The notes under the pieces are model-generated. The model was given only the letters and a program-made list of their open reading frames with translations, was not told where the DNA came from and made no database searches. A stretch of 64,000 nt of DNA from Octopus bimaculoides (taxonomy: Eukaryota). The position numbers and the translations under genes were made by a program. This document shows, one piece after another, positions 1-64,000 of this stretch; positions within the stretch are counted from its first letter, which is position 1; each line of letters starts with the position of its first letter. The DNA lies in the NCBI RefSeq assembly GCF_001194135.2, contig NC_068998.1, forward strand, positions 39,743,085 through 39,807,084. Reading direction: 5' to 3'.

Positions 1-1394
1 TTACTTCAAAGTCTTTAATCACATAAATGTATAGAAATGATAAACAGTAGTGTTGCAGGTCAAACTATACCGCACCCACCATTCATACATGGTTCTGACA
101 GGAGACAGAACCTGTTCTGTTGAATTGTCTCCACTGAGATTTGTCAATGACTACAATATTTCATTCATGGATATCAATACGTGTATTTCTCTGGTGCACA
201 TTTCTTTCTTCCCCTGTGGTAGGTAGACTTAGTCCTTTGTTCAATTTAACACTACTGCCCGACACTTGAGTGCTTTCAGTACAATAAGCTTCATTGCAAG
301 CATTCATGACAAGTCTCCTGGTTTTCCAATCTGAGGATAACTTTTCTCCTGTCTCAGACACCCTGAAGAGAGGATCAAAGGTACTGATGTTCCTCTGCTA
401 AGTCATTAGAAAGAAAAAGATTAATTAAAATGCACGTTTATATCATTGAGTCACCTAGAAATAACCCGTCTTTCACTTCAATAAACCTGTTTGTAAGAAA
501 GTCAATACAGATTAGCTGAGTGGTTAAGGTAATGGACTATGTTATCAAAGATCAGGAGTTCAATATCTGATGGTGTTTCATCATTCTTTGTTCTTTTTCA
601 TAATTAACTGGGCAGAATATTATATTCTGCAATACTTCAGCTCATGTGTTTTTAATTCTAAATCTAAAGACAAGATATCATACATTATTGATAGGATTAG
701 TCAAAGAGGGAGCCTTTACATAATCACTCAACCTACTAGAAATAGGAGCCAAATCTCCCTCAAACCATATTCTACTGTTTTAAAAGGAAACAAAACATTA
801 TATAACGTAGTTCCATATATACCTAAAAATATGGGATGGTCACATCTGGAATACTTTTGACCATAGGTTAAACAACAACAACTCTAATATTTTCTTTTAT
901 AATCGAATTTATACCGACACAAACAATTTCTGGCCTATTCTACAGATTCTGCTGAGGACAACCAAGCTAGAACTGGAGGTAGGGGCAGTCACTATGAGCT
1001 TATGATTTTGAAGGAGCCTATTCCACCTGTTTGAAGTAAAGAATTACAGTTTAATTGGTATGCACAGTGGAAGATCTAACTTCTTGGGCTTTTTTACTTA
1101 GCTTGTCCAAGGAACAACACCTCTCTCTCTCTCTCTCTCTTGCCCACTCTCTCTCTCTCTCTCGCCCACTCTCTCTCTTTCTTTTAGAGTGCTTGAGACA
1201 TTAGATTCTTCTCACTCTATACTCACAACTGAATTTATCAAACTCTCATTTGATAATAAAGAATCTTCTTTCAATCAGCTAGCTATCATCATCATCACAT
1301 TATCATCATCATTTAAAATGTTTTCCATGCTGGCATGGGTTGGACAGTTTGACAGGATTTGGTATTCAATGTTTTCTATGGTTGGCTTCTCTTT

Positions 1395-1675
1395 CTAATG
1401 TCAACTACCTTAATGCGTATTGAGGACTTCTTTTCCTTTTTTACATGCCAAGTTAGGTTCAATGATTCTAACAATACAGGGAGTCACCAAACAATACAGT
1501 GGATTCTATCCCTCAGAGTTAACAGATTTTGTGCCACCTCCACTATGGCACTCATGACTCGCTATCATCTCAAATACTGAGTCTATGCCACTATCCTATA
1601 CCCCATGTTAACAACACCACCCAGTCCTTCTACATGAGAAGTGTGGCCCTTAGGAATTCCTTCCTTGGCCGTTTT
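1395..1675 (+). mobile_element. Decayed LINE 3' fragment (CR1/I/Jockey-like)
   Basis: Frameshifted SELTDFVPPP and NTTQSFYMRSVALRNSFL resemble the ELxxLVPP...SFFxRTxxLWNxLP C-terminus of these clades. Confidence 0.5.
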
Positions 1676-1799
1676 TTATTATTTTTTACCTGCAGCCCAG
1701 TCATTAACTTGCAGAGGACCTCAAACTCATTAATCTGTATAATCTTGGAAGATATGTAAAAGCCATAGCCACAACCACTTTCTCCAAACCAACATAATA

Positions 1800-2570
1800 A
1801 TAATAATCCTTTCTACTATAGGCACAAGGCCTGAAATTAGGGGAGTGGGAGAGACGATTATAACAACTCCGGTACTCGACTGGTACTTGTTTCATCGACC
1901 CCGAAATGATGAAAGGTAAAGTCAACCTCGGTGGAATTTGAACAATAATAATAATAATTATTTCTTTATTGCCACAAGTGGCTAAACATAGAGGGGACAA
2001 ACAAGGACAGACAAAGGGATTAAGTCAATTACATTGACCCCAGTGCTTAACTGGTACTTATTTAATCGACCCCAAAAGGATGAAAGGTAAAGTCGACCTC
2101 GGTGGAATTTGAACTCAGAACGTAACGGCAGACGAAATACCACTAAGCATTTCACCCAGCATGCTAATGCTTCTGCCAGCTCGCTGCCTTCTACTGAAGG
2201 TACAAGGCCTGAAATTTGGTGGGGAGGTATATGTATGTGGATTACATCGACCCCAGCGATCTACTGGTACTTATTTTATTGACCCAGAAAGGGTGAAATG
2301 CAAAGCTGACCTTGACAGAATTTGAACTCAGAATATAAAGCCAGAAGAAATGCTGCTAAGCATTTTTTATGGTGCCAGCTCACCACCCTAATAATTACAA
2401 TAACAACAATGATGATGATGATGATGATGATCCTTTCTACTATAGACACAAGGCCTGAAATTTTAGGGAAGGGGACTGGTTGATTACGTTGATCCAGTAC
2501 TTAACTGGTGTTCATTTTATGAACCCCAAAAGGATGAAAAGCAACGTCAACCTTGGTGTGTTCAAATGAA
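1800..2570 (-). mobile_element. Chain of about four tRNA-headed SINEs (family A: GAGCTGGCAGAA...GAGTTCAAATT)
   Basis: Repeated ATCGACCCC-x-AAAGGATGAAAGG...GGAATTTGAACTCAGAA...CTGCCAGCTC units separated by AAT/GAT tails. Confidence 0.85.
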
Positions 2571-4770
2571 CACAGATCATAAAGCTGAAAGCCAAGGAAT
2601 CAAACAAAGAAAATAACAAAAGCAAGTGATATATAAGATGACATCACATGAATAATTAAGCATATGTTTTGGGTTGTTTTTTTTCTTTCTTTTTTCTTTC
2701 TTGATTTTTGACGAGTCAATAATTAACTCAATTCCTTTTTAATGTATTCCAACCTTGACATCAAGAAAACAAACTCAGCAACTAAATTTCTTTGTGTGCA
2801 TAAATATAAATTACCACCACCATTGTTACTGCTACCACAACCATCACCACTACCAATATCACCATCGCCACCACCACCACCACCACCATACAGGGGTATA
2901 ACTACTCACACAAAAACTAATCATCACTTCACTTGTTGCTAGAAATAGCAACCAAATTTCCCTTTAATCACACAACTGCAACAGATCCCAACTTGTGCTG
3001 GCAGAACCTTTGGGCAGGGCTTCTTGCAGAAATTTGACAAAGCAGAATAGGACTGCTTTGGGGGCCCCAAGAGGAATGCTCCTTTCACAATTCAAAGAAG
3101 CTGGAGGTGGGGGTGTCTTCAGAGGGTTTTTTCTTTTAATGAGGGGCACAACAGATAGTCATGGGCCCTCTCCTTGGCTTGCCATGATCTGATGTGCTGG
3201 CTGATCTGGCCCTGCATTTTTGTAAGAGTTGCCTCAGGGGTTCACAATGAAAGAAGTAGGACACCAAGAAGTGAGTTCAAAATGATGAGTATACAAACCT
3301 TTGAAAAGCTGGGGCAAAGCTAAGGGCCCATGGAAAAATTTATTTAAATAAAGGGGTCATTCGTAATTAAAAGATTGTGAATTGTTGCATTACCACCTTA
3401 GAAAACAGGACACATTAGATGCTATGTGATCCTAGGGGAACTGTGACAAGAAGATGAGATGGTCATGACTGGGATATTTTTGATGTCTGTACAATCAGGA
3501 CTGCCTAGGGTTAAACAACAGCAACACAGACAACAATCACACAAACTAGTTAGAGAAATTAGCTGGCATGGGTAAGCTTTTTCAGGGCACAGTATTAAAA
3601 AATTCAAGGTAATTCTTCATTAGTGCACCATTCAGAAAGACACATGGGCTGCAGTTTGCTTATGACTTTTCTATAGTGTCTTGACCTGCTGAACACAGCA
3701 GCCAAATTAATTATCACAAGTTTTCAGACCTAGCTTTAAGGGATATAAGACCTATGACCTACAAAGATAGTATCGGTTCAGCTCAGTGATCCTAAATCTT
3801 GGGACCAAAATTCCAACATTTAAGAGGGGGACGAATGGCCTTATTTAGAAACATCAATAGAACAATCCAATAGAGGTGCCTCTAGATGGTCGTTCAACAT
3901 GTTAGAAATAACAGCCAAATTATCTTCTGTTTAAGAAAAGGTCTTACTGGACAAGGTTTTCTGTTTCTGGGATATGCTGAGGAAAGACAAAATGTTCATG
4001 ACAGGAATGCCTTTGATTACAGCTCTGGTTCCTGAAGATTGACTTTGAGGGTTAAATTATAGCAACATTCATGGAACACTGATTAGATACTGCATTTCTT
4101 TTTGATTAAAGTCAAAGAATACACTATTTTTGATTTGTTTCGAAATGGTTTGTAATCTTTATATCGAGAAAGAGTAAACAAAAAAAAAATTAAATTTCTT
4201 GTCTACATAGTATTGTGTTGATAAGACAGCAACTACCTATAAAAGCCAACAGCACTTCTACTACTACTACTACGCTCTAATTACTCACAGTACTACTACT
4301 ACAATATATCTACAGTGTTGCTATGGTGACAGATGTGACCTGATAGACATGGCTGGCCTCTATATGCATGGCAAGATAAACCATTTAAAGAAATTGTCTC
4401 AAGTGTCACCTTAGTGTCAGGGAATTAAAATTCAAACCACTGATTCACTGGACTATCTTTGTTATATTTTTATCTTTTACATATTTAGTTCCACGTGGTC
4501 TTGTGGAATTTGCCACGATGCTCTGTACCCTGAGTTCAAACCCTGCTGAGGTCAACTTTACTTTTATTCTTTCAATGTCAATAAAAAAAAACCTCCCAAT
4601 CCAAAGTAATGGATTGGTAAAAGTATTAGAGAGTCTGATGAGGTGCTTTGTAGCACCTGTACCAGTTCTCTATACTGACAACAACACTACATGTAAATTT
4701 CCTACGGGGTTCAATTAATTTTTGAGTTAATCAAAACTGATTATGTAACCATATTAAAACATCTATCTAA

Positions 4771-4990
4771 GGCAGTGAGCTGGCAAATCATTAGCACACC
4801 AGATAAAATGTTTAGCAGCAGTTCATCCATCCTCATATCTTGAGTTCAAATTCTGCAAAGGCCAACTTTGCGTTTCATCCTTTCAGGGTTGATAAAATGA
4901 GTACCAATTGAACACTGGGGTCATTGTAATCAACTTACCCCCTCCCCAGAAATTGCAGGCCTTGTGCTAATATTTGGAACCAGTATTAAA
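4771..4990 (+). mobile_element. SINE family A copy
   Basis: GGCAGTGAGCTGGCAAATCATTAGC...GAGTTCAAATTCTG...AGTACCAATTGAACACTGGGG. Confidence 0.8.
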
Positions 4991-6146
4991 ACAGCTAACT
5001 CAATATATTGGTTGGTCATTCACATTCTTGTTCTCATTACCATCACCATCGCTTTGTGTCATTTTTTTCCATGCAAGCGTAAGCTGGATAGACTAAATAT
5101 CTCACCATGGACCAGGTACATTTAATCACGCCACCAACATTATAGTGGTTGTCTGTAGCAAAGCCTAAATGTTCCCTTTATCCTTTAACAGTATTTTTCA
5201 GAGTTACTCTTCTCTTAGGTAGGTTGCCTGCACAGTAGCTTCCAGATTCTACTTTGCTATTGTCCATTCTTCATTTGTTGTTGGTATGGTTCTACAGCAC
5301 AATGCCTGCCCTGTAATCAACCACTTTGCAATGGTTGACAAGAGGGCAGGTTGATAAGAGGATTGGCTGCATTTTACCACTCCACAGGTATTAGAGACAT
5401 CATGTGTGGAAGAACTAAGAATAACCACTACTCTGTATCATTTGTTATTCAGAATCATAAAATGATCATAATCAAGATTTAGATTCAGATCTGAACACTA
5501 GAGAAATAGACTGTCCTGGACAGACCGGTTTTGTATTGGTTAAAGAAAATAAGGAAAGGAACAGATTTCTAACAAAGAATATGCTTAATGACTCATCAGA
5601 ATCATTAAGCATGACTGATCTTAATCATGAGATTGTGAGTTCAATTCCTGGATCAGGCGGCACATTGTGTCCTTCAGCAAGGCACTTAATTTCACTTTCC
5701 TCCAATCTAGTTAGCTGAAAATGAGCACTAGCTGGATGCTGATGCAGCTATTTTGCCCTCCAGCTGCTTTCTTTATACTAAATGTGCTGTTGGGTTAAGG
5801 GTGGGAGGGTCAAGAGAGTGTCTATGTCTGTTCACAACTACATAGACACCGAAAACAATTAGTGAAAGCATGATACAAGTTACCAAGCCATACTCGCTCA
5901 TGAGTGACAGCTGGCTGTAGTAGCAGTAGTAGTAGTAGTACACTGGATGAAGAGATATAAATAGAGAAACACAGTGGGTTGACTATTATTATTATAACAG
6001 GGTAAAATGGTAACATTGTTTATAGCAGAATTGTAATAGGTTTAAATAGTGAATTTACTATGTTTATAAATAGTGTTGAAAATATGAAAAAGGTGGGAAT
6101 AATGGTAGCAGACTATTAGAAGAATATCTGCAATATATATACATAC

Positions 6147-6148
<2 letters not shown>

Positions 6149-6211
<63 letters not shown>

Positions 6212-6730
6212 TGAGAGAGAGAGAGAAAGAAAGAAATACACATGTGTGAGTTTGATGTGTGTGTGTGTGTGTGTGTAGAAAGAGAGAGAGAAAGAGAGAT
6301 ACCTATATAATATATACAAACCTATATATAGTTATGGTATACAGATAGACAGACACAAACACACACAAGAGTATAGACAACGTCTATGCACATGTGATTA
6401 GATGTATACACACATACATGATGTATACATTAGTGGAACTGAAAGAGGGTTGTGCTGATAGCTGTGATAAGATAAATTGTACATCGTTTTATACAATGGA
6501 TGTCATATGTTTAAATGACAGTATATGTTTATAAATAGTGTTGAAAATCTGAAATTGATGGAAGAAATAATGTAGACGTGTATTTGTGGATTGGCAGCTT
6601 CCACCCTCTCTCTTTATATTTGCGTGGCTATGTGCATATGTGTATAAATATGTGCATACATATACACATACAGATGTATGTATATACAAGTGTGTGTACT
6701 TGTTTGTGCATAAATGTCTGTATGTATATC

Positions 6731-6773
<43 letters not shown>

Positions 6774-6825
6774 GGATAGATAGATAGATAGATAGATATA
6801 GAGATAGATAGATAGATAGATAGAT
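6149..6825. repeat. Compound microsatellite field: (TA)n, (GA)n, (TG)n, (GATA)n
   Basis: Visible directly; explains the YIYI/CVCV ORFs. Confidence 0.95.
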
Positions 6826-7889
6826 ACTATCCATTCGACCTATACTGGCATGAAATAACATACATGTATGTATGTGCGTGTGTACTTGTATACACACAAT
6901 AAGGTATATGTTCGAATCATGCTCACATAGAAGAAAAACAAGTAAAATGAAGGAACATATGTGTGTGGACATCATCAGGCAAAGCCAATTGTTCGTTATC
7001 AACACCATCTATCACCAGAAGAATTTATGGGCGCAAGCTCATAACCACCACCACCACCACCCCTGCTGCCTCACCCACCACGAACTCCTCCACCACTGCC
7101 ATCACCATCACCTTTCAACTGGTTAACTAAAACTGTTGTTACATAGTGTTATACTTGTTTGTTGTAACTCTAGACTCTATCTCCAACCCCCATTTCACAG
7201 ATAAAAGGGTGTGGCAAGATTCTTATCAATAGACCAGGAAGGGCTAGGTATTTTGCTTTCCTTTTTTTTTTTCTTTTTGTATTTCATTTTGCCCCCCCCC
7301 CTTTTTTTCTGCTTAAGTGGGGAAACATTGCATTGGGGCCTTTTAAGGGGATGTTTCTTCTTTTACATCTTTACACTTACATAACTAAGTTGCAAGAAAG
7401 AGAAAAGCATTTACAAAATACCACAGAAATGAAAGGCCAGCAAGTTTCCCTTGTTTTGCGGCTATAGTAAAAGATGCTATGCAGTGGACAAGGCTGGAAA
7501 GATATTAGAACAGAGACTTTCCTCTTTGGTAGAACCCTCGTTATCTTTTCCATGTTTCTCTTGAACAGTAAGGTGAAGTGGAAAGGTAGGTGCCATATAG
7601 GAGTGAACTTGCATCAATTACAACATTCAGGAAGTGACAACTGGAGACAGTGAAAAGAAGGGAGCTGTCCCAGCAGTGGGTTAAGTCTCATTTTAGCTGA
7701 CTAGACTGGAGTAACATGAAATGAAGTACCTTGCTTAAGAACACTGTATATATACATGTGTGTTTGTGTGTGTAAATAATTGGTCAGATTTACTTGAGTC
7801 TGAAAAATAGCACATACTAAAAAATTTTTTGAACAGTAATATTTTATTTATGTTACCAATGTAATCATTTACTATAGATATATATATCT

Positions 7890-8144
7890 GATCGTTGCCA
7901 GTGCCCCTGGACTGGCTTGTGCGGGTGGCACATAAAAGACACCATTTCGAGCGTGGCCGTTTTCGTGCGGGTGACACGTAAAAGCACCCACTACACTCTC
8001 TGAGTGGTTGGCGTTAGGAAGGGCATCCAGCTGTAGAAACTCTGCCAAATCAGACTGGAGCCTGGTGTTGCCATCCGGTTTCACCAGTCCTCAGTCAAAT
8101 CGTCCAACCCATGCTAGCATGGAAAGCGGACGTTAAACGATGAT
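7890..8144 (+). mobile_element. SINE/short retroposon family D copy, CpG-intact
   Basis: ...GGAAGGGCATCCAGCTGTAGAAACTCTGCCAAATCAGACTGGAGCCTGG...CCAACCCATGCTAGCATGGAAAGCGGACGTTAAACGATGAT. More decayed copies lie at 11376-11636 and 30150-30381 (+), and 1285-1400, 31815-32105, 54340-54545, 58480-58700 and 60960-61190 (-). Confidence 0.85.
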
Positions 8145-8330
8145 ATATAAGTAATATAATATATAAATAATAGAATATTAAGAATATAATATATATATAA
8201 ATAATAGAATATTAAGAATATAATATATATATAAATAATAGAATATTAAGAATATAATATATATAATAGAATATTAAGAATATGATATATATATATAATA
8301 GAATATTAAGAATATAATATAATATATATA
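8144..8330. repeat. AT-rich minisatellite, about 32-34-bp unit, five copies
   Basis: AATAGAATATTAAGAATATAATATATATATAAAT repeated with variable TA length. Confidence 0.9.
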
Positions 8331-8712
8331 TCATCAACATTATTATCATAGGCCATGAATGACCATGGAATTACACTTACAAAGTTACCCTCTGAAGTAC
8401 ATATATACAAGTATGCACACACACATACACTCACCACACCACACAGGAAGAGTAAGAGAGGATATAGGTTTCTAGATTCAATTACACCACATATTAAGTT
8501 ATATTACTTTAAATTTCCTACTATTGAACACATTAGCTAAGTTCCTGCGTAAACAATGCCTTCGTGATGTATTTGAAAAACAAATCTTTGCCTCTTGCAA
8601 ACACACACACACATACAGAAAGACAGGGAAGACAGAACTATAAAAATTAACACTACTTTTGTTTCAATTAACCTTGAAAATAATACAGAATTTAGTCAAC
8701 AGCCATTATTAA

Positions 8713-8936
8713 GGCAGTGAGCTGGCAGAATCATTAGCATGCTGGAGAAAATGCTGAGTGATGTTTCATCTGTCTTTACATTCTGAGTTCAAATGCCACC
8801 AAGGTTGACTTTGCTTTCATCCTTTTGGAGTTGATGAAATAAATACCAGTTGAGCATTGGGGGGGGGGGGGTCAGTCTAATCGACTATCCCCCTTCCACA
8901 AAATTTCAGGCCTTGTTGCCTATAGTAGAAAAGATT
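8713..8936 (+). mobile_element. SINE family A copy
   Basis: GGCAGTGAGCTGGCAGAATCATTAGC...GAGTTCAAATGCC...AGGCCTTGTTGCCTATAGTAGAAAAGATT. Confidence 0.8.
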
Positions 8937-9536
8937 GTTAAGATGGTGTTTGAAATTATAATATGAAATTTTCATGGAATGTTTTAAGTTTAGATCACTT
9001 GAAAGCAGGAAGTTTGTATCTTAGAACTAGGGGTGGTCTCAAGGGGGTTGGTATCAAAAGGGTCAAGAAATAAACACTGAGAGAGCAGAAGTTGACAACA
9101 GCTAAGCTAGGTGAGAAAATAATGTCAGTAGCTGTGCCACCTGATATCAACCAGTGAGGACAGTTAAGTAGGTAAATTACGCCACCACTACCACTGCCAC
9201 AGTCAGTAGTCAGATGGAAATCAGGTGGAGAACTATGATGGAAGGTGATGTAGGAAAGTTGATAGCACAGCAATGAAACAGCAGGAGCAGTCATGGGGGT
9301 ATAGCAGAGAGACTATGTCAATATAATTTTGTTAAAGTAGGGTGATACTGTGTGAGTGTGTGTATATATTACTCTGTCTGTGTGTGTGTGGAGGGGGAGG
9401 GCCAATACACAGCAGTTCAATTTTAAGTACGTACATTTTTTTCACACTGGGTCATTTAGTAATCAGGTGTCACCTGGCTAAAATAATGTAGAGGACAAAA
9501 TACATGTGCACCACATGCATACACACATATGTGCAT

Positions 9537-9540
<4 letters not shown>

Positions 9541-9587
<47 letters not shown>

Positions 9588-10018
9588 NNNNNNNNNNNNN
9601 NNNNNNNNNNNNNNNNNNNNNNNNNNNNNNNNNNNNNNNNNNNNNNNNNNNNNNNNNNNNNNNNNNNNNNNNNNNNNNNNNNNNNNNNNNNNNNNNNNNN
9701 NNNNNNNNNNNNNNNNNNNNNNNNNNNNNNNNNNNNNNNNNNNNNNNNNNNNNNNNNNNNNNNNNNNNNNNNNNNNNNNNNNNNNNNNNNNNNNNNNNNN
9801 NNNNNNNNNNNNNNNNNNNNNNNNNNNNNNNNNNNNNNNNNNNNNNNNNNNNNNNNNNNNNNNNNNNNNNNNNNNNNNNNNNNNNNNNNNNNNNNNNNNN
9901 NNNNNNNNNNNNNNNNNNNNNNNNNNNNNNNNNNNNNNNNNNNNNNNNNNNNNNNNNNNNNNNNNNNNNNNNNNNNNNNNNNNNNNNNNNNNNNNGTGTG
10001 TGTGTGTGTGTGTGTGTG
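9541..10018. repeat. (GT)n microsatellite spanning an assembly gap (N 9588-9995)
   Basis: GT repeats on both sides of 408 N. Confidence 0.95.
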
Positions 10019-10572
10019 GGGACTAACAGACAGACAGACATTTATAAACTTTTACAAAGGAAACGTTGGCAATGTCTCTGTAGTTTCAGCTTGCCCACTT
10101 TCAAGTCTGATAAAGTCGCTATTAAGCACTTCTTTGTAAAGGTTGATAAATATGTACTCTTCCAAAATGCTTTGAGTAACCCTTCAGTTATTACTTTTAT
10201 TTATAACTTGGCATAGAAACACTAATATATGTGTAAGCTATGCAGTTAAATAAGAGTAGGTATTTAATGTATTTGAGATATAAATGGAGATGTTCAAATA
10301 TGTTCCTTGGCATCCCTTTTCTATTATTTTTATTATCAGACACTGTGTATCTTGGACTGCATTATTCAATACATCCTTTTGTATTTAAAACGGTAGGGTG
10401 TGATTCAAGAGCTATTTGGTTTCTATTTCCAGCAGGCCAGTAGCCTGGATGCATACATACATAGATACATTCATTTAATTAAAGTATATGTTAATCTCAT
10501 GAAGGGATGGTTTCATCCAAGGAAATTCTGGTTCAATACTTGGTATTTTGGGGGGAATGAACTTCCTTAAGA

Positions 10573-10905
10573 TGTTGGCACTCTGTCGCTTACGACGTCA
10601 AGGGTTCCAGTTGATCCAATCAATGGAACAGCCTGCTTGTGAAATTAACAGACACGTGTACCCTTAACGTAGTTCTCGGGGATATTCAGCGTGACACAGT
10701 GTGACAAGGCTGGCCCTTTGAAATACAGGTACAACAGAAACAGGAAGAAAGAGTGAGAGAAAGTTGCCACCAACCGCTGCCGGAGCCTCATGGAGCTTTA
10801 GGTGTTTTCGCTCAATAAGCAGTCACAAAGCCCGGTCTGGGAATCAAAACCGCGATCCTATGACCGCAAGTCCGCTGCCCTAACCACTGGGCCATTGTGC
10901 CTCCA
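10573..10905 (-). mobile_element. SINE family C copy (tRNA-derived head)
   Basis: Minus-strand head TGGAGGCACAATGGCCCAGTGGTTAGGGCAGCGGAC...GGTTTTGATTCCC (A and B box-like); body ...GATCAACTGGAACCC. Confidence 0.85.
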
Positions 10906-11027
10906 TTTCCTTAAGAAAATAGGTATATATAACGCATATAGTTCACGTCCATTTAAAAGAAGAAAAGAAAACAGAGATTAGGAAGTTTATAATTGTTTAT
11001 TATTAACAGCAAATTGGTCATCTTCAC

Positions 11028-11295
11028 TTCTTGCAGCTGTTTCAATTAATACTCAATAAATTAATTACAAATTTGTACATTAAATTTATAGTTATGTGAC
11101 ATGAGCCTGCTAAAATGAATTGATAAGCAGATTCCAGAGTCTGCTAAAATGAATTTTTAATGAACATATAACATCCAAAGTACATCTTTTTATTTTTTTA
11201 CCTCTGATGAAATTATACTCATGTCACGTAAATGTAAATTTAATTTACAAATTTGTAATTAAATTATTGGGTATTAATTGAAATAGCTGTAAGAA
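11028..11295. mobile_element. Fold-back MITE with about 78-bp inverted arms
   Basis: TTCTTGCAGCTGTTTCAATTAATACTCAATAA...GTGACATGAG (11028-11105) pairs with CTCATGTCAC...TTATTGGGTATTAATTGAAATAGCTGTAAGAA (11218-11295). Confidence 0.75.
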
Positions 11296-11334
11296 TAAAC
11301 CATTATTAACTTTCCAATCTCCATTTTCTTTTTT

Positions 11335-11378
<44 letters not shown>

Positions 11379-12379
11379 TGATGAAGAGGATTGGCCTGCA
11401 AGAGCTCTGTGCCAGTGACATGTGAAAAGCACTTGTGCTGGCTCCACATAAAAGTGCTTGTGCCAATGCCACATTAAAAGCACCCAGCACACACTGTGAA
11501 GTGGTTGGCATCAGGAAGTGCATCCACCCCGTAGAAACAAAACCAAATCAGACTGCAACCTGGTGCAGCTCTCCTGCTTGCCAGCTCTGGTCAAACTGTC
11601 CAACTGATGCCAGTATGGATGTTAAAGGATGATGATATGTATGTATGTATGTATGTATGCATGTGAATATGTTTTCCTAATTGATTGAAATGAAGAATTT
11701 TAAAAATATCTTTCAGACTGACATTGATTACTCAATACATTGAATGTTAAGTCTGTCAGGACATTACATCCTTCAAAAATTCCATGCTTCCCAAAGTTCA
11801 CTAACACTACTCCTGACCTGTTAATGGACCTTTCCCTCTTTGTGACTATATTGACTTTTCTGTCTATTTTTGTGCTTTCATCATCATATTCTGTGTATTA
11901 TGCATGCACTTCTCGCCTTCATTGCTGACTTTATGTGACTTACTTGCTGCTTTCTGTTACCACTTTTAACCTTTCTTGGCAAGCTGTAGTGTATCTGAGC
12001 AGTGTATACAAGTTCGGCTATAGGGTGTAATTTGTGATTTGACAACTTAAGAGGGTTGAATGACTGAGCAGAAGCATTTTTGTTTGCTTGTGGTTCTGTA
12101 TATACAAATAGTCTGAAACATGTCCTCATGGAAGCGACAGTCTCGGCTGCAGTGACTGCATTTGAAGTCACTGTCTGCCAGTGTTGTCTTAGTAATATTT
12201 TTCTTCTCATTCAAATTCTGCTGAGGTCAACTTTGCCTTTCAGCCTTTCAGTGTCAATAAAATAAGTACCAGTTATGCACTGGAATCGATGTAATCAACG
12301 AGCCACCCCCACCCCTGAAATTGCTAAGAGAAAAATTTTTCCAAGGTGGGGTGAAGAATATCAGAAAATTCACATGAGA

Positions 12380-12850
12380 AGGCTTTGTTTCCTCATAACT
12401 TTCAGAAAAATGGATAATTGTTTTTTTCAGTACCGGTTTCGGTCATTTAGACTTTTTGAAATTTTGGAAAAATTAAATGAAAAGTTTTTAAAAGAATATT
12501 TGCATAGTATTCAAATACAAGGGGCATTTTCCTTGTGTCTGCCTGTCTCTGTCTCACTTGTTTTACTCTTGTGGGTTCGAAATTTTCACTTAATTTTTCC
12601 AAAATTTGTTTTCCATACTTACAGTTGAAAAAGTCTCAACCGGTACTGAAATAGTGTAAGAGACAAGAGAATACTCTGGGCTCGCATTAAGCAAGAAGTT
12701 GAAAATTTTGGAGGCCCATGACACTGCATGGACCCTGAATTAAGCATGTGTAAAATTTGAATGAAATCAGTTGGGTAGTTCCCGAATTTTAGGGATTCAC
12801 ACAGAGAGACAGACATTCTCATCTTTATATATATATAGATAGATAGACAG
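12380..12850 (+). mobile_element. Helentron/DINE-1-like non-autonomous element
   Basis: Ends in AAATTTGAATGAAATCAG...CACAGAGAGACAGACATTCTCATCTTTATATATATATAGAT. Its TTTGTTTCCTCATAACTTTCAGAAAAA segment recurs inverted, twice, at 41383-41610. Confidence 0.5.
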
Positions 12851-13920
12851 ATAGATACACACACATATATGTGCGCGCGCGCGCACTAACAATTTTTTAA
12901 AAAGCAGAGGGTGTGTCCTAAATTGAAAAGTTTGAAAATCGTTGGTCTAGGAAAACAACTCCAGAGAGTTGACAAGTAGCAAAAGCAACCATCTAACTTG
13001 CTAACAATTTAGCTAGTTAGCTAACAAATAAACAGACAGGTGTACGGATAGCAACAAAGATGACAAGGTAACAAGGTAAATGTATCTAGCTAGCAAGTGA
13101 GCTACAAAAAAATAAATCTGGAGAAGTAGGTAAGTAGCTTAATACATAAACAGGCAAGATAACAAGTCATGTGCGGAGGGGTGCCCAGGGAACAATCAAT
13201 GCAGCTCACCTCAACCTTAATATCACAACTACCTACCACCTATTTAAGAACAAATATTTATCAGGAATGTCTAGACTAGTAATGACATATATACGAAAAT
13301 AAATAAATAAATAAGTAAATGGATTTCCGTTGGTTTCGACGAGTAGTTGTTCGATCTACTGAAATACCTAATCAATGAATTATCGAGTAAATGAGTGTTT
13401 CACACGTCGTGTACTCTTAGCTCTTCAGCATTTAGATTACTGTCAAATGCTTAATCTCTTCCCCGCCCCTTTCTTTTTCTTTGTTTCCTTGTAATTAAAT
13501 TGTTTCAACTTTTATGCAAATAAAACAAAATTTGTTAATTCATTCCCATTGTTTTGAATTACTCATGCATTTATCTAACAGCTTCGCGATTTCAACGGTG
13601 TAACTTCATTTGTAGAGCGACACAGAAGGGTACGTGTAAGAGACCAGATCTGGCTGGTTTCAGCATGATACAAGTAGAATGTTTGGGCCTGTATCGTTAC
13701 AGGCCTGATATGGCGGGTTTAAATGCTAATGGGTTAATGTTTTCCTTCGACACTCATTGTATGAAAAGGTCGGTACTTAGAATTAAAATCCATTCGACGC
13801 AGTTTACAGGTGGACAGTTTTATTTACAAGCCTTGGGTCAACCAGGGTGATGAAAAATAATAATAAAGACACGTGTCGAATGACACCTCATGGTTACAAA
13901 ACGAACTTCTTAAAACTCGC

Positions 13921-14075
13921 TTAAAAGTAATTAAGTTTATGTCCGGTCATAGAGTGACCAATGATTCCGCATCCACAAAGGCCTTAGCCTTGCAGATGTC
14001 CGCAAACTTTAAGGCCTTTGTGGATACGAAACAATTGGTCACTCTATGACCCGATATAAACTTAATTACTTTTAA
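13921..14075. repeat. Palindromic element, about 66-bp arms, TTAA at both ends
   Basis: TTAAAAGTAATTAAGTTTAT...ATCCACAAAGGCCTTA / TAAGGCCTTTGTGGAT...ATAAACTTAATTACTTTTAA, loop about 23 nt. Confidence 0.85.
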
Positions 14076-15543
14076 TATATTACTGCTCTATGTTTTAGAG
14101 TGTGCTTCATTTTCGTATATATGAAACATTGACAAGATATAGATACACACATACACACACACACGCGTGTGTGTGTGTGTCCTTCAAGTCAGGTTTTTGA
14201 CGTCTGCTTTGTGTATGGGACAACACGTATGCATTATGTGGTGGTGGTAGTGGTGGGTTTTTAGAGTGGCAACGATTATTTAACAGGAGAAATAAGGCTC
14301 ATGAGATGAAGACGGGGGTGGGGCTGAGTCCTCTGACGATGGTCTTTCCCTCCCTCTTGCAACGACTGACACACACACACACGCACACTTTCCCTTATAT
14401 ACAAACTGGGGTGACCTCATATAACCTCGAGAACAATGTATCCCTGACAGCACTAACCTATAAATCCCTTTATAAATCAGCGATGTGTTGATTTGAGTAA
14501 GATTCAGGTGTTATTTGTGGTCAGTTAAACGACTGCGCAAAAGTCATTTCGTTGGCTCGCCTTTGTGTTTATTAACACACTGGATCAACTGTGATCGAAC
14601 AAAACTATGGACCTCGGATCAACACCATTCCGATCTTGGCTATCCCATTTTTTCAGTCTAACTAGGAGATCGTTGTTTAATGTGATCTTGTTTTAAGGTG
14701 GTACTGTATTGTTTGAGAAAATTTAGTTACTATTACGACGGCCAAGCAAGGCCTAATCGGATATCAACGGTACTTATCAACTATTAATAGTTTATGACCA
14801 AACAGTGTACATAAGTCTGTATGTAAGTTTGTATCGCAATACATGCATATATATCTGTATTCTTTAACTCAACACGGTTGAAGAAGCCATGCTGAAACAC
14901 CGCCTTCATTCATATCTGTGTCAACATTTATTTACTACTTACTAAGTTAACGGGGCCCACCCCCGATGTTTCTTCTCCAAACATGAAAATTTTCATTTCT
15001 CCCATTTTCTACGCTATTTTGATAGTGTGCATATATTGTTTTTTATAATGCACTGTCCTCAGCGTGTATATCAGGATTGATTAAAAGTGGATTTCTTTTA
15101 TATGCAGTTTTCGTTCGGTTACCACTTGGCTGGTCCAGTTATGAAATCCATGGCAATTTTTAAAAATGTGTGTGTGTGTATGCGCGCGCAAATACAGCTT
15201 TTCAAATTTTCCAACCCAACCCACCTCCAAATTGCTTTAATTTTTTTCGAAGATTTTTTGTAGATCGTGGGGTGGGGGGGTAAATTTCCCCGTTTAGAAA
15301 TGCAATGATTACGATTTCCGAGAAGGACAGGATTTTGTTTCTTTTAAATTTCAATTTTAATACTGACTGCTTACGAAAATTTCTCACTTTCATTTCGTGA
15401 TCACAAAACAGAAAGCCTACCTCACTTACATACATACGGTTGATACTGGGCAACTGTTATCTAATACACCAGACATACTACGTATATGAAATCAACTGTT
15501 GAAACTTGTTGACTATTATTATATAGTTGCCACAAAACACACA

Positions 15544-15708
15544 CAGGGCTGTCTTAAGCAGCATTATAAGCCCCCACGCAAATTAATGCCTTTGGCCCTA
15601 CAGTATTTAGTGATAGCTTGTCCAGCAAACAGGGTTCAGAGTTGGTCCCCTCGATCTGTGAGGCCCTCGGGCAACGGCCCAGTGTGACCAGGCCTTAAGA
15701 CGATATTG
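15544..15708. mobile_element. Degenerate hAT-type MITE
   Basis: CAGGGCTGTCTTAAG at the left end, CTTAAGACGATATTG at the right, with internal GGCCC motifs. Confidence 0.4.
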
Positions 15709-15769
15709 CACAGATACAGAACACATAGAGTAAATATATGTCCACATAAAGCAACGAAATAGCTTTTAG

Positions 15770-16170
15770 AAATTGCAGCCAACTCTAACTCAAGTCCCAT
15801 TCTATTGTCTTTCAGATTAAACACACACACACACACACATACAAATGATGAATTCAAAGAACAATGTAGTAACCACAGCTGGAATGTATTTCGGCAATAG
15901 ATCTGCTCGATTAGGCCTGACCTAGGATTAAACGACATCTCAAGTACATACCCACATAAACCAATCGCGGGGACCTGTAAGTGGACGCTCAAGCTTTTAG
16001 AAGTAGCAACTAACTCTAACTCAAATCCAACCCTACTATTTCAAATAAAAATAGATAAACAAAGACTACACTGGATAATGAGGTCAGAGAAAGACGGGGT
16101 GGTCGCAGCTGGAATGTCTTTTGACAGAGGTCTGATCGATCAGGACTGACCTAGGGCTAAACAATATCTT
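15770..16170. repeat. Two tandem copies of a dispersed repeat (family E: GCTGGAATG...GATCAGGACTGACCTAGGGCTAAACAA)
   Basis: The same motifs recur, in either orientation, near 3440-3520, 3700-3900, 23500-23710, 48060-48200, 50810-51030, 51250-51410 and 62900-63080; class unknown. Confidence 0.65.
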
Positions 16171-17708
16171 CAACGCACATAATACGAAAGTAAACACTAG
16201 GATTTTGGTCAGACTAAATCATGGTTTTTATCGTCAGCAATTTAAAGGTGCGTCGAAATGATTTGCAGTGAGGTCCTAAATAAAAGTATTGAGCAGGGCC
16301 CATGTATATGAAGTTGTACACATGAAATGGGACGTATTAATTCAGTTTTATTTTATAAAGTATAATATGAGTGCACATATTAACATAGAACACACCTAAA
16401 TAAAGTGGATGACTCAGGTGTGTGAGTCTATACGTGTTTGACTTTATGATGCGACTAGTGTCTCTACGTATTTGTTTCATAACACACACACACACACACA
16501 GACGGAAAAGGTTGACCAGACCTCGAAGTCACTGTCAGCCTTTTCCTTGTAAAAATTAATTAATATGGTACTCTACTAGAATGTATCGGGTGAGCCTTCA
16601 ATTTAATGTTCAGCTGTTTTTATACTTAACTTTACGTACAAGCAAACAATATATATTTTATACCACACACATATATATTCAACAACTTTAGAGAGAGAGA
16701 GAGAATGAATGACCTATATGTCTTCTCAAGTTTTTAACTACAAATCAATGTTAAATCGTTTCATATAGGACATGTGTGTGTGTGTGTGTCATAAGTGTAT
16801 ACGCTTTTCATGTATGGATGTGTATATATATGTAGGATGTATAGATTTCTCGATGTAAAGTGACCGTTAGCAGTTGACACAGTTTAATATGACTGCTGTA
16901 GTTGATGCAGCAGAGCCACAAGTGACAAAAAACATTGATGTTGTGACAGAGATGACATTAACCCATGTAACGTAACGTAAGCCCACTTGTTTGTTTCATC
17001 GATCTCTTTGAATCGATCGGTATGATTCAGCTATGAGACAACTTGACTGGCCCGACTCGAGTCCCTAGTAACCTGGCTTCATCGATGTGACATAATCCTT
17101 AGTAACCAAGATCAATAGATAGTTATAAAAGTAATGCAACAAACGATTTCTTACAAAAGTACAGGGCCACTAATAATAACAAAAACAATCGTGAACATTC
17201 ATTGGTCAATGTAAGGGGAAAACTCATTTCAGTCAGAATGATACTGGTATATTACAGGTATTTATCGATGCAGGGGGGGGGGTTCTCACAAACGCCTTAA
17301 CCGTGTGTCTTGATACAACTACAGCTTGGTGTCTCTTTGTTTACTCTTTTTTTTTTTTTCAAAGGGATTTTAAAAAGGCAGAGACGTTTTTTAAGCTGTA
17401 GCTTAAGATTAAATTGATAAAATTTAGGTGGGGGGAGCATTTTAGAGGAGCTTCAGAACATTGCCGTTACCCCGACGGAGCAGGGAACACTAATCTCCAA
17501 TTATATATAGGCAGAGAAATGGAAGAAAAAAAAAAGGAAGGGGGATAAAGTCTTTTTCTTGCTTTTTTTTTTTTGTAGTAGATGTAAAAATGAAATTACA
17601 ACAACCAGGAATCGAAACCGAATCTGTAGACTCGATGTTCTCGACAAACTACAAAGGAAAGTTATACACATACACATTTATATATATGTATTTATAAAGA
17701 AAACTTAC

Positions 17709-17867
17709 ACTTATGTCAACGGTATAAACAGTGCCATCCAGAAGAACGACGTTACACGTGAGCTGATTTTTCTTGCGACCAGCTACCTGTCCTCCATCGG
17801 TTGTGGTATTACCTCCACCGAGTCGGGTACGTCTCCTACCCGTTAAAAGACGAAATAATGCCGACAT
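17709..17867 (-). CDS. EPB41L5: First coding exon (53 aa) of a FERM-domain / band 4.1 superfamily gene, most like EPB41L5/EPB41L4B/yurt; PTPN3/4 not excluded
   Basis: ATG at 17867 gives MSALFRLLTGRRRTRLGGGNTTTDGGQVAGRKKNQLTCNVVLLDGTVYTVDIS, then a phase-0 GTAAGT donor at 17708. C-x-V-x-LLDGT is the start of the FERM-N lobe. The FR-x-x-x-GRR N-terminus and the exon end after VDxx match the first coding exon of EPB41L5 as I recall it. I found no second FERM exon in 1-17708. Confidence 0.8.
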
Positions 17868-18058
17868 TGCTGCTATCTTTTCAACATAGAAATAACTAGT
17901 TAGTGACAGTAATAACAGTAATATTACTACTAATACTATTTAAAGCAACGGAGACTAAGTACAGAGAGAAAAAGAGAGTGAGAGCTCTGGATGTGCGTGT
18001 GAGAGAGAGAGAGAGAGAGAGACACGGCGAGTAAATGTTACTGCATTAAACTTTCTTT

Positions 18059-18090
<32 letters not shown>

Positions 18091-18900
18091 TATATTGTTT
18101 CGGGTGTTCTTCCGTGTGTTTATACTGTTGCTTCTTTCTCTCGCCTTTTTTTAAAATATATATATATATATATATACCCCGGTTAGTGGGTGTACGTCAT
18201 GGATGAGAAATTCAAACAAAGGCAGACGACAATAATGGGTAATTCAATCAGCTCTCCAAGAGGTTAAGTCTACTGTAAGTATTTTTTTTTTTCGGTGATT
18301 ATCCACGTATTTTCACGTCCTTGGTCTGTGTATGTGTGTATTTATTTAAATAATTTTTCCCTAACTTTTTCTTCCTACTGAGCAACAACTTCCTGCCTCA
18401 CGATATCTCTTTCTATATATTTGTGTATATACACAGTTTGTGTCTTCATAGACATATAGTAGAAGTTTTTAAGGAGGTGGTTCCCCTTATTTTCCCCCCT
18501 TATATTATTATAATCACAGTCCACTGCTTTGTAGTAGTAGCTGTATTAGTAATGGTATATGGATATAGTTATACTTATAATGGTGTTGTTGCAGTTATTG
18601 TCAGCAAGAGTTTACGATTTGTGTTGCTGTCCGTCATGGTAGCGCCTGTAGGCTGATTCGGCTCCGCCACACTAAATCCACAGTACTCGGTTCAGACAGG
18701 TGGTGGGGGGGGGGGCAATTGTCGATACTGCTGCTGCTCGCGGTGACTCGGACGAGTAAAGCAGGAGGAGGGGAAAAGTTGAGCACGAAGCTGATACACA
18801 AGAAGAATAAGATAATAACAGCTACAATAGAGTAATAGTAAGAGGATGATGATAGAGTAACAAGAAGCGAAGAAAGGTGCATTTCTCACGGGCTTGTGCA
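17868..18900 (-). promoter_or_regulatory. Probable 5' UTR / promoter region of the FERM gene
   Basis: CpG-retaining, locally GC-rich non-repeat sequence (notably 18620-18800) directly upstream of the ATG; ACTTCCTG (ETS-like) near 18378 and ACGTCA (CRE half-site) at 18194. TSS not determinable. Confidence 0.45.
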
Positions 18901-19362
18901 TGTGTGTGATTATATGCGGGTATATGTGTGTGTGTGATCCACACTCCCCCCCTCTGTCTATCTTTCACATATATACATTTATTCTTTGTCTCATTTTGTC
19001 TTTCTTTACATCTTTTGCTCTCTCTCTCTTTCTTCTCTCTCATTGGTTTTACTCTTTCACCTTTTCTCTTTCCCTACCCTATACTCTTTCTTTTCCTATT
19101 TACACTTTCTCCGCTTTATTCATGTCCCTCACATTTACCCTCCACACTCGCTCTCTTTTTTCTTCCCCGGTTGTCATTGTTTCTCTTTCTCTATCTGTCT
19201 TACACGTTCTCTCTCTCTCTCTCTCTCTCTGTCTTTTTCCTTCACGCTTAACTACGCCATTCTTATATTCCAGTCTCTCTCTTTGTCTTTCTGCCTTAAC
19301 TTTTACATAGAATTCCCAACTTATATTTCCTTATTTCAGTATTTCGTTTACTATTCCTAATA

Positions 19363-19363
19363 G

Positions 19364-19394
<31 letters not shown>

Positions 19395-19626
19395 CCTGTT
19401 TGTCTCTTTCTCTCTCTCTCTCTCTCTATCTATCTAGCTATCGAAGTCTGTCTGTCTCTATGTCTGTCTGTCTATATCTCAGTGCCTCTCTGTCTCTATC
19501 TATCTGTCAGTGCCTCTCTCTCTCTTTATCTATCTATCTATCTGTTTGTGTCTGTGACTCTATCTGTCAGTCTGTCTATCTCTATCTGTGTATCTGTCTG
19601 TCTTTATGTTAACTGTCTGTCTGTTT

Positions 19627-19682
<56 letters not shown>

Positions 19683-19707
19683 CTATTTATCTATCTATCT
19701 CTATCTA
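19363..19707. repeat. Compound (TCTA)n/(TC)n microsatellite
   Basis: Visible directly; the mariner at 19708 is inserted at its end. Confidence 0.92.
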
Positions 19708-20857
19708 CAAGGAGGTATCAAAAAGTTCCAGGAATAGTTGTTTAATAAAAAAATAACTTATTTACCTAAGTTTTAATATCACCTCCTTCAAAATATTTAC
19801 CTTGCGCAGCAACACAGTGGTCCCAACATTCCTGCCACTTTTGGAATCCAGCTTGGAAGTCAAGGACCTTCTGCCATTCACTCTAGATCACAACAACAGT
19901 GTTAAAACAGCAATCTTTGGGCTGCATTTTCATCTTAGGGAAGACATAGAAGTCCACAAGTGCTGACGAATACGGCAGGTGCGGAATGATGACATGAGCA
20001 AGGAGAATTCAGTGACAGGGTTCATTGTCATCATGAAGGGTCCGATTCTTTACGCTCAACAGATCTGGTCACTTTCACCAAATGTCCTCCCTCAAACACT
20101 TAAAAATGTCACAGTAAAACTCTCAATTGACGGTTTCGCCTCAGGAGACAAATTCTTGATGCACAATACCATATTTCCAAGGGTAACACTTGTGGCAGAT
20201 CTTCTAGATCAGGGGTTTTCAAACTTTTTGACTTGCGGACCCCTTTATATTTCAGGCTTTTTATGAAATTTATACATAAATATTTGCTTAAAATAACATA
20301 TTTTTACATTTATTTATTTAACAGTATTTAACAAATAGGTTTATTGTCAATTAAAAGATTTCGATTAAAAAAACATATATAAAATCAAATTGCCCATAAA
20401 AAGTATTTGCTGTCCACGGAACCCCTGTCTTGTCCTTGTGGACCCCCTGTGGTCCACGGACCACAGTTTGAAAACCCCTGTTCTAGATCGCTCATCATTT
20501 TCCAGAGATGTTCTTCCAATTTTGAAGTGCCTGCACCACTTGAAACATTGTGTACAACCCATTGCCTCATTGCCATAAACTTGCTGAAGCATGCTTAATG
20601 TCTCTGCAGCAGACTTCCCAAGTTTAATGCAAAATTTCACATTGGCTCTTTGGTCCTGTCCATAACAAAATCGCAGACTACAGCATACATGTGATCTCAA
20701 AAACACAAATTTCACAACTTGCAAAGTAAACACAGTGATGTCACTCGGCACACTGCCTCATGAAGGCCACTGCTAGCTGTCATTGCACATGCAACTAGTT
20801 GCTACAATCAGTTGGTGCACTACAGAATTAGTCTAGGAAATTTTTGATACCACCTTG
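19708..20857 (-). mobile_element. Decayed mariner element interrupted by a hAT MITE
   Basis: TIRs CAAGGAGGTATCAAAAAGTTCC / GGAAATTTTTGATACCACCTTG, TA on both sides. Minus-strand transposase remnant DQRANVKFCIKLGKSAAETLSMLQQVYGNEAM...SLENDERS. Confidence 0.88.
20210..20480. mobile_element. hAT (Charlie-like) MITE, 271 bp, nested in the mariner
   Basis: TIR CAGGGGTTTTCAAACT / AGTTTGAAAACCCCTG; perfect 8-bp TSD TTCTAGAT at 20202-20209 and 20481-20488. Confidence 0.93.
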
Positions 20858-20985
20858 TATCTATCTATATACCTATCTTATCTAGTCTGTCTGTCTACCT
20901 ATCTATCAATCTGTCTTCTTCTTCTGCCTTTCTCACTTCTACTCTTCTCTCATTCTTTCAATTTATTTCACTCATTACTCAACAC

Positions 20986-21034
<49 letters not shown>

Positions 21035-21441
21035 CCATTCAAACTTTCTTTGCCTCTACCAACTCATACATCAGGAGTTCAATTCCACTGCTGCTATCAC
21101 ATTTTTGTTCTTCAACCCCAGGTTGTTGCTAATCCAGTAAAACCATGATTAAAAATGTTTCACTTGGTGCTATTCTAATGCACAGTAGTTATCCAGAGGC
21201 ACCACTGATCAAGGAGGGAGCTCAATGCAAATTTTTGTATGATTTTGTTGTGTGGGACCACTCTCACCATGCATTATAGACCCAGGTGCCCATTATACAG
21301 TTTAAGACAGCTTCAGCCTATGCAACAATGCCAAAATCTTTAAACATTGTAATATATCAATAAAACCTAACATATATATACATACATATAAGATGAGGTG
21401 TAGGCATGGCTGTGTGGTCAGAAGCCTGCTTCCCAACCACA

Positions 21442-21451
21442 NNNNNNNNNN

Positions 21452-21506
<55 letters not shown>

Positions 21507-21582
21507 CATACACATATATATATACATACATACACATATATATACATATATACCACATGTGTGGTGTGTATTCATATATATA
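21442..21582. repeat. 10-N gap followed by a (TA)n-rich tract
   Basis: Visible directly; the DD37D element is inserted at its end. Confidence 0.9.
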
Positions 21583-22839
21583 CAGGGTGTGTAAAGTATT
21601 TGAGGACATACCTTTTTGGGATCATTGCTGCATTTTTTGCTTACTTTGGATAATCTTTGTTCCAGAAAATAATAATGGCAGACCCTCAGCTTACTCAAGA
21701 AATGAAGAGGCATGCTGTTATTGTGGTTTTAAAGGCTGGGTATAGTGATTTAGAAATATTTTGATTTTTAAAAGTTGCCAGATCTTTCGTCTACAAAGTT
21801 TGTTAGGAGCTAGAGACTGAAGATGGAAACATATCACCAGTATCAAAACATAAAAAGCATTCTAAACACTCTGAAATCATCAGAACACCTGAATTTATCC
21901 AAAAAGTTCAACAGACCATTGATTACAATGCCAGAAAGTCCATGAGGTCAATTGGAAAACATCTCCATGTGTCGAGGAACAGTCAGAAATTCTGTCCACG
22001 AAGACATCAGATATAAGTCTTGTATGATGAGGAAAGGTCAATTTGTCAGAAAAAGCAAAAGAAAATCACTACATCAGATCTAAAAGGCTCTTAAACAAAC
22101 TGAAAAATCCAGCAGAAGATTTGATTTGGTTTTTCTCAAATGAGAAAATCTTCAACCAAGATCAAAAAGTTTACAAAAGAAATGACAGATGGTTATGTGC
22201 AGAACCCTTCTGAAGTTCCAAATGTTATGTGTACAAAATTTCCTGCAACTGTCATGGTTTTAGGGGTTGTCAGCAATGAAGCACATGTGATGCCTCCTTA
22301 CTTTCCACATGGCCTTAGAGTTAACTCTGCTGCCTATATTAAGGTCCTGGAAATAATTGTTTAGCCTTGGATAGACAGTGTATGCAATGGAAGGCAATGT
22401 GTGTTTCAGCAGGACTCTGCACTATCACACATGGCTCTAGTAACACAGGAATGGATGGCTGAAAATTTTCGTGATCACATAATCCCTAACATTTGGCCTC
22501 CTAATTCCCCAGATCTCAATCCATTGGACTATTACATGCGGAGCGTTGTTGAGAGAGAAGTCAATGAACACACCCATAACACCAACGATTCTTTGAAAGC
22601 TGTGAGAGTCAAAGTAATGTCCAAAATGAATCAGGACCACTTGATTCGAGCATGTAGATCATTTAGATCTCATATAGAAGCAGTAGTTGAAGCTGAAGGT
22701 GGCTTTGTTGAATAACATTATAGAAAAGTTTTATTTTTATCCTCGTAGCATTTTTTGATAAATAAAGTTATCATCTGTTATTATATATCTGTTTTTTTTT
22801 TATAAACATAATCTGGCCTTAAATATCTTACGCACCCTG
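21583..22839 (+). mobile_element. Full-length but inactivated Tc1/mariner element of the DD37D (maT) family
   Basis: TIRs CAGGGTGTGTAAAGTATTTGAGG / CCTTAAATATCTTACGCACCCTG, TA TSD. Transposase from ATG 21675 with stops and frameshifts; 37 residues between QQD and the final D of SPDLNPLD. Confidence 0.92.
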
Positions 22840-24119
22840 TACACACACAGAGTGTATGGCGTTATTTCGCATGATTTATGCGTGCAGACTGTAGTGAACT
22901 TCCTTAGGCAAGGTAGATTACTCTGGTTGTCCAAGACGACTTTAGTTAATCACATCCATGCTGGATTAATTCTGTCGTTCGTTATAGGAAGAACAGTTAG
23001 CTGTAAACTTTCTCTGATGTTCAATGTACAAATATCCGAATGTTTCTACCCCCGGTAAAGCTCTTGATACACAACAAAATAGAACACCCTGCTGTATTTG
23101 CTAGGCGTTTGTTGAATCGATCGTAAACCCACGGAACACGACCGAGTATGCTGTGGTTCTATGGCTATGATACATACCACCTTTAGCCAGTGTTTAATTG
23201 CTGCTTACACTTTTAGATGTGATTAAAGTATGACTAATTTATCTTTATTTTTATGGTGGTTTCACCTGAGCTGGGAGGGGTTACCTGACTACACGATGAT
23301 GGACTTTTCGACTGCTATAAGCTCGGAGAGAAACCTTTGTGATATGTGCATGTCGGGCAATGAAACGAGTTTTAATACTAGAGAAAAGTATTTTTATGGC
23401 TTACAGTCAATGCAGTTTGCGTAACACACAAGAGAAAGGCGGGTGGTCATAGTGGGAACGTCATTACTCATGGGTTTTCACCGTTGGGATTGACCCGATG
23501 TCAAAAGAGCGATGCTCTGCGTGGTCGTTCGAATATCAGCTAAATTTCTCTATAAGCATACCCTACCGCCTGAAAATAGAAATTAAAATAAATAGATATT
23601 CAATAAAGCAATTTAAGATTGATTGTATTTGAAAAGATGGGATTGTCGCAGCTCGAATGTCTTTGATTGATCATGCATAGGTGTACTCAATGGTTGCTGA
23701 CCCCGGGTTAAACATCAAAGAGTAATAAAGCGGTAAGCGGCATTAGAGTATAAGAAAACATCTCTCATTACTTTAAGATAATATTAGTTATTTTATTATT
23801 GTTTAAGTGATGTTAAATAATTAGTGCCACCTTTTGCTTCGGCCATAACCTGAATATGTTTTCATATATTAAAAGGGATGCACAGGTAAGGGTTGTTCGA
23901 GATACAACCCCCACCCCCAATAATGATCTAAAACTTCTGAAGTTCAGGTGAGAAAAAACTGGAATGATAAAACTGAAGATTTTGCGCCGCTAAAATATAT
24001 TATACCATTACTTTAATTTAAATTTTTCATAAAATCATTTGAAAAAGCATTTTCTCTGCTCCAAATATAAAATTCAGAGTTTTACTTGTTCACAGATGCG
24101 AAAATAAGGACTGGCTTTC

Positions 24120-24404
24120 ATTTAGTAAACAAACATGTCAGCGCCCTTGTAAATGGCGTGGTTTTGCAATGTATAATCTACAGTTTCCTTTCTTTGACAT
24201 GGTTATTTGATCTCATTCACTGCTGCTGCTATTATAGTAAGTTATTTACTCGAGTTTGGTTGTAGTTTTGATGTTGTTGAATATTAATTAAGATGTTATT
24301 TAGTTTCCGCCTTGAGTTTGAAGTTGTCATTAACTATTTCCGAAGGTCGAATAAGTGCCATGTCTAAACAGGTGTGCCCTGCCGAATCGAACACACTTGC
24401 TAAG
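24120..24404 (+). promoter_or_regulatory. Probable promoter and 5' exon(s) of TMEM177
   Basis: CpG-rich unique sequence with a YY1-like AAATGGCG near 24151 and two plus-strand donors (ATA|GTAAGT at 24237, AAG|GTATGC at 24405). CpG depletion typical of a gene body begins about 1.4 kb downstream. Confidence 0.5.
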
Positions 24405-25109
24405 GTATGCCGATTCCTTTATTAATTAGCCTTCTATCTTTCGTTGAAAGAAGTCAATATCATCTTCTAGTTCCTTGAGTATTAATATGGTAATTTTGGC
24501 GGAGGTAAAGAATACGTACATCACCCGTTTTCGGCGTAACAAAAACCCTAACCCTAAACACCGGTTGTACGTATTCTTTACTTTCGCCGTAATTTCTTAC
24601 GTAAGCACACGATCAGAAATTTGGAAATAAGGGTTTAGTCGATTAAATTGGTTCTAGTAGTTGACATGTACTTTATTTTATCGACCCAGAAACAACGATA
24701 AACGAATAAACGCTTGACTGGGTTTGAATTGAGAATATAAAATGATCCAAGAGAAATACGACGCTCTAATGATTCTAACAAGTCACCAGCTTACAGTTGT
24801 TTCTAACATAGGCACATAGGGTTGTAACGTAGTTAAACTTATGAGGGAGGAGGCCAATTGATTAAATGAATCTCCTGAACTTACCTGGGATTTTGTTTTA
24901 TATAGAGGATAACTCCTCTAGACTGGATAAAATAAAGTCCAAAATTACGAAGATAAAAAACCAGAACAAATACTGCAAAGTATTTTTACCCCGACGCTAT
25001 AACGATTCTAGCAATCCACCACCCTTCTGCGTAATGATATAATAATGATATATCCTCTTATTGATACGGATTCAAATTCGTTGAAGGAGTGGTTTCACAC
25101 AGGTTCACA

Positions 25110-25400
25110 AGAATACTGAAAATTTACTAATCTATCCGTCTCCTCCGCTTACTCTCCTTGGGACAGTCGTGGGGATAGTGTCCTCAGACACCCTCTCTTT
25201 AGGGTTGTATAAGAAGAAACCATTGTTAGACTTTCCGGCTGCATTCCAAACCGTGACCAACTGAGGCTATGAATATCCAACCATCTTAGTCCTAATCTAC
25301 CTCTAGGTCTCCTGTCAGCTTACCCTGAAGAATCTGTTTTGCAATTTTTTCCTACGACACGCTAATCACATGTATGCAGTACTGGAGCTGTAACCTGTCA
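25110..25400 (-). mobile_element. RTE-clade LINE 3' fragment
   Basis: Decayed reading LQY-x-x-HVI...EKIAKQILQGKLTG-x-RPRGR-x-x-LRWLD, typical of the RTE C-terminus. Confidence 0.6.
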
Positions 25401-27134
25401 GTAACAGGAATTAAAAAAAAAAAGTCCAAGATTTATTGTATGAAATATGTCATTTTATTTATTTATACTTTTAGCATGTTATTGCTGCAACACAACCTAG
25501 ACACGAGTAGGTTTGATTTTTAGGTAAGAAATATAATATTCGATAGATTAATTACTAGTTAGTAGGTTCAGGCAAAAACTACGCTTTTTTCCCACATTAA
25601 GACTTTCTTACTGCTTTTTCGTTTCTAGGACACTATGAAAGTGAAAGCATTTATCTCGTGAAAAGTAGGTGTTTTCCGAGCCAAAAGACACGAGTGATTT
25701 TTCCTTTATTATAAACAATGAAAACATTTTCTGAGAAAATGAAACTATTAAAGAATGAATGTGAACCGTAATGTGCCTGTTAAATACAGTAGTGCTGTTC
25801 AAACTTTTTTTTACTATCGCCCCTAACACTGTTTCTAGACCCCGTAGCTACATTCAATGCCCTCCCACCCCACATTTTTAACATACATGCACGTAATATC
25901 AGGCAAAAATAATTTAGTTCCAAGTACTGGTCTAATGCTGGTGACTACTTCCACAACATTTCCTTACTTCCTGTAAGGGAATGCTATAAGAATAGATGGT
26001 ATATATTCAGTTTTGTTTATTTGCTTATTTACATTTCAAAGTCTGATGTCGTGATTATGCCTAACAAGCATTTTATTACCGTATTAAAAAAGTTTTCATT
26101 TGATACTTAAATGGAAAACAAAGACTTTAAAAAAACTATACAGATGCACCCAGCCATGCCCTCTGTCTCTGATACTCTTGTAAATTTTCCCACTGTTCCA
26201 CTTCCAGCAATGCTGTACAACATCTAATATGTTGTTCTCATTATTAAGTTAGCTCTGCCAAATGTTTAGTGATTGCATTCATAACTAACATGATTATTGT
26301 TTAAAACCAAGTGGACTCTACTAAAGGCACCCAAGGACCAGTTGATAATGTTAAATTGGGCAACAGTTTAAAGATATTATTCAAGAACATAGGACACAAA
26401 GAAATGGAATAAATATCATAATCTGTCTCATCCAATGCTTTACTAATTCTGCTCTGGAATGACATTTTATTTTATTGACTCCTGCAAAAAATAAAAGTAA
26501 AATTTATATTGGCATGATTTGATCTCACTGTGCAGAGAATTGTAATAGGATATTTCATCTTACAATCTGCCAACAACCATACTCATTTGTCATCTTGGAT
26601 AAGTTCTTATGCTGGGCAAGAGGTGGGTGTCTGATGTTTTGGGACTGACCCTTTGTCTAAAAGGGAAAGGATTTTTCAATTCGGGTTTCTATATAGTAGT
26701 GAGAATGAGAATATAGCAAGACAGGGCCAGGAGAGAGGGGATGAATATAGGAAATGTTTGGAGCTGTTGTATAAAATAAAAACGATAAAAAGTAACAAGT
26801 TCCATATTTGCATTGTTATAACAAAGTTCAATGAGTGTATGTATGTGTGAGTGGGGTAATGAATATGGATGTGTAGTTAGTGGACAGGTGACGAAATTTA
26901 GGGTGTGTGCTTGTGAGAACAACGAAAATAATTGCTAGATGCAGGGTAAAAGTACACCAGTGACAATGTTCAGATTGTGTGTTTAGTTGAGTGGAATACC
27001 ATAGTTTTAATAACAACACACTCTGTGATTCTGCTCTTAAACCTTTCCGTGAAAATAATAATACAGAGCTCTTTGTTAAATTTTTCGAATTAATCGACAG
27101 TTCTGCTCTTCTAAACCTCGTCATATTTTTATTT

Positions 27135-27400
27135 TATCTATCTTTTACTTGTTTCACTCATTAGATTGTGACCATGCTGGGGCACTTCCTTAAAGGGTTG
27201 TGGTTGAATCAATTTACCCCACTACTTCTTTTTAAGCTTGGTACTTATTCTATCGATCTCTTTTTACCAAACCACTTAGTTACAGAGATGTAAATGAACA
27301 CCAGATGTCAAGCGGTGGTGGGGGACAGACAAGCGCATTTCAGTTTCCGTCTACCAAATCCATACACAAGGCTTTGGTCGGCCCGGAACTGAACTCAAAA
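27135..27400 (-). mobile_element. SINE family B copy, 5'-truncated
   Basis: CTTGTTTCACTCATT...ACCATGCTGG...CAGTTTCCGTCTACCAAATCC...GGCTTTGGTCGGCCCG. Confidence 0.8.
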
Positions 27401-28239
27401 TCATGTCGTTTGAAAACAAATTTCTTTCTATACAGCCACGCATAAAAATAATTTTCTATTGCCTTGGTATTTTTATTTACGAAAGGAATCCCAGACAAAC
27501 AATATTCCAAGAATTAACATTTGCCTTTTTTTTTTTTTTTTTTTTTCCGAATTAGTAATTCTGATTTTGGTATTAAAAGGGTTAATTATAAATTAACAAT
27601 CGATATAAAAATGCTCTGTTACGGGTTAGTAGTAAGGGTTTGAAAACTATGGAAAATCATTTCCTTGGGAAAGTCCATCTAGAGTTGTCCCCCCTTATAG
27701 AAAGTGTTTAACTTATAAAAGCTGGTAGTCCTGTGTTGTGAATTGGCAGATTTGTTCGTGTCTGATAAGATAACTTGCAGTATCTGTTGTGGCACTTTGT
27801 GTTCTAAGTTTAAATTATGCCTCTTTGCGGTGAGGAACGGAGCATTCAAGCCCCAGCTAACAGTGACAGACCTCCAATATCAGACAGATTATTTATTATT
27901 ATTTTTTCAATTATGGCTGGGTTCCAACCTGAGCCGTTACTGGAAAGAACAGTAAGAATGCAGAGGGTTTGGGTTTGGCACCTGTGTAGCAGACAGGTAT
28001 GTATAAATGCAATTGTGTGTGTGAATATATATATATATATCGCCTGTGTTAGAATGGGGGCAGCTGATGAAGGAAAATGTTCTCTATGTGGCCTGTGAGT
28101 TTTCTGTACTCAGGTTATTATTATTTTTTTGTCTACGTTTTGTTTGCAATGTCCTGTACCCAGATATGCACCTATATATACAGGTAGATGTAGGTATACA
28201 CATACTTGTACGTATATATGCATATACTCATTTATTATT

Positions 28240-28276
<37 letters not shown>

Positions 28277-29233
28277 CACACACACATAAACAGACACGCG
28301 CACACATATACAACTTTAAAGAGGAAATTTATGTTTTGTTATTTTGACTGTGTCTCATAAAGCCTATCTCAAATCTCATTGAGAGATTCAAAAAAGAAAA
28401 CAAGAGATAGGTTTATAATTTACTGGTGATGTCTATTAGTTACAGGAAGTAAAAACAATTGGCTATATTTTGGTAAAGTTTAGTAACTAGAATTATTTCT
28501 GCTTCTTGTAACAAACAAACGTTTTGCCATTTATAAGCCACAAATAAGGTGGCCCATCCAAGTGGGCAAACATTCATCTTCTCAACACAAACAAAAATCC
28601 ACTGATAATTACCATATTAACTCCTTTATTTATTTATTTATTTAGTCGTTTGTTCTCTCTCAAACAGTAATACTCACCTATCTTATGGTTGACCATTAAG
28701 TCAACCCTTCAGTGGTAAATGTTACATGCTGACCTTTATTCAGAATCTCTCTTGTCTACAATGAAACGTGAACCTTGTGTCAGTTAGCTAATTTTATTCC
28801 TCTTGTCAAATAGGAGCCAACTTTCACGAAGAAATTTATCTCTTGAAGGCCAAGATGTCATCACGTTGGTTGGATTATCCTCCTTCATCTTCATGCTGTT
28901 CTTGTTGTTGTGCTTGATGTAGGCTTACTTGGCCAGCAATTTGTGTTGTGGGTTTTAACACTTCCAACCAATTTCAAGTTATTTCATGTTCATGGGAAAA
29001 ACTTTTTGTTTTCAATAGTTGTGATTTTTTGTTTGTTTGTTTTTTGTATTGTTAACTTCATCAGTAGAAATGAAAGCAGCTAAATGACCTAAATGTGCAA
29101 CATTAAATATATGTGTCAGTGGCCTTGTAATTAAGAATGTTACTACCATTAGTTTAAATATAACAGTCCCAAATTCAAATCGAGTCTAGTACTATATATA
29201 TATGTATATATATATACAAACACACACACACAT

Positions 29234-29582
29234 TCTTTTACTTGTTTCAGTCATTTGACTGTGGCCATGCTGGAGCACTGCCTTTAGTCAAGCAAATCAA
29301 CCCCAGGACTTATTCTTTTTAAGCCTAGTACTTATTCTATCGGTCTCTCTTGCTGAACTGCTAAGTTATGGGAATGTAAACACACCAACATTGGTTGTCA
29401 AGCGATGGTGGGGGGACAAACACACATACACACACATGACTGGCTTCTTTCAGTTTCCGTCTACCAAATCCACTCACAAGGCTTTGGTCGGCCCGAGGCT
29501 ATAGGAGAAGACACTTGCCCAAGGTGCCACGCAGTGGGATTGAACCTGGAACCATGTGGTTGGTAAGCAAGCTACTTACCAC
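29234..29582 (-). mobile_element. SINE family B copy, near full length
   Basis: tRNA-like head GTGGTAAGTAGCTTGCTTACCAACCACATGGTTCCAGGTTCAATCCC on the minus strand; tail ...CTGAAACAAGTAAAAGA. Confidence 0.88.
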
Positions 29583-29633
29583 ATAGAAATGAGAAACCTG
29601 ATAGATTTTCTTTTGTGATGAAACACATTATAG

Positions 29634-29926
29634 TGGTTCTGGGTTCAGTCCCGCTGTGTGGCACTTTGGCCAAGTCTTCTACTATAGCTTTGGGCTGACC
29701 AAAGCCTTGTGAGTGGATTTGGTCGTTGGAAACTGAAAGAAGCCCGTCGTATATGTCTATATCTAAATGTGTGTCTTTGTGTCTGTTTGACCCTTCTATC
29801 ACTGCTTGACAACTGGTGTTGGTGTGTTTACATCCCCATAAGTCCTGGGGTCAATTTGTTTAACTAAAACCCTTCAAACTGGTACTCCAGCATGGCTGCA
29901 GTCAAATAACTGAAACAAGTAAAAAG
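29634..29926 (+). mobile_element. SINE family B copy, head-to-head with the previous one
   Basis: TGGTTCTGGGTTCAGTCCC...CCAAAGCCTTGTGAGTGGATTTGG...CAGTCAAATAACTGAAACAAGTAAAAAG; internal deletion of roughly 55 bp. Confidence 0.88.
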
Positions 29927-32800
29927 AAGAATCAATGCATGAGGACGTCTGATAGTGGTTAATAAAGAGATATGTATTGAGTACTTTTTCCTCTATCCAT
30001 AAATTCAGCCCCACCCCCACCCATGCATACATGCACACACACTAACAAGTATTGCTTATGATAAGACATTATATATACATTTATTCATTATGTATTTGAT
30101 AGGTCTTTCAGGTTTCCATATATAAAACTTGTTAAACTGTTGCTTTGGTTGTATAGCGTGCTGCCATATCTGTGCTGGTGCCATGTAGTAATGCCTGTGC
30201 CAGTGCCACATGAAAAGCACCTAGCACACTCTAGGTAAAGTGGTTGCTGTTAGGAAGTGCATCCAACCATAGAAACCAAACCAAATCAGATTGGAGCCTG
30301 GTGCAGCTCTCCTGCTTGCCAGTTCTGGTCAAACCATCCAATCCATGCCAGTATGGAAAATAGATGTTAAATGATGATGATCACACACACACACACACAC
30401 ACATTCACAAAGGCTTCTGATGTGACATTTGCCAGTGACAACTGTTTCATTTTAAACTACCCCCCCCCATCCCCTCGTCATTTTTATTTATATACACTCC
30501 CTTACTACTCCCCACTACCACCACCATGACTGCTTCTCACTTCAACACAGCAGTTGTATGTAATAAGTAAGTTGCCATCATCACAAGTTTGTTATTATCC
30601 ATCCACATTGCTCCTGTCTTGAGATTCCATTAAAATAGGAGACATTGCCTCCCTCAAGGGACATTTTTTTCTCCTTGTAGTCAATGTTATCTTTAGGTTG
30701 ATCTTGTCATTTCACAGCTGTGCAAAATCTTGCCACATATTGAAGCAAGGAACTGATGTCTTTGACAGACAAATTCCAAGCCTGCTTTTCTATTGACTGG
30801 CTTGTTGAAACTGTCTAGAAATGTAATTTTTCTCCTAAGATGGCAGAAATGGTAACATACCAGACTTAAGTTTATTATACATTTGTAGCCAGTTAACAAC
30901 AGTGCTATTGGGTGTAGGTTTTCAATGAACCAATCACTTGCTCATCGTATTTTTAACAGTGACTAGGGAATGTCTCTGGAACTTGGGATGGAACAAATAC
31001 CAGAGGGTATTTTTATTAGAAAGCAACAGTTTGCGTTGGCTTCTATTTTGCTGGTGTTTATATTCTTCACTGATGCACACCAAACCCCACACGTTCATTT
31101 GTTTTATGTCTGTTTATCTATGTTAGCACAAGTTAGATGAATACATATTATTGAGACAACCTTTTACAGCCAGGTGACCTAGTTGCTAACTCTTAACTGT
31201 TTTTCAAGTAAGGAATATTTTCATCAAACTTCTCACTTGTTTACAAAAAAAGACAGAGCTAGCATATAATTTGTAGACAAGGAATTAAAAAACATTGCAT
31301 GCACACACACACACTTTTATGTGTACGTGTGTGTGTGTTTAATATCATCAATTTAATGTCTACTTTTCCATGTATGCATGAGTTAGTTGGAATTCATTGG
31401 GGTAGAATTTCCATGGCTGGTTGCCCATTCTGTCACCACTCTTCACCCGTTTCTAAGTAAGGTAATATTTCCCCATGGCCAAACATGTTTCCATGGAAGA
31501 TTGGAAATGAAGGACACAGCTTGTATGAAGGTGACACTCATTTACAGATATCACATAATGTCCGGGCAAGGGGACTCACACACACACACACAAATCTGTA
31601 GGTAGATATATGGTGGGCTTCTTCCAAGTACCCTTAGTTAAAAAGTTCAATTAAGTGCTCCAGGCTTTATTCAGTATGGAGAGTGATGTAATTCATTCAT
31701 GGAGAATTTCTCTATGATTCACTGATTGGTTCAACCCAACGATAATATCCATTGAGTAGAAATGATTCTGTGCGTCTGAGAGAAGTAAAAGCTCTGTGAA
31801 TAAATTGTATGTATCATCATCATTTGGTGTCCATTTTCCATGTTGGCATGGGTAAGATGGTTTGACTGGGGCTTGTAAGCTGGAGAGCTGCACCAAGCTC
31901 TAGTCTGTTTTGGCTTGGTTCTGCAGCTGGATGCCCTTCGTATCGCAAACCACTCCACAGAATGTGCTGGGTGTCTTGTGTGTCACCTGCACAGGTGCCT
32001 TTTACTTCTCACCGGCACTGGCCATGATCACGATTTCACTTAGCTTGATGTGTCTTCTCAAGCACAACAAATTACCAGAAGTCTCAGTCACTTGTCATTG
32101 CCTAGAATAGGTGCAAATATCTATGTATGTATGTACATGGATGGATGGTATATATGTGTACACATATATATATGTATGATGTGTGTTTGCCATGAAAAAC
32201 TGTACTCTGTACACTATGTAAAGTAGTTGACCGTATATCTGGGCCTATTTTTGTTCAGCATGTACCTTAAGACAGTAGGGTGTGATCTGAGGAAGATTTA
32301 TCTGTTATTTCTAGCAGGTCAAGCAGCTTCATAGAACCTCCTTTGTTGGCTTGTTTAGGACTTGGGGTTAGCAGTGAGGTGAAGCAGAGGTGGGGATGAG
32401 GATGGAACATGAAATGAATTTTAGTTATAAATGGTGTAAATAATGATAGTTGTGATAGTGACGACGACGATGATGGTGGTAGTGGTGGTGATGCTGATGC
32501 TGATGATGTTGTCGGTGGTGGTGGTGATGATGATGATGAGGGTGCTGAACTTGATACAGAGATAATGATGAATGATGATGTTGATAATAATGGTGGTGAT
32601 GACAATGGTATTGATAGTGGTAGTGAGGAGGAGGAGGACACTGACACAGGTAGTTATGATGAGGATGATGAAGTTGATAATGGTGGTGGTGCAGCCAGGA
32701 GAAGGAGAAGGAGGATACTACAATTTTTTTTTTTTTTTCATCTTTAATTTTTGTTTCCTTTCTACCATTTCAGCTGAGTAAAATCAAGAATCTTTAGAAG

Positions 32801-32977
32801 ATGGCATCAAATACTTTTCGCAGCCAGGCCATTGCTGCAGTTGTTGTCTCTGTCACAGCTGTCATCAAAGCCATTCCTGAGACTTTGGGAATTAACAAAT
32901 ACAAAGAATTTTTCCAGTTCTATGATGCAACAAAACCAAAACCAATAGACAATGACACCAATGAACTTTTAGAAGAG
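32801..32977 (+). CDS. TMEM177: TMEM177 coding exon 1 (59 codons)
   Basis: Acceptor TTTCAG ends at 32773; ATG at 32801; MASNTFRSQAIAAVVVSVTAVIKAIPETLGINKYKEFFQFYDATKPKPIDNDTNELLEE; phase-0 donor GAG|GTAGGT at 32978 joins in frame to 34083. Confidence 0.88.
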
Positions 32978-33180
32978 GTAGGTTTCTCTGTAAGACATGC
33001 AGCCAGGTTCTCTTCCTCTTCTTTTCTTCTTCCTCCACTCACTCCCCTTCCCCTCCTCTTTTTCTTATTGAGTCAAAAAAGTAAAACACCAGTCAATTAC
33101 TGGGATCACTAATTGTCCACTCTCTCTCTTTACAAAAATTACTGGCCTTGTGCCTATAATAAAAAAAGAAGAGGATTATT

Positions 33181-33750
33181 GTTGTTATTTTATTGTCTTT
33201 GCACAACCTCTAATGCTGGAGATGTACTATGGTATGAGCTGTTCACTACCACTGAACTAAGATAACACCCTTTAGTTTTCAAGCACCATCCAGAGTTTTC
33301 AAGCGATTCCAAGCAGTGCTGTTTTCTGCAATTGCTCCAACCTTATTGCAGCCCCTATTTGTTCCAGGTACTTCTCAAGATTTTTACTCACTGTTCCTGG
33401 GGCTCCAATAATTATTGGTACTACAACCACCTTTTTCAGCAACCACAACTGCTTAACCTCCCAAGCTAACCTGTCAAATCTATCAACTTTTCTTTCTTCT
33501 TTATCATATACCCTGTTGTCAGCTGGGCATGCTATGTCTCTGACCCAGCATCGTTTGCTTTCTTTCTCAATTAACACTATGTCTGGTTTCCTTTTCCCTC
33601 TCATGGTCACACTGGATCATAAAATCCCATGGGATATTTGCATTATCATATTCAATGATGCCTTTGGGTTTATGTTCATACCACTTTTTTGCTCTGTCAA
33701 GTCCTTACTTGTTGCAAAGTGTCCAATGGACAATCCTTGCTATGTTGTGT
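33181..33750 (-). mobile_element. 3' end of an RLE-type non-LTR retrotransposon (R4/Dong-like) in the TMEM177 coding intron
   Basis: HNIARIVHWTLC...WYEHKP...PWDFMIQCD then KPDIVLIEKESKRCWVRDIACP...VVPIIIGAPG...LQKTALLG, the PD..D restriction-like endonuclease signature; short AAT/AAC-type tail near 33181. Confidence 0.85.
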
Positions 33751-33774
33751 CTATAGTAGAAAGGTATCTAAAGA

Positions 33775-33985
33775 TGGCAAGCTGGCAGAATCTTTAGCAT
33801 GCCAGGCAAAATCTTAGGGCATTTTGTCTGTCTTTACATTCTGTGTTCAAATTCTGCCGAGTTCAACATTGCCTTTCATCTTTTCGGCGTCAATAAAATA
33901 AGTACCAGTTGAGTACTGGGTCAATGTGATTTACTAGCACCCATCCCCAAAATTGTAAGCCTTGTGCTTATAATAGAAACAGTTA
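33775..33985 (+). mobile_element. SINE family A copy about 100 bp upstream of the TMEM177 exon 2 acceptor
   Basis: GGCAAGCTGGCAGAATCTTTAGC...GTTCAAATTCTGCCGAG...ATT-repeat tail. Confidence 0.8.
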
Positions 33986-34082
33986 TTATTATTATCATTA
34001 TTATTATTTTGTTCAAATGTTTTATTGTTGTTGTTTTTTGGCATTTATTCAATGTTCTTATTTTTCTTCTTTGTCTTTACAG

Positions 34083-34826
34083 ACACTTTTCAAAATAAAC
34101 CTTGATCCTCAATTGGAGAGCAGACTTGAAATGTTTGTTAACTATGGCCAGGACATCATACACAAAGGTAGTTTACACATGAAGAGTGGTGCCATAATCG
34201 GCCTCCCGATCTTCTTCAGCTACAAAGAATTGTCAGACATCCATACAGCACACCTAAAACTGAAAAACAAATCTATTGATTGGAATACTGAAAATGGACA
34301 GAAATTTTCAAATTCTATAATTATGAGCAACAAAGCTAAAAAGTTTGCTATTGCACGAGAAATTCATTATGTTGCAGACCACAACATCGCCATTGAGTGC
34401 GGTCTATTGGTGTTCAACATGAGTGCTGTTTATTGTGCTTATTTTGCAATGGATGGCCTTTATCGCCTCAATCAAAAGATGAAGTTGTTTGGCAAGGTTT
34501 TCTTGGCTAGTTCCTTCTACCTTATGGCCTTAGGAAGCTACTTATTTATGTATGATATTTACCAGCGCCGGAGAGACCGGCATGCCGATTCAAAAGCTGC
34601 AAAATTAGGGAAGGATTATATTGAAGGAGGAATAGAATTTTATAACTTGTTGCTGCAAAGAAATGCAGCATTGTATGCTTTGCTTGGTGAAGATGGCAAG
34701 AAAATTTACACACCATTTGGCAACACAAAGATTTCTGTTCGAATGAAATCTCTACCAATAACTGCTCGAAGAGATTTTATGAAAGAAATTCTTGCTAAAG
34801 AATCAGAGGAGAAACTGCAGAGTTGA
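34083..34826 (+). CDS. TMEM177: TMEM177 coding exon 2 (terminal); full protein 306 aa, mitochondrial inner-membrane family
   Basis: Polypyrimidine tract and CAG acceptor ending at 34082. Motifs GAIIGLP, IDWNTENG, AKKFAIAREI, YIEGGIEFY, NAALYALLGEDGKKIYTPFGN and LPITARRD match the TMEM177 family (human AQKFALAREV, GGVEFYEKLL, LLGKDGEKLYTPSGN, LPYTTRRD). Confidence 0.93.
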   Translation, partial: TLFKINLDPQLESRLEMFVNYGQDIIHKGSLHMKSGAIIGLPIFFSYKELSDIHTAHLKLKNKSIDWNTENGQKFSNSIIMSNKAKKFAIAREIHYVADHNIAIECGLLVFNMSAVYCAYFAMDGLYRLNQKMKLFGKVFLASSFYLMALGSYLFMYDIYQRRRDRHADSKAAKLGKDYIEGGIEFYNLLLQRNAALYALLGEDGKKIYTPFGNTKISVRMKSLPITARRDFMKEILAKESEEKLQS

Positions 34827-35479
34827 TGTTGATCCAATTATTTTGAAATTAATAATAAAAAAAAAAATGAAGTATCTTTGAAACATGTCAGCTTGAGAAG
34901 GCATCTGAGACAAGAACTTTTGGTGTTTTGTTTTTAACCCATTCACTACCATAATGTTCACAACTTGGATCTCTGCTGTTCATTCATTTCACATTTATTT
35001 TTCTATAGTAACATGAGTAAGATGAACGCATATTATTGAAGTATTATTTTACAGCTGATACCGTTCTTGTTACTAACCCTTATCTGTTGTTCACGTAAGG
35101 GACCTCTTTTGTTTCACTCATCTGAAAGTGCTGACCTAGTGAACAAGAAATTTCACTAACTTACACTGTTTCTAGCTCAACACTTTCATGCAGAGACACA
35201 TGTCCATGCCTACACAGACATAGATATTTATTATATATATGACAGGCTTCCAAACAGTTTCCATCTATCAAGTCCACACACAGGGCACTGTTCGCTTTTG
35301 GGCTACAGAAGATGCATTCCTAACATGCCATAGTGTGAGATAGAATTCCTTGTCAGCTTAAAATATCTCATTTAAAGTCTGTCATTTTCCCATGTATTAA
35401 CTACAGAATAAATCTTACTTAACTAAGTAAATATGGCAGTATGCTGGTTATTGAACTCATGTTACTTACAAAAGTCTCT

Positions 35480-35660
35480 TAGGGAGTCAGACTAAAGGGA
35501 CATGCAGTAATTTATCAGGGAGTTAAAGAGACAAACAGTAGATTGCTGGGAAGATAAAATAAAGGGACATGGTTGTCTGTTGGGGAATTAAACTAAAGGG
35601 ACAATAGTTTATTAGGGAGCTAAATTAAAGAGGCATACAGTAGTCTGTTGAGATAATATA
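35480..35660. repeat. Degenerate minisatellite, about 35-40-bp unit
   Basis: Recurring TAAAGGGACA...AGT...GGGAGTTAAA, about five units. Confidence 0.6.
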
Positions 35661-35960
35661 GAAGTAAATGTTATCTGCTATTAGATTCAGAAGGTTAGAA
35701 AGAAATGAAGTGTAGCATCATCTGTGTGGGAGTGGGCATTATTGGAGTTGATGGTAAGTCATTCATGTGCCAGAGGAAAAGTGTTATGGAACAAAACTGA
35801 ACCTTGAATGAAAGAACTAAAATACAAATATTAAAAATCAATAGTCATTATTTAATGAATGAGTTTATTGCTTAAAAAAATCCATCAAAATCTGATTTCC
35901 CCAAATAACTTCAATCATTTTCTTTGATTTAGCTTCCCACTGCTTGTAAATTATCTTCTT

Positions 35961-36313
35961 TGGCACTCCATCAGTCACAACGACGAGGGTTCCAGTTGAT
36001 CCGATCAACAGAACAACCTGCTCATGAAATTAACGTGCAAATGGCTGAGCATTCCACAGACACATGTACCCCTAACATAGTTCTTGTGGAGATTCAGCAT
36101 GACACATAGCGTGACAAGGACGGCCCTTTGAAATACAAGTACAACAGAAACATGAAAGAGTACGGCAGGGTTCACCACTACCACCTGCCGGAGCCTCATA
36201 GAGCTTTAGGTGTTTACGCTCAATAAACACTCACAATGCCTGGTCTGAGAATCGAAACCGTGATCCTATGACCACAAGTCCGCTGCCCTAACTATTGAGC
36301 CATTGTGCCTCCA
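35961..36313 (-). mobile_element. SINE family C copy
   Basis: Colinear with 10573-10905 along its length. Confidence 0.85.
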
Positions 36314-37624
36314 TGCTTGTAACTATATATTGTAGCAGTGTTGCTACAATATACAATACACATGCAATGTTTCATAATTGTAAACAATACAGTGTATACA
36401 CTAACCATAAGATGCCTTGGGGCTAAGTCTTCAATATCTTCATTTTCATAAGTTTGCATTAGTTTTTTTCTTATCCTCAAATGCTAGGCTATCTCATTTC
36501 CCCCCAGTTTGACCATGGTTATTTTTAAGAGTGGAACCCAAAGTAGACGAAAGTATAAAGAATAGCTTATAAGATATTTTGTTAAAAAACTCACTGGATA
36601 GAAAATGTTGAAGGGTATCCTTCAACTTTTTCTATTATCCAAGGGTTTTATTTTTAACCTAATATCCTTCATACTTTTATTTATGGCTTTACCTATTTCA
36701 AATTCCACTGTTAAGAATAATTTACTTCATATCTCTCAAAATTACTAAGTTCATATAATGTTAAACATGTTTATCTTATACAGGAGGCATTGTATTTAAT
36801 AAAATATCTTGTAATCTGAAGTTCTTTAATGCAAAATTAATTTTCCTATTGATTCCATGTATATGGAAGTCAAACAAAAGATATGTTTTGCATTATGGAA
36901 CACCTGCTTATGCAAAATTTTCATAAATGCAACATTTCTGCTCTACTGGGAATCCTGGAATTAAATTTCTCACATAAATAGATATGTTAGGTCATCTAAC
37001 AAGCAAAAGATATGTGGTCCTGTTTCTTGTTTGTGTTTATAATGAAAAAAACTATGGAAGCCATACTGGTGATGAATAAGGCAGGAGAGAGGTACATGTT
37101 GCTGTTAATAGGCATTTCCATCACCATTAAGTTGTTTGAAGTGGGTACAATATGATGGTAGTTAGAACCAGAACCAGAAGTATTATGTTTCTTGGGTATT
37201 GAACACTATTTCCAAAGATTGGGATATTCCCCAAGGGAGAGAAAGAGAGAGATTGAAGTATCTGGTGCAAGTTGGAGGGTGTATTATTTCAAGATAATAG
37301 AGCATTGTCAGGGCAGGTATCCTTGTTGGTTTGAAATGACTGAAGTTATTTTCATACTTGGCATGTATGTATATATGGTGGTGAGTTTGATGGAATGGAG
37401 ATTTCCCTTGTGTGTAGTGTGGAGCATGATGTATAGCAAGCGACAAATGGGAGAACTTCTTATAAAACCATCATCATTAAGAAAGTGGGGAAAGGTAAAT
37501 TCCACAAAGTTAACAGAGATCCTTTGTGCAAGTGACCAAAAGAAGGATCAACTGTAGTTTGGAAGATGGGAATACTTGTGGATTACCTAATGTAAAGAGT
37601 CATTCTTCATGGGTGACTGGATAA

Positions 37625-37860
37625 CTAAAATAAGATATAGAATAATAAGAGTGAAAAGGAAAATTTCAGTGCCAGAATGTCAAATTTTCCTTTTGAAGCT
37701 CTATTGCAAAGATTTTCTAAACAAAAGCAATAGAATTTAGGTTCCTCAACAGTTGGAATTTGGCTAATATTGCGACATCCTTCTTGGTAATTTATATCTA
37801 AAAGATCGAAGTACTGTTCCTGTTCAGAAGTGACACATCTGCGATCAGCTTTAAAAGGAT
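37625..37860 (-). CDS. Ly6/uPAR three-finger gene, exon 3 (second half of LU domain plus GPI signal)
   Basis: Acceptor TTATTATTTTCAG; phase-1 entry gives (D)PFKADRRCVTSEQEQYFDLLDINYQEGCRNISQIPTVEEPKFYCFCLENLCNRASKGKFDILALKFSFSLLLFYILF then TAG at 37627-37625. CxCxxxxCN closing motif and a hydrophobic C-terminal tail. Confidence 0.88.
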
Positions 37861-38048
37861 CTGAAAATAATAATAAAAGTAATCAAGCTTGTAAAGAAAT
37901 GTTATCCAATTAGTTAAATTATATTTCAGTCAATATGTGAATATATATCTCAACATGTCGTAACCTTGACTACAGAGAGAGACAAAAGATAAAGTTAATC
38001 TTAACAGGATTTGAACTGAAAATGTAATGATCTGGAGCAAAAACTGCT

Positions 38049-38263
38049 TTAACCCTTCAGCATTTAAACTGGCCCTATCTGGCCAAAACATTTTATCTGC
38101 TTTATGTTCAAATCAACTAGATGTGTCCTCTCATACCTACACTATGGTCTTATTCTAAAAATAAACAATCACATCATTAAAATCTCAAAGCTATGAGATA
38201 ATGCATGATTAATTCAAAACAATGTGAATAAAGAAGCATTACTTCTGAATGCTAAAGGGTAAA
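38049..38263. mobile_element. piggyBac-type MITE in intron 2 of the Ly6 gene
   Basis: TTAA-CCCTTCAGCATT ... AATGCTAAAGGG-TAAA. A partial copy of a similar end (AAATGCTAATGGGTTAA) lies at 13640-13737. Confidence 0.65.
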
Positions 38264-38373
38264 TCATTCACCAGGATACCAGGAATGAAATTCTGGGAGA
38301 GAAAGTTGATTAAATGAACTTCAGAACTTGATCCTGAAGAGATAAGTGGGATTTGGACTCCCAATATAAGTTA

Positions 38374-39633
38374 TTAGGTTGTCCAGAAAGTTCTGAGCGT
38401 TTTTGAGCTAAATCTTTTAACTCTTCATTGAACACACCTGAAATATAACAGTTAAAACATTAGTGTTGCTTGAAGTGGTAGTGCATCTCTTCTTTGTTCC
38501 TGATTAAAAATTGATTTATCTTTCATTCCGGTTACCCTTTATTGACATTTGAAATGGATAACCAAAAACTTCATATTCGCTTTGTAATGCTTTTCTTTTT
38601 TAAAAAAGGAGAAAATACTGCAAAGGCTTGCAAAACCATTTGTGAAGTTTATGGTGGTAGTGCTGTAGGTGAATCAACTGTTCAAAGATGGTATGTAAAA
38701 TTTTAAGCTGTAGAGTTTAGCTTGGAAGATGACAGTCACAGAGGAAGACCTTCAAAATTGGATGAAGATGTTTTGAAGGCAAAAATCGAAGAAAACTCAA
38801 ATGTCATGACTAAAGAACTTACAAAAGAGTTGAAGGTTTCTAAAAATGCAGCTCATGAACACCTAGTGAAGCTAGGATACATTTCTTGCTATAATGTATG
38901 GGTCCCTCAAACTCAGAAAAGAATTGCTTGGACTGGTTTTCCATTTATGATATGCTTTTGAAACAGAATGCAAGCATGCCTTTTTTGAAACAATTTGTGA
39001 CTGAAAATGAAAAATGGATTGTGTACAAAAACGTAGGGTAAAAAAGATCCTGGAGTTTGTGTAAGGATCCCCCAAAACAGCAACCAAAGATGAAAAGCCA
39101 TGCTTTGTGTCTGGTGGGATTATAAAGGCATTATTTATTATGAGCTCTCACAAAACCAGACCATTAATTCTGACGTGAACTGTCATCAGCTGACTAATTT
39201 GAACTAAAAAATCAAAGAATTGAGGCCAGAGATTGCCAACGGGAAAGGGGTAGTGTTCCAACAAGACAATGCCTGACCACATGTCTTTGGCTACCCAAAT
39301 AAAGTTACATGAACTTGGTTGGGATCTCTTACCCCATCTACCATATTCTCCTGATATTGCACCATTCAACTACCACTTATTTTTGTCTCTACAGAACTCA
39401 CTGCAAGGAAAAACATTTAATTATTTAGATGGAGTCAAAATGCATCTAGATAACTTTTTTCTTCAAAACCAGTCAAATTTTATGCTGATGGAATATTTAG
39501 ATTGCCTTATAGATGGACAAACGTCATTAATAATAATGGAAATTATTTCATTAAATAAAATTTATTGAAAGGTCAATTATTTACATCCCTTTTTGCATAT
39601 TAAAAAATGCTCAAAACTTTCTTTGAAACCTAA
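38374..39633 (+). mobile_element. Full-length inactivated mariner (DD34D type) in intron 2 of the Ly6 gene
   Basis: TIRs TTAGGTTGTCCAGAAAGTTCTGAGC / GCTCAAAACTTTCTTTGAAACCTAA, TA TSD. Transposase from ATG 38554 with GRP, WVP, LCVWWD, QQDNA and YSPDIAP motifs, broken by stops and frameshifts. Confidence 0.92.
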
Positions 39634-40286
39634 TACAACAACTGCAAGGCATTTTGCCCAATACTCTAACAATTTTGCCACTCCTCTTCCACAAACAGAT
39701 TGATCTAAGAATGCTATCAAAAAGAAACAAAAAAAAAAGCACCAAAACAAAAAAATGTATCATTATCATCATCATCATCTTAATGTAGGTATAGACCTAG
39801 CCATGTGATTAAAAAATTGGTTTCACAATCACTTGATCCTACTGTATAAGATACCTTATGTGTCTTATACCATAACATTGAATCAACTATATAATATTGC
39901 TTACAATATTGATATGGGAAGACAGAAACTGGAAAGACTTGCTTGTCAGTTAATTGGCTATGACCATTTGAGCATGTCCTTTAATGGCTGACAATTTCTG
40001 CATCTCTGATCATGAGCAGGAGTAGTGGGGGAGCATCAAAGCAATGTATTGAGAAGGATTCTTTGGGGTTCGAATAAATGTAACAAAAGCAGAGTTTGAA
40101 GGAAATATTAGCCATTTTTCATACTTTCTAGGGGTAAGCAAATAGAAAATAACAGTTGCTACCCAAGGACAAAAATCGTATTTGTGTATTGCTTAATATC
40201 CACTCTGAAATAAATGGAGTCTGTCCACACACCAGAAAGAAAAGAGAATAATATATGAAACTTAGAAAAGATCTTCAATGTCTTAC

Positions 40287-40403
40287 CACTATAATCCACT
40301 GTTGTTTGACATTTATTGCAGCCAGAGACAACACTGTACTTGTCAATGGTGAAGTTTAGCAAATATGAACAACGGTGACACGCATAACAATTGATGTTGA
40401 CCA
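40287..40403 (-). CDS. Ly6/uPAR three-finger gene, exon 2
   Basis: Acceptor TTCTTCCTATATTTCAG; 117-nt phase 1-1 exon encoding (L)VNINCYACHRCSYLLNFTIDKYSVVSGCNKCQTTVDYS; donor G|GTAAGA at 40286. Confidence 0.85.
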
Positions 40404-40842
40404 CTGAAATATAGGAAGAAACATGAGAATGATCAGGCAATGTAGAGTATTGGATATAGATTCAGTGACACTATCTATTCATGTCAGGAAAAAATACTAG
40501 GTAACTTTGAATGTATTTCAACATTATTCTGACCTCATCATTAAAGTATAGTCTTCTCCATACTTGCTACAAAAAAGTGATGAATGAATTTAATATTAGG
40601 AAACTAGAAATTTATTATGTTGTGAAGCAAAAAATAAAACTTATTAATCAATAACTAATAGTTTTCTGTTTATGAAGTTTTAAATATGGGAAGACATCTC
40701 TCGAACTTTTTCTGGCCCCCCATTGAAGTAAATCACCAACCCAGTATTTTCCATGGTAGTTACCAAAGAATCACTATATAAATACAATTATACATTTATT
40801 TATGTGTAGGAAAAATATGATCATTTGGAGGTTAAAACTCAC

Positions 40843-40882
40843 AAACACTAGCCACTATACAAGAAAATAATAGCTTAGTCAT
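40843..40882 (-). CDS. Ly6/uPAR three-finger gene, exon 1 (signal peptide)
   Basis: ATG at 40882 gives MTKLLFSCIVASV plus one base (T), then a GTGAGT donor at 40842. The phase-1 junction makes TTG (Leu) with exon 2. An upstream in-frame ATG at 40921 is also possible. Confidence 0.65.
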
Positions 40883-42032
40883 AATATAATTAATGCATGG
40901 AGCATAAAAAAAAATAAACATGGTGGAAAAAATTTTCATTAGCCCTTTTGATGCTAACACATCTGAGACTACTGGTTCTTTGATACAAACTTCTTGTTTT
41001 AAAAAGCATTTAATTAAAACATTCCATCAAATTTTCATTTCATGTTCCAAACACCAGTTTAATAAAGACAAACTAAAGTCTTAATTATTTTCAAAATTAA
41101 TTCAAACTAAGGCAATGTAATTCAGCTGAAATATGGTAATAACTGTGTTAATCAATGTCAGGTTTTATTTTCATAGTTCCAGCAAATACAGAAGTATCTA
41201 GACATGTTTTGGACTTATACTGACCTCTGCAGAGAAATGCAGCTAAAAATCTAATATATATCTATAAAATAAAACTTGAAATTTTAAAAGAATTGCATGA
41301 TGTGCCTCAGTAAATATATGTGCAGTATCTGTTTTATTATTTTTCTAATTAAACTCCAATATAATCATAATCTACACCGTCTGAAAGGTATTTGTAGAAA
41401 ATTTCATGACCAAATACCAATTTTTCTGAAAGTTATGAGGAAACAAATTCAACTCGTGTGAATTATCTGAAACTCTCACCTACCTACCCTAGGGAAAAAA
41501 TTTCACAACAAATTCTGATATAATTGGAATTCACACCATATGAAAGGTATTTGTAGAAAATTTAATTATAAAACACCAATTTTTCTGAAAGACGTGAGGA
41601 AGCAAAGTTAAAGGATACACTCGTGTAGCTATGTCGAAAATAGGATATCATTTTGAAGGAATTTAGTAATTATTTCTAACAGGTCAAATAGTCGCTGAAA
41701 GACTCTTGCATGCCAGCAAAATTAGCCGACACTTGGAAGTCCTAATCAACGTTTCTTTTGTAAAAATTAGTAAATACTGCTAAATTAGTAAACACTGCTA
41801 AAAAAAGGATTGAATAATCCTTTAAGTTTAATGTTAAGATTGTTTTTTGTATGCAATTTGACATAAAATCAGACACTTATATAATATATATTATACAAGA
41901 ATTTTATTCGAACGAATTAATATTAGTATTTCTTTTTCTTAAGCTTTTGACGAATTGCTAAGTTACGGGGACATAAGCACACCAATACCGATTTTCAAGA
42001 GGCAGTGGGATACACGTGTGTGTGTGTGTGTA

Positions 42033-42935
42033 TAGGTGAGGGGGTAAAATGGGGTGTTTTTATGTATTTTTGACTTTGAGACAAAATATATTTTTTTACA
42101 AATGTTCACTACCTTACAAAAACTATATCAGCTAAGCAAATGACCTTCTCTAAATGCATTAAAAATACTGTCACACATTCAGAGCATTATTTCAGAAAAC
42201 TGTCAGTTCCCTTTGAGAATATAAAAGACAAATTTAGCTGGGGTAAAATGAGTAGACCAAGATAAGGTAAATTTTTGCCTCTTCAATTCTCCAGAATTAC
42301 ATTTGGAAACAGACTCTTGTACAACACTGTCCATCAGAATGATGAGAATTGTAACAAAAAATTTAAATATCCAGGTCAAATGACAGAGGATCATGGTAAA
42401 ACAGCACATGATACGAAATTAACAAGAATCAGCTAAATCAGAAAAGTCAAAATATTCTCTATGGTTTCTTCACTAACTGCTGGAATAGCTGTTCCCGACA
42501 TATTTACGAACCATGAAGAGAAACAATTATTTAAAATAGTCATTACTCATTTTACCCCATTTTAGACATTTTTTTTCTTTAAAAAAATAAATTGAAAATT
42601 ATGAAATTAGGCATTAGGGGGGTGGGGACAAATGACTTAGAATCCAACAGAGAAAAGAATATTGATTGTTAAATACCAAAAATTATCCAGATATTTTGTT
42701 AGTAACCTCAATTACGATTGGGTCAAAGCTGAAAAAAATTTCTTGAAAAAAAAAAAGTACCTGTCACCTGACTATGTTCCAAATTCTCTCAGCTTTAACA
42801 ATAACAACTGTGCTGACTAATTTTTACTCGTAAAGATGATGCAGCAGTACAAAGTTATGATGCAGGACTTGCAATTTCAAACAGGTAAGGAGAAAATAAC
42901 GAAATCAGAAATTACTCATTTTACCCCGCTTACTA
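42033..42935. mobile_element. Putative DNA transposon remnant with terminal and internal copies of GGGGTAAAATG(AGTA)
   Basis: Forward copies at about 42041 and 42240; reverse copies TACTCATTTTACCCC at 42544 and 42913. Family not assignable with certainty (pogo-like possible). Confidence 0.5.
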
Positions 42936-43450
42936 ATTTTGCACCCCCTTCGATTTATTATACATACACGCACACATATATATACAAATAATTATATATT
43001 AGATATATAATATGATACATATTATATATAAATAATATATATTAAGTATAAAGAGAGAGAATGATTGCTATGCGTGCATAGGACTGTGTATATATTATAC
43101 GCACCATAATTTATTTTACTGTAAAGAAAACAGGAGATAATAAAAAATCTAACAAAAGCAGCCATATAAACAGTATAAAAGAAAAAAATTCCAAACACTA
43201 GGATTTCCGGTGGTTACTGTTTCATTCGTTATTTATGTTGCTGTAAGCTGCAGTCTTGTAATAGTTCCGTGATATTTTATGGTTAACTTACTCTATATCG
43301 TTTATTTTTAATTAAGCGCTATATACCTTAATTGCCATGACAATTATCTAACTTCCGGCCAGGTGAATCAATGTTTTTTACCTTACTGATCTGATTATAA
43401 ACAATACCAACAACAACTCAGTTTTCATCGACCTTATTCAAGTTTATGCT

Positions 43451-43489
<39 letters not shown>

Positions 43490-43491
<2 letters not shown>

Positions 43492-43735
43492 TAATCTTCA
43501 AGTTTAGGGGGATAAAAAAATAAATAAAAATATTCAAGGGAAATAACTGAACGACTTACCAGTATTATCCGTTTTCTTCTAGCTGTTTATAAATAAATCA
43601 CACCCTAACGTCAATCAAATCACGTGTGTGATTTATTTATAAACAGAGATGTACGGAGAATACTGGTAAGACGTTCAGTTACTTCCCTTGAATATTTTTA
43701 TTTATTTTTTTATCCCCCTAAACTTGAAGATTACC
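43490..43735. mobile_element. Fold-back MITE, about 110-bp arms, inserted in a (TA)n tract
   Basis: GGTAATCTTCAAGTTTAGGGGGATAAAAAAATAAATAAAAATATTCAAGGGAA... is near-perfectly complementary to the right arm ending ...CCCCCTAAACTTGAAGATTACC; TA repeats on both sides. Confidence 0.88.
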
Positions 43736-43772
<37 letters not shown>

Positions 43773-46484
43773 ATACACATATAAAGAGAGCGAGGGGGCA
43801 GTGGGGTTGCCATACGGTTCCGTTTTGAAGGGTCTGCTGCTGTGTACCATCCGGTTAGTATATTTGTCCCGCTTGGTACTGAAATGTCTCGATAATGAAT
43901 GAAAGACTTACGTTCTTTCAGAGATAGGGGCTGACTGGGACACTGCTCAGAGGGTTTCCCAGAGCGACCCGAGTAAAAACGGACAAATGATATGTGCAAG
44001 GACACGCTGCAACCGATGGTAAGTCAGGTTAGATATTGGGACCCATACTCTCGTATGTGACCAGACTCGACTCACCTTATTTGTTTTAAATAATGAGTAG
44101 TCACCTAAGCATGTTCTAGCATTTTGTTTTGAAGATCAGAGTTTTATTATAGGAGAGAAATGGACGCACATTGCGCATCAGGAAAATTATTATAAAAGTT
44201 CTTCAAACAAGTATCTATACCTATGATACCTCCATAATTTGAAGGTTGTCCCCATTTGATACTTAGACATTATGGCAACCCTCTCTCTCTCTCTCTCCCC
44301 CCCCCTCTTTCTGTGATGCATGTACGTATTCATGCAACTGTGACGATTATATGTAGCAATGATTAACATGAGAGAAACAATAATTGATATGGCCTTTATT
44401 TTATCGTTACAGTACAGGAATCGTCTTCTTCGAGTTGTTGTACAAGGATAGGTTAAAATCCTACGGTTCATTTTGTAGGTTGTTAAGCTTATCTGTAAGT
44501 GATCGCTAGAAGATGGATGGAAGAAGGAGAGGGAAAGTAAGAGAATTTACCTCTCTGCATTGACAAGTTGAGAGGGTGACAATTGTGTAGTCCTGTCGTG
44601 ACGAGTCATTACTGAAATGTTCCTTTGGGTAAGCACCAAGCGAAAGAGGTGGTATTAAGTTTGGGTACTGTATTTATACATGTTGGAAAGCTGGATGTAG
44701 GTTACAGAACAATGGAAAGTAATGAATTTATCTCTATTGACTTGGATTTAACCCAAGAATGTTCACTTGAACAATAGAACTTAACTGTGATAGTCGAACC
44801 TCATGAATTTGTAAGTGTTAACGCCGAGAACAATAGGAAGGAACTCGTAGAAAAATCTAGGCTAGGTTTCGAAACTCGGCTAAGAATCTACGAAGCTATT
44901 CGCTACATGGTTACCAAACGATTTCACTTCAGAAGACGGATGATTGGATGGTGCAGAAGATCTAAATTGTTTAGGTAGGCTTAGATAGAGTATGCAGTTA
45001 AATGTTTCAAAGAAACAGACAACATTACAGCAGTGATTATAAGTAGAAAATGGAAACAGGATTTTCTGTATTGATGAATAAATAATTGCTTATCATTCGA
45101 ATATCTTCGTTTTGAATGTTGTCTAGGATGTGAATATGTGTATGGGCATCAATAGCATTGTGCCAGATATGATGTTCAATGGGAAAATATGAATATTTCC
45201 AATAAATTAGACTTTCTACGTTTGTTACGAAAATACTTTAATATCATTTTTAGAGTATGAACTATTTTTTTTTTACATCCTTTCTGGTAGTAGGTAATTT
45301 GAAGACAACATTTAAAAGCTGCTAACGAAATGTTAAACTATTTGTAAAAAACATTTTTTCAAATGGAAAGTAATCATTAAAAAATATTGTTTTATTGACT
45401 TTCTCACGAAATACCTTAATATCAATAATTATATTACCATCTATACCTCAATCTATCGATTTCTTATAACGTCGTTTATCATACATTTGTAGAAACGACA
45501 GGAGGGAAATAGCAAGATAGCTACGGCTTTATTGTTTCTGCTTGCAGTATATTTGATTTGAGACTGTGCTATTAACCAACACTGTTGTATCATCGTAAAA
45601 GTAATTTCCATGATTTAAAATACACAAATAAGCTATTACTGCCGTCATTATTACTTTTCCAATTGACTTAAACTTGCAAAGTACCTTCATTGTTAAACCA
45701 TTGCAATTCTTTATCTTGCTGCGTTTGGTTTCCTTCTCCCCATATTTTTTTTCCTTTTTCAATTTTGTGTTCTTTTGTTCTCTTGTTCGTATTCTACATG
45801 TTCTGAATGTTGCATATAAATGGCAATTTGTGTTATTATATTTCACTACGTATCTTTTTTTCACTTCCAAAAGCACCTATTACTACGAGGATTATTATTT
45901 TTTTTTTCTATTATCACTCTTCTTATTTTACATGTCCTATATTTCTTGGTCGCTATATTTCAACAGTTTTTCCATTTCTGGATATATCGATCTGTTCAGT
46001 TTCGCTCACAGACGTTTTAATAATAATTTTTTTTTTAACTAGACACTTTGAAACTTCGTATGCTGGTGCAATTTCTCATGCTCAACATAATTTACTTTCA
46101 ACATTTTTGACAAAATTTCGTATTTTAGAAGTTATTTCGTGTTGAAGTTGTCGTATTTGGGTAATTTTTAACCAATCAACGACGTGTATTCAGTTGAAGA
46201 AAGCCACAGCTGTTTCCCATAGTAATCGAAGAGCAACAACTTCCGTGTCTTCTCGACTAAAGGTCATCACTCTGTTCTATTTTATTTTTGTTTACTGCCT
46301 GTGTTGCACATTACACACTTTTTTTTTCGGTTCCCGCGTCGGAATAACCAGTAAACATCGAAGGATCAACGCCAAGAAGAAAGAAATATTATTAACATAT
46401 ATGTATTCGTTTGCCCGACATGTAGTGCTCTGGCTGCGTATAAATGGTGTCGAAAGGATGAAATGGACTTTTTCTTTCAATTTT

Positions 46485-46815
46485 TATTTTTACTTGTTTC
46501 AGTTATTAGACTGCGGCCATGCTGGGGTACTGCGTTGAAGAATTTTTAGTCGAAATAATTGACCCCAGTACTTATTTTTGCTAAGCCTTGTACTTACCCT
46601 GTCTCTTCTCTTATGCCAAACCGCTAGTTTTACGGGGACGTAAACACACCAATACCGGTTGTCAAGTGGTAGTGGGGGACAAACACACACATGCGACCGG
46701 CTTCTTTCAGTTTCCGTCTGCTAAATCCACTCACAAGGCTTTGTTTAGCCCGTGGCTCCAGTAGAAGACACTCGTCCAAGGTATCACACGGCGGAACTGA
46801 GCTCGGAACCACACA
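46485..46815 (-). mobile_element. SINE family B copy
   Basis: TTTTACTTGTTTCAG...CTGCGGCCATGCTGG...CAGTTTCCGTCTGCTAAATCCACTCACAAGGCTTTG. Confidence 0.82.
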
Positions 46816-47180
46816 GCCATGCCTGCGTCTGCGTGTAAATGACGAGCAACACTTTGCGAACTATTAACAGAAACTTTATTCACCGCACAAAACATTTTCC
46901 ATGTTGGTCAGGAATTAATAAGACAACAAAACATACACACTGGAAAAGACAATTCTATAAAGTTTGTTAAAAGGCTCTGTGAATTCGCAGCCAAGACTGT
47001 AGATAAATTATACAAAATTCTTGACTGTAATACTGTCACATGTGCGCGCGCGTTGAATGAGAAGTTAAAACAATTTTCATAGCGGCGATTCCCCGCACTT
47101 TTCGACAAGAGGTGAAATGAATCGGCCGGATTTAGTTTGTAGCAAGACTAGAAACTGTTATAATCCTTTTAATGTTGGCC

Positions 47181-47770
47181 TGTTATTACGCCCACTTCGG
47201 TATACAGTATACTTAGTAAAACCAGTAAAGACACGACTATCTCTGACCGCCTACTATGTACTTTGGTACTTCTTTTTACTTATAGTGACTATGTTATTCC
47301 ATTCGTCACGTGGGAGGAGTGCACCATTATTACTAATTCCCTACAACATCTCCCTTTTAAAGTTGTTCCTAGGAAGAATCATTCTGTTTAGCAATAATTT
47401 TTTTATTCACTCCACTTCCCTTTTTGAGTATTTTTCGCGCTTGGAATCTATTTTCAGGAACTCTGTATGTTTTCTTTTCTTCTCACTTGTACGCCTGGGT
47501 TCAATCACCTGCAGTGGCGTTGGTACTTGGAACGTATCGTACAACCATTCCATCGGTCTCTCCAACTTCTTTGGTTCGCTCTCCACGAATCTCTTTTTCA
47601 GTTGGTTCCTGTGTCTCTTTTGTATACATTTTCTACTTTTTACCTAATACATCATTTTACCTATGCATTTGTTAATTACGCCATCTTCCCAACTCTGCTT
47701 TCCATTCTTGTATGTCCTCATAGATACCTTTTCATCAACTTTTAAAAATCTTGCTGTCTTTTTTCTTCTT
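47181..47770 (-). mobile_element. Gypsy/Ty3 LTR-retrotransposon 3' remnant: integrase tail, PPT and a putative 168-bp 3' LTR
   Basis: Minus strand FLKVDEKVSMRTYKNGKQSWEDGVINKCIGKMMY*VKSRKCIQKRHRNQLKKRF (W..G.I....G...Y.V...RHxNQL pattern). PPT AAAAGGGGAGA at 47359-47349 abuts TGTTG at 47348; candidate LTR end TAACA at 47181. Confidence 0.7.
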
Positions 47771-47814
47771 TTTTTTTTTGTAACTCAATGGACTGCTTTA
47801 GTTTTTCCATACAT

Positions 47815-48050
47815 ATTCCTTTGATTCACCTGGATACGTCATCAATGGTGTTTCTTGGGGTCATTAGGTGTTTTTGGTCTTTCAACATCAGACATCCACA
47901 CCCTGGTGAACCATCTTGTGTCCAGTTAACATCACACCTGGTAATGCTGCCTCTTTCAGGGCTTGCACCTTCTGATTTACAGCCACTATCATGCAGTTTC
48001 CGCTGCCTCCACAGTCAACCCGATAATCTTCTGACTACTGAACCCTTGTT
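47815..48050 (-). mobile_element. Decayed 3' end of a HERO-like non-LTR retrotransposon
   Basis: VEAAETA**WL*IRR resembles the EAAExASxWLWxxR C-terminus. It is followed by GGGTGTGGATGTCTGATGTTGAAAGACCAAAAACACCTAATGACCCC, similar to the 3' UTR I recall for these elements. Confidence 0.45.
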
Positions 48051-48479
48051 CAGGGTCATGTAAGCTTATGATTAAAGGCATTCCAGTCGTGACATCCTAT
48101 CATTTTGGGGCTTTCTAGGATATTTCCCAATGAGTTCTCTCGTTTTTAAAGATTCTTAGGTGAGTTGAGAGAGATTTGTGGGCTATTGCAGACAAGTGGG
48201 GAGTATATTGTTTTTGTTGGTGATTTTATAGTTTTAAAATATCTTCTCTGTTTCAGCTGGAAATAAAAGAAACAACAAGCCTTGGATATATTAGCGAGAA
48301 AAAAAAAAGCTAATATGTACAAGGCTTGTTTTCTGCCTATATTACAACGTTCTCTGAATATTCCATCTCGCTCGAAGGACCCAGTTCACAATTCTAACAG
48401 AACTCTCTTGAACTTTTTCTCTGCCCATGTTTTTACGTTCAACCACCGCTTACTAACAATTCCAATCTAGCATTAACCA

Positions 48480-48677
48480 TGCTAGCATCCTCACTCCGAT
48501 TTCCTATTTAAAGTGGAAAAAAAAACCTTGGTATAGTGACACTAGAAAAGCAATATAAAGCCGAAGTTGTCGCCATGCAAAGTTTCAATAGAATTATCTC
48601 CCTTAGAATCGACTACTCTTTTACGTTGTGAATCACGTTCGCTATGCTAAGTGCAGTTGGCCATCACAGTGAAAAAC
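48480..48677 (+). promoter_or_regulatory. Probable promoter / 5' UTR of the TMEM9-family gene
   Basis: CpG-containing unique sequence just upstream of the signal-peptide exon, with a YY1-like CGCCAT near 48571. Confidence 0.4.
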
Positions 48678-48740
48678 ATGAATAGTTTAACGAGGCTATT
48701 TTATATCTGTCTTTTCACAGTTTTTGTAACAGTCGTAACT
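48678..48740 (+). CDS. TMEM9: TMEM9-family exon 1 (signal peptide, 21 codons)
   Basis: AACATG start; MNSLTRLFYICLFTVFVTVVT; phase-0 donor ACT|GTAAGT at 48741; joins in frame to AQYEDYRC. Confidence 0.8.
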
Positions 48741-51700
48741 GTAAGTTGATATTTATTTGTTTCATTCTTTAATTGTTCTTCAATTTGTACTGAGTAATAA
48801 TTACTTGACTTTTTTTTAGCTGTGAATTATTTCATCTGATATCAATGTCAGACGACACTTGTAGCAATCTGGCAAAGTGTCGTCTGACATAGATTTACTA
48901 AAATTTGTTACCCGAATCTTGCTTCAGACTATTTTTGTATATGCAAGTATTTTATTGGCCCAGTCTCTAATTGTGTAGAATCTATCATTCATTTGCTCTT
49001 TATTTCTTTTTTTTTTCCTTTTTAAAACACAACAAAAGTATATAAACCTTATTTATAATTTTTACATCATCACGACGTCGAAGACTAAATCTTTACCCTT
49101 TTGTGCTGCTTTCCTGGCAAAAAAATCTCTCTTTACCCTTTTCTTAACTTTAACTGTAATTAGGTTTCGTCTGGTTGTTACCAGACGAAACTTAATTACA
49201 GTTAACAAAACAAAAATTTATCAAACGCACAACAATAACAGATTGTTATGTCAGAATACGAAAATATTCGTAATCCTTTTCTCTGAAACCATAGGAATTT
49301 ATCGAGCGAACAAGAAAATGGGGCTCAGCGAATCCTTTGACCTGTGAGAAATAGCAACCAAATTCTTTAAATGACACCCTATTTTTTTGAGGAAAAAAAA
49401 AAGGAAAGATGCATTGGAGAATGTAGAACCTGTAGCAAGAACAACTTTTAATAACATGAAGGTGCTCCTTTCGGGGTGTCCATAAAACAAGCACTAGTTG
49501 AGCACTGGGGTCAGTGTAATCGACTTACCCTCTCCCCCGAAATTGTGCCAAAATTTTAAATTAATATGTCGGTGCTCATCAACTTAAAGGGTTTCCAGAA
49601 GAATCATGGGGAGGTAATCAATCAGGCTCTATATAACTAAAATAGCCTTTCCTCCCCCTATACTTTTTGTAAATCACGGGGTTTGTGTTGGTTAAAAGGA
49701 ATTGTATATATTCAAATATACTGCTTTAAAATAAAATCTTGGAGCACAATAAAATTAATAAAGGTTAATATTTACAAGTACACCGGCACGAAAATTCGAC
49801 CTTTTAAAAAAAAAATTTTTTTTTCTTAAATAATGATTAAAGAAAGGTTGATAATTAAAGACGGCTAAAGTACATTAAAAATCTAAAATATTTAGTATCA
49901 TTTTCCAAATTGTTTTTCTCTTCTTACAGACAACAATCGGCATGTGTTTATATGTGAACAATACTTAATTAGTTTTAACTGTTAACTAGGAAAAAATATT
50001 GTGTGGCATGTAAGCAATTACTTATCAAGTGATTTGGATGAATTCATCTGATGTAAATTACAGAAAAAGTTATACCCCGATCTGTTTATGTAACCGTATT
50101 CCATAAGTTGATGGAATTAAATACTCTAGCTACTAAATTACAAGAAAAAAACAACCAATCTGTTTATTAAACTATAAATTATGTTTATGAACAATTTTTT
50201 CTTCTGATAACATTTATGTGTATTTTGTATACATAAAGTTTGATCGAAGAGAAATTTCTAAATTTCTCGTCCGATTCTAAAGGTTTTTTTTCTTTCTTTT
50301 ATTCAAAGAATTGGCTGCATCGCAATTATCACACCTTGTCTTGTCTACTGATCCTATCAGTGGATGCGTACCCACCCATATGCTTGGACAGAGTTGACTG
50401 GGGCTAGATAACATGTTTAGAATGAGAGAGAGAGAGAGGATGAGGATGAGGATGAGGAGTTATAGTACAATACTACATGGAAGCTATAATAAAATTGGAT
50501 ATATTACAATGTCTAGTTTCCTAAGATTATTCTTGTTAGTTCAGACTACAATCTTGGGGGCCAAATAAAATACATACTGACAGCCAAGCCTATGCGGTCG
50601 TTTGACTTGTTAGATATTACAATCATATCTGAGTCGATTTCACAAAGAATAAATTTCTCTATTGGTCTGGAAACCAGAATCAATCTCATCAAACGTCTCT
50701 TATATAATAGTTTGATATTTGGTCAAAAGAAATACCCCTCCCCCTCTCTCTCTCTCTATCTATCTATATGTGTGTGTGTAATAAGCATATATTAGTTATG
50801 CTGTTATTGTTTAGCCCCTGGTCAGCCCTGATCTGGAAGAGTTGTAAATCATACTAAGAACTACTATCTGGATGAGTGGATGTGATAGATAAAATATATG
50901 GCAGCAATAGCAACAGAATCTCATTAAAATCACACCCTACTAACTGTGAATGCATAAAAAAACCTCCCAGAAAATACTTTAGAGAATCTGCTGTCCCAGA
51001 TCAAAAAAATACTAGATGGTCATGGCTGGAATGCCATTGATAATCCTATGTAATCATAATGTTCACATGAAGCTTAGGAACAACATTTATAAGTAGTAGT
51101 GCTGTAAATTGATGTATTGAATTACAGAGGCATCAATAAGTGGAACTGTTCAGTGTTAAGGAATTTCTCAATAGAGAATGTAGAAGCATATTTAATGAAT
51201 CAATGAGAGAGCTCTGTACTTTTGGCAGGCATTCCTATTAGAGATAACTGCTAAGTCTCCCTCAAATTAAACCCTACTGTCTTGAAAAGAGAGGGACACA
51301 TTGCACAATGCTGTCCCATATCCGAGAGAAGAATGAGATGGGCATAGCTGGAGTGTCTTTGATCATGGGTCTGCTCAGTCTAAGCCTGCTCTTAGGCTAA
51401 ACAATGACAATAGTAACTTGTTCATTTATGAGATGACAAGGTTGCCTGTTTTAGATTACTTAAACTGCACAGTATAATGGTGAAGTATACTTCTTTACCA
51501 TATAGCTATACCTGTTCCCAATATTATGTATTCTTTGCATTAATATCTATTAATTTCATCCAACTCTTCATTTAACAGCAGTTGGCTGGTTATATTGTGT
51601 AAAATAAAAACATTTTTAAATGCTGGTATATGGAGGGCATTGTGAATGAAAGGTGTCAACCAATGATGAAGGGGTTTTTCTATTATTCTCAAACGCCTAG

Positions 51701-52224
51701 TGCAGTTGCCAACTGTTTGAGATTTTACTATCAGAAATAGTCATCAACAGAGACATAGTGACTTCATAGGCTAGGAAAATGAAGTTTATTATGTTAATTT
51801 CTTTCTTAAAAGCATTTGTGCAATAAATAAAATAACTACACTGGGAGAATTGACTTTAGCCCATGGAATCAGTTTGTTGGGAATGTACAGCTTGTCGTTT
51901 ATGACTGTGCACCCTATGAATTATTGAGGTAACCTTTAGGTGAAGGCCCAACCTGCTTGAAACCTCCATTAAATGACAAGATGGTCTTAATTGAAATGAT
52001 CAACCCCTGACATGAAAACATAATCAAAAGCATTGATTCCAGATGTGATCACCCAATCTTTAAGTTTTAGGCTATGCAGGAATACATTGTTTAATGTCTT
52101 TTCCATATTTAAGATAGTAAGAGCATAATGTGTGAGAGATTTTACTGCTATTTTTAGTAGACAAAATTACCATGTTCAGACTTCCTCTTAATTGGAAATT
52201 TATGTGTGATTGCTTTTAAACACT

Positions 52225-52560
52225 CGTCCTGGGTTTATAAACCTTCAAGGAAACCAGTTGGACCTGCCTCAAATAATATCAGATTTTCTTGATATGTGAT
52301 CAGCCTGGTGCACTTTTGATCAGATGTCAGAAGATGTGGCACCCATTGAGCAGAAACCTTTATCATGCCAAGTTTATTGTGCTGAATATTCTCAACTATC
52401 TCACAAGATATGCTAATAGCATTGGCTATTTGATTTATTGTCAATCACTTGTCATCCATCAACATGTGGTGAATATGATCAATGTTTTCCTCAGTGGTGG
52501 CAGTTGCTGGACGAAACATTGAAATGAATGCATATAAGATTTCACAACTCCAGCATTAAT
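52225..52560 (-). mobile_element. Internal mariner transposase fragment
   Basis: TINQIANAISIS...HNKLGMIKVSAQWVPHLLTSDQK: HTH region plus the WVPHLL motif; no TIRs seen. Confidence 0.8.
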
Positions 52561-53004
52561 CTGTTGTAGTGCTGTTATACTACTCTCTGTTTCTTTCTCT
52601 TTCTAATACTGTAGGAAAAAATGAGTTTCTTATCCTCATGATATATTTGTGTGTGTGCATACACACACACACACACACAAAGTGGATGGACTAAAAACGA
52701 AGAAAATATTGTTACATAAGGTTCAAGGTTATGACTGTTTCAAATGGCTTGATGAACTGTTTCATCACTATATAATTAATTGATTAATTAATGAAACAGT
52801 TAGCCCTCAACCAATCTTGTCAGACCTTAAATTCATGATAGATTTTCAGTTTCCAACAAACATGTATTGTAGTTATAAACATCAAGAACTCTTCATTCGG
52901 ATAATACAGTAGAAAATGTAGATGACCGACATATCCGATTATTACCTTCCTTGATTTAGTATAAACTATTTGTTGTGTGTACAGCTGTTGTAGAACTGTT
53001 ATGC

Positions 53005-53043
<39 letters not shown>

Positions 53044-53044
53044 T

Positions 53045-53387
53045 ATAAAAAATCAAAATAAGCAACACGGATTTTAAAGATGATTGCAGTACGCACGTTT
53101 CATACTACTCCATTTATTTAAGTAATGCGAGCATTACATTAAATGCAATATGTAGAGCAATCTTCAGCTGCACGAAAATGTAGAAAATCACAGTAGAATA
53201 GACATAATTTTGCCACAATTATAATATGTCTATTCTACTGTAATTTTCTGCATTTTCGTGCAGCTGAAGATTGCTCTATATATTGCATTTAATGTAATGC
53301 TCGCATTACTTAAATAAATGGAGTAGTATGAAACGTGCGTACTGCAATCATCTTTAAAATCCGTGTTGCTTATTTTGATTTTTTTAT
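53045..53387. mobile_element. Long fold-back element, about 160-bp near-perfect arms
   Basis: AAATCAAAATAAGCAACACGGATTTTAAAGATGATTGCAGTACGCACGTTTCATACTACTCC...GTAGAATAGACATA pairs with its reverse complement across a loop of about 20 nt; abuts a (TA)n tract. Confidence 0.9.
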
Positions 53388-55999
53388 CACCTCGTTTTTG
53401 GAATGGTTTTTGTATAATACCATACCACACTATATTCTGGTGCCTAAACATAAGTACCATATTCAATTTTGAATCTAAATCTAAACCTTTTATATATATA
53501 TTATATCAAATATTTATATATACAGCCATAGCAGTGGTACTGTTTTGCTACTATCTGTATGTGACAGTTTAATTAATGTCCTGTCACAGCACTGACTGTT
53601 TTCCCAATATTTCTACTTGACATCAAACTGGATAGAACCAGCATTGCTGTCTTCTACTCCCTCTATCTCTCTGTCTCTATCTATCACACATCATTAATTC
53701 CTCATTTTCTGGTTGTTCTCTCTTTTTCTATTCTATATTTACAGTGTTTCTATTATTCTCTCTCTCTCATCATGTAGTGTTCTACCTGTCTTCATCCCTG
53801 TATTCTCTGCACCAATTCTCTCTGCTGGCTCGCTATTTCTCCTCATTCAGTCATCTCCTCTACCAATTCATCTCTCAATTTCAATGAGATTAACTTGTGA
53901 TTTACATTTAGATAGTCTCATCTATCTCTCCCCTCACTCTTTTCTCCCTTCCTTTGTCTATTATACTCTCTCTTTCATTTCTCTACAACACCCCCTCTCT
54001 CTCTCTTTCTCTGTCTGTCTGTCTCTCTCTCTGTCTCCCACACACTTCTTTCCCAGCCCCCATCCTCTGCAAACACTTTATGTCTCCGTTCTTTACCTCA
54101 TTATTTATTCTCCAGGTTGTGAATTTACATTTATTAGAACATCAGATACAATACCTCCTAGTAATTGTTCTGACTCTCTAGGCTCTGAGATCAAATCCTG
54201 CTGAGGTCAGCATTGCCTGGTCAATAAAACAGTGCACCAGTGAAGAGTAGTGGGTTAGAGGAACTTTAAGAATGGTGGACCAGGTGCTTTGCTGTATTTA
54301 GTTCTGGCTCAAAGAGCCATCTTGTCATAGTCTAAAGGAGTTGTTGTCATCATCATAATCATCTTTTAACATCCTTTTTCCATTCTGGTTAGATGGTTTG
54401 ACTGGGACTGGTAAACTGGAGAGCTGCACCAGGCTCCAATTGTTCGCTTTGGCTTAGTTTCTATGGCTGGATGCCCTTCCTAATGCCAATCACTTTACAG
54501 AGTGTACAAGGTGTTTTTGATGTCACCAACACTGGTACCTGTTATGCATCACCCAGTTTAACGCAATCACCACCACCTGGAACCATGGGTTCCTATAATG
54601 GATGGACCCCACTCTGTTTTAAGCATTTAGGCAGATCTCTGGTTTGAGAATATCTTCTTCCTACCAGTCTCCACTCCCTGTAAAAGTGTCCTAGGTACTG
54701 CCCTTCCCCCTTGACTCAAAAAAAAAAAAAAAATTCCCTTTCCTCCATCACCCTTCTTTAACTTCTCTGCTGTTATATCTTTCCAACTATTGTCTTTTTC
54801 TCCTTATCACTTTCCCTCTCGCCTCTTTCTTTTTTCCTTTCTTTTCATCATTATTTATTCTTGCTCTCTTATCGATTCTTTCCCCTCTCTCTTTCTCATT
54901 CTATCTTTATTTCTTTCTTCCTTCTCCTCCCCCTCCTTTCCTCCTACCTCCATCTCTCACTCTTACTTTGGATTCCTCCACTCCACCCGTCTGTCACAAC
55001 TGCCTCACTGTCTCCACCACTGCCACTATATTTCTCTACATTTTGGCATCAGATGCCCCTCACCCCCAACTGCTCTGCTCCACTCCTGGTGCTGTCATTC
55101 TTTCTGCTGCTGCTGATGCAACCTGTCACATGTGAATCAATAGGGAATGGAAATCAGAGGTAGTGGCGACGGGGTGGGGTGGAAGGACTCATTAGTTCTT
55201 TATTTTTTGTTCTCAATAACAGCAATGACAACCAATGAGGAAGCTTTTATGAGGCTGCTGGTGGACCTGCTAGAAATAGCAATGAAATATCTCTCTGATT
55301 TTCACTCTATAGTCTGATAAAGAAAAGGAATGTTGAACAATGTAGTCTTTGATTAAAAAAGAAAAAAGAAAAAGCAATAAAGGATAGTTGTGGTTGGAAA
55401 GCTTTTGATCATAAATCTGCTGGATTATGTCTGACCAATGGTTAAATAACCAATGTCAACAGCAGCAGTAACTTTTTGTTTTGATCTAATCAGTCTGTTC
55501 CTATTCAAAGGATTTAAAGTATTGATTATGTCTGTTTGTCCATTGGACACTGTCCATTTGTATGTCATCATCACAATCACCACCACTGTCATTATCATCA
55601 TCATAACCACTATCACCATCATCACCATCTATAGGAAGCTAGACACTTCAAATCTATACTGTAGTCTCACACAGCCATCTATGTGAATATCTGTGGATGT
55701 CAGTGGATATAGTAGTAGTAGTAGTAGACTTTTCTGAGATTTAAGACCTAAGTCCTGTTTATAAAAATACCACAAGATGATATTTTCTCAGAAAGAGAGG
55801 AAAAGAAAATAGAAAGATTGGTATTCTGAATATTTGGAGTTTTTCATATTTCTTGTTCTACCAAGGTCAACTTTACCTTTCATTCTTCCAAGACTGATAA
55901 AATCTAGTAGCAGTCCAATTCAGTGTCAGTGGTGTCAACGAATTCCTTCCCCTCAGAATTGCTGGACTACTTTGTCCCTAAATCAGAAACCATAAGGAC

Positions 56000-56212
56000 A
56001 GTAAGCTGACAGAATCATTAGAGCATTGGGAAAATTGTTTTGTGGTTTTTGTTTCAACTCTTCATGTTTTGAGTTCAAATCCTGTTGAGATCAACTTTGC
56101 TTTTTATTCCTCTAGCAGTCATTAAAATGAAGTACCAGTCGAATACTGGGATCAGTATAAAAAAACTTTCCTTACACACTCATAATTGCTGGCCTTGTGT
56201 TAGAATTTGTAA
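56000..56212 (+). mobile_element. SINE family A copy
   Basis: AAGCTGACAGAATCATTAG...GAGTTCAAATCCTG...AAGTACCAGTCGAATACTGGG. Confidence 0.7.
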
Positions 56213-56629
56213 CCACTGTTATTGTTGCCATCATCATCATCACCAGGGTAGAGATGACATAATTAGTGGAGCATTAAACAAAATACTTTGAAGAATTTAG
56301 TTATGTTGTCTTCATGTTCTTAGCTTGAATCCATCAGGGATAACTTTGCCACTAAATTATCATCAGGGGTAACATTGCTGCTCAATCTTTGCTCTCTTCA
56401 TCAGGAGTAGCTTTGCTTTGCCACTCAAATGCAATACCCACCTAGTCACCAAACATATGGCCTTCCTATGCTAGAAACCAACATTATTTCACTACTATTA
56501 TATTGCCAAAGACTGAGTCTTTGCATTCTCTTATACTCAATTCCTCACAGTGATGCCTGGTGCATGTTTTTAGGCCCTACTTTTGCATCATCTGAAAGGA
56601 TGTAAAAACTAAATGTTATAATCAGACAT

Positions 56630-56837
56630 ATTGGTTTCAAATTTTGGCACAAGGCCAGCAATTTCAGGGAAGTTGATTATATTGACCTCTGTGCTCAACT
56701 GGAACTTATTTTATTATCCCTGAAGGGATGAAAGGCAGAGTCAACCTAGGTGGAATTTGAACTCAGAACATAAAGACGGAGAAAATGCCACTAAACATTT
56801 TGTCCAGCACACTAACATTTCTGCCAGCTCACCACCT
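56630..56837 (-). mobile_element. SINE family A copy
   Basis: Reverse copy ending GGAATTTGAACTCAGAAC...CTGCCAGCTCACCACC. Confidence 0.8.
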
Positions 56838-57473
56838 TATTATAATCGGACATTTAGTTATAGATATCAAATCACATCAAGAAAACAATATCATGTGAAA
56901 GGAGAACTATATACATCAGTCTGTGGCAAGTGTCTAGTCATGATTGTGAATCTAAGATGTCAGAAATATTAGTCAAATAATATCATGAGAAAATATAACT
57001 ATATATATATGTTGTGTGCCCCTGGCAGTTAGCTATTATAGAGGTAACAATCTCTTATAAGTTAATTTGAGGCAGAAAGCAAAGTTTGGAATTTATATCA
57101 AAGAGTAAAGTAGGTGTACATAGAATATACATTTAATATAGTTTTTTTCTACACATTCTAAAATTCTTAAAAGTTTCTAATTGTTGGTAGCCATGTATAG
57201 TGTCATTTCATTCTTCTTTGGAATCATCATCATAGCATAACTTGAGACAAATGAAGCCAAATTCAGCTTTTTTATGAAGTTAGACATTTCTTATAGAAAG
57301 GAAATACTTCACCCTGTGGTGAGTGTTTGGTTACCATTGTGAGTCAGTCTTTCCAGTTAAACAATAATATAAGAAAGCAAGACTTTATACTTCAGGCTGT
57401 GGCTAGTGTGTGATTGCTGTTGTGACATGATTTATAGTAAAACTTAACCTCTATCTTCTTTTTTGTTCTACAG

Positions 57474-57583
57474 GCCCAGTATGAAGATTACCGTTGCAAG
57501 TGTGTCTGTCCATCACAGACTGTTGTCAATGCCACAGAAACTGGACGCAAGGTTTATATAAAGAAGGTCAACCCTAACCAGTG
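57474..57583 (+). CDS. TMEM9: TMEM9-family exon 2
   Basis: CAG acceptor ends at 57473; AQYEDYRCKCVCPSQTVVNATETGRKVYIKKVNPNQ(C), with the family RCKCxCP motif; phase-2 donor GTAAGT at 57584. Confidence 0.92.
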
Positions 57584-57967
57584 GTAAGTTTTGTCTGTTG
57601 GTCATTAGAGTGGTTGTTGGTCAAATGGTTGACTGAACTGATCATGTTGTAGCTGAGAGTGTTGTGTTGGGTCACTTTCTAACTATATATAGTCACTTAC
57701 ATAAGTGTCTAAGTTTATGTTACTGTAGTTCCACTGATATAACTGTATGTCTGTAGTGTCTCTGATATAACAGTGTGTGTCTTTGTGAGACTAGTTTTAC
57801 TAGTATGTCCAGTGTGCGTGTGCGCGTGTGAGAGAGAGAAAGAGAGACTGATATAACAGTGTGTGTTTGTATGATTGTACTGACTGTATTATTAATATAA
57901 CTGTGTGTGAAGGTTGTTGCTTCTTTGCTATATGACTGGTGCTATTTTAATATAATGCACATAAAAT

Positions 57968-58162
57968 GGCAAGCTGGCAGAATCATTAGCACCCTGGACG
58001 AAATGCTGCTAAGCATTTTGTCCATCTGAGTTCAAATTCCGCTAAGGTAGATTTTGCTTTCATCCTTTTGGGGTTGATAAATTAAGTACCAGTTGAGCAC
58101 TGGGGTAATTGACTAGCTCCCCTTCCTCAAGATTTCAGGCCTTGTGCCTAAAATAAAAAGAA
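57968..58162 (+). mobile_element. SINE family A copy in TMEM9 intron 2
   Basis: GGCAAGCTGGCAGAATCATTAGC...GAGTTCAAATTCCGC...AGGCCTTGTGCC. Further degenerate copies lie at about 12209-12322, 24620-25020, 46400-46490, 49490-49550, 55860-55990 and 63770-63915. Confidence 0.8.
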
Positions 58163-58296
58163 TTATAATATAACACGTGTATTACAGTATAATGTTTGTG
58201 TGTGGTGTAATTAGATGTAGAAGCTGTTATAGTTGTGATGATATTCTTGAGTATGTAACAAAAGATTGACTTTTATTGTGTTTTTTTCTTTTGTAG

Positions 58297-58396
58297 CAAA
58301 TGTGAAGATGTTGTCTGGCCTCTGCCTGAGAAGGCCACAGAATTCTGTCCTCGCTGTGAGTGCAAGTATCAGAGTAGAAATGTCACTCTGATAAAG
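58297..58396 (+). CDS. TMEM9: TMEM9-family exon 3
   Basis: TTGTAG acceptor; (C)KCEDVVWPLPEKATEFCPRCECKYQSRNVTLIK, with the family CxxCECKY-x-x-RN motif; phase-0 donor AAG|GTAAAC. Confidence 0.92.
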
Positions 58397-58968
58397 GTAA
58401 ACTCTGGTTTATTATTTACATTAGTGGTAGTGGTGGTGGTAACAGTGATGATTGTAGTTGTAGTAGCAGTGGTAGTCTTCATCATCATCGTCACATGGCT
58501 GCTTTCTATGCTGGCATGGGTTGGATGGTTTGACAGGAGATGCCTCAGGCTCCATTGTCTGTTTTCGCATAGTTTCTACAGCTGAATGTCTTTCCTAACT
58601 CCAACCACTTTACAGAGTGTATTGGGTGCTTTCAACGTGGCACCAGTACATTTTACATGGCACCAGCACCCACAGGGTCACCAAGTGCTTTGCAAGTCAA
58701 AAACCCCTCAACTGGGAGTGGGGAATAGTGTTGTGGGAGTGTGGCTTTGTACCAGTTGAAGCATTTTCTCCAACACCTTCATGATTCTTTCTTTGCTTTT
58801 CCATCAGTCCAAAAAGAAAAAAGAAACCAAAAAAAAAAAAATGAAGGGAAAGGGGAAAAAGAAAAACCTTATATTTTCAGTTGTCTTTTTTCTTTGCTAT
58901 TTTGTTCATGAACGATTTATTTATCAACGGTTGTTTTTAACCGATGTAATCTCTGTTTTGTTTTACAG

Positions 58969-59091
58969 ATTATGGTGACCATTATAATATGTGTGGTGTC
59001 ATTGCTGTTTGTCTACATGGTGTTCCTGCTCTGTCTGGATCCTTTGCTTGTCAAGAAACCAGGTCGCTACCAAGAGCAGACAAATGAGGAG
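58969..59091 (+). CDS. TMEM9: TMEM9-family exon 4 (transmembrane segment); terminal exon not found in the window
   Basis: TTACAG acceptor; IMVTIIICVVSLLFVYMVFLLCLDPLLVKKPGRYQEQTNEE, with the family YM-x-FL-x-x-x-DP motif; donor GAG|GTGAAT at 59092. TMEM9 versus TMEM9B cannot be distinguished. Confidence 0.9.
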
Positions 59092-59317
59092 GTGAATTTG
59101 GTAAACACTATGGCAACGGATTATGACGCCTTTTTCTTCTTACTAAGCCTTTCTTTTCAAGTTCCGTGCCAACTAGCTGCAGACCAGTCAGTTAGGGGTT
59201 CTAGCAGATCTCTGTCTGTCTCTCTCTATACATATTTAGGTGCTCTTGTGGTTGGTTGATTAATGTTGTCTTTGGTTTCATATTCCATGCTAGCCATCAG
59301 GAGACCACTCTGTTAAG

Positions 59318-59320
<3 letters not shown>

Positions 59321-59352
<32 letters not shown>

Positions 59353-59426
59353 NNNNNNNNNNNNNNNNNNNNNNNNNNNNNNNNNNNNNNNNNNNNNNNN
59401 NNNATATGTATGTATTTATGTATATG

Positions 59427-59479
<53 letters not shown>

Positions 59480-59556
59480 ATATGTATGTATTTATGTATA
59501 TGTATGTATATATATATATATATATATATGTGTATATGTATGTATTTATGTATATG

Positions 59557-59594
<38 letters not shown>

Positions 59595-59886
59595 TATATA
59601 TATATGTGTATATGTATGTATTTATGTATATGTATGTATATATATATGTATATGTATGTATTTATGTATGTGTATATGTATGTATGTATATATGTATATG
59701 TATGTATTTATGTATATATATATGTATTTATGTATATATATATGTGTATATATATATATGTATATATATGTGTATATGTATATAAGTATATGTATGTGTA
59801 TATATGTGTGTGTATATATATATATACATATGTATGTACGTGTATATACATACACGCATATATAGATAGACAGACAGACAGGTAGG

Positions 59887-59920
<34 letters not shown>
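59321..59920. repeat. Long (TA)n/(TATG)n/(GATA)n compound tract with a 50-N gap (59353-59402)
   Basis: Visible directly. Confidence 0.95.
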
Positions 59921-59921
<1 letters not shown>

Positions 59922-60629
59922 ATTTAGAGGCTCTTAGTTTGTGTCTCATTAGTTTATTTTTTGTTTTGTCTGTTTGGATTCACATTCCATACTAGCTCAC
60001 AGTAAACCAGTCTGTTAAGGGAGCATATATATATATATATATATAGGAACTTAGTTAATATTTTACTAGTTTATTGATTCATTTTGTCTGTGTTTGGTAT
60101 CAGTATATTTATTATATTTGCTGTATTATTTGTGACGTTTCAGTTAAGGTTTAACCATATAAGGCAATAAATAGTGGCTAAGACCATTGGCAATGACCAA
60201 GGTTGGAATTTATGTCATAAGGAAACAATAATATTAGTGAAGAGCAAGTGTCATTTTCATGTTTTTTGCAAGTATAGGAGACAGCTCTGGATATGTTTTA
60301 GTTTTATTCTAATCCCATCAGTGAAGCATAGCTTTACTTTATTTGCTGAAGTTGGGATGAATGACTCCTTATGTAACAAAGGTACAAGATTGTATATTTA
60401 TTACTCTGCAGAAAAATAGAATTGCTTAGAGATTAGCTGAATCAAAGATGCCATTCAATTGAAAGGTATTAGTTAATTTGGTGTAAACATATTTGATGTA
60501 GTGAATATAAAAAAGCTAAAATAATAATATTGTGGTAATGAAAGAAAATATTTTTCTATCTGACAAATATTTGTCTTTTCACATGGAGCAATTAAGAGAG
60601 ACAACTTCAGACATGTTCATCTGTTTAGA

Positions 60630-60802
60630 GCTTTTTGGGGCAAACTATAGCCTGTAGGTCACATATGGTCAGCAGAACTTTCTGAATGATGTGCCTAATG
60701 GAAAATTACTTTCAGATTTCTTAGTATAGCAGCCTGCCTGATGATGAGTCATGTCTTGTGGATTGCATTTCTAAAAAGGTTGCCCATTCCTGGTTTAGAG
60801 GT
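60630..60802. mobile_element. Degenerate Charlie-like hAT MITE
   Basis: Ends GGGCAAACTATAGCCTG and AAAAGGTTGCCCATTCCTG resemble Charlie-type termini; left end eroded. Confidence 0.45.
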
Positions 60803-61789
60803 TATTTATAATATTCTGCAGAGAATATTCTAGAATTCAGGAATGGCATGTCTTGTGTATTCTACTGTCACATGTGACAACAATGTTGATATGGTGTAGT
60901 ATAGGTATTGTTTGTATATATTAAGTTTTGGGCGTATTCACTGCACTGTAGTATGCTATATATCATCATCATCAAGTAATGTCCATGTTCCATGCTGGCA
61001 TGGGTTGGATGGTCAAGAGGATCCAATGGGTCCAGGGACTACATCATGCTCCAGTATCTGCTTTGGCAAGGTTTCTGCACTTGGATGTCCTTCATAATGC
61101 CAGCTACTTCACAGCATGTACTAAATGCTTTTTTCATGCTACCAGCACTGTTAAGGTTACTATGCAGCTCACAAAGATACAAACCCTGAGGGCGCAGGAG
61201 CTGCTTTATCCTAAGGGATGATGGGTTAAAGCATGAAAGAGGTAGTGGGGTGCAGCAGGTTCTTGTTCAGCTACTCACATTTATTTAGAAGAGGGGGAGA
61301 GAACTGCCAGTAGGAGTTGTGAAGAGTTAGTGGAGATGAAGTGTATGGTGAGCAGGAGGCAGGCTGTGACTGTAAAGATTGGGTAAGGTTAAAGGGTGGT
61401 TAGCAGGATAGTAATGATGGTACAGTTCTCAGTGGGTTGGAGGACAAGAGAGATAGAGATGGCGTATTGGGTAGTGTGGTATTTTTCACTGTGATGTAGT
61501 GTGGTATGGTTTATTCCACTGTGTTGTAGTGCAGTATTTCCCTTTGTGGTGCAATAGTAGTGTTGTATATTGTATTGTGATGTAGTGTTAAATAATCTAC
61601 TGTAGTGTTGTATATTCTATATTGTAGTTTAGTGTATTGCGATGTGATCTGGAATATCCTAGAATGGTCCTTTGTAAAGTGGTGTTATGTGGATTACCAG
61701 TGTTAGTAAAAAATAATGGTGACGATTGCAGTTTCAGATTGCCAAGATGAAGATTCTGTCATTTCCTTGTCATTCTTCTGAGTTTAAAC

Positions 61790-62050
61790 CTGTGTTTCCA
61801 ACTGGGGTCCATATGACCCTTGGGGTGAGGTTTGGGTGGTTTCCATATAAGATTTTGTTATTAATGATTATGTGTAATAAATGGGTTACAATACACAAAA
61901 TATTTTAACAATTTTTTAATACAATTCCTAATAATATTTAATTATAAAAATTGAATAGGATATTTTTAGACACTGAATGGGTACAAGGGTTAATCAGAGT
62001 AAAATAGGAATCAAGTGGGTCCATAGGTAAAAATTGGTTGAGAAACACTG
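61790..62050. mobile_element. hAT MITE, 261 bp
   Basis: Imperfect TIR CTGTGTTTCCAACT / GGTTGAGAAACACTG; 8-bp TSD GTTTAAAC / GTTGAAAC (one mismatch). Confidence 0.75.
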
Positions 62051-62544
62051 GTTGAAACTGTTTAATCTGTCTTTTTCCATTGATGGAACAATGTCCAACC
62101 TGTAGAGAAAAAGTCACATCAACTTTATTTTATCTGATAGTTTTTCTTTTAGCTATAGTATGTTAAAGGAATTTAGTTCATTAATGAAAAAAGTTAATTG
62201 TTTGGGGGAATTATCTCCTTTTAATTGCTAATTCTGATATTGTATTTCTTTTGTGTTCATTAATTCATGGACAAGATCATACAAATGTCAGTACAGACGT
62301 AGGAAATGCACTATTGTATCAGATGTTTTGGTTTATTATAGTCTCAAGTATAGGTTGAAATATTGCCTTGTGTAGCGGTTAAGGTATCGTCTAATGTTAA
62401 AGGAAGAGGTATACCACAGCAGCCATGTGTAGTTATAGCTTTACTATACTCCTGTAATATTTCTTGTAAGATTTGACTAAAACAGGAGTAGATAATGATT
62501 TTGTTAATTTCCATTGCGAAGCAAGATAGTTGACATATGTGTGT

Positions 62545-62569
62545 TTGTGTGTATGTATATATATATATT

Positions 62570-62605
<36 letters not shown>

Positions 62606-62659
62606 TGTATAAATATGAATATATATATAGATATACATAAATATATATATATACACACA

Positions 62660-62716
<57 letters not shown>
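62545..62716. repeat. (TA)n/(CA)n compound microsatellite
   Basis: Visible directly. Confidence 0.95.
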
Positions 62717-62719
<3 letters not shown>

Positions 62720-63421
62720 TTTAAAAGTTCTGGTTAGCTGTGACTTAAGTTGGCTCTCTTTAATGTGTAGTGGTGGTGGTTTTGGTGGTGGTAGTGATGA
62801 TGTTGTTGAGTTGTCCTCATTCATTTCTGCTTGAGCAGGCCTATAGCATGGCATGAACAATAGCAATTTGTACTGTCTGGAGCAACCCTAGGTGATGTTC
62901 AGCATGTTGGTTTTGGTTAAACTTTCGAGTGCCTAACCCTGATTCTAAACTATAACCACCCTAGCTACCTTGATCTTTACTATGGTGCATGTTGCCCAAA
63001 ATTTTTTACCTTTAAACTATGTGATCCTTATTTGTTATGGGAGATTTGGCTGTTACATTGACCATGTCAAGTGACTACTCAGAGGCTCTATCTCCATAAA
63101 TTCATGTGACCCCTATATTGTAGAGTTGGTGTGTTTTATTGGAAGTGGTTCAGGTATTTATTTTTATGTTGGGTTTTGTGAACAGAAGTTTTGTTGGTTG
63201 TATGTTTTCAACAGGCCAATCTTTAGTTCACTAGTATTTCTGAAGGTGAGGATAACAAGGGAGTATTTGCACAACTATGGGTAAACAAATATCACTAGGG
63301 ATTTTTGTTCTGAAAGATGTTTACATTTTACACCAAAATACTCACATTAAATTGTTACTAGAGAAAGGTTAACTGACTTTGAAGTTTTGGTCAAGTATTT
63401 GATCATAGTTCCTCGATTGTT

Positions 63422-63590
63422 GCTGTATAGTCTCAGTTTTGAGGACTTATACTGTATAGTCCCAAATTTAAGAGCTTTTACTATGAAGTCCAAAAGTTAA
63501 GGACTTGACTACTGTATAGTCCAAATTTAGGGACTTACACTGTATCCCAGTTTTAAGGACTTACTCTACATAGTCTCAATTTTAAAGCTA
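63422..63590. repeat. Degenerate minisatellite, about 28-31-bp unit, six copies
   Basis: ACTGTATAGTC(C/T)CAAATTT(A/T)AGGACTT repeated head to tail with no unique spacers. Confidence 0.8.
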
Positions 63591-64000
63591 ACTTGTTTAC
63601 AAGAATTTGATTGCTACATTGACAGGTCAAGAACCTATGCAGAAGCTCTTGTGTTGACATTGAGTCCCTTGTTGGCTCAAGAAACCCTGTCAGTTTGTCA
63701 TGAAAAATGCTCTCTTAGAATTGTTGGAGTGTCTGAAAAATTTCTCTGTGGTGTTTCATTCAGATGTTTATGTTCTGAGTTCAAATTGCACTGACATCAC
63801 TTTTACCTTTCATCACTCTGGTGGAGTCAATGAAATATAGTTCCACTCAAATACTGAGGTTGATGGTATCGCCTAGTCTCTTCCCTCATAATTACTGGCC
63901 TTGAGCCTTAATTAGAAACATTATTATTATTATTATTTTATTGAGGAAATGGACTCAAAGAAATGGTAGAATGATAGGCAAACAACCATTTGTTCCATAA

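Follow-up and report, generated by a model that had tools for sequence, protein, structure and literature searches.

A conserved three-exon gene of Octopus bimaculoides encodes a small, cysteine-rich protein, probably GPI-anchored and of the Ly6/three-finger type

We analysed a window of 64,000 nucleotides of the Octopus bimaculoides genome (NC_068998.1, forward-strand positions 39,743,085 to 39,807,084). A gene with three coding exons lies on its minus strand between window positions 43165 and 37625 (Table 1). It is LOC106883152, its product is the 137-residue protein XP_014789546.1, and the segment is identical base for base to CM046618.1 of GCA_001194135.2. The original prediction had described a hidden gene at 37625-40882. 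The locus is a real, conserved gene for a small cysteine-rich protein, probably of the Ly6/three-finger type and GPI-anchored, but it is not hidden: RefSeq carries it for O. bimaculoides and O. sinensis, the O. vulgaris annotation carries it too, and UniProt has given the protein (A0A0L8FIE1) the automatic name "Protein quiver". Its true span is 37625-43165. The gene is ordinary and annotated, yet uncharacterised, and current Pfam models miss the protein. We found no mention of LOC106883152, XP_014789546, A0A0L8FIE1, LOC115219903 or LOC106162295 in the literature, and no paper on cephalopod or lophotrochozoan Ly6 proteins; the "quiver" that occurs in a squid atlas paper is the name of software, not of a protein. 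No paralogues of the gene were detected within the window by tblastn, which indicates that a local Ly6 cluster is absent.

Table 1. Parts of the gene and neighbouring features, in window positions.
Feature	Position	Strand	Description
Exon 1, coding (annotated, conserved)	43105..43165	-	ATG at 43165; 61 nt; donor GTGCGT; phase 1
Intron 1	40404..43104	-	2701 nt; splice sites; holds the O. bimaculoides-specific, partly repetitive segment 40649-41820
Exon 1 of the original prediction	40843..40882	-	MTKLLFSCIVASV; donor GTGAGT; an ATG...GT inside intron 1 that most likely arose by chance
Exon 2	40287..40403	-	117 nt; phase 1 at both ends; splice sites kept in both other octopuses
Intron 2	37861..40286	-	2426 nt; splits the codon of Asp60; contains a decayed mariner/Tc1-like element
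Exon 3, coding	37625..37860	-	236 nt, of which 37625-37627 are the TAG stop; encodes the second half of the domain
Decayed mariner/Tc1-like transposase remnant	38542..39568	+	In intron 2, outside the gene product; ORF fragments; weak PF01710

The gene had been predicted as join(40882-40843, 40403-40287, 37860-37625) on the minus strand. By direct reading, this join is 393 nt long with both introns in phase 1, and both run from GT to AG (donors GTGAGT and GTAAGA; both acceptors ...TTTCAG). As had been claimed, its product is a protein of 130 residues (MTKLLFSCIVASVLVNINCY...CFCLENLCN...LLLFYILF, then the stop) with a hydrophobic N-terminal stretch, ten cysteines beyond it, two sequons (NFT and NIS) and, after CN, a tail of 25 residues with a terminal hydrophobic run. 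XP_014789546.1 is 99% identical to this 130-residue query; exons 2 and 3 of the prediction are identical to the annotated coding sequence and conserved.

The predicted exon 1 with its signal peptide is not conserved and is no better than chance, and the annotated exon 1 lies further upstream. The annotated exon encodes MAAFVRFFIISCFLYSKINY and the first base of Val21, an exact match to residues 1-20 of XP_014789546.1 that represents the signal peptide, and an in-frame stop is found 51 nt upstream of its ATG. Exon 2 encodes VNINCYACHRCSYLLNFTIDKYSVVSGCNKCQTTVDYS, the first half of an LU-like domain with Cys1-5 and the NFT sequon. Exon 3 encodes Cys6-10, the NIS sequon, CFCLENLCN and then the 25-residue tail RASKGKFDILALKFSFSLLLFYILF, which from its sequence is a candidate GPI-attachment signal: the CN is followed by the small residues N112, A114, S115 and G117 and then by the hydrophobic run. 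On the Kyte-Doolittle scale the N- and C-termini are hydrophobic (2.4 and 2.6), and the interior of the domain reaches a maximum of 1.2. With the corrected exon 1, the predicted layout of signal peptide, phase-1 intron, half-domain, phase-1 intron, and half-domain with hydrophobic tail holds. The first AATAAA/ATTAAA signals are located at 36830 and 36800, about 0.8 kb downstream of exon 3.

The orthologues of O. vulgaris and O. sinensis (P0002 and P0003), also of 137 residues, are 93% identical to the O. bimaculoides protein. Their exons are intact, and the start codon (ATG), the stop codon and the four splice sites are all kept. Exon 1 shows 95-97% nucleotide identity to both species, and its flanks about 87%. 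The dN/dS ratios among the octopuses (0.13-0.23) indicate that the gene is under purifying selection; together with the intact ORF in three species, they exclude a pseudogene.

Outside the octopuses, a phmmer search against 1.84 billion representative proteins gave only two further homologues, a protein of the brachiopod Lingula anatina (LOC106162295) and one Logan contig; other phmmer matches (P0004, P0006 and P0007) were repeat-protein artefacts. A word-indexed search with the Lingula protein alone as query returned only itself. The Lingula protein is 34% identical to the octopus protein (E = 1e-4), with 10/10 cysteines aligned. Like the octopus gene, the Lingula gene has three exons (64, 102 and 242 nt), phase 1 at both junctions and introns at the same positions. 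The exon on the Logan contig (SRR29346471_267893) is a true homologue, with 42% identity over exon 3 and all five cysteines of that exon kept. The hydrophobic tail is common to all three. In contrast to the octopus protein, that of Lingula, which belongs to another phylum, has a shorter loop 1 and lacks the NFT sequon. Because sequence, cysteines and intron positions are conserved between mollusc and brachiopod, a QVR-like Ly6 lineage is older than the split of the two phyla. Both the Lingula gene and the Logan contig homologue are uncharacterised.

LU genes have been defined by an exon for the signal peptide and two exons for the mature domain, with phase-1 introns and a GPI signal in exon 3 (PMC6600238). 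According to the same work, the domain is split by an intron between Cys5 and Cys6, at the loop-2 tip, and has 60-90 residues, ten plesiotypic cysteines, a non-glycosylated Asn directly after Cys10, and a three-finger beta-fold with disulfides 1-5, 2-3, 4-6, 7-8 and 9-10. The octopus gene agrees with this definition in its three exons of 61, 117 and 236 nt with phase-1 introns, and in its ten cysteines within 86 residues (C26, 29, 32, 49, 52, 68, 88, 104, 106 and 111), all invariant in the three octopuses and Lingula. Cys10 is followed by Asn (C111-N112-R-A), which is not part of an N-x-S/T sequon and is invariant in all homologues. The split codon D60 lies eight residues after C52 and eight before C68, and the Lingula intron is at the equivalent position. 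The cysteine spacing is atypical for LU domains, in that C8-x-C9 takes the place of CC and C4-x2-C5 is short, and the Cys6-Cys7 segment of 19 residues, a predicted helix, is long for such a domain.

The prediction had named the Pfam families QVR, UPAR_LY6 and Toxin_TOLIP, and none of them matched even at E <= 10. At this cutoff no family of the LU clan was found in any octopus or Lingula sequence scanned (the predicted 130-residue protein, P0001, which is XP_014789546.1, P0002, P0005 and P0008); the same proteins gave noise (UPF0515, DUF6487 and DUF3817), and an insect QVR used as positive control scored 42 bits. The gathering threshold of PF17064 (27.3 bits) was not reached, and no PF17064 match was reported at E <= 10.

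Vertebrate GPI-anchored Ly6/uPAR prototoxins (Lynx1, Ly6H, CD59 and LYPD6) and snake three-finger toxins share with the octopus gene the three exons, the phase-1 introns, the intron in loop 2, the ten plesiotypic cysteines and the Asn after Cys10 (PMC6600238). However, the octopus protein differs from them in that it has no sequence-level match to Pfam UPAR_LY6, Toxin_TOLIP or the PDB, and in its C8-x-C9, short C4-x2-C5 and long, probably helical linker between Cys6 and Cys7.

We explored the relation to insect Quiver/Sleepless (QVR, also SSS; PF17064) by profile-profile comparison. The QVR set was collected by means of a bait sequence, and the proteins returned are real database entries. An Octopus/Lingula profile was aligned by hhalign with 24 insect QVR orthologues at 92.7% probability (E = 4.2e-7; the 79 aligned columns span all of the PF17064 region). 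Since the comparison drew on QVR orthologues alone, it does not make QVR the closest Ly6 subfamily. The score was 43.1, against a maximum of 23.1 in 120 column shuffles with cysteines fixed or not, and it lay 10 SD above the shuffles with fixed cysteines. The signal therefore comes also from non-cysteine residues in register, and cysteine composition alone is excluded as its cause. An HMM built from QVR only gave 15.9 bits for the Lingula protein and 14.7 bits for the L005 peptide (maximum of 400 shuffles, 7.5). The octopus sequences alone scored 2-9 bits, within the shuffle range, so the link to QVR is at the profile level or transitive. Judged from these sequence comparisons, the octopus protein is detectably related to insect Quiver/Sleepless through profiles and the Lingula intermediate.

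The two proteins also agree in particular features. In both, one LU-type domain is preceded by a signal peptide and followed by a hydrophobic C-terminal tail, and both start with CY-x-C, have R-R-(x)-C-T at Cys6 and end with CFC-x-E-x-(L/M)-CN. The loop-1 N-x-T sequon and the CFC-x4-CN of the octopus protein are in register with QVR, the sequon being aligned to the glycosylation site N57, and the C-x-C at Cys8-Cys9 is also found in bona fide QVR. Unlike the octopus domain with its ten cysteines, QVR has extra ones (an N-terminal C and CNGCC). Loop 1 of the octopus protein is shorter by 8 residues, and its Cys7-Cys8 region is longer by 9-10.

The AlphaFold2 models were of low confidence (pLDDT 55.1 with a 4-sequence and 53.9 with a 28-sequence MSA), and Foldseek found nothing in the PDB with E < 0.1 for either of them. 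The weak, non-significant matches were rich in LU/three-finger structures (LYPD6, LYPD6B, TGF-beta-receptor ectodomains, cardiotoxin, calciseptine and MT7), with LYPD6 and LYPD6B the best for model 1. Sequence searches of the PDB, run with the protein by itself and with profiles of the family and of the family plus QVR, gave no significant match; among the non-significant ones were CD177, a multi-LU protein (E = 1), and ribosomal zinc-ribbon proteins (E ~0.05-0.09). The Ly6/LU membership claimed in the original prediction holds in part: gene structure, ten cysteines, C-x4-CN, purifying selection and the profile-level relation to QVR speak for it, whereas no Pfam LU model matches and the structure models are poor.

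Very probably, LOC106883152 encodes a protein of the secretory pathway with a signal peptide, an LU domain and a hydrophobic C-terminal propeptide, which is a divergent relative of QVR and, by analogy, a candidate accessory subunit of a channel or receptor, and the predicted exon 1 is a product of chance. Octopus, Lingula and the source of the Logan contig would form a small, divergent lophotrochozoan clade related to the insect Quiver/Sleepless branch within the Ly6/uPAR superfamily. Biologically, this would be one further divergent Ly6/QVR-like protein.

A possible mode of action can be outlined. The signal peptide of exon 1 would lead the protein into the secretory pathway. The mature part would be one LU domain of about 87 residues and ten cysteines, encoded by exons 2 and 3 and interrupted halfway along the Cys5-Cys6 loop by the phase-1 intron, and would adopt the three-finger fold with the five disulfides of LU proteins (C26-C52, C29-C32, C49-C68, C88-C104 and C106-C111). 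N37, in the register of QVR N57, and perhaps N90 may be N-glycosylated. The tail would be cleaved and a GPI anchor added at or just past the Asn/Ala/Ser after Cys10. QVR/SSS is GPI-anchored and N-glycosylated and binds Shaker and nAChR by loop 2 (PMC4735452; PMC10264074); for Drosophila SSS, modulation of Shaker K+ channels and nAChRs through binding by this loop is known (PMC4735452). By analogy with QVR/SSS and Lynx1, the octopus protein might act in cis as an accessory subunit on the outer leaflet, where it would bind an ion channel or receptor from the extracellular side, mainly through loop 2, and so adjust the gating of this partner and its level at the surface. Candidate targets would be a K+ channel of the Shaker type or a pentameric receptor of the nicotinic type. 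Channel or receptor modulation, expression and a link to chemotactile receptors are matters that we infer only.

It is possible, although on balance unlikely, that this Ly6/LU protein has a structural or developmental role rather than one in channel modulation, either in the assembly of septate junctions or barriers, as with Boudin and Coiled of Drosophila, or as a surface-receptor or immune protein, like CD59 or the Wnt co-receptor LYPD6. LU functions are very diverse, and the target is not predictable from sequence (PMC6600238); Boudin and Coiled act in septate junctions. The best Foldseek matches of model 1, non-significant as they are, and the restriction of the profile comparison to QVR orthologues also fit such a role. 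However, QVR is the only family shown to be related at the profile level, the CFC-x4-CN motif and the glycosylation site of loop 1 align with it in register, and the automatic rule of UniProt also says quiver; all of this is sequence rather than functional evidence.

Rather doubtful is a more far-reaching proposal, in which the Octopus and Lingula proteins are lophotrochozoan orthologues of Quiver/Sleepless and QVR is an accessory subunit of ancient origin in protostomes. Its cephalopod form would adjust K+ channels of the Shaker type and pentameric receptors of the nicotinic type, among them possibly the sucker chemotactile receptors that derive from nAChRs, and Pfam surveys would have missed it through divergence beyond PF17064. 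The identity between the octopus protein and QVR is only about 25%. A modulator in octopus neurons or suckers, if true, would offer a handle on cephalopod excitability and on cholinergic or chemotactile signalling.

We regard it as very unlikely that the protein is not of the LU/three-finger type, but an unrelated one, small, rich in cysteine and either secreted or in the membrane, that acquired a Ly6-like cysteine pattern and gene structure by convergence. The missing Pfam LU and PDB sequence matches, structure models too poor to reveal the fold, and the C-x-C in place of CC with its atypical spacing would suit such a protein. Against it stand the hhalign probability and its distance from the cysteine-fixed shuffles, the score of the Lingula intermediate with the QVR-only HMM, the exact fit of intron phase and position to the LU definition, and the C-x-C of bona fide QVR.

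The predicted exon 1 could still be used in an isoform, with transcription in O. bimaculoides starting in intron 1 and giving the 130-residue protein with another signal peptide. Its ORF, strong GTGAGT donor and phase 1 are truly present, MTKLLFSCIVASV could plausibly serve as the core of a signal peptide (Kyte-Doolittle 2.83), and the protein collection, which holds no 130-residue isoform or protein with this N-terminus, keeps only the longest product per gene. However, such an isoform is extremely unlikely: the exon lies within a 1.17-kb segment of intron 1 (41820-40649), partly of dispersed repeats, that has no alignable equivalent in either O. vulgaris or O. sinensis; upstream of exon 2, a stretch of 5.6 kb contains 34 candidate first exons of the type ATG...phase-1 GT, 18 of them with a hydrophobic core; in-frame ATGs occur upstream in the same ORF at 40939 and 40921; the 90% protein cluster, NCBI nr included, has three members only, all of 137 residues and without isoform label; and a distal exon 1 of 61-64 nt is used by three annotations and by the Lingula gene. 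As a conserved start, the exon is ruled out by the missing orthologous DNA and the 18 hydrophobic chance candidates. A chance "signal-peptide exon" of the form ATG...GT is easily found in AT-rich cephalopod introns, which is why first exons require support from comparisons or from RNA.

The transposase remnant in intron 2 gave a weak match to PF01710 (HTH_Tnp_IS630, E = 0.0036), and the window segment 38053-39093 is missing from both O. vulgaris and O. sinensis.

We read the minus strand of the window over 37500-41000 and recovered the join of the original prediction (40882-40843, 40403-40287 and 37860-37625) as it had been described, with 393 nt and a product of 130 aa (MTKLLFSCIVASVLVNINCYACHRC...CFCLENLCNRASKGKFDILALKFSFSLLLFYILF*). 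The donors are GTGAGT and GTAAGA, each acceptor ends in TTTCAG, and the two junctions are in phase 1. Beyond a hydrophobic N-terminal segment the product carries 10 Cys; it has two sequons, NFT and NIS, and ends in a hydrophobic tail. In the mechanical ORF list exon 2 alone is represented, within the ORF 40159-40440. However, the gene had been called hidden, and it is already annotated. A search of the protein collection with the 130-aa query gave a single cluster (99% identity across 90% of the query), which holds XP_014789546.1 ('uncharacterized protein LOC106883152 [Octopus bimaculoides]', UniProt A0A0L8FIE1 'Protein quiver') and its orthologues CAI9735691.1 of O. vulgaris and XP_029646070.1 of O. 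sinensis, each of 137 aa. The region 37625-43165 is identical to GCA_001194135.2 CM046618.1. A Ly6-type gene had been correctly recognised here and exons 2 and 3 are exactly as annotated, but the first exon was misplaced. We consider it likely that the locus is the annotated Ly6/QVR-like gene starting at 43165 (QVR, insect Quiver). It is an ordinary gene, known already in public annotation; our literature search found no mention of XP_014789546.1, LOC106883152, A0A0L8FIE1, CAI9735691.1 or XP_029646070.1.

Leth et al. (2019, PMC6600238) defined Ly6/uPAR (LU) genes by three exons with phase-1 introns, one of which divides the domain at the loop-2 tip. The LU domain has 60-90 residues and ten plesiotypic Cys bonded 1-5, 2-3, 4-6, 7-8 and 9-10, with a non-glycosylated Asn after Cys10 (PMC6600238). 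As judged from its sequence, the octopus gene carries every LU feature that can be tested in this way. Its Cys at 26, 29, 32, 49, 52, 68, 88, 104, 106 and 111 fall within 86 residues, Asn directly follows Cys10 (C111-N112-R-A), and the split codon is at D60, exactly eight residues from C52 and from C68. The Pfam check proposed with the original prediction found no LU-clan family at E <= 10 for any octopus or Lingula sequence; in the same scan the positive control, insect QVR, scored 42 bits on PF17064. Searches of PDB sequences with the octopus protein or its family gave no match.

Two AlphaFold2 runs gave low pLDDT values (55.1 and 53.9), and in both models four beta-strands fall within residues 51-106 and residues 71-79 form a helix. 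Foldseek found no match in the PDB at E < 0.1 with these models. Among the weak matches of model 1 (all E > 0.1), LYPD6 (6gbi, 6ib6) and LYPD6B (6zso) held ranks 1, 2 and 4, and TGF-beta-receptor ectodomains, cardiotoxin, calciseptine and MT7 recurred among the weak matches. The LU/three-finger chains among them are suggestive at most.

Pairwise dN/dS among the three octopuses was 0.13-0.23, and the gene is real and constrained. We searched 1.84 billion representatives exhaustively with phmmer and found two genuine relatives, Lingula anatina LOC106162295 and an exon on a Logan contig; the remaining matches were rejected as repeat-protein artefacts. The Lingula protein (135 aa, 34% identity, E = 1e-4) aligns with Octopus at 10/10 Cys, and its introns occupy equivalent positions with respect to Cys1 and Cys5. 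It outscores the octopus proteins against insect QVR and is therefore a useful bridge sequence for the family. The Logan exon has the same phase-1 acceptor as octopus exon 3. Its database protein, P0005, has a length of 195 aa, which is a gene-calling artefact because a TGA was read through as Trp.

For an independent test of the 'quiver' name against real QVR proteins, a Drosophila QVR mature sequence was added as a bait row to the family alignment for a word-indexed search; its numbering agrees with N57 and N127 of PMC4735452. The search gave 291 proteins, and the 120 listed comprised two family members (P0008 and P0001, the O. bimaculoides protein) and 118 insect QVR orthologues, all with PF17064. 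The QVR comparisons used solely retrieved database proteins, not the bait. An Octopus/Lingula profile with no QVR row was aligned by hhalign with a profile of 24 insect QVRs (92.7% probability, E = 4.2e-7) over 79 columns, the entire PF17064 region. The score was 43.1, whereas the maxima were 23.1 in 60 full column shuffles and 20.5 in 60 Cys-fixed shuffles; thus, the signal is not merely one of cysteine content or framework. With a QVR-only HMM, Lingula scored 15.9 bits, the Logan peptide 14.7 and the octopus sequences 2-9 (maximum of 400 shuffles, 7.5), so that octopus is linked to QVR at the level of profiles and transitively, by way of Lingula. In the joint alignment CY-x-C, R-R before Cys6 and CFC-x-E-x-(L/M)-CN are in register, and the octopus loop-1 N-x-T sequon is in register with QVR N57, a named glycosylation site (PMC4735452). 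The octopus gene can be described as QVR-like at profile level, in a comparison that sampled QVR alone among Ly6 subfamilies and does not amount to orthology to qvr. A modest residual interest lies in a QVR-like lineage common to molluscs and brachiopods and missed by the Pfam model.

The N-terminus of the protein is of secretory type; a single LU-like domain with 10 Cys follows, and the last 25 residues form a tail in which a hydrophobic run comes after small residues. By analogy with QVR/SSS (Quiver/Sleepless) and Lynx1 (PMC4735452, PMC10264074), its signal would be cleaved, five disulfides would form, and the chain would be N-glycosylated and GPI-anchored, and, through loop 2, the protein might serve an ion channel or receptor as an accessory in cis. 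Such a modulator role is possible rather than probable. Another LU-type role, such as junction assembly like that of Boudin and Coiled or a Wnt/complement-type surface function, is somewhat less likely. The suggested tie to chemotactile receptors is speculation.

The annotated exon 1 has an in-frame stop 51 nt upstream, and its nucleotide identity with the O. vulgaris and O. sinensis loci is 95-97%, against about 87% in its flanks. The ATG, 2/2 donors, 2/2 acceptors and the stop are all conserved in both species. This exon is independently supported because Lingula likewise has a distal signal exon (61-64 nt across the two). The predicted exon 1 at 40882-40843 is also in phase 1, but as a real alternative first exon it is highly improbable: it sits in a segment made partly of dispersed repeats that recur elsewhere in the window, with no alignable counterpart in O. 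vulgaris or O. sinensis even at word size 7. As a chance control, we collected from the 5.6 kb that precede exon 2 all stretches of 31-100 nt that start with ATG, contain no stop and end at a phase-1 GT. There were 34 candidates, the annotated and predicted exons included, and 18/34 had a hydrophobic 8-mer; therefore, the predicted first exon is of a kind that this AT-rich sequence (36% G+C) produces by chance.

The place of that segment is taken by 172 unrelated bp in O. sinensis and by about 590 bp in O. vulgaris. Within the segment 97 bp are directly duplicated (41606-41510 and 41447-41351), and pieces of it resemble 8645-9062, 12332-12420 and 49325-49385, which makes an origin from repeats probable. 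The transposase remnant in intron 2 has a weak match to PF01710 HTH_Tnp_IS630 (E = 0.0036); its 5' part (38053-39093) is absent from O. vulgaris and O. sinensis, and its 3' part is common to them.

Features of the locus, its surroundings and its distant homologues
Feature	Location	Strand	Details
Annotated exon 1	43165-43105	-	61 nt; donor GTGCGT; phase 1; encodes the MAAFVRFFIISCFLYSKINYV start of the annotated proteins
O. bimaculoides-specific segment	40649-41820, intron 1		1.17 kb
Decayed mariner/Tc1-like transposase	38542-39568, inside intron 2	+	ORF fragments with 'YSPDIAPFNYHLF' motif
306-aa gene	~32801-34826	+	last exon is the 269-aa ORF 34017-34826; syntenic in three octopuses
TMEM9-family gene	~48678 upward	+	PF05434; 215 aa; syntenic in three octopuses
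Runs of N (assembly gaps)	9588-9995, 21442-21451, 59353-59403
Lingula LOC106162295 gene	L004 (Lingula locus) 6001-7799 (LFEI02000131.1)		three coding exons of 64 / 102 / 242 nt; phase 1 / phase 1
Exon-3 homologue	L005 (Logan contig SRR29346471_267893) ~200-480		genomic contig, run SRR29346471; DSEFCDRLCVTS...CFCSSQLCNDASRET...; 42% identity

The 306-aa flanking gene had no Pfam match. Several long ORFs at 9478-10216 were rejected as artefacts because they span the first assembly gap. Upstream of the annotated start codon, a TATATAG motif occurs at about 43325, 160 nt from the ATG, and a (TA)n microsatellite lies at 43450-43490, about 300 nt from it.
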